From Perna viridis (lineage: Eukaryota): a stretch of DNA of 64,000 nt. Position 1 is the stretch's first letter; each line of letters begins with the position of its first letter. Shown here in pieces: positions 1-64,000 of this stretch. The stretch spans positions 39,308,001-39,372,000 of the forward strand of contig CM074514.1 of assembly GCA_037379345.1 (NCBI GenBank), given 5' to 3'. Below the pieces are notes generated by a model. That model ran no database searches. It had not been told where the DNA came from and was given only the letters and a program-made list of their open reading frames with translations. The position numbers and the translations under genes were made by a program.

Positions 1-1119
1 TGTCCTAACTTGTATTTTAATTCCGACTGGTGGCAAGTTTTTTTCAGTAAATTGAAGTTTGAATTATGTGAAATTCAGTTTTGGCTTCATAGAACTGGCT
101 GAATAATTAACAATTATTTTGACTGAGAACTTTTCATTTACCATTAGCAAGACATAAATGTAGAAAAAGTTATTGCAGCTGAGCAATTGGAGGAAAAAAA
201 TTGAGAAAAATTGATATTCTGTAACACAAAATTAACAGATCTGCCAGTCTATATTTCATTGCAGTTACTGCTGTTATGTGAGGTTAAGTCCTCATTTTAT
301 CTGTATTATGTGACTAGAACATCATTTGATATTTAAAATACTAAAATTAAATGCAATAAATTATTCAAATGAAAAGTATTGCAAAAATATTATATGAAGG
401 ATTAACTGTTTTGTTATACATGTTACAGAAAAATAAGGATTGTTTTAGTCCTAATTAATGACATTTCTGTGAAACCTGATTCATTGTTTTTGAAACGCAG
501 GAATCAACAGAAGCTAATCTGACCATAGTAACTTTCTCAACTTTAAGGAGTCGCTTAAAATTCATTAGTCAATCGAACCATTTAATACGATGATTGAATT
601 TCAAACTTCCGACCTCATTCTAAGAAACATTTATGCATCAATGTAGAATTGATTGAGTTCTTTATAAGGAGTGTTAGCTGGTAGGACATTAGTTTCAAAC
701 ATTGTAACAGATGCACCAGTTCATATTGATTCTGTTGTACAGATTTATAAACTATATGGCCTGTCTTACAAAATGATTTGATGACTTTGTCAAAACTTCA
801 TTGAACACATCTTTTTAAGGTTAATTTAAATAAATATACCATATTGACTTTTGATTAATGATATCACATGGTTTGTGAAACATACAATGGAAGTAAAGAG
901 TTATCATACTGCTAATAACCTTCAACTTAAAAATGATTTAATCTTGCCCTTTTTTTTCCCTGATATGAAAATAAGTTAGATATCTGCTTATTTATGTGAC
1001 AATTAGTTGGATATCTATTTTCACTGAAGCTTAACCATGAGATCAAAAGGGTGGGTCAAACTTTTCACAGATGCTTATTTTCATGAAATTTGTCAAATGA
1101 ACATATTTGTTGATATTAA

Positions 1120-1506
1120 ATACTTCTCCATCTAAGAATCAGGCAGAATGTATATTTATGTGGCACATGAAGGAAAAAAAATGCAGATATTTTATTGCAA
1201 TAGCCAATTAATTATACCTGATAACCACCAGAAATAACCATCAAAGTGTAAAATTTGCCTTTTTAAGATATTGATAGGTCAAATTTACCGTAGTTGAAAT
1301 ACACTACAGAAAAATTGTGGGAAAATTTTCCTGTAATCTTTCCCAATATAAACAGTAAAAAAATATCTACATCATAGATGCTTCAGGATAAACTTAAATA
1401 GCTTTTTGGTTGTTTTCTAGACCTACTGAATATATTTTAGGCAAAAATGACTAAATTTGTGATAATGATGTTCCACCCATTGCCTGATTCTTACACAGAA
1501 TGGTAC
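1120..1506. mobile_element. TTAA-flanked MITE family C (~380 bp)
   Basis: Subterminal inverted TAAGAATCAGGCA / TGCCTGATTCTTA, TTAA flanks; three copies. Confidence 0.85.
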
Positions 1507-1521
1507 TTAAATCTTGATATA

Positions 1522-1787
1522 TAGTGAAACCTCCATTAACTGAACCTCCTTTGGATTTTAAGTTGGTTTTGTTAAGACAGGTATTCAGTTTCAGTGTTCA
1601 AAACTACATTTATTTCATCAAAGACCTACAGCAAATTTTCAGAAAACTTTCTGTTGAATTCATACAAAATTATTGGAATTAAGTGTAGACCTGCAGAATT
1701 TTTCAAATGTCTGGTTTTGAACTATTAGGGGTTCAGTTCACACAGGTTTTCTAACTTTTCAGGGTTCACTGTAGACAGATTTCACTG
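1522..1787. mobile_element. Tc1/mariner-type MITE family E
   Basis: (C/T)AGTGAAACC...TTTCACTG|TA termini with internal GGTTTAGACAGG-like repeats; related copies near 8092-8246, 23582-23765, 26048-26218, 56014-56291 and 57847-58013. Confidence 0.7.
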
Positions 1788-4700
1788 TATGTAACAATAA
1801 ATAGCCTTACGTTTTTCACTGCAAAAAAAATGCTACAATTTATCGTCTTTTTTGGCATAAGTTGTGGCTCATGTTTGAGTTTTTGTTTATTATATTGTCC
1901 TTCCAACAGGTTTAAGTACGGAATCTCCTTTCATTTTTTAGCAATCTATTTCCTTTTGAGTGTTTCCATTACTGTGTTTATACTTATATTTTGTAATGGT
2001 TTCAAAATGCATGATGCATGTATGTGCATATTAAAAAGTAAAGTAGCGAGGTCATATTATATCAAACTTTCTTCCTGATACTTGAGAGTTATTACTAATT
2101 CTTAATTCGTAAATTGTTTGACGTGCCTTTCCTGCTTTCCTGTCTTGAGTTTCAATTACGAGTGACAATAAAGTGTCAAAGTTTTTTTCCTCTGCATATC
2201 ATACATTCTGATCACTTGTGGGTTATCTCCCTGTATTGATTTTTTTTTTCAAGCAGGTAAATGTTAAATTAGATGAAAAGTTTGTTGAAATTTCTTAATT
2301 TTTGCCAGTTTAGATAGGCTACTGAAATAATAATACAACTTTTCAATCATCTACTCTGAAAAAAAAGTATAATTAGGCCATTAAGGTTTCAGACTTCCAA
2401 GAATAAGGATCTTATTCCCTTCCCTATATTTAAAGTTTCAGTATTATCCTATAATAATATATCAGTCTTGTAATAATCCATGTAAAGCAATTTACTTAAA
2501 CAGCATCTGTTATTGGTAATACTGTCATCAGCGGAGAGAAATTTTTTTTATAGTAACAACATGATACTTCAACTGTAACAAAATCAATGCCTAGAATTAC
2601 AATAAAAGGGTGATATTTTGTGTTTTCTCGTTTATTGATTTTTGAGTTCTTTTCTCTGTCTAATGATGGCCATATTATACTGACAATGCTGTTTAATCAA
2701 AATGTCTAAGCTTAAACTTCTTTCTGCTGTTTCTCCCAACCATTGGGAGTGAGTGCATCCTAAATGGATGTATAAATGTCATCAATGGGGTTATGTAGGT
2801 TGGTGCTGTAATTATCTAGAAATTTGATAAGAATTGTGTCACAGACAGTTTAGGAAGATGTAATTGAGGAAAAATAGGTTTTGGGAATATATTGGTTTTT
2901 GTCATTTTCTGTTGAGAAATTAATTGCTGACAGGGCTAGAATCTCCATTCCGGTGATATTTATCCGTATTAGTCTGTGTAGATTGGTTTTCATTAGCCTG
3001 TTGGGATTTTTAGTTACTAATGGTATTGTATTATACATGGCAAGGAATTGTCTGATCATAAGCTGATTTACTGTATTTCAAAAACAACAAGCCTAAGAGG
3101 TGATGTTTGATGTGCAGGATAAGTTTATCTGGTTTGGCATAATTGGTTAGGGGTTATAGTTACCAATTGATAACTATGAAACTTAGAAGGGAGTGCTGGA
3201 TATATTGAAATTCATTATGAAAAGAAAATCAAAAAGGGTGGTATTTGATATGCAGGATAAGTCTATTGTAGTTGAGTTTTCAATATGCCTGTATTAGAGA
3301 CACATGTAGGCTGAATACTGATTGATGCATAGGACAAGAAACCCTTGAATGGTGTTGTTTGATGAGCAGAATAACTACTGGCCTTGTTTTGGTTTGAACT
3401 GTTAGTGGAAGTTTATAATATTATTGTCAATTTCCTCAAGGAAATGATTTGGATGTATTTTTAACATTTTTTATGTATTTAAATAATTACCAAAAGATTA
3501 GAATTTAGGACTAAATAAAATTTGCTCTGGTATTGTGCCAACATAACTTGAAAGTATTTTGTTGCAAAAATAATATTACTAAATATGAAACGTCTGGATG
3601 ATTTTCCGTGTCATTCTAGACATCATCTTTATGCGAGTTAATTTGTAAAACTTGGTTATAAAAGTTGTCATTTTGTTGATTTTTTACACTCAGGTATACA
3701 AATGTATGTAAAATGCCAAGAGGCAAGTCACCGATAAGTTATGTCAAAACAAAGTCTGTTTTGTTGGATCATTGTATGTTCCAAACTTCGTGTTGTTTAA
3801 GAAAATATTTAAAATCATACATGTATACATGTTAAGGTTACTATCCTGAAGTTCATCCAAATTTTTTTTTTCTAATTGAAAGAATGAAAATAGTTTTGAG
3901 CTGAATCCAAATTCTATTTATAAATTAAGACTGTTATGAATTGTGTGAGTAAAGATTACAAGTCAATTTCCTAGCGATTAGATACCTTTCTGTGTAACTT
4001 TTATTTCTTGTTATTGAATAAAAATAAATGCTGAAATTTACCGGATGTAAATTATGACTAGTTAAATTTTAAGGGTATTTAAATTAAATGTTTTTATAAT
4101 CGCCAATCAACTTCAAGTATTAGGGGGAAGTTTAATGAGAGACTCTTATCGTAAGTGAAGCTCTAGTGCTTTTTTCAAGATATTCGGTCTCCAATTGAAA
4201 TAGTAATTTTCAATTGTCAAATTTTCAGTCATGTGTCATTCCTAACTCAAAATTTTAAAATAATATTTCACATTTTATATTCAGTTTTAACTGTAAGGTG
4301 ACGTAATGTCGAGAACTGTTGTCATTGTTGACAAAGTATTTGGAAACATTGCAGTTTTGAGAAAAAGGTGACTATTTTATGCATTTATTTTTTTTAAAAG
4401 TTGGTGGCAAAATCAGTTACATCTGTCCATTGTTCAGTGTTATTTCTTATACCAAACAAATCTTTGTTTGGCTTGCCCCACCCCCTAATCCTTAACATCT
4501 TGAGTGTATTACAGTTTTATGTTTTATCTTATTTTCAGGCTTATTTGGAAGCAATTGATTCTGAAATAAAAAAGGATGATAATTCACCAACATTTCTGGT
4601 TTTTTTTTTAAATGGAAATTGCTGAGAAAATGGATATTTTTTTTTCAATTTAACAATCAATTCTAGACCTTTCCTTACTATAAGGTGAGCGAGAATCAGA

Positions 4701-5280
4701 AAAATAGACTTGTGTGGCCTTAAAGTGATACTGTATATATACATGTATGATATGGTATGTATTAGGGTTAAGTAGACAGTCTTGTATGTCCTTGCCCTTA
4801 ATTTAGGAACTTGAAATTTGACATTGATAAGACATCATTTAAGACGCCTCCCAGCACTTAGCCTTGAAATTGCTAAACAATGTTAAATTTGACATGTTGG
4901 TCATACATTGCTTTCTGGCTTGTATTTTAACTTTTCATTGTAAAATATCAGATTAAGGTCTTTTGAATCCCCAGATGTCAATTTTTTTTTTATTTCTTTT
5001 AACTGTAGTGTAACTTACCAGAATTTTCAGACAATATTATATAATGTTTGAATAATTTAAGTGATGGTATTCCCTCTTCTCTTGAGTGAGTTTTTTGTGG
5101 CTAAGGGGTGTACTTGAGTGAGTTTTGTTCCATTTTTCCATTTTTTGAAAGTTACACAAGTTTTTTTGTATTGGGAGGATAACCTCCAATTACTCAGGTA
5201 CTCATTGTTGTAGTACTTGAGGCTAGGAGGTGATACTCAAGGCTATATTAATAAATGAGTAACTTGTAGATCACCTGCAT

Positions 5281-5540
5281 CATGGGTGGATTCAGGCGGG
5301 GATGTGGCATGCGTGCCCCCCTCCTAAAATTTGCAAAGCATGGGTTGTTAGGGGTAGATTTAAGCGGTTTTAGGTTGAAACTTTAATTTCTCTGTAACTT
5401 TACCACACAATATCGCTAATTTTATCACAGAAGATATCAACATAGCACCCACTCTAGAAAAATATTTCAAAAATTTATCCTAAAATAAATTTTAACTGTG
5501 CCCCCCCCCCCCCCAATCTAAAATCCTGGATCCACCCCTG
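5281..5540. mobile_element. PIF/Harbinger-like MITE (GGGGYGGATCC-type TIR)
   Basis: catgggtggattcagg ... cctggatccacccctg; related ends at 37176-37300. Confidence 0.65.
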
Positions 5541-7858
5541 ACCTACATGTATACATAGACATGTACCAGTACTTGCTCAAATGTTAAGATGTCTGTTAAA
5601 TGATGGTGTTAACTCTGTGTTATTTAAGTTCTATGTATTCCAGCTCATTGTCTGACCTCTGACCTTACTCATAATTTGTTTGACAAGTTAATATGTATGT
5701 AATAGAAATAGGTCATAGTGCCAAAAATATATACTGTTGGAATTTTGTTATTGTTCTGTCATAGGCTGACTAAGCTTTGGTTTCTAGTTGTCTTAGATTT
5801 GGAAATACGGTCTTTCCTTTTGGTGCATTTGAAATGAAATATGTGTTGAAACTTGCTAAATTTTACATCCTCCATAGAGATACTATTTTTGGCAGATGTT
5901 AAGTTTATTCAGGGTCTTGTTAAGACAAATTTCATTGCAAAAGTTTGAATTTCGATGCTAGATTTCAGAGTTAAAAGTGGAATGTAATTCTTCATATGGG
6001 TCTGAAAGTTAGTGGCATAATGTATTCATCTATGTATTGAAATTTTTGAGTCCTGTCCTATAGAGGATGTTTCAAATTTGGGCTTAAGACTTTTCCAGTT
6101 ACAATTGGCAGGTCACACAGCAAAGAGCAAGGGACATTTTCACACAAGAAATTGGTTTTTTTTTAATGGATTTAAAGTATTAATTAGGTTTCTAAAGCCT
6201 AACAATGCTCTTACTATCTACATAAAGAAAATTGGCTTTGATTATGATCTTTTAGGAAGGCCTACAACATTTTAGGCAAAATTTTTGCTATATGAATATG
6301 TTTATTTTGGTACCATTTTTTTTTTCAGTAGGACTATAATTCCGAAACAATTCCAGATTTCTCATATTTGAATAGTGTCTATTTACGTGTACTGGTACAT
6401 TTGATGTTAAAATTGTGTTGGTGTTTAGAGATTGTTTGTCATGTACATGTAGTGCAAAGTTATCTTAATTCTTAGTCATGAGTATATCGGCACTTGTCAT
6501 TTTGATACATTTGTATAAAAGTTGTTATTGTGTAATCTCAATAACCCCCATTTAAAAATAAAATTTTTGTGCACATTTCCTTGCATCAAGTGGCACAACA
6601 AATCTATTAGAAACCTCAGACTTAACGTGGCTGTTAGTTACGATCGGATATAAACAGTTGTAGTAATTTCAAGTGCTACTTCAAACTTTGTAAATATCTA
6701 TCTTTAATACGACAAGTATATACGATTATTTGTTATGCACTGTGATTTTGGCTTCAATTAACTCGATTACTTGGTTAATGAGCTGCATTTTTTCTTACAT
6801 TTGTTCTTTGTTTCTGAGACTGAAAAACTCGTTTTTTTTTAAAAGTAGGTCACTGTCACCTGAGCCTCTATATGTAGTTTATGCATTTTACTCTTTAGAT
6901 ATTATCTCATTAGGAGATTATGATCATTCAAAAATGTACTTTAAGTACTCGATCAAAATTTATTCTCAGAAACTTTACAGGAAGTCTATATAACTGTATA
7001 CAACCAGTTGCTTACACAATACTTCTTAATATGTTGCCTCGAAAGAGAGAATTACAATATTTACTATTAAAATCAAAAACACTTCTCAGAAACTTGATAG
7101 GAAGTGTTCACACCTAGTTGCATATTGACAGTGCATTATGCATGTTCCTTTTTTTTTGCAATTTTCGCTTTTGGTATTTAGACACTCACCTGCTGACCTA
7201 CTTTTGTTTTTAAGATGGTTCCAAAAATTTGTCTGAAGTCTCAGATGGGCATTCTGACTAAATACATGTGCATACTTGGTTATGCAATGTATTAAAGTCC
7301 TGTTTTTGAAATAATATGGCTATACCAAATTTAGACACTGGCACTTTTTCCTACACCCCTTTTTTCCACTATTTGCTTCACTTCTAACAAAACATGCAAT
7401 ATCTGGTTCAATGAAGTATAACTATTCTGCTTGGTATTATATTTGGACATAATACACGTACAAGTTCAATTATGAAATTATAAGTACTTTACGTTAATTA
7501 AAGGATGTTTGTTGTGCAGCCAATATTAAAAATAACAATTTGGTAGGCAGAGTTTCCTGTGAAGAGTCAGTCGATTATGTGCTGTCTATATTTCATATGT
7601 ATGACTCAGTATCGTCTTAAAATTACTTGCAAATATTCTTTATCTACTTGCTAATTATAACTACCAGTTTTGTTGATAATTGTATGCAGCGATGTGCAGC
7701 TTATGCAAAATAATAGTGCAGTAAAATTTCTTATCTAAATGTCCTAATGACCTTTTTCTCGGTACAAGTGTAAACAACAGATTTTGGAAAGTAATGTGTG
7801 CAGATAAAAGTTACTAGTATTGAATATTTTGTTTTACACAGGGTTAGTTTCTTGCTTA

Positions 7859-8009
7859 GAGTTGCTCATTTGCTTTTGTTACTTTGTATGTATGATTTTA
7901 GTTACTTTATGTTCTTTGTTGTGTAGGTCTGTTTTCTATGTCTGGTCTTTGTCCCTGGATTACATTTTTTTTTATTACCACTATAACCTTGGTTCCCTTG
8001 ATTACTCTT
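7859..8009 (+). mobile_element. Solo 3' tail fragment of the Penelope-like family
   Basis: gagttgctcatttgc...ggttcccttgattactctt, homologous to 39602-39753. Confidence 0.85.
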
Positions 8010-8684
8010 AGAAGCATCCTTAATATAATGTTGCCCTAACTTAAGATTCTGTTGCCAATTCAAATTGCTACTTTAGATAAAATACATTTAGGAAACCTGT
8101 CAAAACCAAACCCTGAATGAATCAGTAACAGGTCTTGACCAGATATCTTTTGAAGTTTATTGGTATCAATTTTAAATGTATTTCAACCTATCTAAATGCA
8201 ACAAATTATTCATTCCACAAGGGATTCGATATTGTCAGGTCTCACTAATCTTGCCAAATGACGAATGCAAAGTAGTTTCTTTTTTTTTATTTCTTTGAAA
8301 TACATGTTATATGTTTTTCATATAAGAAACTAAAGCAGTCATAAGAGGTTCCCTGAAAGACTTCCCTTAACCCCCCCCTTTTTGGTAATAATAATATAAG
8401 GCAAGAAAGACATGGAGAAGAGTTCATTAAGAATTTTTGAAAGGATATTCATATTAAAACTAGCCTTGAAATCATCAATTATAGTCATTTATTCAACAGT
8501 AATATCTAGTACAATGTTCTTTAGTATACTTTCTGCATTGTGTTCATCTTGGTACATGAAGATCTATATATGGATACAAACCATTTATCTTCTTATTAAG
8601 TGGCCACTTCGGTGTGACAATGGAGTCATCGTTGTCAGTCTTTTGTCTTATTATCTTCCTCAACTTCCTTGCAAATATAAAGCA

Positions 8685-8828
8685 CAGCACCCAAATTTGA
8701 CAGTACCTTTTGTTTTGGCTAGCTGTGGAAACTACCAGAATTTAAATAATTAATGTTACAGCACCCAAGTCTGACAATACCATTTTTTTTTTTTGGACTG
8801 GCTCTGAAAACCCTACCAAATTTTAACA
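8685..8828. repeat. ~73-bp tandem dimer
   Basis: acagcacccaa.t.tgaca.tacc.ttt..ttttgg..ctacca.aatttt occurs twice. Confidence 0.7.
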
Positions 8829-9531
8829 AAAAATGTAATTTAGAATTTTTCTTTTACAAAGCATTAAATTGCTTAGACCAACATTTCCTGCACTTGAATC
8901 ATTTGGTCATATTTTTTTTTAAGGAAAATCTAAGGAATTCAACAATATGTTCTTGAATTGGGGTTAACCATCCCACAGTAGGATCTATCATGAAAATTAT
9001 CAATACCATTGTTGTATACTGTAATCCAGGTAACATCACATAGATTTTCAATTCACCCAAGTTCATTCAGTTAAACAAATAAATTTTATGAATTTTCATA
9101 TCATAATTTTATTCCAACCTTTTTGAAACTTTTCTTGTGGTTAGTAATTTTATGCCCATATGAAGGTAAGTGGGTGTGAAATTAAGAGCTATACTACTCC
9201 CCCTTGATTGTAAATTCTCAATTTGTTCAGTAAATAACAGTTTTAAATAGTCCTCTGATAATAAATCAGTTAAATCTGATTGTTTAATTATCTGTTATCT
9301 AATTAACCCAATTAAATTGATTTTTTACTGAATTAATTAACTAAATGGTTTAGCTGTCATGAAGCTAAGTATTCTGATTACCCAACTTGAAAGACTCTAC
9401 TTTTAAAATGTAAAGTTCCTTTTAAAGGTCATTACTTGATAAGTTTTATGTGTTTATTTCTAAATATCAGGTGAATAGACCTGCAGATTAGTCCATGAAA
9501 TGTTACCTTTCTGACAATAGAAAAGTGGTTT

Positions 9532-9790
9532 GGTCACATGATCACAATATGTTATGCTCCTGAGGGCATTTAAAATCCAGACATGTTTAGTAGAAATTAT
9601 TATTGATTTTTGAGTGTGTTCATTTATTTCATGTGATCTGTCCTTCAACCATGTGAGACAAATGCTGAGGTTTTTATTCTATTTCTATATTTATTTGAGC
9701 TAATGTGATTTTCATCAATTTTGGATTATCCCCTGCAGTACCTCAGTGAACTAAAACAAGGCATTGAGCTGTTTGGTTGATCATGTGACC
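9532..9790 (+). promoter_or_regulatory. E-box/M-box cluster upstream of candidate ZMIZ first exon
   Basis: GGTCACATGATC 9532, TCATGTGA 9629, CCATGTGA 9649, GATCATGTGACC 9779. Confidence 0.35.
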
Positions 9791-9914
9791 AGGCAAGGAT
9801 GAACTAAGATTATTTCTAGATAAATACACTGTGGGGTTTAATCAATCGGTTTTGCTGTGTGTGTGTAAATAGTTATTGTTCACAATGGAAAGATAGTGAG
9901 ACAATTTGGATTAA

Positions 9915-9982
9915 ATGATGGCTAATACAGAATGGCAATCTCAAGTAGCAGCGGAACTTCAAATTGCAATACAGACTGAAAG
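9915..9982 (+). CDS. ZMIZ1: Candidate alternative first coding exon of ZMIZ (MMANTEWQSQVAAELQIAIQTE-)
   Basis: ATGATG start, 22 codons plus 2 nt, donor AG|GTGTGC at 9983. Phase 2 matches the acceptor at 13183. No homology support. Confidence 0.55.
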
Positions 9983-12900
9983 GTGTGCTTTTGATATCTT
10001 ACATGTAAATTTGTTATACATATAGGTAATAGAATTAATTTGTAGGTCAAACATTCTTACACTTGTAATGATAAGCCATTTTATTACATACATGTATATA
10101 CATTAGATATTTTTGTAAATTTTTGCGTGGGTTTATGAAATAATTGTATTCATTGATTTCGCCTTGTGTAACAATTAGATTAGTCTATACAGTGTCGTGG
10201 GGATTGACTTTATAATGACAAATTTATTCCTTTCCGAGAGTAAATAATGATCGTTTAATAATTTATATTTGTATTTCTTTTTTTTTTTTTGCTTGTTTCG
10301 ATGGCTCTATTGATAATGATATGAAATCTGATGAAATAATATTAGTGAACAACTGCTTTCTAAATTTTTATTTTTGCACGTACATGTATTGTCTTATTCT
10401 CCTAAAGGTTTCTAAAGTCAAAGACAATCTACGCTAGATTATTTTTCGATTGATTGTTCTGCTTCTATTTTTTTCTTGGTGAAGCATATGTTGAAATATT
10501 TCCAGCTTCAAGCAAGACTAAGTATCTAAAAATGGCTTTATTTTGTTTAATTGTTATTTTATCCACATACTTTTAAAGGTATGTATTTATTTCCCCAATA
10601 ATTTTGTTGGAAATGATTCAGGAAGGCAACCCACTAAGTAGATACTGGTATATAAAGGGAATTTTTTTGTCCAAGTAGGCTGTAGACATTTAAGTACTCA
10701 TATTGGTAGACAAGGTCACTCAAAAAATATTTTGCAATAAGGCAGAAAACATATTGAGTTCAATTTACACTTGTAAATCTGACCTGAAAGTATAAACACA
10801 TTATAATTAGAGATTTAAGACGGTTTTAATCCCTATTTTTTGGTCTTTTGTATAGATATGTTTTTTTTCATATATAGTTTATTGAAATAATTAGAAGTCC
10901 ACCATGTTTTCTTGAAACGGGATTATCAGTGGATTAGAAAGAGGCCTTGATTTCACTTTACTGTAGTCAGAAGTCATGTTATAAACAGATTTATATGTAT
11001 ATCAATTACTTAAGAATGTAAGTGGTATACAGGTCTAAAGCAATATTGGATTAACCTAATGTGTAGTATTTGACACCATTAGTTTTCTCACATCTTCTCT
11101 AACCAAGAGCTATGGTCCTCCCCTCTTTTCCCTTCACTTTGGAAAAGATTCACTTAAATTCTTAGGTTCTATTCTTTCTCTGATCGGTAAAAACTGGTTT
11201 CATGAAATTCTTGGAACCAAAATATGATACACTCTCCGTTTTAAGGTTCCAAGGAATGCTTATATATAGGCTGAGTTTAGAAGCAATAGAATGAGGTTTT
11301 TACAGATACGTACCTAGAAGAAAATACTGCCACTTGTACATGTATCTTCAACTACATGTATTAGGTGATAAATGCTTTCGTGTGCTCTTAAACTCACTTT
11401 CAAGAAGCCCAAAGTTCAACCTTTGACAAGGACCCTTGGCAAAAAAGAAAGGTCTAAGTTCATCTTGTATTTCATTTTCTTATAGGTATAATGCATTCAT
11501 TTGATGATATCATAATTACATAAAATGTTATGATTTGAGATCTTAAGATATAAATTTACAAACATCTTAATGGGCTATAACTGTTAGTTTGTTTTATTTG
11601 TACACGTTTTTTAACCTTGGATATGCTGCAAGGTATTTGTAATTAATGTTGAACGACTTGTGTGGTATTTATTATGCAGACAAATCCTGAATTTTAAGTT
11701 ATTTTTTTAAGGGAAAAAAAACTTCTTTCATTCATAAAGTGCAAGCATGCAGACATCTGAGATAATGCTTTAACTTTATGAATAACATTGTGCACTTTAT
11801 TCTAAAAGTTCATTTTTGAACTCTTTTTATAAGATCGGAACGGTGATTATACTGTCAGACTATAGTAAAGGAAGTCTCATTATGGAACTAATGGTAGCGC
11901 TAATGTAAGAATTCTGAGGAATATAAAATCTGGGTTTTTGGGGTTTTTTGGGGTTTTTTTTCACTGTTTGTGGTGAATATTGCTACTTGAAATGTCCATG
12001 CATTTTGACCTTTTAAACAGTGTTGTTTCTGAAGGTTTTTATGTCATCAAAATTGATCAATGTAAACAAACCCTTTTAGCTTTCACCTGAAGCCTAGCAT
12101 ATAATGTATCAAAACAATTTTGCCAAGAAACCAACATTCTTTAAATTACTTAAGATATTTACAAGATGTTCAAATACAGAAAAGTTCATAGGTCGATTTT
12201 CGTTCTTAAAGACACGATCCACTAATTACAACTTGATTTATGTATAACTGTTCATAGTTGTCAATCATTGAGCATTCTATGAAGGTGTTATGTGTCACTC
12301 TAAACACATGATTTGTAAAGGTGACTTTTCATTAGCGTAGGTAGATTTTTTTTTTAATTTACTTCCTCATTCGACTTTTTGTTTCTCATGAAGAACTAAC
12401 TAATTCAATGGAAAAACTAAAGTTTATAAATATATGTAAATTGGGGGCTAGTTTCCTCTTGTGTCATGAAGTTGTTTTTAGTCATAAAAGGAGTATCTTG
12501 TAGGTCAAAGTCTCATGCATTTTTGCAACAAAAATCAGCAGAATACTGCTAGATATTGCTTCCCTATTTGTTTGTGTGGATCCTACCCTATTAAGATTTT
12601 TCTTTTCCAGAAAAATGTTTTAAAAATTTACCTTCATAGTTTTGCCTTTTTTTCAATAGACATTTTTGTTTCCTTTGTAACCTTTAAAAAATCAAGAATC
12701 ATGATATGTGACTATTCATTTTTACCTGATTTGGAACTTGTGAGTTTGTTGCTCTCGGTAATTATTATAAGGTCACTGGTGATAATTACCCCATCAAAGT
12801 ATAACTAGAGTGAATTCAGGATTTTTAGATGTTGTTGCCATGAACTTTGACTTTATTGATATAACTGTAAATATTGAATAAAAAATAGAATTGTAACAAA

Positions 12901-13182
12901 TTATTGTGTTAAAGTTTCGACATTTTGAAGAAAAAGCTGTTTTCAAATCAGACCGCTAGACACATTTATTTATTTTTTTTTTATTTGTTACTTTTTGTAC
13001 AAAATTATAAGAGGTGACACAAATACTCATCCCCTCCCCACATATTATACTTTCACAAAACTAGTACTAGACAAAGCAGAGCCTGTTCAATCAATTTAAT
13101 GTTCTCATCCAGAAATGCATAGAATAACTGTCAGATGATGTTAAATGTCAATCAATCAATCAATCTATCTTTATACTTACAG

Positions 13183-28725
<15,543 letters not shown>

Positions 28726-29814
28726 TTCCAGTGACCATGACACTTTATAGGGCCAGTAAAGGAAGGAAGATTGCTTCCTGTTAAGGAAGACAACTCACTT
28801 CCTGTGAACAGTGCTATTTTCTCCATTACTACTGCAAAAAAGGTGGACTATGAATTGAGTTCATGTTTTAAGCCGCCTGTTGTTGTTAAGGAAATTCATG
28901 TTCATTTGGAAAACTTTAAAGGGTTGTTAAGAGGGTAATATGGAACAAATAAATGCACAGAAAATTCTGGAGGACAGGATTGGCCAGTCATGTGATTTGT
29001 CTGTGTCACATGGTCAACAAAATGGAGGACATTCAGATCTGCTAACAAAGATCAAAATATTCATCAGAATTTCATTCATTTATTTATTTTCTCATACAGT
29101 GACAATGTGACTTGCCCAAAGATTATACAAATATACAGTGTTATATTTAAACTTTTTGCGCAAAATGTGCATTGTATGTACATTTCATAATTAGGTCATC
29201 GACCTTTGAACTTTATTTATTATGATCATGTGACATTTATTCAAAGATGTGATATGTTTTATTATTGTTAACAGTTACATTATGCTGGTCTTGACCAAGA
29301 CATTGAACTATAAAGAAAGGCAGCATTATCAATTTTGCGTGGAAATTCAGACACATGTTTTTGCAAGGACTAAAAGGTTTTTGCATACATTTATCAGGTC
29401 TGCAATACTAGAGTGCATGTATAGTTGCCGATCGTAGAATATTTATCAATTGATGGAATCATATCGTTGTGCAAAAATGTAAACTTGGCATTTGCAATAA
29501 TTGAAATAGTTACCAGTCGTCAAGTCCAATGTTTTCTCTCATTCGACATATGTAAGTGATCAAGGCAGCCAGAAAGATGATCGAATCATAAAATGGTTCA
29601 AATATTGTAAAGTTACCAAAGTAAAGTACTCACAAAGGGTTTATGATGTAAAAAAGGGTACAACATATTAAATGGTTGAAATATTTCAAAATTCATTTTA
29701 TTAAACATTTATTATTAAAAAGATTTTTATGTCTTAAATTTTATATTTCTAAATCAGTCAGAGCAAACATAAGTAAATGAATCTCCTAAAGTGATAAACA
29801 TTCTATAGTGCATA

Positions 29815-30030
29815 CAATGATAATTTCTAGAAGTTGGTCCTCCCTTGATGAAATGACAATCACCTGATGAACTTCCTGAGGTAGTTGTCTGCTCAATTGA
29901 CAAGATGTAAACTCTCTATCGATGTCTATTGAATTGTCTATTGATAGAAGTTAAATCTCCCTCTCAATACCGTGGGAAGATTATTAAATGATTTTTATTT
30001 AATCAATAGATGACCAACTGTATTCCCTGA
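29815..30030. mobile_element. Palindromic family G copy in ZMIZ 3' UTR
   Basis: agttggtcctcccttgatgaaatgacaatcacctgatgaactt ... atcaatagatgaccaactgtattccctgaa. Confidence 0.55.
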
Positions 30031-30178
30031 ACAACATCATTCTCTGCGCTGTAATATTGAAGTGCAATAGAGACACCTTACTTAATGTGATCAATTACTT
30101 CCTATTTATTTCTCAAGTGTTGTATAGATTACTGTTACATCAAATCTTCCTGGTGTGAATAGCAATGCTACTTTTCAA

Positions 30179-30387
30179 GGAGGTAGACCTAAGGTAATGG
30201 ACACAACTCTTAATCATTGGAATGTTTGCATTCAGCATTTTACATCAATTTCATATAAGCATCAAAGTAACTTGGACTGATGTCTTTCTGTTTCAAATAA
30301 AAACTTAAAAGGCTTTGGTGAAATTGCATATGATACAAACATATCACTGATTTCAAGAGTTATGTCCCTTACCCTAGGTCTACCTCC
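30179..30387. mobile_element. MITE family A copy (in ZMIZ 3' UTR)
   Basis: Same TIRs and interior as 15117-15328. Confidence 0.88.
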
Positions 30388-31583
30388 TTAAGTTCAAGTT
30401 GTCCATATAGTATACATGTACATGTAACTTATATCCTGATTTGGCTACTGGAAATATTTGCTGTAAATCTTAGTCTTAAGAATTGTTAGCATTCTATTGA
30501 AAATTTTTTGTAGCATTGATAGTCTAAAACATGAAACCCCTGTATTTTTTTTTCTTTTAAACACAGTCTTTGAAATTTTTAAAAAAGTGCATTTGGCTAA
30601 TGAATATTTATTAAATTTCTTAAAATAAAATATTTGAGGGATAGGTAAAATTTTATTTGGTATATTTATTTACTAATAATGAATATGGTACAATAAATTT
30701 AGTGAGATAATTTTTCACAAATTTTGCAATTTTGGGATAGGAAATACAAAGAATGTAAATTTAAAGACTGTCCTGGCTAAAGTTCTGTATTAATTCAATG
30801 TGCAAATTTTTTAAATGTAATTTTTAAATTACTGAACTGCTAGAAAATTGCAACTATATATTTGAATACTAAATTTTTGTGCAATTAGATAATATCCATT
30901 TTAACTGGCAATTGATGAAATAACCACCATGACAACAGTTTTATTGAAAATATTGTTATAGTTTTAATCCAGTTCATGAACACTTGTTATTTGCTTTTTA
31001 AATTTAAAGTACAAAGTTATTTTTTATGAAATTTTCAAAGCTCATTTCATTTTCATCATACCAGAGTTTCTTTTTTTGAGATCTTGTGAAAACTATTATT
31101 TTTGGTCTCAAGGAAGACGCACAGATACTTTAAATAAATAACAAACACGTTTACATTTTGTTGTTTACTGTGGTTTTATGTCAGAATGAACGAGTTTGAC
31201 ACTACAAACTATTTTGTTTTTTCATGTTGTCTTGTTAAAAGCATTAGGTTTTTTTTTGTTTTTTTTTGCCAGTGTTAATATATATATATGTAACCAGAAT
31301 CTTATGTAACTATGTATAAAAAATGTAAATTATTATTTAAGATGCTAAGTCATCACGTGTACAGATATTTTGAAAATAATGAAATTGATTGTAACCATGG
31401 CGATGTTTTTTTTTTGTGCCGAAGCCAATTCATATATGGTAGGTTAGTTTTTAAAACAAATCTGTATATATATTGAATTTTTTTATAAGGTAGGAACATG
31501 ATTTGTAGTCATACATCAATATATATATATATATATATAAAATATTTTTTTGTGAAGTTTTATTTATGCTTAAATTTTTTTTG

Positions 31584-31618
<35 letters not shown>

Positions 31619-33491
31619 GTCTTAAATTTCTGCCATTTATTGGCCAGTGTAGGAACTATGCTTATGTAGTAGTCAGGGTTTTTTTATCATGCCAAAATTT
31701 TCAACATGAAACTTTTACAAGATGTAAATTTTATAGGATAACAAATGCATGCATCTTTAGAATCAGCACTTAATTTCTAATTGGGTAATTAAGGAATGCA
31801 TTCAAATGAAACTGTTTTCTATTTTTTCTGATTAACTATTAAGGATTTTTTAAAATTTCAGGATCATCTTTTTTCTTTTTTTTTTTTCAATATAAATTTG
31901 CTTTAATACAATGATTTAAAAAAATTTAACAATGTTAGAAAATTTTGGCATTAACTAAGCCTTTATTCTGCTGAAAACAGAAAGATTATTGCAGTCAGAA
32001 ACCATACTTGATTTTTTCTTTTGTTTTTTCAAGACCCCAATTTCTCAAGGATATTTACTATAGAAAAAACAACTTCCCCTCTTTTCTATGCAATGGTTCC
32101 GTTTTACAGATTCCCAAGTTTTGTTGAGCAACAGAAACTATGCATTCTCTCAGGTAGATTACCTCCCTTAGCATAAAAAATGGTGATGCAATTGGCATTC
32201 AAGAAACTTAATCTTCCTCAAGTGTGGTTCTCTTTCTGCAAATATCTGCAATATTGGGACAAAGAGTAACTTTTCTTCCTGCCATGATCCTGGGTTGTGT
32301 TGTCAAGATTTTTTGACAGAAATTCTATATTTGAAAATCATATATTTTACCAAAAATAGGTCACTAAAAATCAAGGCAGCCAGAAAAGGATTCACTTGGC
32401 AAACATTCTCTTAGCATTCAGATGAAGTAGATTGCAATAGAATCACTGTGGTTAGCTCCCTTTAATAGTCTCTTTGGCTTCCTGTCACATGCTTTTGCAA
32501 TAGTTTGATGCCATGCAATACAGTTAAAGTCATAATAATTTGGCAATATTGAAATGTTTACCAAAGAAGGTTTTTTTATTTTGTGGACAAGAAATGTCCT
32601 AAGTTAACGTTAAAGTGCTTAAGATTAAAATAAAACCATAAAAATAATTTGTTACCAGAATTATTTTTTTTATGTATTGAATGTTACTAAACAAAAATTA
32701 ATTTACATTTTTATTTGTTTTATGTTAATGACTTAAAGAAACTTAAGTCAAAAAGGGACCACTTAAAATTAATGAATTAGTTTATATTTTCTTTAGTCAT
32801 GCCAAAGATGAAATCTTTCACTTGTTCTGTATAGGCAACTTTATTCACAGTCATTTGGGTGCACTCAATAATTAGTAGAGGATTTAAAAAAAACATGACA
32901 AAACTTGAAGACATGACATTTCATAAAGTTGTACAGTGCAACTTGAGTGGATATTGCTGTTTCCACCTCTACATGGTGGACAAGAAAACTTATTTTTTGT
33001 GCCTTTTTGATATTGAATATGGTTACATAGCAATTTGAATGGAGTAAAATTCACTGGCGGTTAATTAGTTTACAGCCACTCTCAAAAACCATAAAAACTT
33101 TAGGCTCATCTGAAGACTTTTTCCACTGTGGACAGTGTCCAAGTCATCATCCACTTAATGTGTACTGTACTGTAGAGGAACCTCTGTAGAATATGTGTAC
33201 ATTGTATGATAACTCAACATGTTTTCTTTAAGTAAAGGAGAATATTAAGAACTGAATAAAAAAAACGGAAATAATCATTAGCTATACATAACAAGTGTAC
33301 TGTTTCCATCAGCCTTTATACATATACTTATCTTAGTACTAAACTTGTTTTAACATTTAGTTGGAATGCATTCAATATTAAAAGAAAATGGCTTGAAAAT
33401 ATTTTTTTTCCGTAAGAATGTGCAATCACATGTTTCATGTTTTCTCCAGGTTATGTATTTTTAGTCCCTTACATGTGATCATTATTTATCT

Positions 33492-33546
33492 AATAAAAAA
33501 GGAATAATTACAAATCACTATTGTAGTTTCATCTTGTTTTTCTTTG
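33492..33546 (+). terminator. Candidate distal poly(A) signal of ZMIZ
   Basis: AATAAA at 33492-33497 followed by a GT/T-rich element at 33521-33546; another AATAAA at 33255. Confidence 0.5.
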
Positions 33547-34876
33547 CCTCTGAAGAAGTAGTCAATCAGGTCAGGTTTTATAATCCAGTCATTTGACAGC
33601 ATGATATGGTATACTGCTATACATACATTCACCAGTGTGAGATACAGGGAGGGAGGTTCCATAAAAAAAGGGGGTACTTTGGGTCCAATAAATGGTTAAA
33701 ATATTCCAACAAAAAGTGGGCCCAGAAAACTGGCAAAAATACAATTTTTAATCGAATTAATAAATCAGAAATAATGGTTCTGGAGACATATAGGACAAGT
33801 TAATCAATTTAATTAAAAATTGTATTTTTGTCAGTTTCTGGACACATTCATTGAAAATATCACAAAGGAATGCAAATATCATCATTCAGTAAAAAAGTCA
33901 ACTCTGGTATTAGTAATGTCCTAAGACAAAACGAAACCAAAGCAAAGTTGAAATTGAGGGCAGGACAAAATCTAGGCAAGACGAAGACAAGTCACTCGAA
34001 TGAGGCCAGGCAGTGTTTAAGGAAGACATGTCTTTTTAAATATATCAAATCATTAGCTCATGTGATAAGCAAGGTACTGGATTGCATTCTGAACCAAGTG
34101 ATTGCTAGTATATGCAAAGGGTTGTTTTATCAGCTTTACAAAAATAAACTTACCATAAGCAAATAAGATTTACTCGATTAAACATCTTTAATCACCTCTA
34201 CACGATGTGTACTCTTTACCATACAACAAACTACAAAGTGTGCGTCTAGATATAAAAGAATATAATATGAAAAAGTAAAAAAAAAAACGGACAATGACAT
34301 GCAACAGTACAATAGCAAACAAAATCTGAATTGCAAATGTCAATACATAACAAACTGCATCGGAGTATCGTTCTGTTGAGCATTTGGAGAGTGTAAACTT
34401 GCAGTTCTCATATTTTTCTAAGTTGAAACTCCTTTCATATAGATTAATCTCTCGAAATGCATTGTCTACGGACACTAAAAATGAACTACCATGAACAGTG
34501 GAAATGAACTACCGTGGACAGAATTTTCGCGAATACGATGATTCTTCCTCTTTGACACGTAAGCGGGATACTGATTTTTTCATGAAATATTGGGAGGTTC
34601 CCCGTTGAAAGCGGGATACTTAACACATATTGATGTCACTGGGGTGTTACATTGTTACAGGTTTTAAGTATTTCTGGCCACTTAACGAGATGGCCAACTC
34701 CAAAAAGCTCGCCTGCATCTTACAACTAAGATCAACAATGGGATACGGAGCTATCGTGTAACACTCATTTACCATCAGGGACATAAACAAATTAGAGCGA
34801 AGGTTTCAAGTGTCACATGTTTTACCCCGCAACATAGTTTATGTGCCATGTCCCGAAAATGTTTGAATCATTTGAC

Positions 34877-35077
34877 AAAGAGTAATCAAGGGAACCAAAG
34901 TTATAGCGGTAATCAAAAGAATGTTATCCAGGGACAAAGACCAGACACGGAAAACAGTCATACACAACAAAGAATATAAAGTAACTAAAATCATACATAC
35001 AAAGTAATAAAAGCAAATGAGCAACTCGGACTCCACTAAAACTGGGAGCATGGACCAGGTGCACCGGTAGGGTAAGC
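34877..35077 (-). mobile_element. Solo 3' tail fragment of the Penelope-like family
   Basis: Reverse complement homologous to 39547-39753; same 3' endpoint. Confidence 0.87.
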
Positions 35078-35266
35078 ATATGAAAAACATGTGTTGTAAT
35101 TTTTTCTGTGTAGTCTTGTTGCATGCTTTATTTTGAATACTTTAAAATATTCTAACCACACTCTATTTCTCGTTGTTTTGAAGTTCAGCACAGCACTTGC
35201 TCCCACTGTCGAATATGCAACAAGACTACACAGGAAAAATTACAACATATGTTTTCCATATGCTTA
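35073..35266. repeat. ~52-bp inverted repeat (hairpin) followed by CATATG-rich degenerate repeats
   Basis: taagcatatgaaaaacatgtgttgtaattttttctgtgtagtcttgttgcat / atgcaacaagactacacaggaaaaattacaacatatgttttccatatgctta. Confidence 0.8.
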
Positions 35267-36189
35267 AAGATTTCAACACCTGAAAACATATGTTTCTATT
35301 ATGATTTTATGTGTTTAGTACCATCATGACAAACATATGATTATAGGACAAACCAATTACTTCGTTAAAAGTAAATAAAATAGGACTTAACATATGAAAA
35401 TAGTATGGTTTTCATATCATTTTGGAATACATTTGTTTCCATGTGTTTTTGTATGCACACAAACATATAATTATATTTTATATTTCCATATTGGCCCTAA
35501 GCACGTTTCCACATGCTGCAAATTTTCATTGGTAGCATATGAATATGTACTAGTCGGGTTTCATATTCAATAATGGGCACAAGTCCCTGTCTATTATAGT
35601 GTTCAAGACATTGGCTGAAAGCTGCTAAAAACATCCTTTTTCGCCGTTCAGTGACAATATCTCTAAAAGGGAGTCTTCCGACAACTTAGATCTCCGCAAA
35701 TTTTTGTAGTAAATTACAAATATGATTTTTAAAGTACACATTCACAGCTTTATTTTGAATACTTTTGATTAGAATACACACAAATAATGCACTTGCAATG
35801 CATAGATCTCGGTTCCGTTTGTTTTTGGTACTACATCGGGGGGGGGGGGAGCATTTGACCCGGAAGTGGTTAGTGAAACCTTAACAGCTTAGAACGAAAA
35901 ATAGATCAGATATAGATCTCATCATGCTGAACACTTATAACCCGTCAGAATTTAGCTATTCTTTAGGGTACACTATACAGTTACATTAATTTATAACAAT
36001 AATCACTAAATTATTTATAAATGTCTTGAACCTCCCCACACCAAGGATTTAAAAAATATGCACTTTTTTATGACAAAAAACTAGAAATTTTTGTGCGGAC
36101 TGCCTCAAAACAGGTTTATTTCAACAAAATGAGACCAAATTTTCAGAAATGACCTAACTGTATTGTACTACCTAAGAAGTTGGGAGATA

Positions 36190-36405
36190 TATGCAAAAAA
36201 CTTCTGTCTGACCCCTTTGTTCTATTTTTAACGGCGGCTATGTTTTCCGTCTGATCGAAAATTCCCATAGCAGTTTTGAACAGAATACCCTAAAGAAACA
36301 TTCATACATGGTTCTGATTAGTCTGGTAGTTTCAGAGGAGAAAAGTTTTGAAAAACATTGTTATCGACGACGACGGCGGACTCCAAGTGATGGCAAAAGC
36401 TCACC
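36190..36405 (+). mobile_element. Helentron/HINE-like non-autonomous element fragment
   Basis: gtagtttcagaggagaa ... gacgacgacggcgga..caagtgatggcaaaagctcac, a pattern I associate with bivalve Helentron-derived repeats. Confidence 0.55.
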
Positions 36406-36659
36406 CCAAAATTACTAACCAACGGTAGTCTAAAATTGTCAAGGCTAGCATGTGTAAGAAAGACCTTGTATTGCTAAGTTCGATCGCTTCAGACTTAATA
36501 TTAGTTCCACTACCCCTCTCAGTGACTTTGGGATGTAGCTCAAAGCGTGCCTGACCCAACGTCTTCGGTTCAAAGGACAACGTCACGATCGTGCCAAGGG
36601 ATACAGCTTTCAGTTTCCATCGAAGTGAAAGCGAAATTTCTAGCTCCGGCTTGAAAATT

Positions 36660-36721
36660 ATGTATATGTTTTGTACACCTTTATTAAACGAACAAAAGCG
36701 CGCAAAGGAAGAAAATAAAAG
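36660..36721 (+). pseudogene. Orphan gene candidate exon A (MYMFCTPLLNEQKRAKEENK)
   Basis: Donor AG|GTATGT at 36722, phase 2; 5' boundary uncertain. Confidence 0.45.
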
Positions 36722-37067
36722 GTATGTCTCTTGTATCAAAATGTTTTTGCCGCTTAGTTATACATTAAATAAAAAATTCGCCCATTTTCCTAAAATTCTT
36801 TTGACATTCTCAGTGAGTCCTAGTTTAGAATTGCCAATAACAATGATAACAGACAAAAAATACATGTACGTCATTGTTTGGGATGAAAATACTATGTATA
36901 TCAAATATCTGTATAATATATCTTTCCTCTCTCGCAAATAAATTTCAAAAGATGTTTTAGCTACTCTTAATGTTATTGATATCAGGTTACAGAAATGTCG
37001 AACATAACACTCCATGGAATATACTACATGTACATGTACATAATTTTACTTTATACTTCTGAATCAG

Positions 37068-37135
37068 TGTATTGCTTACGAGCGAACAGCAAGTCTTAGA
37101 TTGTTTAGTGTTGAACAGGGAGCATCCGAGTGGTG
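37068..37135 (+). pseudogene. Orphan gene candidate exon B (VLLTSEQQVLDCLVLNREHPSG)
   Basis: Pyrimidine tract plus atcag acceptor, donor G|GTGAGT, phase 2/1, compatible with both neighbours. Confidence 0.5.
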
Positions 37136-37175
37136 GTGAGTATTAACCCCGTTTTATTGATACACTGCCTTGTCT

Positions 37176-37300
37176 CAGGCGGATCCAATTATACTCGAAA
37201 AGTTTGGTTGATTATACCGAAAAAGACTTGAAATCATTGGAGTGTTCCTCCTTTTGACCAATAGATGGTCCCGCTTTTCGGAATATCTGGATCCGCCACT
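37176..37300. mobile_element. Short MITE with GGCGGATCC/GGATCCGCC TIRs
   Basis: caggcggatcca ... tggatccgccactg. Confidence 0.6.
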
Positions 37301-37608
37301 GCCTGCCGAAATAAGTCTCGAACGCAAATTCGATATCAAATAACTACTGTAGTATAAGATATGTTTACAGTCCTCTAAGACGGCTTTCGTTATTGGAATT
37401 ATCGCCTCCTTATAGAATTGGATTGCGTTAATAGAATCATGGAATCAGTCGGAGACCAATGATTATTTTTATTCTTTCATTTCGCCTTGTTAGTGCATGT
37501 CGGTTCAAGTCGTTATTTACGTGCATTTATATTAACTGTTGGCTCTGTCACAGCTTAGTTATTGAATGAGAACTTATTAAATTCCTGTCGTATTGAAATG
37601 ACCTTCAG

Positions 37609-37770
37609 CTCCTGAAACCCACTATAATGAGGCCAACTTTTTAAACCCAATCACTATGACCCTAAATTTATATAATTCTGCAAATCAATCCAAAGTATTG
37701 GCCGATAATTTACGAAACACCCAAAGTGTGAAGGATAAGGAACAAAAATGCCCATACATGACCCGGCCCC
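37609..37770 (+). pseudogene. Orphan gene possible symmetric exon (APETHYNEANFLNPITM...CPYMTRP)
   Basis: Acceptor ccttcag, 54 open codons, phase 1/1, weak donor GTATCA. Confidence 0.35.
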
Positions 37771-38234
37771 GTATCAATTAATATGGATATTGTGAATTTT
37801 TTTTTGGTTTTTGCCTGTTGGCTTCTACATGTATATATGACTTTGAACGTGATGGAATTGTGGAAATTCATTCCCATATTTAAAAAATCTCCGGGCTCAA
37901 CTTATGTGTGACTATGCAGCCATTAACTTCAGATTTGTTTTTATTTCCCTTAATTAAAGGGCCAAATTTGCCCCCTTTGTGCACAATGCTTCAATCCTTA
38001 AGTACGACTTAACATTCATGCTAGTTACCAGGTTGTCCGAAGGGTGATTTTACTACTTCCGCCCACGCTTAACGTAACAATCGCTAAAACGTTGACATTC
38101 ACACTTTCCACGTCGTAATGTCTATGACCTACCTGTGGGCGGAAGTAGAATCAAAGTAGAATCAAAGGATAATTTACCGCCACCCACGCATACGTCATAA
38201 TTACTACAACATTAATTTTTGACGTTTTTGGACA

Positions 38235-39753
38235 AACAGGTAGAAACAAAATAAGACCTATACTGCTACCACACTCTCCAAAGAAGAGATAGTGGAAAAC
38301 CATAAATCTGTACTGTCCTCCTTCGGTCTCTCTACGATAAGTGTGATCTACCGTCCATGTACTGGATTCCTAAACTCCACAAAAATCGACACAAACAACG
38401 TCACATACCTGGATCTGCAAAATGTACCACTAAACCGCTTCCAAAACTTTTAACTTCTATACTCACAGCTGAGAAGGTGGTATTCAGTCCAACCACGACA
38501 CTTGTTACTCCCGTAGTGGTATTAGTTCAGTGTGGATCCTGAACAATTCGAAAGATCTTCTGGAAACCCTCAATTCAAGATTATTATTAGAATGCAATAA
38601 CATTGAAACCTACGATTTTTCAACTCCTTATATTTTTATTCTACATACTCAGTTAAAATCCCGAATCAAAAACATCATACATCGTTGTTACTCCAAAAAA
38701 GACGGTACACTTAGAGGTAGTGCTTGGTAGAGATTCTTCATACTTTGTAAAAACGATTTTAAATCATCTTCCAAATATACCGAAGAAGATATGTTTCGAA
38801 ATGCTAGAATCTTTTATCGACAACATATTTGTTCAGTGTGGTGGGCGCGCTTTTTCAACAAACGGTCGGCATTCCAATGGAAAAAAATGTGCTCCTCTAC
38901 TCGCTGAAATTCCTTTGCTCAAGTGATGCTGGTTTTATAGCTGATCTAATCCAAAGGAAGAAACATCGTTTAGCTAGACCCTTTGATCTCAGTTTCCGCT
39001 ATATAGATGACGTATTTTCGTTAAACAATCCTAGTTTCGATGATTTTATACTTTGCATCTACCCCAAAGAGATTGAGATAAAAGGTACTGCAGACACTAT
39101 GAAGTCAGCTTCATATTTTGACGTACACATAGAAATCGATGGTAAAGGAAAACTATTGACCAAACTATATGACAAACGCATGACTTTTCATTCCGTATTG
39201 TCAACTTCCATTTCATCTGCCTGTGGCAACATCCCATCAGCACCTGTGGATGAAGTTTTGATATCACAACTCATACGTTGTGCCAGAGCTTGCCGTAACT
39301 ATGCAGACTTTTATACCGCGCCAGACTTCTTACTTCTGGTACAGTGTGAAATTGCTACAAGATTGAAGTCTTCACTATAGAATTTAATTGTCGTCATCAT
39401 GAACTCGTGGATCGTTACGATGTATCCATCTGCACCGTGAGAACCGATTTGTTCAATGTGTCATACATGTAGCTTTCCTTTCTTTTTCCGTCTAACCTGG
39501 ACTTTTTATGAGCAGCTCTGTGGGTGTTTCTAGAAAAGCAGAGGACGCTTACCCTACCAGTGCACCTGATCCATGCTCCCAGTTAATTTTTAGTAGAGTC
39601 CGAGTTGCTCATATACTTTTGTTGCTTTGTACGTATTATGTTGATTATTTTATGTTCTTTGTTGTGTGTGTCAGTTTTCAATGTCTGGTCTTTGTCTGTG
39701 GATTACATATTGTTTTGATTTCATTTAGAATCGTGGTTCCCTTTACTACTCTT
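38235..39753 (+). mobile_element. 5'-truncated, frameshifted Penelope-like retroelement (RT, thumb and 3' tail), probably Naiad type
   Basis: YWIPKLHK, TYDFSTPY (motif A), QQTVGIPM (motif B), RYIDDV (motif C), TKLYDKR and SQLIRCARAC spread over several frames; no GIY-YIG domain after the thumb. Confidence 0.88.
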
Positions 39754-39849
39754 TCACGTAGTACGCGTGGGCGGAAATTGTAGCATGGGTGAAATAGGGT
39801 TTGTATTTATATCTATACTGTATAGCGTTGTAAATTTTATATAGTGCAT

Positions 39850-40111
39850 GTACAGATGAGATCAGTTCTAACCCTCTCACAAAACTGCCCTAGAACTGTC
39901 AGAAAAATAGTTCTATGATAGATTTAGAACAGTCCTAAAGCTCTTCGGACAACACTAGCAGTAGATCCGGCTCTACTAGTAGAACTGTTCTCGTAGGGCT
40001 GGCTTTGCTAGAACTGTCAGAAGAGCTGGCGTTAGAACTGTTCTATGACACTTTTAGAACCAAACTCTTCTGACAGTTCCTCTGAGAGGTTAGAACTGTT
40101 CTTATCTGTAC
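39850..40111. mobile_element. Palindromic MITE with ~29-bp TIRs and internal AGAACTGT repeats
   Basis: GTACAGATGAGATCAGTTCTAACCCTCTCA ... TGAGAGGTTAGAACTGTTCTTATCTGTAC. Confidence 0.8.
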
Positions 40112-40222
40112 GTATTGGTCCTGGCCTGCAACATGTTATTTTTAATAGTTAGGTTGGTTGTTTCATGAAATCCAGAGATCTATAATTCCATACAAGGGTG
40201 GGAGGAATCCATAGGTTAGTGC

Positions 40223-40333
40223 AAGAGTAATCAAGGGAACCAAAGTTATAGCGGTAATCAAAAGAATTTAATCCAGGGACAAAGACCAGACATGGAAAAC
40301 AGACATACACAACAAAGAACTTAAAGTAACTAA
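40223..40333 (-). mobile_element. Solo 3' tail fragment of the Penelope-like family, abutting a TTAA MITE
   Basis: aagagtaatcaagggaaccaaagttatagcggtaatc..., near-identical to 34878-34988. Confidence 0.87.
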
Positions 40334-40538
40334 GGAGGTAGACCTAGGTTAAGGGACTTAAATCTTGAAATCAGTGATATGTTTGTATCATAATCAATTT
40401 CACCAAAACTTTCAATCTTTCATTTGAAGCAGAATAAAATCAAACCAAGTTACATAGATGCTTACAAGTGATTGATGTAAAAAGCTGAATACAAACGTTC
40501 CAGTGATTTTAAAGAGTTATGTCCCCTAACCTACCGCC
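40334..40538. mobile_element. MITE family A copy, opposite orientation
   Basis: GGAGGTAGACCTAGG...CTACCGCC|TTAA; right TIR partly deleted. Confidence 0.85.
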
Positions 40539-40619
40539 TTAAGTTCCTGTTGAAGAAAATCAAGGTTAAGGTTACTTTTGATTCAGCCTTAGGAAAATTA
40601 TTTTGCCCATTCCTCTTAA

Positions 40620-40989
40620 GAACCATCATGTGTAAGAATCAGGCAATAGGTAGCACTTAATTTTTTCTCAATTTGGTCTTTTTTGTTTCAAATATATTTA
40701 ATATATCTAACGAAAAGCTTTTTTAAATTTATCAATAAGCATCTGGGACATAATTATTATTTGATTGCTTATAAAGGGAAAAAGTGGGGAAAACTTTTTC
40801 CGCCATTTTCCACAGTGCATTTGAAATAAATTTGACCTATCATTATCTTAAAAAAGGCAAATTATTTGATGGTAATTTTGAAAGGTCATTGGGTATAAAT
40901 ACCTGGATAAAGCAATAAAATCTCTGCGTTTTTGTCCTGTTGTGCCACAGCTTATACACATTTTGCCTGATTCTCACACAGAGAAGTAC
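40620..40989. mobile_element. MITE family C copy, inverted, just upstream of orphan exon C
   Basis: Reverse complement of the 1120 copy; TTAA flanks. Confidence 0.85.
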
Positions 40990-41021
40990 TTAAATCTGTA
41001 AAACATTGTGTCTATTAATAG

Positions 41022-41223
41022 AGCGAATTGAGTTTTCCATCAATACCCCAGACACCTGGAAACATGATCTAATCCAGCCCACAGTGGGCAATGCCTTCAG
41101 AATCCTGCGCGACATTCCAATATGCGAGGAAAATAAAGAAAGAATTTCCGAAAAACAGCTACACGAGATATTTGAGGCCAGGTTAAAGGATTTGAGGTTC
41201 CAAGACTACCTTCTACGTATCGA
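41022..41223 (+). pseudogene. Orphan gene exon C (...TWKHDLIQPTVGNAFRILRDIP...DYLLRIE)
   Basis: Open frame; phase-1 acceptors possible at 41022 or 41052; donor GA|GTAAGT at 41224, phase 2, matches the acceptor at 41485. Confidence 0.6.
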
Positions 41224-41423
41224 GTAAGTCTAAAAATAGTGCACAAATTATTGAAGACATCACTTTTACAAAACTTGTTCGACGCGCTTAGGTACTCGAG
41301 AACAATGTCTTTGATATATTTTCATGTGTTCATACATATTGTCCATATCAAAAAGGTCCACTGATCGCAATTTATTTTAATTACAATTTTAAAGACCATC
41401 CTATACTGCTCAGTTAAATTGTT

Positions 41424-41446
41424 ACACACACACACACACACACACA
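41424..41446. repeat. (AC)n microsatellite in orphan-gene intron
   Basis: acacacacacacacacacacaca. Confidence 0.9.
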
Positions 41447-41484
41447 TATATGAACTCTATACGTGTCTTTTATTATTCCTTTAG

Positions 41485-44400
41485 GAACGGAAGAGCCGTT
41501 GGAGAAGATGAAGAAGAGATAGATGTTGATTCAAACGGAACAAAAACGGAATCTAAAATATGTGGCAGGCCAAGTCCCCAGCCAGACTTAGTGCCGTTAG
41601 CAAAAACCCATAATTCGGGTACAATTGTTACAAAGTACATGCCGCAAAACAACAGGGTAATGGCTAGTAGTCCTGAAAAGTTCACATTTGACGATTCTGG
41701 TCGTTTCATCGTACCAAAGAGTAAATGGCAACTTCGGGCAGAGTCTACATGCTTAGCAAAAGAAATGGCTTTTATGAAAAAGTACATGCCAGCTTACTAT
41801 CGAGAAACGACAATCTTACGTCAAACTGGGCTGCCTTCAGATCTCATCAACATCATGTTCAGAAAAATACCCCTCCTCCTGAATATGTAAGTGATCTATA
41901 CAAAGAAATGTTCTCTTCACCATTTATAATGAAGTTCAGGAGAGGGGGTACAATGGTCGCAAAACACCCAAGACCTATGATGGCGCATTGCATCATTGAG
42001 GAGGAGAAGCGACGCTTTAATGTAGCACTATATCTAGGAGTAACAGAAATTCTTCCGGTCTTGAAAGAAGAACACCACTTGGAGCGTTTCGCAAGGTTAC
42101 CAGTAAATAAATCATCAACTGGTTTGGATGACGTCAAAGCTGACTATTCAATGGTTGATTTATTTGTGTGCGATGCGGGAGGCCAACTCAACTCTTCTGG
42201 AATGCTTAACCTATCATTTGAGCTGCGACTCGGAAAGCAATATGACATGGAAGAGAAGGTAAGATCTTTAAAAGAACTCCATAAAGAGCTCCAAACGTAC
42301 CCGGAACTCACTGAAGAGTCAAGCACCAGTGGAGTTAGCCAGACCATCTGGACAACAATGAGATATAGAAAACCACTTATCATTAAAGGCAGAAGATTCA
42401 ACCGCCGGAAACATTTTCGTCTAAAGAAACGCGTCATTGACCAAGGATTGCCACAGAAAGAAAAATATACAGCAATACGAGAACTCCAAGATAACATGGA
42501 TCGGCATATAGAACTTACCGAGACAGATCTATATTTCCCGAGAATCTAATAGTTACCCATCTGTTCTAAATCAAAATGGCGTCACTTAGCAACCAATGAA
42601 ATTTTGTATACATGGACCTTGTGACGGAAAAGCCGAGTGTATTGATATCAGAATTAATAGAATGGCACTTCATCTTTTCCTAGAGGCAGTTAAAGGTTCG
42701 GAAACGAAGGTAAATTCTCTTGAACACACCAAAGTCCGCGTCGACATCAACTCGAAAGGTTCCGAAAAGAATTTTGAATTCGCAATTCACACTACAGTCA
42801 ATAATGACGACATCATGAAAGAAGCTGCTGAAAAACCAAAATTACCAAAACACACTGCTGTCATTATTGATACCAACACGAAAGAGAAACCATCGTTTTC
42901 TAAAAAGTGGAACTCTCTCAAGGAGAAACTTAAACCAAATTTGAAAATAAACCTGAACGGAAGGGCTTTCCAGCACAGAAATATCGATGTCAACAGTGGT
43001 AGCGATGATGTTGTCAATATGACAGATGGAGATATTGTGAAATTAAACGACTGTGTAATTCCTACAGAAAATCAAAACCTCCAGGATACTGAAGATGTTC
43101 AAGCTACAATGGATGATGATGAGCCACAATTCGTCGACAGAAAAAAACACCGAGTTAAATGCAGATCTTGGCCTTCAGCAGGGAATGGGTGACATAGCTT
43201 TACAAAACGAACCAGGACCAACTGATGATTTGGGAAAGGCTGTCGAAAGGTTGCCGTTATCGCAGTCCGACTTACGAAAGTCCGATAATGTTGGAGCAGC
43301 TTTTGATAATAGGTTCGATGCTCCTAAAAATCGGTCTGTAGAAGCACCGGATGGAAACAATAGCTATAATGCTAGAAGAGAGAAATCTGGGCACATGTTT
43401 AATACAGATAAAGACCAGTTGTATTGTGCAACGGGCATTCAAATGCATGACCCGAAGCCGTCAGGTCTTCAGGAGATGTTCGAGATACATCAGAGTAATC
43501 TAACGCATTCAAAGCTGGATTTGTCAACAACGTTCGATACTGATAATATCGGATATGGCAGACCCATCATTAGAGCTCGGACTCCTGTAAATGGCAAAGA
43601 TACAACTTCACAAAGTAAAAAGATAATTAAAACTGAAATTGTTGTCCCAGTAGGAAATAGAAGTAACCTTACCACTGAATTCACATCCAGTTATCCAGTT
43701 CCGACAGAATGGCTCGATTCTTATGAATCGAGCGAAAGCGAAGCTGAAGAAGAGGTTTATTATTCTCAGGAACAACACAAGCGTTACGAAGACTTCGAGA
43801 CGGGACTGGAAATTTTACAGGCATCAATGGACATTCAGAAGCAAGAGGAAGATTATTACAGCTGTGGGTATCGTCCATTGTTCGCTTTTTATATGAAGAT
43901 GAGGAAGAAGAATTGGAAAGTGAAGATGATAAAGCCCTAGATATGAGGCAATCTGATGAAACCACAGAAATTGAAAAGGTCATCGAGATATATCATGCTG
44001 ACGCTGCCCAGAAAGTCTTCGGTGCAAATGCAGGGAAGTATTATGCAAATTTTGATAATGCACAGTGTGTTAGCGGAAGGTCAGTTGAAGCTCCACGAGT
44101 CCAATTTTGTAGAAAAATGACAATTGAAGTTACAAATAGTAATTACATTAGCGAAATATCAATGGAAGCGGTTAGAGGTCGACATACTACTGAAAGCTTT
44201 GCTGAAAGTACTAGGGATCAGTATGCTTGCGAAATATCGATGGAGGCCAGAACAGGCCAATGTGCGGAAGAAACTGCAATGGAAGCAACACCAGGCAAAT
44301 ATACTAGCCAAATCGCAATGAATGATACAGGAGGTCAGTATGCTTTAAGTACACCCAACTCTAATGAAGCAATAAGAGGAAAATATTCAACTGATTATGA

Positions 44401-46400
44401 AATTAACACGGTTGAAAGAATAAATCAGAGAATCATGAATGAAAAATCTCTAGAAGAAAATTCTTGTAGCAATGTTGATGGTGACACCATTGTAAATGGA
44501 AATGTGCAGACGACTGTCTCGAAGAAAGCGAGTGCATGGGAAATCACGTTATACGGCTCTCCAACACTACGCGAAATCAACAAGGAATCAGATAGCGATA
44601 AAGCACTGGGTGAATCGAAGAGAAAACGAAAAAAACAGTCGACTCCCGATTTGTTGCACGGGACTGATTTGGAGAAATATGCTTGGAAAATCAAGGGTAA
44701 CTCTAATCAAACCTACTCGTGATAGCAAAATACCTATCAGAGTTCATGTAGGCTGCCACCGAACTACCAGGATTGATAACAATGTACCGGAGACACTCGG
44801 CATCACAGAAATTTATCACAATACAACATACAAACCAGAAAGTCGTATTCCTGTTCGCCGTGATGGCAATGTATGGCGAACATTGAATGGAAAATCGATA
44901 GCCTCGCCTATTAAGGCAAAATCAGGAAGCAAATTGCCCATCAGAATTCAAGCAAGCAGAGATAGAATGACCATGTATAACAAGACCAAATGTAGAACAG
45001 TCAGCGGAAGAAATTATGCGACACGGCAAAGAAAATCATGTATTAGAATGTCGAAATGGTAACATATTGCAAGGAGAGCAAAGAAAATTGGAAACCTCGT
45101 CTAAAATGCCCACTATAGGGAGCAAAATACCGGTCAGAGTTACAGTAAGTTACCATGAATCCGACAATGCTGCTGTAAGATCTGAGTTCTACATCAAGTA
45201 GTAGTAGTGCGAGTAAGCTACCATATAGGAATGGAAAAAAATGGCGTGAGTCCGAAGCAAAAATACAAAGAACAGAGACAGAGTATGGCACCGTGCAACA
45301 CTTTTACCAATATCAGTGCACAGTGATAAAACAGTGATAACCTCCGGATAGACTAGCTGTGAGGCAAAATGTAAAAATAGACGATCAAATGGCTGGTACT
45401 ACACATAAAAAAACAAGAGAGCCGATACTGAGCCAGAAAATCAAATCGGCGAAAAAGGTGAACGGAAGAGCCGAAACTCAACTTCAAAAAGACAAAAAGC
45501 CCCCATGTCTCAGGCCAATAGAGAACGAATCCGCTAGTATGGCGAATGAAAGGGCTGAAACACCACATCACAGAGACAAAAAGTCTTCACGTTTTAGACC
45601 GATAGAGATAGAATCTACTGGAATGATGAATAAAAGGACTAATACTTCCCATCACAGAGACCGGGGGTCTCAAAGTCCCAGTCTAATCCACGCCGATTCT
45701 AAAAGAATGATGAATCATAAGGCTGATGGTTCATGTCACACATCGAGAGAGTCTTCAGATCGTAATCTCACGGATGACGAATATACGCGTATGATGAGTA
45801 AAAGGGCCAATGATTCAAACCACAGAACCATAGAGTCTCCAAGACTCAGTTCCACAAAGCATGATTCTACAGTAATGGGGGACAAGTCAAGATTTCAACC
45901 GATTGAAAACAGAAATTATTCGCCACACGATGATACAAAATGCTTTTGGAAAATTTCAACTCGACCTCCATCAAGTACAAATCAACCAAAAATGATATTA
46001 AGTCACTCCTCATGTGAAACTGACTTTATCATACCCCAACCAATTAAAGCAAGGATCGTGTTAAGTCAGCGGCACCTCGTTCTCGCTTCCCTCCTGTGAG
46101 AAATGCGGGCAATCTCAGGAACATTGTCAGCTAGATTGGGGATGAAGGAGAACGATCACTAGCCGATAGATCTACAATGTCTCCTTTAACTGGACACATC
46201 AATGACATTTGTGAATCACCTCGCCCCATGTCGGCCCATGGAACGATAAAAATAACGCCCATACACAACGGTGAAAGAATCAACCGGTCAGCATCAAGTT
46301 TTGAAAAACTGCCCCCTTTTTGATTCGAACAATAGAAAGCAGTGACGAAAAGTCATTAAACGAAACATCCAATTGATAAGAAAACACTTTTAAAATTGCC
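41485..46400 (+). pseudogene. Orphan gene giant terminal exon with multiple frameshifts and stops
   Basis: Acceptor ttcctttag; consecutive overlapping ORFs; 13-aa, ~62-68-aa and ~28-aa internal repeats; 3' end approximate. Confidence 0.75.
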
Positions 46401-46959
46401 TATGATCTCAACTATTTCGACATGGCAATTGTTTCATTTTAATCAACAGAAATTTCAAGCATCATCCTGTAAAAATATTTGGTTTTGGTCTTAGATACCA
46501 GTAATTATAAATATACTTTGAAGATTTCGTCGTATTGTTGGTTAGGATTTCTTCTTTTTTTTTTTGTTTAGTTTTTAAGTTCATTTTAAACTATCACCAA
46601 AACCATACAATCCCATAACCTAATTATAAAAGGCTGTTGATTTTGTATTTATCAGAAAATATCAGACTCGTTTATACCTTAACCAGGGAGTTTTTATAAA
46701 GTTCCTGCCTTAACATGTTAACAACTAAACTAAATCGTAAGCAATATGTACATATATCACCTTTGTTACATTGTCAAGCAGGAGAATTGATCGTGAACAG
46801 GTCGATAACGGATGTTATGTATTGCAGCTAGATCGTGAATGAGGGTGTTAAAGATCATGAGGAACAATTTTGTCGCTTTTTCAATAATTTCAGCAAAACA
46901 CCAAATTTAAGCGAAAACCCGAGGATGTTTGTCAAAGTTGTAACCATTTGCAAAGCTTA

Positions 46960-48259
46960 TAGTCACTGTTCTGAACGAGCCCGGTTTAGATTTTTTTGGA
47001 CCTGGTTTCGATGACACAATATGGCGGACCAGCAATTCGTCGAAATATATTTATTTTTTATATCTTTCTCGTATGGCCTTACGCGTATTTGTAACTTTTA
47101 AATATAGAAATGTATAGACTGTCATAACATTCATTTTTATTGACAGTATACAAAAATATCTTCGATCTCCACAAAACGTCGATTAAAATATTGTTTATTG
47201 TGAAAAAAAAAAACGAAATCAAGCAGAAGATCGAGCCTTCTCTCTGTCATATAATCGTATAAGCGCCCGTATTTTAGAATGAAACCGTTGTCTATATCAA
47301 CTTTTTTCAGGCAAAATCATATCCGTATGAAAAAAATAACAATTGACTAAATATAACTGCAGATGTAGAGTGTTTACAAAATAGCAAAACCCTGGTTTAG
47401 ATTATCAATCTTTCAGTGACCTTGAGCACTTTTCATTCGAAAAGTTCCCGGTTTAGATGACAGATAAAAGAAGGACACGGTTTAGATCTTAGTTCAAATC
47501 CATGAATTTAATATATGTTAATAAATATGTAATTTTATATTGACCCTGTTATAGGTTTGAGGTCTGTCATATTGGCGAGGTGGTCGTACTGGTCCTGAGG
47601 CATCGCCGAGGGCCAATACGGCTGTCGAGGCCAATATAATTGACCGAAACCTGTAACAGGGCCAATATGAAATTACACATTGGCCCTGGTTTGATCCATA
47701 TTGGCCCTCTTTTTTCATATTGGCCCCGTATAGATGCCCGGATTGAATTCACATCAGTTAGTCAGTTCTTGACATATTTTAACGTATTTTGGGTAGTTGG
47801 CTAATTAATCGACATATTAATCAGGTCCGCAATGATCTAAACCGGGTCTTTTTCTGTAAACACCATAAATCTGCAGTTATATTTAGTTAACTGTTAATTT
47901 TTCATACGGGAATGTTTTTGCCTGAATATAATTATTATAGACAACGGTCTCATTCCCAAATACAGAAGGTTTTATGATTAGGCTCGACCCACCGCTTGAT
48001 TTCAGTTTTTTTTAAATTTTTTTCACTATAAACAAGATTTCAAACGATGTTCTCTTCAGATTAAAGGTAAAGTCGTCCGTATACGTGTATTGTTAATAAA
48101 AATAGAATATTATTGCTGTATGTGCTTTACAATTTTAAGCAGCTACAATTATGCATAAGGTCGTAACAGAAAGATATAAAAGACACCAGCCTTTCGTAAA
48201 AGTGCTCGACCGCCTAGTCCAAAACAATCTAAACCGGGCTCGTTTAGGACAGCGATAGT
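46960..48259. mobile_element. Foldback-like element with ~450-500-bp diverged inverted arms and a central palindrome
   Basis: AACGAGCCCGGTTTAGATT (46975) mirrored by AATCTAAACCGGGCTCGTT (48226); internal blocks mirrored; central palindrome about 47525-47680. Confidence 0.78.
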
Positions 48260-48967
48260 GTAATGCTTCATTTCGATAAACCAATATTGAGAAAATGTAT
48301 AAGGCATCACTTCGCTCTATATATTTTTACATGTTATATCACAACTTCGATTTTTCCCATTTCTTAACCATTTTAACTTAAACAATCTAGTTTTTGTCTC
48401 AATAACATTGAACATTTTGGATTATTCATTGTTGATCAAATGTGTTTACTTGTAATTTAATATAAAGTAAAGTGTTGCCTTTCGAAGTTTCTGTACAATG
48501 GTTTATGAAAATGAAGTTCGCGCGACTCTAATTCTTTTGCAAATGCTAATCACTTTGACAGCCATTCTAGTTGTGGTTGCAGATGTTGACATTGTTGAAA
48601 AAGTGATAAATTTGTTGTTCACGAACCTTAGCATCCCCATTCACGAGCAAGTTGCAAGTCTCGAATCAGTTATCGACCTGTTCACGAACATTCTTCTCCC
48701 TTGGCAGTGTGAAGACTGTTTTAGACTGATTAATTCACTAATATTGTTGTTATGTTTTATATTTCATTCCAGTAAATACATGTACTTGTAAATTTTCTCA
48801 CTTCTAATGGATAATTTTACCTTTTACATGAAATTGTCAATAACGTGGCTATTTCAAATACAATTTAAGATTTCATTATAAAACTTTAGTTAGTATTTTT
48901 TCCTTCAAGAACTTTAATAAATATATATACAAACATCTAAGTTGCCATTCCTAGATGACACAGTTTC

Positions 48968-49695
48968 AATAATGTATTTTCAAAATGTTGCCACTCCTTG
49001 ATAATGTACATTAAAATGTTGCCACTCCTTAATGATGTACTTTCAAAATGTTGCCACTCTTTCATAAACTTTCAAAATGTGGCCATTCCTTGATAATGTA
49101 CTTTAAAATGTTGCCACTCCTTGATAATGTACATTAAAATGTTGCCACTCCTTAATGATGTACTTTCAAAATGTTGCCACTCTTTGATAATGTACTTTAA
49201 AATGTTACCACTCCTTGATAATGTATTTTCAAAATGTTGCCACTCCTTGATAATGTACTGTAAAATGTGGCCACTCCCTGATAATGTATTTTCAAAATGT
49301 TGTCACTCCTTGATAATGTACTTTCAAAATGTTGCCACTCTTTGATAATGTACTTTAAAATGTTACCACTCCTTGATAGTGTACTTTCAAAATGTTGCCA
49401 CTCTTTGATAATGTACTTTAAAATATTACCACTCCTTGATAATGTATTTTCAAAATGTTGCCACTCCTTGATAATGTACTTACAAAATGTTGCCACTCCT
49501 TGATAATGTAATTTAAAATGTTGCCACTCCTTGATAATGTACTTTCAAAATGTTGCCACTCTTTGATGAACTTTCAAAATGTGGCCATTCCTTGATAATG
49601 TACTTTAAAATGTTGCCACTCCTTGATAATGTACTTTCAAAATGTTGCCAGTCATTGATAATGTACTTTCAACATATTGTCATTCCTTGATGACA
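48968..49695. repeat. 31/32-bp minisatellite, ~23 units
   Basis: Unit TTT(C)AAAATGTTGCCACTCCTTGATAATGTAC, head-to-tail without spacers. Confidence 0.95.
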
Positions 49696-52050
49696 CTATT
49701 TTATTGTTATTATTAATAAAATAATTGCATTTTCTTAAATGGGTTGTTCCAAAGTATTTTATGAGGAAACAAGTAAAATTGTGGTTTACATATTCCAGAA
49801 GTTTACTTTGACACAGAAACAAATGCTTACGATAAAAATGAAAATCAATTGGAAACAGAGACAAAATGCATCCATGAATAACTAAAAGAAAAACAAAACA
49901 CACAACAACAAATGTACAAACAATATGAACTGATAAGAAGAAACGTTTATTTGCCTGAATGCAGCCTTTTATCAGATGTGTCTTGATTTTCTCCTCTTGA
50001 CTTCCATTAAAATGCTGATGTCGACTGTGTTGACTGGACAACCAAAAGAAAGGTTAACAAAGGACTTATTGAGAAATCTAGTAATTGACATGAAAATGAT
50101 TTTAGTGATCATTTGGTAAATATTAAATTTGAAAAATTTGAAGTTACGACTAAGTAAACTATTTTTTTCATGATTTCTTCTATTTGTCAGATTTTTAGAG
50201 TAATCCTAATCACCCTAGATCTGAAGCCTGATAAGAATTTCCTTAAACTGAAAAAGCAATGCTTACTAACTTGACAGAAGTAACAGAAAAAATGGGTATC
50301 CCCGTGTCCAAGTATTAAAAAATGGAAAGGTCCATGTTTTGCTACATGAAACCTCCAATCCAATAATAGGAGGTGCTCAATTGGAAGATGTATGGGGGGT
50401 GGGGCTTCCCTATCATGCACCTACTAATGCCAGGAAAATTCACTATAGGCGTAATGGAATTAACATGAACATGTAAAGTTAATTTATATTGGCAAAACAT
50501 CAATAAAATGCAGAATATAACCCAAAGGGGCTTCAAATCAAAGTGCTGATAGCACTGGCGGTTTTTGGTTCTTGTGAAAATTGTAACATGAGCAAACTTA
50601 CAAAGATTATTTGATGTTAAATAAAATTGCATATTAAATACTATTAAGAACTGTCTTATAATATTTATAAAGGCTAAAATCCACTAATTCCACTTCCCAT
50701 AGGCTTCTATGCTAATTTCACAATATTCAATGGCTTCTCTGGACTTTACCTTAACTTTAACCTGCAGAGGACTATATATCAGCATGATTCTACATATGCC
50801 AGCTCACAATCCTCAGAATGGCATGTGGGGTTAGCAGATTTGCAGTGCAGTACTGGTCACCGGAAGTGAAGTGTCTATAAATAGCATGGGAAATCCCAGT
50901 CTTTTCTTCACAAGATAGGGGTATATTTAGAAATCATTATTGATATTAGGCTTCACATCACAAGAAGCAAAATGCACCTATAAAATGTACAGAAATGTTT
51001 TTCCTTTCAGAAACTGTTTAAATTTTTTAAATGAGATGAGAACTTTTTTCACAGCACTATGAGGAACAGGGGTAATTTCTGCGTAGGACTATTTTTGCGT
51101 ACGTTCCAAATGCTCATTGGTTGAATTGGTGGTCTGTAACCTAAACTGAACGTCAATCCATATTACTGTACCAACTTCACACACATTTACATTTTATTCC
51201 ATTTCACCTTTTTCCCATTTTTACAAATCTATCCAAAAGTTAATGACATTAACATTCTGAAGGTTTATTTATAGAAAAGTTATACTTAAATAAAACCAAT
51301 ATCAGCTTAAGAAAATAATTTTCTTCACACAAGATTTTCAAAAACTAGACTTTTATAAATTTGAATTTTCCCGCCAATTTACTTGGTTAAATCACTGCTC
51401 TTCACTTCCTGTTTATAAAATGTAAAATATTAATGATAGGATTGTTATAAGTGTGTTAAAATGAAAATACTTAACAAATTTTATGCTTCCAGACACATTA
51501 CTGCAAGAATGCAAATTTATTACTACATATCATTCAAGGCCAAAAAGGAGTCCCTTGCATCTTGAGTTGAAATGAAGACTAGATTTTCATTTTATTTTCA
51601 GAGATAATAGAATATTACTGTGCTGATTAATTGCAAGATACATATTTCCTGGTTATAAAAGAGGTATTGAATGATATGAAAAGAATAACATTTGGATTTA
51701 TTTTTGTGTAGTGTTCAGAAATGGTAGGGAAGTACCAGTGATACCAGCAACATAAGGTATTTTGATACATCAAAAACCTAAAAACAATAAACAAGTTCAC
51801 CCTTGTAATGCAGATGGTTTGTGCGGTCTATTTTGAGGCTTCGGCCCGGGGATGATCATTTAATCAACCAGTAAGTTTGTAACTTCAACTAGCATAACAA
51901 CCAGCTCCATTCCCTGAAGTTAACTTCTTTTTTTTTAATTTGTTTTTTTTTTTCACTGTTTTTTTTTCTGCTATAACCGTTTCATTGTAGGGAGAAACTG
52001 GACACCTTAAGCGCTGCTTTGTACCAAGTCCTTTGATAGTCCATGACACA

Positions 52051-52073
52051 TTTATTGTACAAAAACTTTTATT
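52051..52073 (-). terminator. Candidate tandem poly(A) signals for RAP1GDS1
   Basis: Two minus-strand AATAAA (tttatt at 52051 and 52068); other candidate sites exist. Confidence 0.3.
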
Positions 52074-52949
52074 GGTACATCTTTAACAGATTAAACTGAT
52101 AACAAACACATTGCTAATATACAAATTCAAAAAGCATTCCTAAGAACACAAGTGTAGAAGACAATACAATAACTATAGTTGCTGCTGGGCACAGCTATTG
52201 CATATCAATTAGCCACACAAAAAAAAAATAACTGTTTCTCAAATTTGGCTTAATACATATTTTTGTAGGGATAGACCTAACTCGAATAGTTCAAGCCCCA
52301 ACCGTCACCGATTCTCTCACGACTGATAGAGAGTGGAATATAACGACTGAATTATTCTGGTTAGGATAGATCCAGTGGATGCCTGTTATCCCCTCCCCAA
52401 AAAAGTGAGAGAAAAATGTTTTGTCGAAAATAAATAAAAGCTTATCAGGAAACTCTTTCTACTCTTGGATCAATGTTTTCCAAGCTTCCCGTCCAAACCA
52501 AAAATTCTAGAACTGTCTTGCAGAGGTGTTTTTTTTTTACTAGTTACAGATTTTTTATTTAAAAATGAATAAAACTTAAATACTAAAATATTGAACACCA
52601 TAAAGAGTTTTTGTATAAAGAGTCTATTTTTGGATATTGAGGCTACTCCTAAATACACTTTATTAACAACTCATACTGAAAGAGTTTCAATATTCCTACA
52701 AATTCTAAATTTGAAAGTTTAATACAATAAGATAAACCTAAGTTTGAAAAAAAGAACAGTTTATTTTAAAGTGTGGCCGTAACACAGTCCTGTACTAAAT
52801 ATTCTAAAATAAACAATACTTCCTTGAGCTTTTAAAAACAACTGTATACAAATCTCCATATAAACTATCATGATTCATGCAGTCAACTTGATGATTTATT
52901 GTATACAAAACAAATCTTCATTAATGGTGGCAGTTTTACAGCCAGTAGT

Positions 52950-53147
52950 ATAGTTAACTTCACAGAATACAGTTGGTTTTCCATTGATAAATGACTATTA
53001 TCTGATGAACTTTCTTAGGTATAGTCAAGGTATTTAAACCTCGGCATGTGTCTAATAGAAAGTTTAAACCTCCTTGTTAATTGTCCAGTGATCAGGTGAC
53101 TGTCAATCGATCAAGAAAAGACCAACTCAACTTCTTGAAGTTGACTA
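52950..53147. mobile_element. Palindromic family G copy
   Basis: atagttaacttcacagaatacagttggttttc ... gaaaagaccaactcaacttcttgaagttgactat. Confidence 0.62.
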
Positions 53148-53310
53148 TCTCACTGGCTGTAATCCATTTTATTACAAGCTTAGTTAATAAACGGTGTGTA
53201 ATTATGTTTCTAAAACACATGAACAAACTTGAATTTAAATGGACGTTTCTACATTTACATAGTTAATGATCACACCCACAAAACAATATTACATGAACTA
53301 TATACAATAA

Positions 53311-53522
53311 GGAGGTAGACCTAGGGAAAGGGGCATAACTCTTGAAATCAGTGATATGTTTGCATCATATTTAATTTTACCAAAGCCTTTCAAGCTTTCC
53401 TTTGAAACAGATTGAAATCAGTCCAAGTTACTTTGATGCTTACAAGAAATTGATGTAAAATGGCGTATACAAACATTTCAATGATTAGTAAGAGCTGTGT
53501 CCCTTACCCTGGGTCTATCTCC
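53311..53522. mobile_element. MITE family A copy, opposite orientation
   Basis: GGAGGTAGACCTAGGG...CCCTGGGTCTATCTCC|TTAA. Confidence 0.88.
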
Positions 53523-53597
53523 TTAATTTTGAAGTTTTTTTTCTTGAATTAGACTTATTGCATATGAAGATCAAATCAAATTAAGCAAAACAATTAA

Positions 53598-53993
53598 GTA
53601 GTACTCCAGCTAAGAATCATGCAAAATGTGATTCATGGGTAAAAAGCCTACATATTTTTATTTTTGATATTTTGTTTGAATAGCCATAGTAAACAGCAAT
53701 TTACATTCAGTTCTTCATATAACCCGTGTTCTTAGGAGATAAAAATTATATAGAATGCACTGTAGATTTCAAAATTAAGGGAGATAACTCTGTAAATGAC
53801 ACTCAAATACAATAGAATCTACTGGATTTTCAATGTTGATTATCTCCTAAAAACAGACAGATTTGAATGAATAATTACACATTTCATAATATAGACCCAA
53901 AAAACAACATAATTACAAAAACAAAAATATGTAGCCTTTTTTGGGGTGTATCACATTTTTCAGATTTTGCATGATTCTTACGAAGACTGTTAC
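53598..53993. mobile_element. MITE family B copy
   Basis: TTAA|GTAGTACTCCAGCTAAGAATCATGC...GTTAC|TTAA. Confidence 0.88.
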
Positions 53994-55121
53994 TTAAAAA
54001 AATAGCTGCTTTGAAGCTATGTTGGTAATGTGAAACAAGGAAAGTGTGATACACCTGGTGTATGTTTGTTGGAAGGCTTTGTATCAGGTATTTAAAATCA
54101 AACCCCCAAAAAAATGTGTCCATAAAACACAAATGCTCCCATCATCGCAAATATACTAAAGAACATACCATAGCAAACATTTCAAATAATCTGGTCAATA
54201 TATTATGTTCTATACTTTTACTGCATTTTAAAAGAGTCACTATACTATTGATATTTTTCCCTTTTTTTTTCAATTTACCAGTCAATTCAACAAAGGTCCC
54301 TTTTTCTGAATATTTTGGGGTGATAATAGTTATTTTTTTCATGAAAACAAGTTTGAAGTGTCATGTATAGGACTGTATATTCTCTAATTAAATGATATTA
54401 ATAATTTGTTTAAAATAAATTAAAAATCAGACAGACAAAAAAAAAGTAAACATTTTAATACCTTCTATATTCTAACATACACCCATTTAAAAAAATATGC
54501 AGTTCAAGTCCAGTCGCATTATTGGGACTGAACAGTTTTCAGTTCACATATAACTTGGCATGAGATGAACAGGTGCAGATTCATAGCGGACAGACACAGC
54601 AGATGCCCTCTAACATTTGAAGAAAAAACTTTTTTAGCATGAAATCTTGATTTTTCATTAATTCTCTTTTGCTCAGCATTTAATTCTATTTACAACCCCT
54701 AATATGCAGTCTTCATAACTAACTTTCCAGTTCACTGGCCCGAAATACATTTTTCAGAAATTTTTGTATATTGACTGTTGGACTATAGTAGCTAATTTTA
54801 CAGGCCCACCTCAATGTTGACAAGCCTTGGGCCTCCCAACTACTGTTTAACTGTGATGACTGAACATGAAATTTTAATCCTGACAACTAATTGGTAAAAG
54901 GTGATATATATTCTACTATATTATTAGAAATCAAAGAAAAAATACTGTAGTGTTTCAGAGTATTGTCTGTCAGTACATGTATATGGCAATAAACTAGTAT
55001 TCTTGTTCATGAATTACATACTGTAATAAAGCATTATGCACAATGAAGATTATTGCACTCATTTCTATAATAAAAGGTTTATAAAATTTGATAAGGATAA
55101 ATCCAACTACAAAAAAATTAA

Positions 55122-55517
55122 GTAGCACTCCAGTTAAGAATCATGCAAAATGTGATTCATGGGTGAAAAGCCTACATATTTTTATATTTGATATTTTGTT
55201 TGAAATGCCATAGTAAACATAAATTAACATTCAGTTTTCCATATAACCCATGTTCTTAAGAGATAAAAATTATATAGAATGTACTGTCGATTTCAAAATT
55301 AAGGGAGGTAACTCTGTAAATGACACTAAAATACAATAGAAACTATTGGATTTTCAAAGTGAATTGTTTCCTAAGAACATACAGATTGGAATAAATAATT
55401 ACACATTACATAATACAGACCCATTCAACAACTTAATTATAGAAATAAAAATATATAGCCTTTTATGGGGTGTTCTACATTTTACAGATTTTGCATGATT
55501 CTTACAAAGACTGCTAC
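55122..55517. mobile_element. MITE family B copy
   Basis: TTAA|GTAGCACTCCAGTTAAGAATCATGC...GCTAC|TTAA. Confidence 0.88.
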
Positions 55518-56013
55518 TTAAAAACAAATAAATGTTTGGCTCGTAGGTCTGAAAAATAAAATGACGAAGACTGTCGTTGATGTAATATGATTGTACTAAA
55601 TATTTGCATACTTGTATAAATATTGGCAACAAATTTTTGGCTATTCTGAAAAAAAAAGTGAAAACTGTCAATTCAGAAATTATTGCTATAAAAATGTGAC
55701 TGACTTATAGTGTGTACAATAATGATATTCATATTGTAAAGTTTGTTTTCCCTTGATTACTAGTAAATAACAATCACCTGACATACTTCTGGACACGTTA
55801 AGAAAGAGATCTTACCTTTATTTTATTAATAAAGAATATCTATAGAATTAAACTTTGGGAAGTTTGACTTACAATATCCCATGAACAAAATCATTGTTTG
55901 GGCTGTAAAATCACAATAATTATCATCTATATTGTTAAATTAAGATTTTCCTCAAAATTGTTAAAAAAGACAGGAAATAGTTAATTAACACAATAATTTC
56001 TGAATTTAAACTA

Positions 56014-56291
56014 CGTTGAAACCTGTTTGAACAGGACCAAAACCTGTCTAAACCAAACATTGAAAACCTGTCTAAACCAAACATTGAAAACCTGTCTAAA
56101 CTAGACACTTTTTACAATCCCTTTACATCAATTCTAATGTATTTTGAACCTTGGTACTGATTTTTTCAGGATTTGGTATAGACAGGTTATTGATTTTATC
56201 AGGGTTTAGTATAGACAGGTTATTGATTTTTATCAGGGTTTGGTAGACAGGTTATTGATTTTTCAGGGTTTGGTTTAGACATGTTTCACAG
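56014..56291. mobile_element. MITE family E copy with expanded internal repeats
   Basis: Tandem AAAACCTGTCTAAACC on the left, inverted GGTTTAGACAGG-like repeats on the right, TA flanks. Confidence 0.75.
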
Positions 56292-56676
56292 TATCAATAT
56301 TACATTATTGATGTTAAAATAAAAAAAAAACAACTGACATTTTTGAAGTAAAGAAAAAAAAGTAAATGGAGGATGCTTATACATCTCCTTTGAATTTCTC
56401 AGGCTTTGTAAAAATCAGGCAGTGAGTAAAAATTACTTTAAAGGTGTAATTTTACTACTGACATGCATGGTTAAGATTTTACAAGAATTTTCCTGATACT
56501 TCTGAAGACTTGTACAACTTAAGTTTATGTTAATATTAATACTGATATTTCAATTATGAAATAAAAGACAAAGTGAATTCACAACTAAAACAAATACATG
56601 ATGCCTGCTGTCCACAGAGAGCAGGTTCTTTGAACATGTTAGTACATTTAAAGACAATATGGGTGTCAGGAAATTA

Positions 56677-56882
56677 CCGTGAAAGTACTATAGTTCGTGG
56701 GGTACGAATTTTTGTGTTTTTCACCGGTAGTGAAAACCACAAAATTTGGTTCCTCACGAAAAGGGGATTTTCATTAATGTGTATACTGAAAACCTCAAAA
56801 CCACGAATTCAAGAATCAACAAACGTGTATTTCTTCCCTAATCCATGAAAATTAGTATCCATGAATTAAGGTATTTTCACAG
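56677..56882. mobile_element. MITE family F copy
   Basis: TA|CCGTGAAAGTACT ... GGTATTTTCACAG|TA. Confidence 0.72.
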
Positions 56883-57257
56883 TACATGGTACATGATATT
56901 TTTTTTCAGTAAAATGTGTGTGTATGAGTTTTTTGGTCAGTATTTTCCTCCACTTCTTCCAGATGAGACTGAATGTCTGTCTTAGGAAAGTATAACTTTT
57001 AACCATACACTTTTTATGCAAAGGACTAACCTATATACCTGTAAACATGATCCAAGGGGAGTAACCCCAACCCAGAAAATTAGAAAACATTGAAAAACCA
57101 CACTGAGCTTTCTTTTATGAAGACAAACTTCATACATATTTGAGTTACCATGAAAGTGTAGACAGACAGACAGATATGAAATTGCATTAAAGTTGCATCA
57201 ACGGTGCTCTGCTTTACTCCAGGTTCAGTTTAGCTAGGTTTTACTGTACATATTTAA

Positions 57258-57620
57258 GAGTAAGTTTTTGTAAGAATCAGGCAAAATGGGTAAAATCAGA
57301 AAACCAACCAAACTGACAATATGACTTCACTCAAGGATACTTTCTCTATTTGAAAAGACCATTATCTCTACATCTATATATTAGCTCAGAAATTTATTAA
57401 TAGAATGTTAGAAAAATGAGGTTTTTTACAGTTCTTTTGTCCATGAAACTTTCATTTTCAGTGTATTTCAATGAAATTATAACTAAAAATTATATGGAAA
57501 ATCTTGTTGTTTTTTTTTTATTATTATTCTAATGGTGCAAATAGTCAAATTAAACTTTTAAAATGATGGGTTTTTCATACCATGTGTCACCCACTGCCTG
57601 ACTCTTACAGAGACTCACAC
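57258..57620. mobile_element. TTAA-type MITE family D
   Basis: TGTAAGAATCAGGCA...TGCCTGACTCTTACA; interior is the reverse complement of 60547-60910. Confidence 0.8.
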
Positions 57621-57846
57621 TTCATAAATACATAAATTTTTATAGCATTACAGTGCATAAACTTCCTTTATAAACAAATAAGCACAAGCCAGGAAGCTAA
57701 AGGAAATACTTAGAAAAATATGATAAGAGAAGGGGGCAGACAGGGGGTATCTTTCTACTTTCTATCTCCTCATTTCTCCTTTCTACACCCCTCTCTCCCT
57801 TTACCCTGTCCATCCTTTCATAAGACTTGACAAAGTAGCTAAAGTA

Positions 57847-58013
57847 CAGTCAAATCGGTTAAAACTGAAACCTGTACATATGTACCATAAACCTGTGAAA
57901 ACCAGACCATGCACATAACTTTCAACATTTTTTTAACCTTGTGTAACCAAACACCTGGTAAACTGAAAACATACTTTAGTCCAAAGAAGGTTTGGTTTAG
58001 ATGGGTTTCACTT
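57847..58013. mobile_element. MITE family E-related copy
   Basis: TA|CAGTCAAATC...GGTTTAGATGGGTTTCACT. Confidence 0.6.
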
Positions 58014-58329
58014 TACTGAAGGTTTTTATGATAAAACAATAATTACATATCGTATTTAGAAAGGAAAAAAAAACAATAGTTTCTAGATTGATGCTATTGT
58101 GATACACAAAACAAAATCAAACAAAACATCGAAAATATGAAAAAAATGCTAATAAAAAAAAAAAAACCCACGAAAACAAACAATAAAACGGTTGCATTAC
58201 TAGGTTTTTAAGTTTTCATCACGACCAATGAAGCAGATTGTCATTATACACAAGACAATAATTGATGTAAGACATAAATATGCACAAGTTGTGGTGCTAG
58301 ATATTCTTAATTCATTCAAGTCCTATAAA

Positions 58330-58662
58330 ACAGGAGGAATATGTCAGATAGCAACCAATTTTGCTTACAAAATATGCTCATCTACATCGATATACCAGAT
58401 TTGAAATAAATCTGTCCAACAGCAACGGCGATTTTTGAGACAAAACTATCTCCATCATTCCATATAATGAAAAACAGCAAAGTCTAACAAAACTATATCT
58501 CCTACATTGACCAATATCCCCTACACCATATGCCTTATCTATATAAAGCCACCTACCATATTTGAAATAAATCTATCCATTGAAAGCCAAGAAAATTGTG
58601 ACCAACTTTTGACAGACAAAGTGATTCCAATATACCAACTACAAGTTGAGTGGGGGTATAAT
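58330..58662 (+). mobile_element. Helentron/HINE-like fragment with ~150-bp internal repeat
   Basis: Two copies of tacca.atttgaaataaatct.tcca, then gacagacaaagtgattccaatatacc...ggggtataat. Confidence 0.5.
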
Positions 58663-58968
58663 CTCAGACTCCTATCATACTTCTAAGAACTCTATAAATT
58701 TCCTTCATTTCCTGTTACCATATTTTCTTATTTCTAAAGAGCTATTACCTAATTTACCCCTTCTAATATATACATAGCACTCTAAATAAATAAATGACAT
58801 ATCAACTAAAACAAGAAAATTGTTCAAAATGGGTTTCTGAGTTGAACACAAATTTGAGTTACTTGTATACAATTAGGTTGTATATTACAGCTGGTCAAAC
58901 AATTATCTTCACATAATAGAGCTGGTCTTCCAATGATTAAGCTACCATTACCTGATGATATGTTTTAA

Positions 58969-59356
58969 GTACCATTCTGTGTAAGAATCAGGCAATTGAC
59001 GGCACATCATATTTCTCAATTTGGTCTTTTTTTCCTCAAATATATTCAATACATTTAGAAAACAACTCAACAGCTATTTAAATTTATCATGAAGCATCTG
59101 TAACATTGATATTTTTTGACTGCTCATATAAGGAAAAAGTGTAGGAAAATTTTCACACCATTTTTCCATAGTGCATTTCAAATAAATTTGACCTACTAAT
59201 ATTTTATGAAGGCACATTTAACAAACACTTTGATGGTTATTTCTGGAGGTTATCAAGTATAAATACTTGGTTAATGCAATAAAATCTCGGTGTTTTTTTT
59301 TCCTTTATGTGCCACACCTTATACACATTTTTCCTGATTCTTACATGGAGAAGTAC
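58969..59356. mobile_element. MITE family C copy in RAP1GDS1 3' UTR, nested in a family G palindrome
   Basis: TTAA|GTACCATTCTGTGTAAGAATCAGGCA ... CCTGATTCTTACATGGAGAAGTAC|TTAA. Confidence 0.87.
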
Positions 59357-59567
59357 TTAAGCAGTTATCTGTTCAATTGACAAGGAGATTAAAAACTTTC
59401 TATAAAACTTTCTATTGTTCTTTAAGTACTTAAATGTCTGCTATAAAATTTAAATCTCCTTGTAATGTTCTATAAAGGTAAACACACTCTTTTCACTGAA
59501 GTTAACTAATTCATTTGCTGTAATTTTCTCCTGGAAGTTCTTGTATGACATCATGGATCCTAATTCC

Positions 59568-59704
59568 TTATCTTTCAGTTGGCATGCCTTCAATAGCAGT
59601 AAGTACTGATTTAGCACTTTCTCGAACTTTTTCATCTTTATGCTCTTGTAAATTTTTTACTAGGTCAGACAGTCCTGAGCTCATAATTTCATCCCGTAAA
59701 TTTT
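59568..59704 (-). CDS. RAP1GDS1: RAP1GDS1/SmgGDS terminal coding exon
   Basis: Acceptor ttttccag, phase 1 matches the previous exon. Encodes ENLRDEIMSSGLSDLVKNLQEHKDEKVRESAKSVLTAIEGMPTER*, aligning to the recalled human ECLHKEVQDLAFLDVVSKLRSHENKSVAQQA. The rest of the gene lies beyond the window. Confidence 0.82.
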
Positions 59705-59932
59705 CTGGAAAATGAAAAAGACATGGTCAACTCCTGCATGTGAATGTTCTTTATATCTATGTGCATCCAATTTCATGTTTCACCAAAATCTCATTGGTTC
59801 CTAGATTTTAAAAAAAAATATTGAAAACTTTGAATATTTTCCTTTAAAATGAAATGTTTCACATATTCCTGTAACTGTAATAATACTGACAAATTGGCCA
59901 TGTAATTAATAGGAATCCATTTAAGGAATTAT

Positions 59933-60164
59933 CATACCTGTTAATCTTTGGAACAGTTTAGATGGGAGAATGACCCTCATTGACGCTATTTTATTTTAAA
60001 GGAATATTTCGATGTAAAAATTCAAATATATAGTATTTTTCACAAAAATATAGTTATTTCAATCCAAATCTTTCTGCAAATCTTGCATATTTTACGTGGG
60101 AGATTCAAAATTTTTCATTGATTTTGTTGGAGCCTCCCCATAATGTGGGTGGGTTAATGGTATG
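59933..60164. mobile_element. MITE family H (CATACCTGTTAA...TTAATGGTATG)
   Basis: TIR-like ends and GYGGGAGA repeats; related copies near 17201-17446 and 20835-20906. Confidence 0.55.
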
Positions 60165-60252
60165 AATGATGGTTATATTTTTTTCTGACTATAAAGAAAT
60201 AACATTAATTGGGTTATTTCAAAGCGTACACCTGATGCAATGAGGTTATCAA

Positions 60253-60465
60253 AGAGGTAGACCTAGGGTAAGGAGCATAACTCTTGAAATCAGTGATTTG
60301 ATTGTATCATATTCAATTTCACCATAGTCTATCAAGCTTTCCTCTGAAACAGAATGAAATTAGTTCCAAGTTACTTTGATGCTTACATGAGATTGATGTA
60401 AAATACTAAATACAAACGTTCCAATGATTTGTAAGAGTTGTGTCCCTTACCCTAGGTCTACTCCC
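60253..60465. mobile_element. MITE family A copy (RAP1GDS1 last intron)
   Basis: AGAGGTAGACCTAGGGTAAGG...CCTTACCCTAGGTCTACTCCC|TTAA. Confidence 0.87.
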
Positions 60466-60546
60466 TTAAAACAGACAGAAAAAATACAATAGTCATACCT
60501 TACAATTTTTGTACCAAAAATGTTGATGATGTCACAGACAAATTAA

Positions 60547-60910
60547 GTGCCAGTCTCTGTAAGAATCAGGCAGTGGGTGAAATGTTGTATGAAAAAAAAC
60601 CCACCATTTTGAAAGTGTAATTTGAGTAATTGCACCATCAGAAAAAGGAAGATTTCTGTATCATTTTGGTAAACTGAGTTATAATTTCATTGAAATGCAC
60701 TGAAAATATAAATTTCAAGGGCCAATAACTCTGTTAAAAACCTCATTTTTTTAACATTCTATTGAAATTTTTTTCTGAGCAAATCCAGTGACGCAGAGAT
60801 CAAATAATGGTCCTTTCGAATAAAGAAAGCATCCATGAGTGAAATTATATTGTCATGTCAGTGGGGTTTTTTACTTGCATGTTTCTGATTATTCCCGTTT
60901 TTTCCTGCAC
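60547..60910. mobile_element. MITE family D copy, inverted
   Basis: TTAA|GTGCCAGTCTCTGTAAGAATCAGGCA...CCTGCAC|TTAA. Confidence 0.8.
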
Positions 60911-62813
60911 TTAACAACATTGTCATTCTTAGCAATGCAATGAAAGATATATATCAAACAAAACATAACCATAATACACAAACTACATGAAAACAGAAAC
61001 AAGAAATTTCTCTCCACAGATACTCCTCAGCAGGGGTTTCATTATTTTTTTTCCAATGCAGGTACCTTTGGTTTTATAGGAGGTACTTTTCATCATTTTG
61101 TTGAATAAAAATGTATAAAATTTTAAAATTCTGGAGGTACCTTTCAGTAGTTTAGAAAGTTAAAAGTACCTGGTACCGCCTCTTAATGAAAGTTGCCAGA
61201 ATATCACCCATTTCATTCCAATGCTTTTAAAGCATCAAGACAATAACAATGCACTGACTTAACAAAAATTTTGATTTACAAATTCAGCTTGAACTGGTAA
61301 AAATCATGTGCAGTGGTGTCGCTCATTATCCCACAATTGTAAGTGTCATCAGGCATTTATTGATTTTATTCAGACATAATTATGAGGTCATTGAACAAAG
61401 TAGAAATGAGCAAAATTGGAAATAAATGTACAGTCCAAAAAGAGTCATAATGGTAAATCTGGATTTGAATTCCTCTATAACTCATCAAAGTCAGTGTTCT
61501 AGGATTTTTCAAAATTGAACGTTTCCATGGGAAGTTCTAAATGAAGATCAACTTTCCCAGACTTGAAGTTTGCTTTCCTAACTTCTTAAAAAATTCAAGC
61601 TTTCTACTTGCCAAAGGGAAAGTAGGGCATCATAATCACTTTCCCATACAAAAATTGCACTAGCCATGAGTGATGGGAATTTGGAATCATAGAACACCAG
61701 GGATGATTTTTATGAGGTCATAAAACAAAACAGAAATTGGTAAAATTGGAAATAAATACACAGTTAAAAAAAGAATTGTAACAGTAAAAGCTGGATTTCA
61801 ATTAGTAGAATTCCGCTAAAAAGCAAGAAAAAATCATCCCTGGATCCCTGAATCAGGTCTGTTATATGTTAAGTCAGTGCAGTGTTATTGCCTTTGTCAA
61901 AAGATTTTTTAGATATCTTTTTTTTTTTTAATCATTCAGAGATCAAAAGTAAGAAAAGATGGGATGCAAAAAAGGACAAGAGGATTGCCACAAACTTGTC
62001 GAGGGGGTATAGGCTAAAAAGACTTAAAAATCAGAATACATTTTAAGTGATCACAGCACAACAAAGTGAATAAGAAAAATAAAACAACAAAATAAAAAAA
62101 CAAAAAAACAACAAATACTGCACTTCTATAGATATTAACAATAACAAAAATTTAATTAACAACAATTCCTGGTCATCAGAAAAAGAACAGAAAGAGTTCA
62201 GATCTAAACATGCAATTGTTTACAACAATATTTCCTACTCTGCATGTCTGATAGAAGTCCAGTACAGACCAACAGACCACAAGGTATGAGCTGTGGCGAG
62301 GAAGGCGTGGCTAAAAAGCATTATTATACATGTACATGTAAAATAAAAACTTTAATACAGGATCTATTTTTTTCAAGATGGGACAGAATTAGAAAAAATT
62401 GTATGACTTTTTGTTAAGTTTAAAACTGTTAAGTGTTTTTTTTTCTGAAATATTGAAGAAGTATCACAGTTTCTTATGTTAAAAAAAATTAGTGAATTTG
62501 ATTCTTAAATTTAAGTCATTTTAAGTTAAGGCATCACAAAAATTCTGATTTTACAAAATCAAAGTTTTTTTGTTGTTGTTAAAACACAATACTGGAATTA
62601 TTACTATGGCTTGTTAATACCATTGAAGAAATGAACATTTGACTTTTAAAGTATTTTGAATAAACTAACTTTTTGCTGAAATCCATTGTCCTGAATTACT
62701 TAAACAAGAAAAATACCACCTTTTAGTATATGAACAGGAATTCGGGACAGAAATGAAGTGCAGTACCTTAACAAAACTTTGAGTTATCTCCCTTATACCA
62801 GTAATTTACCTAC

Positions 62814-62942
62814 CAGCTTCACAGACTGTTTTAGTGAGAGTAAGTGTATTACACAGTATTTCTGGAATGATGAGAGGATCTCCTAATAGATTAATGATTG
62901 TCTCAGCTAATTCTGCTTCCCTCAACTGTAGGGCCGCATCAG
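62814..62942 (-). CDS. RAP1GDS1: RAP1GDS1/SmgGDS (vimar) penultimate coding exon, armadillo-repeat region
   Basis: Minus-strand acceptor ttttaag, donor G|GTAGGT, phase 1/1. Encodes DAALQLREAELAETIINLLGDPLIIPEILCNTLTLTKTVCEA, aligning to the recalled human LESAKLVQILHRLLADERSAPEIKYNSMVL. Confidence 0.82.
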
Positions 62943-63759
62943 CTTAAAAAAAAACAAAAAAATTCAATATTGTAAATTGAAATTAAAAAAAAGATGTATA
63001 TTTCTAAAGAACTGTAATTTTGGAAATAACTGCAAAAAGGAAAACATATAATGTACTTACACAATTTAAATTTAGCATTACTAATGCGTGATTTTTCTCA
63101 ATGTTACAATTATATTTGAATCGAACAGAGTATTTCTTTATTTACAGTTTATCATTTGTTCATTACTGAAGACTCAAACTTGTTTTAAGTGACTTTCCAA
63201 TGGAGAGTAAAATCCTGGTCACATAAGGCAGGGGGTCTTTAGATACAGGTTAATATTACATATAATAGGGATATTAAAATTTAATATCATAGTACATGTA
63301 TACATAAAAAAAACTTGCAATCTATCAAATTCTACTGCATGAAGTCATACACAAGCCACAGAAGTATTTTAATTGATTTTAACCAAACCTGTTTTATGCT
63401 ACCTCTATTTTAAGAACCTTATCTGTAAAATCCTGAATTTTGTGTGATTTTAACGCAGGTACTATGGAGAGATTCACCCACATAGTGTAAATTGTAGTCA
63501 AAATTCATAGAAACTACCGATAACTCATACAGGTAAACACTTCTGTTTTACACTGCTGGCCTATATGTAGTTGTAACCTTTAAAACCAATAAAGGACGTT
63601 AGAGATTTCTTGATTTTTCTCTGCCACACATTTTAAAATAAAAGAAACTTAGTGAACATGCTCACATACCCCACATACCCACTTATTGGACACATTTCTT
63701 GTGTGTTACAGTATAGTATGCACATATTCAATCTACAACAATACATCCTTCCAAATAAT

Positions 63760-63965
63760 CCACTATAAACAGCTGAAAATAGTCCAAGTCCCATAACTCC
63801 TATAAAATTTGTCAATTCAAAATAGTGGTACAGCATGCACATCTTCACCTTATATCAAGAGACCTGTTTAAATATGGAAGAAATTGGTCAAGTGGTTTCA
63901 GAGGAGTTGCGCTTACAAGGTACTAATGAAGGATGGACACACCAGTCCTTTGTTACGTGGCGTTT
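63760..63965 (+). mobile_element. Helentron/HINE-like fragment
   Basis: ccataactcc...gcacatcttc...gtggtttcagaggagttgcgcttacaag...ggatggaca. Confidence 0.45.
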
Positions 63966-64000
63966 AATTACCTAATACAGTGGAAGCTATAATCGTCAAG

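Follow-up and report, generated by a model that had tools for sequence, protein, structure and literature searches.

A likely duplicated pseudogene from an undescribed Perna viridis gene family with predicted EB1-binding motifs

The window analysed here, a 64,000-nucleotide stretch of Perna viridis DNA (GCA_037379345.1, contig CM074514.1, positions 39,308,001 to 39,372,000), carries on its + strand a coding sequence of about 1,700 codons that is interrupted by 11 frameshifts and three stops. The original prediction had placed a hidden, once-coding gene of this size and strand between ZMIZ and RAP1GDS1, and both the gene and its neighbours were recovered: a zf-MIZ domain scores above cut-off at 24893-25543, together with a ZMIZ GBD-like domain, and two exons just outside the window match solved RAP1GDS1 (E 8e-7 and 0.003). 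The lesions had been put at eight to ten; the count is 14. Below, the window copy is called A, and B, C, D and E are its paralogs in the same genome assembly. The features of the locus are as follows.

36557..36721, + strand: first exon, with an ATG at 36660 and a GTATGT donor; exon start uncertain
37068..37135, + strand: second exon, 97% identical to copy B vs 80-88% for the flanking intron
37609..37770, + strand: possible exon, unsupported; in frame, but with a weak donor
38251..39756, + strand: decayed retrotransposon, an intronic insertion in the window copy only; copy B is contiguous across the site
41052..41223 (alternative acceptor 41022), + strand: internal exon, in frame, with a GTAAGT donor
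41485..43193, + strand: module X, the N-terminal ~570 codons of the big exon, with frameshifts near 41872, 42543 and 43150 and a stop at 42587
43194..46335, + strand: module Y, the disordered C-terminal ~1,050 codons, with the ancestral stop at 46333-46335
44150..44392, + strand: six 13-residue repeats, period 13/26, also in copy D
44637..45230, + strand: six SxIP/SxLP motifs (SRLP, SKIP, SRIP, SKLP, SKIP, SKLP), read through the breaks
45460..45910, + strand: 28-residue Ser-Pro-rich repeats, period 28; seven in copy D, fewer in the window copy
45870..46335, + strand: best conserved part, omega 0.18, with 75-87% identity to copy D over residues 961-1040
49660..49790, + strand: 3' element with AATAAA at 49715, likely the polyadenylation site, common to copies A, C, D and E

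As predicted, the exons at 36660-36721, 37068-37135 and 41022/41052-41223 have strong donors (GTATGT, GTGAGT and GTAAGT) and splice in frame into 41485. Exon 1 shares 79% identity with copy D and 76% with copy C, and all three have the same donor; its splice phase, read in the window copy's frame, varies among copies (A 2, C 0, D 1). The peptide of the second exon can still be aligned with copy D, and the internal exon at 41052-41223 was found in copies A and B only, with a 5-base insertion in B. The optional exon at 37609-37770 did not hold up: besides its weak donor, its identity to paralog B is 90%, against 88% in the adjoining intron. The retrotransposon, which we take to be Penelope-like, shows very high depth in DNA runs, and a relative of it gave a weak RVT_1 match (E 0.002). 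Downstream, the gene likely extends to the conserved AATAAA; in copy D this element lies 705 bases beyond the stop.

The big exon at 41485-46335 is indeed tiled by stop-free runs on the + strand. Runs of at least 130 codons comprise 1,665 codons there, against 133 on the - strand, and 300 Markov-shuffled sequences had a mean of 13 codons in such runs (maximum 283). Module X may contain a small intron at 41887-41939. Module Y has frameshifts near 43888, 44636, 44988, 45184, 45233, 45303, 45340 and 46050, stops at 46132 and 46321, and an in-frame 180-base deletion at 43330; 987 of its codons align with copy D's open frame, and 547 of these are identical. The 13- and 28-residue repeats reported earlier were found again, with best periods at 44150-44392 and about 45460-45910 that were reached in none of 500 shuffles, and an 84-base tandem repeat (45490-45661) lies inside the 28-residue repeat region.

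The gene is not the lone orphan first supposed, since the window copy has four paralogs in the same genome. The family consists of five DNA-level duplicates (a lower bound of at least five loci), four of them broken. Because exon 1, intron remnants and the 3' flank travel together among the paralogs, we conclude from this shared layout that the copies arose by DNA-level duplication, not as retrocopies. One very large exon and several dispersed copies could also be expected of a decayed transposon or endogenous viral ORF, but introns, the first exon and the polyA element have moved along with the copies, and the family, at five loci found, has a DNA depth like that of single-copy DNA, about 10,000-fold below that of true intronic repeats. 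Neither Pfam nor PHROGs gave anything above cut-off for the family, and none of the pattern matches among metagenome and viral contigs (37 and 17, respectively) was confirmed. We therefore regard a transposon or viral origin as very improbable.

Protein and profile searches found no relative outside this genome, in agreement with the lineage restriction originally proposed. Module X, the N-terminal part to which no family could be assigned at the outset, matches no known family: among longer proteins none of 629 candidates matched, and among those of near length one of 92 did, a 90% identical fragment. Its single-sequence fold reached a mean pLDDT of only 33. A protein search with copy D confirmed none of 3,178 candidates, and the ESM Atlas gave no usable match for copy D or module X. 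HMMER over 1.84 billion representatives, a set whose bivalve coverage came without a positive control, returned five hits, of which four are ORF fragments on short contigs matching copies A or C and none is a copy D protein. The fifth, a low-complexity Candida cell-wall protein, was discarded as a relative. A literature search returned nothing on this family, on an 'LPPI motif', or on the mussel genome together with SxIP.

The original prediction had left room for mis-assembly, that is, for breaks that are errors in an intact gene. Several breaks do fall in A- or T-runs, and the 45233 frameshift is missing from the contigs of two other DNA runs, X2 and X6. However, contigs of these short-read runs, which come from two other studies, span eight of the 11 frameshifts gap-free; these eight and two of the three stops are present in DNA contigs of other studies, and two further frameshifts and one stop are common to paralog B. 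Assembly error is thus refuted, and we give it next to no chance. Across both 3' stops the X2 contig differs at five other listed places only, and X2 carries one additional base behind 45987. This extra base and the absence of the 45233 frameshift show that the decay of the window copy is still segregating.

Selection was assessed by comparing paralogs within the same genome (copies A-D). Omega across copies A, B and C was 0.50 in module X (p 3.5e-6; the other two frames gave 0.99 and 1.04); in module Y it was 0.41 (p 5e-16). By branch, it was 0.40 for C plus stem in module X (p 9e-7; controls near 1), and in module Y 0.48 for copy D (p 4.5e-7) and 0.42 for the A/B stem (p 0.005). These dN/dS values of about 0.4-0.5 show that both modules were formerly coding, and that past purifying selection acted on both. 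The older branches thus agree with the claim of a once-coding gene that recently died. On the branch of the window copy omega was 0.41 over all of module Y (p 0.011), 0.51 where all four copies align (p 0.052) and 0.79, not significant, in module X, with 17 synonymous to 30 non-synonymous changes (p 0.07). Although three lesions are common to B, this branch looks less decayed than expected of a dead gene. Expressed as neutral time, the lesions amount to about 0.02 substitutions per site, from which we infer that function was lost recently. As for a possible gene conversion by copy B, identity in windows surrounding the lesions common to A and B is unremarkable (rank 0.14-0.69), and their longest tract without a difference, 131, lies right at the limit of the null distribution (95th percentile 129).

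The window copy might still yield a truncated or re-spliced product carrying module X, via hidden introns such as 41887-41939 or 42253-42589 that bypass the first lesions. A, B and C all retain a GTAAGT donor at 41887 with an in-phase AG behind it, private lesions over the shared 3.3 kb number two in the window copy against about nine in B (p 0.03), and two of the three RNA runs have a few read pairs at 42199-42892. Nevertheless, the acceptors are weak, and omega on A's branch in module X does not differ from 1. The three RNA runs (one study, tissue unknown) held almost no reads on the window copy, with zero depth in the exon 1 bin and no exon junction among the 15 joints listed of a larger set (34 more exist). 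We consider such a product improbable. A search for RNA carrying the window sequence found none among the sequencing runs listed, and transcripts of the other copies were likewise not seen. The tissue-specific expression originally suggested may hold, in which case the family would be expressed in a tissue or stage outside the sample, e.g. gonad or larva.

Copy D (contig C1, 25053200-25058600, - strand) runs for 1,126 codons without a stop or frameshift, is 55% identical to the window copy and lacks the N-terminal ~600 residues. It is the only open paralog among the copies found and covers module Y only; none is open for module X. If its best acceptor is used, each of the three frames runs into a stop ahead of the long one; copy D would therefore need a downstream start (codon 36) or a weaker acceptor, or else bears a one-base lesion or error. 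Its neutral time is at most ~0.006-0.023 substitutions per site. Copy D could itself be a pseudogene of very recent origin, inactivated at the 5' end, and the whole family dead in a complete recent loss: it is two bases shorter than A and C just inside the acceptor, its exon-1 phase does not fit, it is without module X, and fragments of A and C, but no copy D protein, were among the HMMER hits. Against this, its frame is unbroken, codon 36 offers an in-frame ATG, there are open acceptors, and both 5' discrepancies fall in A-runs, where assemblies err. Complete loss is possible but in our view unlikely; copy D probably is still alive as a shorter form, and the window copy would be the last full-length (X+Y) member.

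The SxIP repeats noted at first sight amount to six SxIP/SxLP motifs once the breaks are read through. The motif definition and context follow passages of PMC4365484 and PMC12695022. At the same six positions copy D has SRVP, SRIP, SCIP, SKLP, SKLP and SKLP; from A to D every one of them retains the S, an aliphatic residue and the P, against a background identity of 55%, and four of six are kept in the long-dead copy C (a paralog comparison only). SxIP is a four-letter motif that also arises by chance. Copy D has five strict S/T-x-I/L-P motifs against 1.1 expected (five or more in 54 of 10,000 shuffles, p 0.005), and four of the five have basic, acid-free flanks (p 0.001) under our own rule of no D/E from -1 to +7 and K/R nearby. 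By composition copy D is disorder-prone (FoldIndex -0.12, 22% order-promoting residues), its counterpart of 45870-46335 has four [FL]PP[IV] motifs, and the same genome holds two EB1-domain genes. The six motifs, the 13- and 28-residue repeats and the conserved C-terminus suggest that the encoded protein is a disordered EB1-binding microtubule-tip protein. Such a product would ride growing microtubule tips by binding EB1 through its tandem motifs, and by analogy with other SxIP proteins the Ser-Pro-rich 28-residue repeats and basic flanks would tune microtubule/EB binding via phosphorylation.

Together, these results make it probable that the stretch is a duplicated pseudogene, with 14 lesions, of a five-copy family. 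This family likely coded for a largely disordered protein, which is predicted to bind EB1 at the ends of growing microtubules through six tandem SxIP/SxLP motifs. The window copy is likely a recent pseudogene in an undescribed, shrinking family and, as a locus, an ordinary one; its interest lies with the family and depends on whether copy D is alive, D being a candidate EB1 partner that is unannotated and has six motifs in tandem. A further reading, which we put forward as doubtful, is that of an undescribed, lineage-private microtubule-tip scaffold family going extinct, in which the window copy, the last full-length member, remained under selection after the neighbouring B died and was then broken by lesions copied from B via gene conversion, a truncated survivor persists on another chromosome, and the N-terminal module of ~600 residues represents a fold or domain with no known relative. 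The family offers a worked case of a large gene family arising, diversifying and decaying fast inside a single bivalve lineage, where variants that break the frame still segregate.

Duplicated (non-processed) pseudogenes occur in birth-and-death gene families, and as in those there are segmental copies with introns here, of which one is open and several have been broken for differing lengths of time. In contrast to them, it is the truncated copy that is open, the full-length form appears to be extinct in this assembly, and no outgroup relative was found. SMYLE_N (PF18615, short myomegalin-like EB1-binding proteins) gives a weak match to one window frame, over its SxLP region (E 0.014; 15.6 bits, cut-off 25), and is absent with copy D, a motif-level likeness and not membership. 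To the SxIP plus-end trackers MACF, APC and SKAP the family showed no sequence homology in the protein searches, and the domain search found no coiled coil, GAR, motor or CAP-Gly domain in it. As these proteins are described in parts of PMC12695022 and PMC4365484, they likewise carry S/T-x-I/L-P in a disordered, basic, Ser/Pro-rich setting, and the family here has six such motifs in tandem with phosphorylatable Ser-Pro sites nearby.

The broken plus-strand gene between ZMIZ and RAP1GDS1 (copy A) is real, was correctly seen in the original prediction and is probably dead. The tiling of its big exon by plus-strand open reading frames was borne out: at 41485-46330, 1,665 codons lie within stop-free runs of at least 130 on the plus strand, compared with 133 on the minus strand; in 300 shuffles the count never exceeded 283. 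The small exons carry the splice sites proposed for them and continue in frame into the exon at 41485, the 13- and 28-residue repeat periods are real, and reading through the breaks gives about 1,700 codons, as anticipated. On the left, ZMIZ was identified by a zf-MIZ domain above the cut-off (24893-25543) and by two exons with matches to the ZMIZ1/2 GBD-like domain; one of its introns holds a tandem repeat (20052-20258; 48-base unit, 4.3 copies). On the right, two exons just beyond the window match the solved structure of RAP1GDS1, whose last exon (59574-59726) is armadillo-like; another exon inside the window gave no match.

The gene had been called an orphan. A search of its own genome (723 Mb, 46 contigs) found four paralogs, but outside the Perna viridis genome protein, structure, metagenome and viral searches, whose bivalve coverage had no control, found no relative.

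Family copies in the P. viridis genome (G000; C1 and C4, contigs)
C4:39.62 Mb, inverted: copy B, 92% DNA identity, ending after window position 44803
C4:24.34 Mb: copy C, 75-77% identity
C1:25.05 Mb: copy D, 70-74% identity
G000:C1:25053902-25057279 (locus L019:3902-7279), minus strand: open frame of copy D, 1,126 stop-free codons
C4:38.71 Mb: copy E, a relic, about 65% identity

The copies are DNA-level duplicates, because they have in common exons (the first, with its GTATGT donor, in A, C, and D; the second in A, B, and D), remnants of introns, and a 3' element containing AATAAA (A, C, D, and E). The likely 3' UTR of copy A contains nested long inverted repeats forming a fold-back element of about 2 kb (46768-48710; arms up to 83 bases, 77-90% complementary), and a minisatellite lies at 48969-49691 (32-base unit, 23 copies; only about two units at the equivalent place in copy C).

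The big exon comprises an N-terminal module X (41485-43193) and a C-terminal module Y (43194-46335). Module X is found, broken in every case, in copies A, B, C, and E. Since the A-E distance about equals the A-D distance, comparison of the copies hints that module X may be old and was lost by copy D. In copy C the X/Y junction is tandemly duplicated (G000:C4:24343500-24344350; window 43129-43496 twice).

Among the family members, only copy D has a long open frame. This frame matches the window only from 43194 onward and terminates at the family's stop, and the copy has a clean acceptor where X meets Y in other copies. After splicing to the strong acceptor of copy D, all three frames run into a stop ahead of the long frame, whose first ATG is codon 36; weaker acceptors are open. 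The copy D protein is absent from the protein collections searched. A single-exon rhodopsin-family receptor (7tm_1, E 3e-33; locus L016:6734-8128, minus strand) lies about 3 kb upstream on the same strand.

Aligned with copy D, module Y carries 8 frameshifts and 2 stops in copy A (987 codons), 3 and 2 in copy B (544 codons), and 5 and 18 in copy C (724 codons); module X of copy A adds 3 frameshifts and 1 stop. The break near 41872, common to A and C and not B, could alternatively be a 53-72-base intron opening at a conserved GTAAGT. We compared contigs of four sequencing runs over 36300-46700. Mis-assembly, the other fate originally proposed, does not account for the lesions: contigs of X2 and X6, runs from two studies distinct from that of the best-matching run X1, span eight frameshift sites (41872, 43150, 44636, 44988, 45184, 45303, 45340, and 46050) with no gap there. 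The 42543 and 43888 breaks are spanned by X1 alone among the 32 pieces listed, and the assembly may have been built from X1. X2 and X6 lack the extra base at 45233, X2 has an additional one behind 45987, and further lesions may vary too, with 12 indels beyond those listed.

Modules X and Y were both formerly coding. We fitted a codon model with free branches, masking every stop codon and the three codons surrounding any gap or frameshift. For module Y, the branches gave these omega (dN/dS) values: D, 0.48 (p 4.5e-7); A/B stem, 0.42 (p 0.005); A, 0.41 (p 0.011); B, 1.47; and C, 0.76. In the part aligned in all four copies, omega was 0.51 for A (p 0.052) and 0.54 for the stem (p 0.06). Module X gave 0.50 overall (p 3.5e-6; shifted frames 0.99 and 1.04), with branches A (0.79) and B (0.71) not different from 1. 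By segment, A-versus-D omega ranged from 0.64 to 0.18, with the minimum at the C-terminus.

Taking stop opportunity from D and the frameshift rate from A/B introns (19 per 164 substitutions), we roughly estimated a neutral time below 0.006 for copy D (0.023 by stops alone). The 14 lesions of copy A correspond to about 0.02 substitutions per site, also a rough figure; the synonymous distance between A and B is about 0.10. Private lesions number about 2 in A versus about 9 in B (p 0.03), and private synonymous to non-synonymous changes are 17:30 and 9:37, respectively. Despite its few private lesions, A holds three in common with B (42543, 42587, and 43888; copies E and C have the ancestral state at 42587). 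Gene conversion of a still working A by a dead B would explain this combination, but sequence identity near the three sites is not unusual, and chance may lie behind the pattern.

RNA data came from a single study, of which 19-25% of each of three RNA-seq runs, tissue unspecified, was read. Depth over the big exon was zero in 12/14, 14/14, and 12/14 bins, with the remaining bins below 1, and the exon-1 bin had none. The proposed junctions found no backing in spliced reads, no exon junction being among the 15 joints listed of 49. These data are compatible with copy A being silent in the sampled runs; gonad and larva lie outside their scope. A retrotransposon relic inserted only in copy A (38251-39756) and a very abundant repeat of about 110 bases (40223-40333) both attract RNA reads that stem from other copies of these elements.

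Module X is more ordered in composition, and protein, profile and structure searches gave no family, relative or usable model for it. Module Y is disorder-prone. An acidic tract is followed by six repeats of 13 residues, then by six SxIP/SxLP-type motifs in basic surroundings and by seven repeats of 28 residues that contain 12 Ser/Thr-Pro sites; the conserved tail bears four [FL]PP[IV] motifs. The SxIP/SxLP-type motifs exceed chance expectation and are conserved better than the surrounding sequence. The EB1 docking signal is described as S/T-x-I/L-P in a disordered region with positively charged flanks (PMC4365484, PMC12695022, PMC3967968), and the P. viridis genome has two EB1-domain genes. 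On these motifs, an EB-binding role is predicted as somewhat probable for the family protein. The EB1-domain genes lie about 0.9 Mb apart (G000:C1:31092703, L033; C1:32016059, L032), the second with a divergent EB-homology exon. From the fast evolution and duplication pattern, we would guess at a germline or ciliary role.

Literature searches, as far as their sources were accessible, found no description of the family, which itself appears to be undescribed; as a kind, duplicated pseudogenes from rapidly evolving SxIP protein families are already known.
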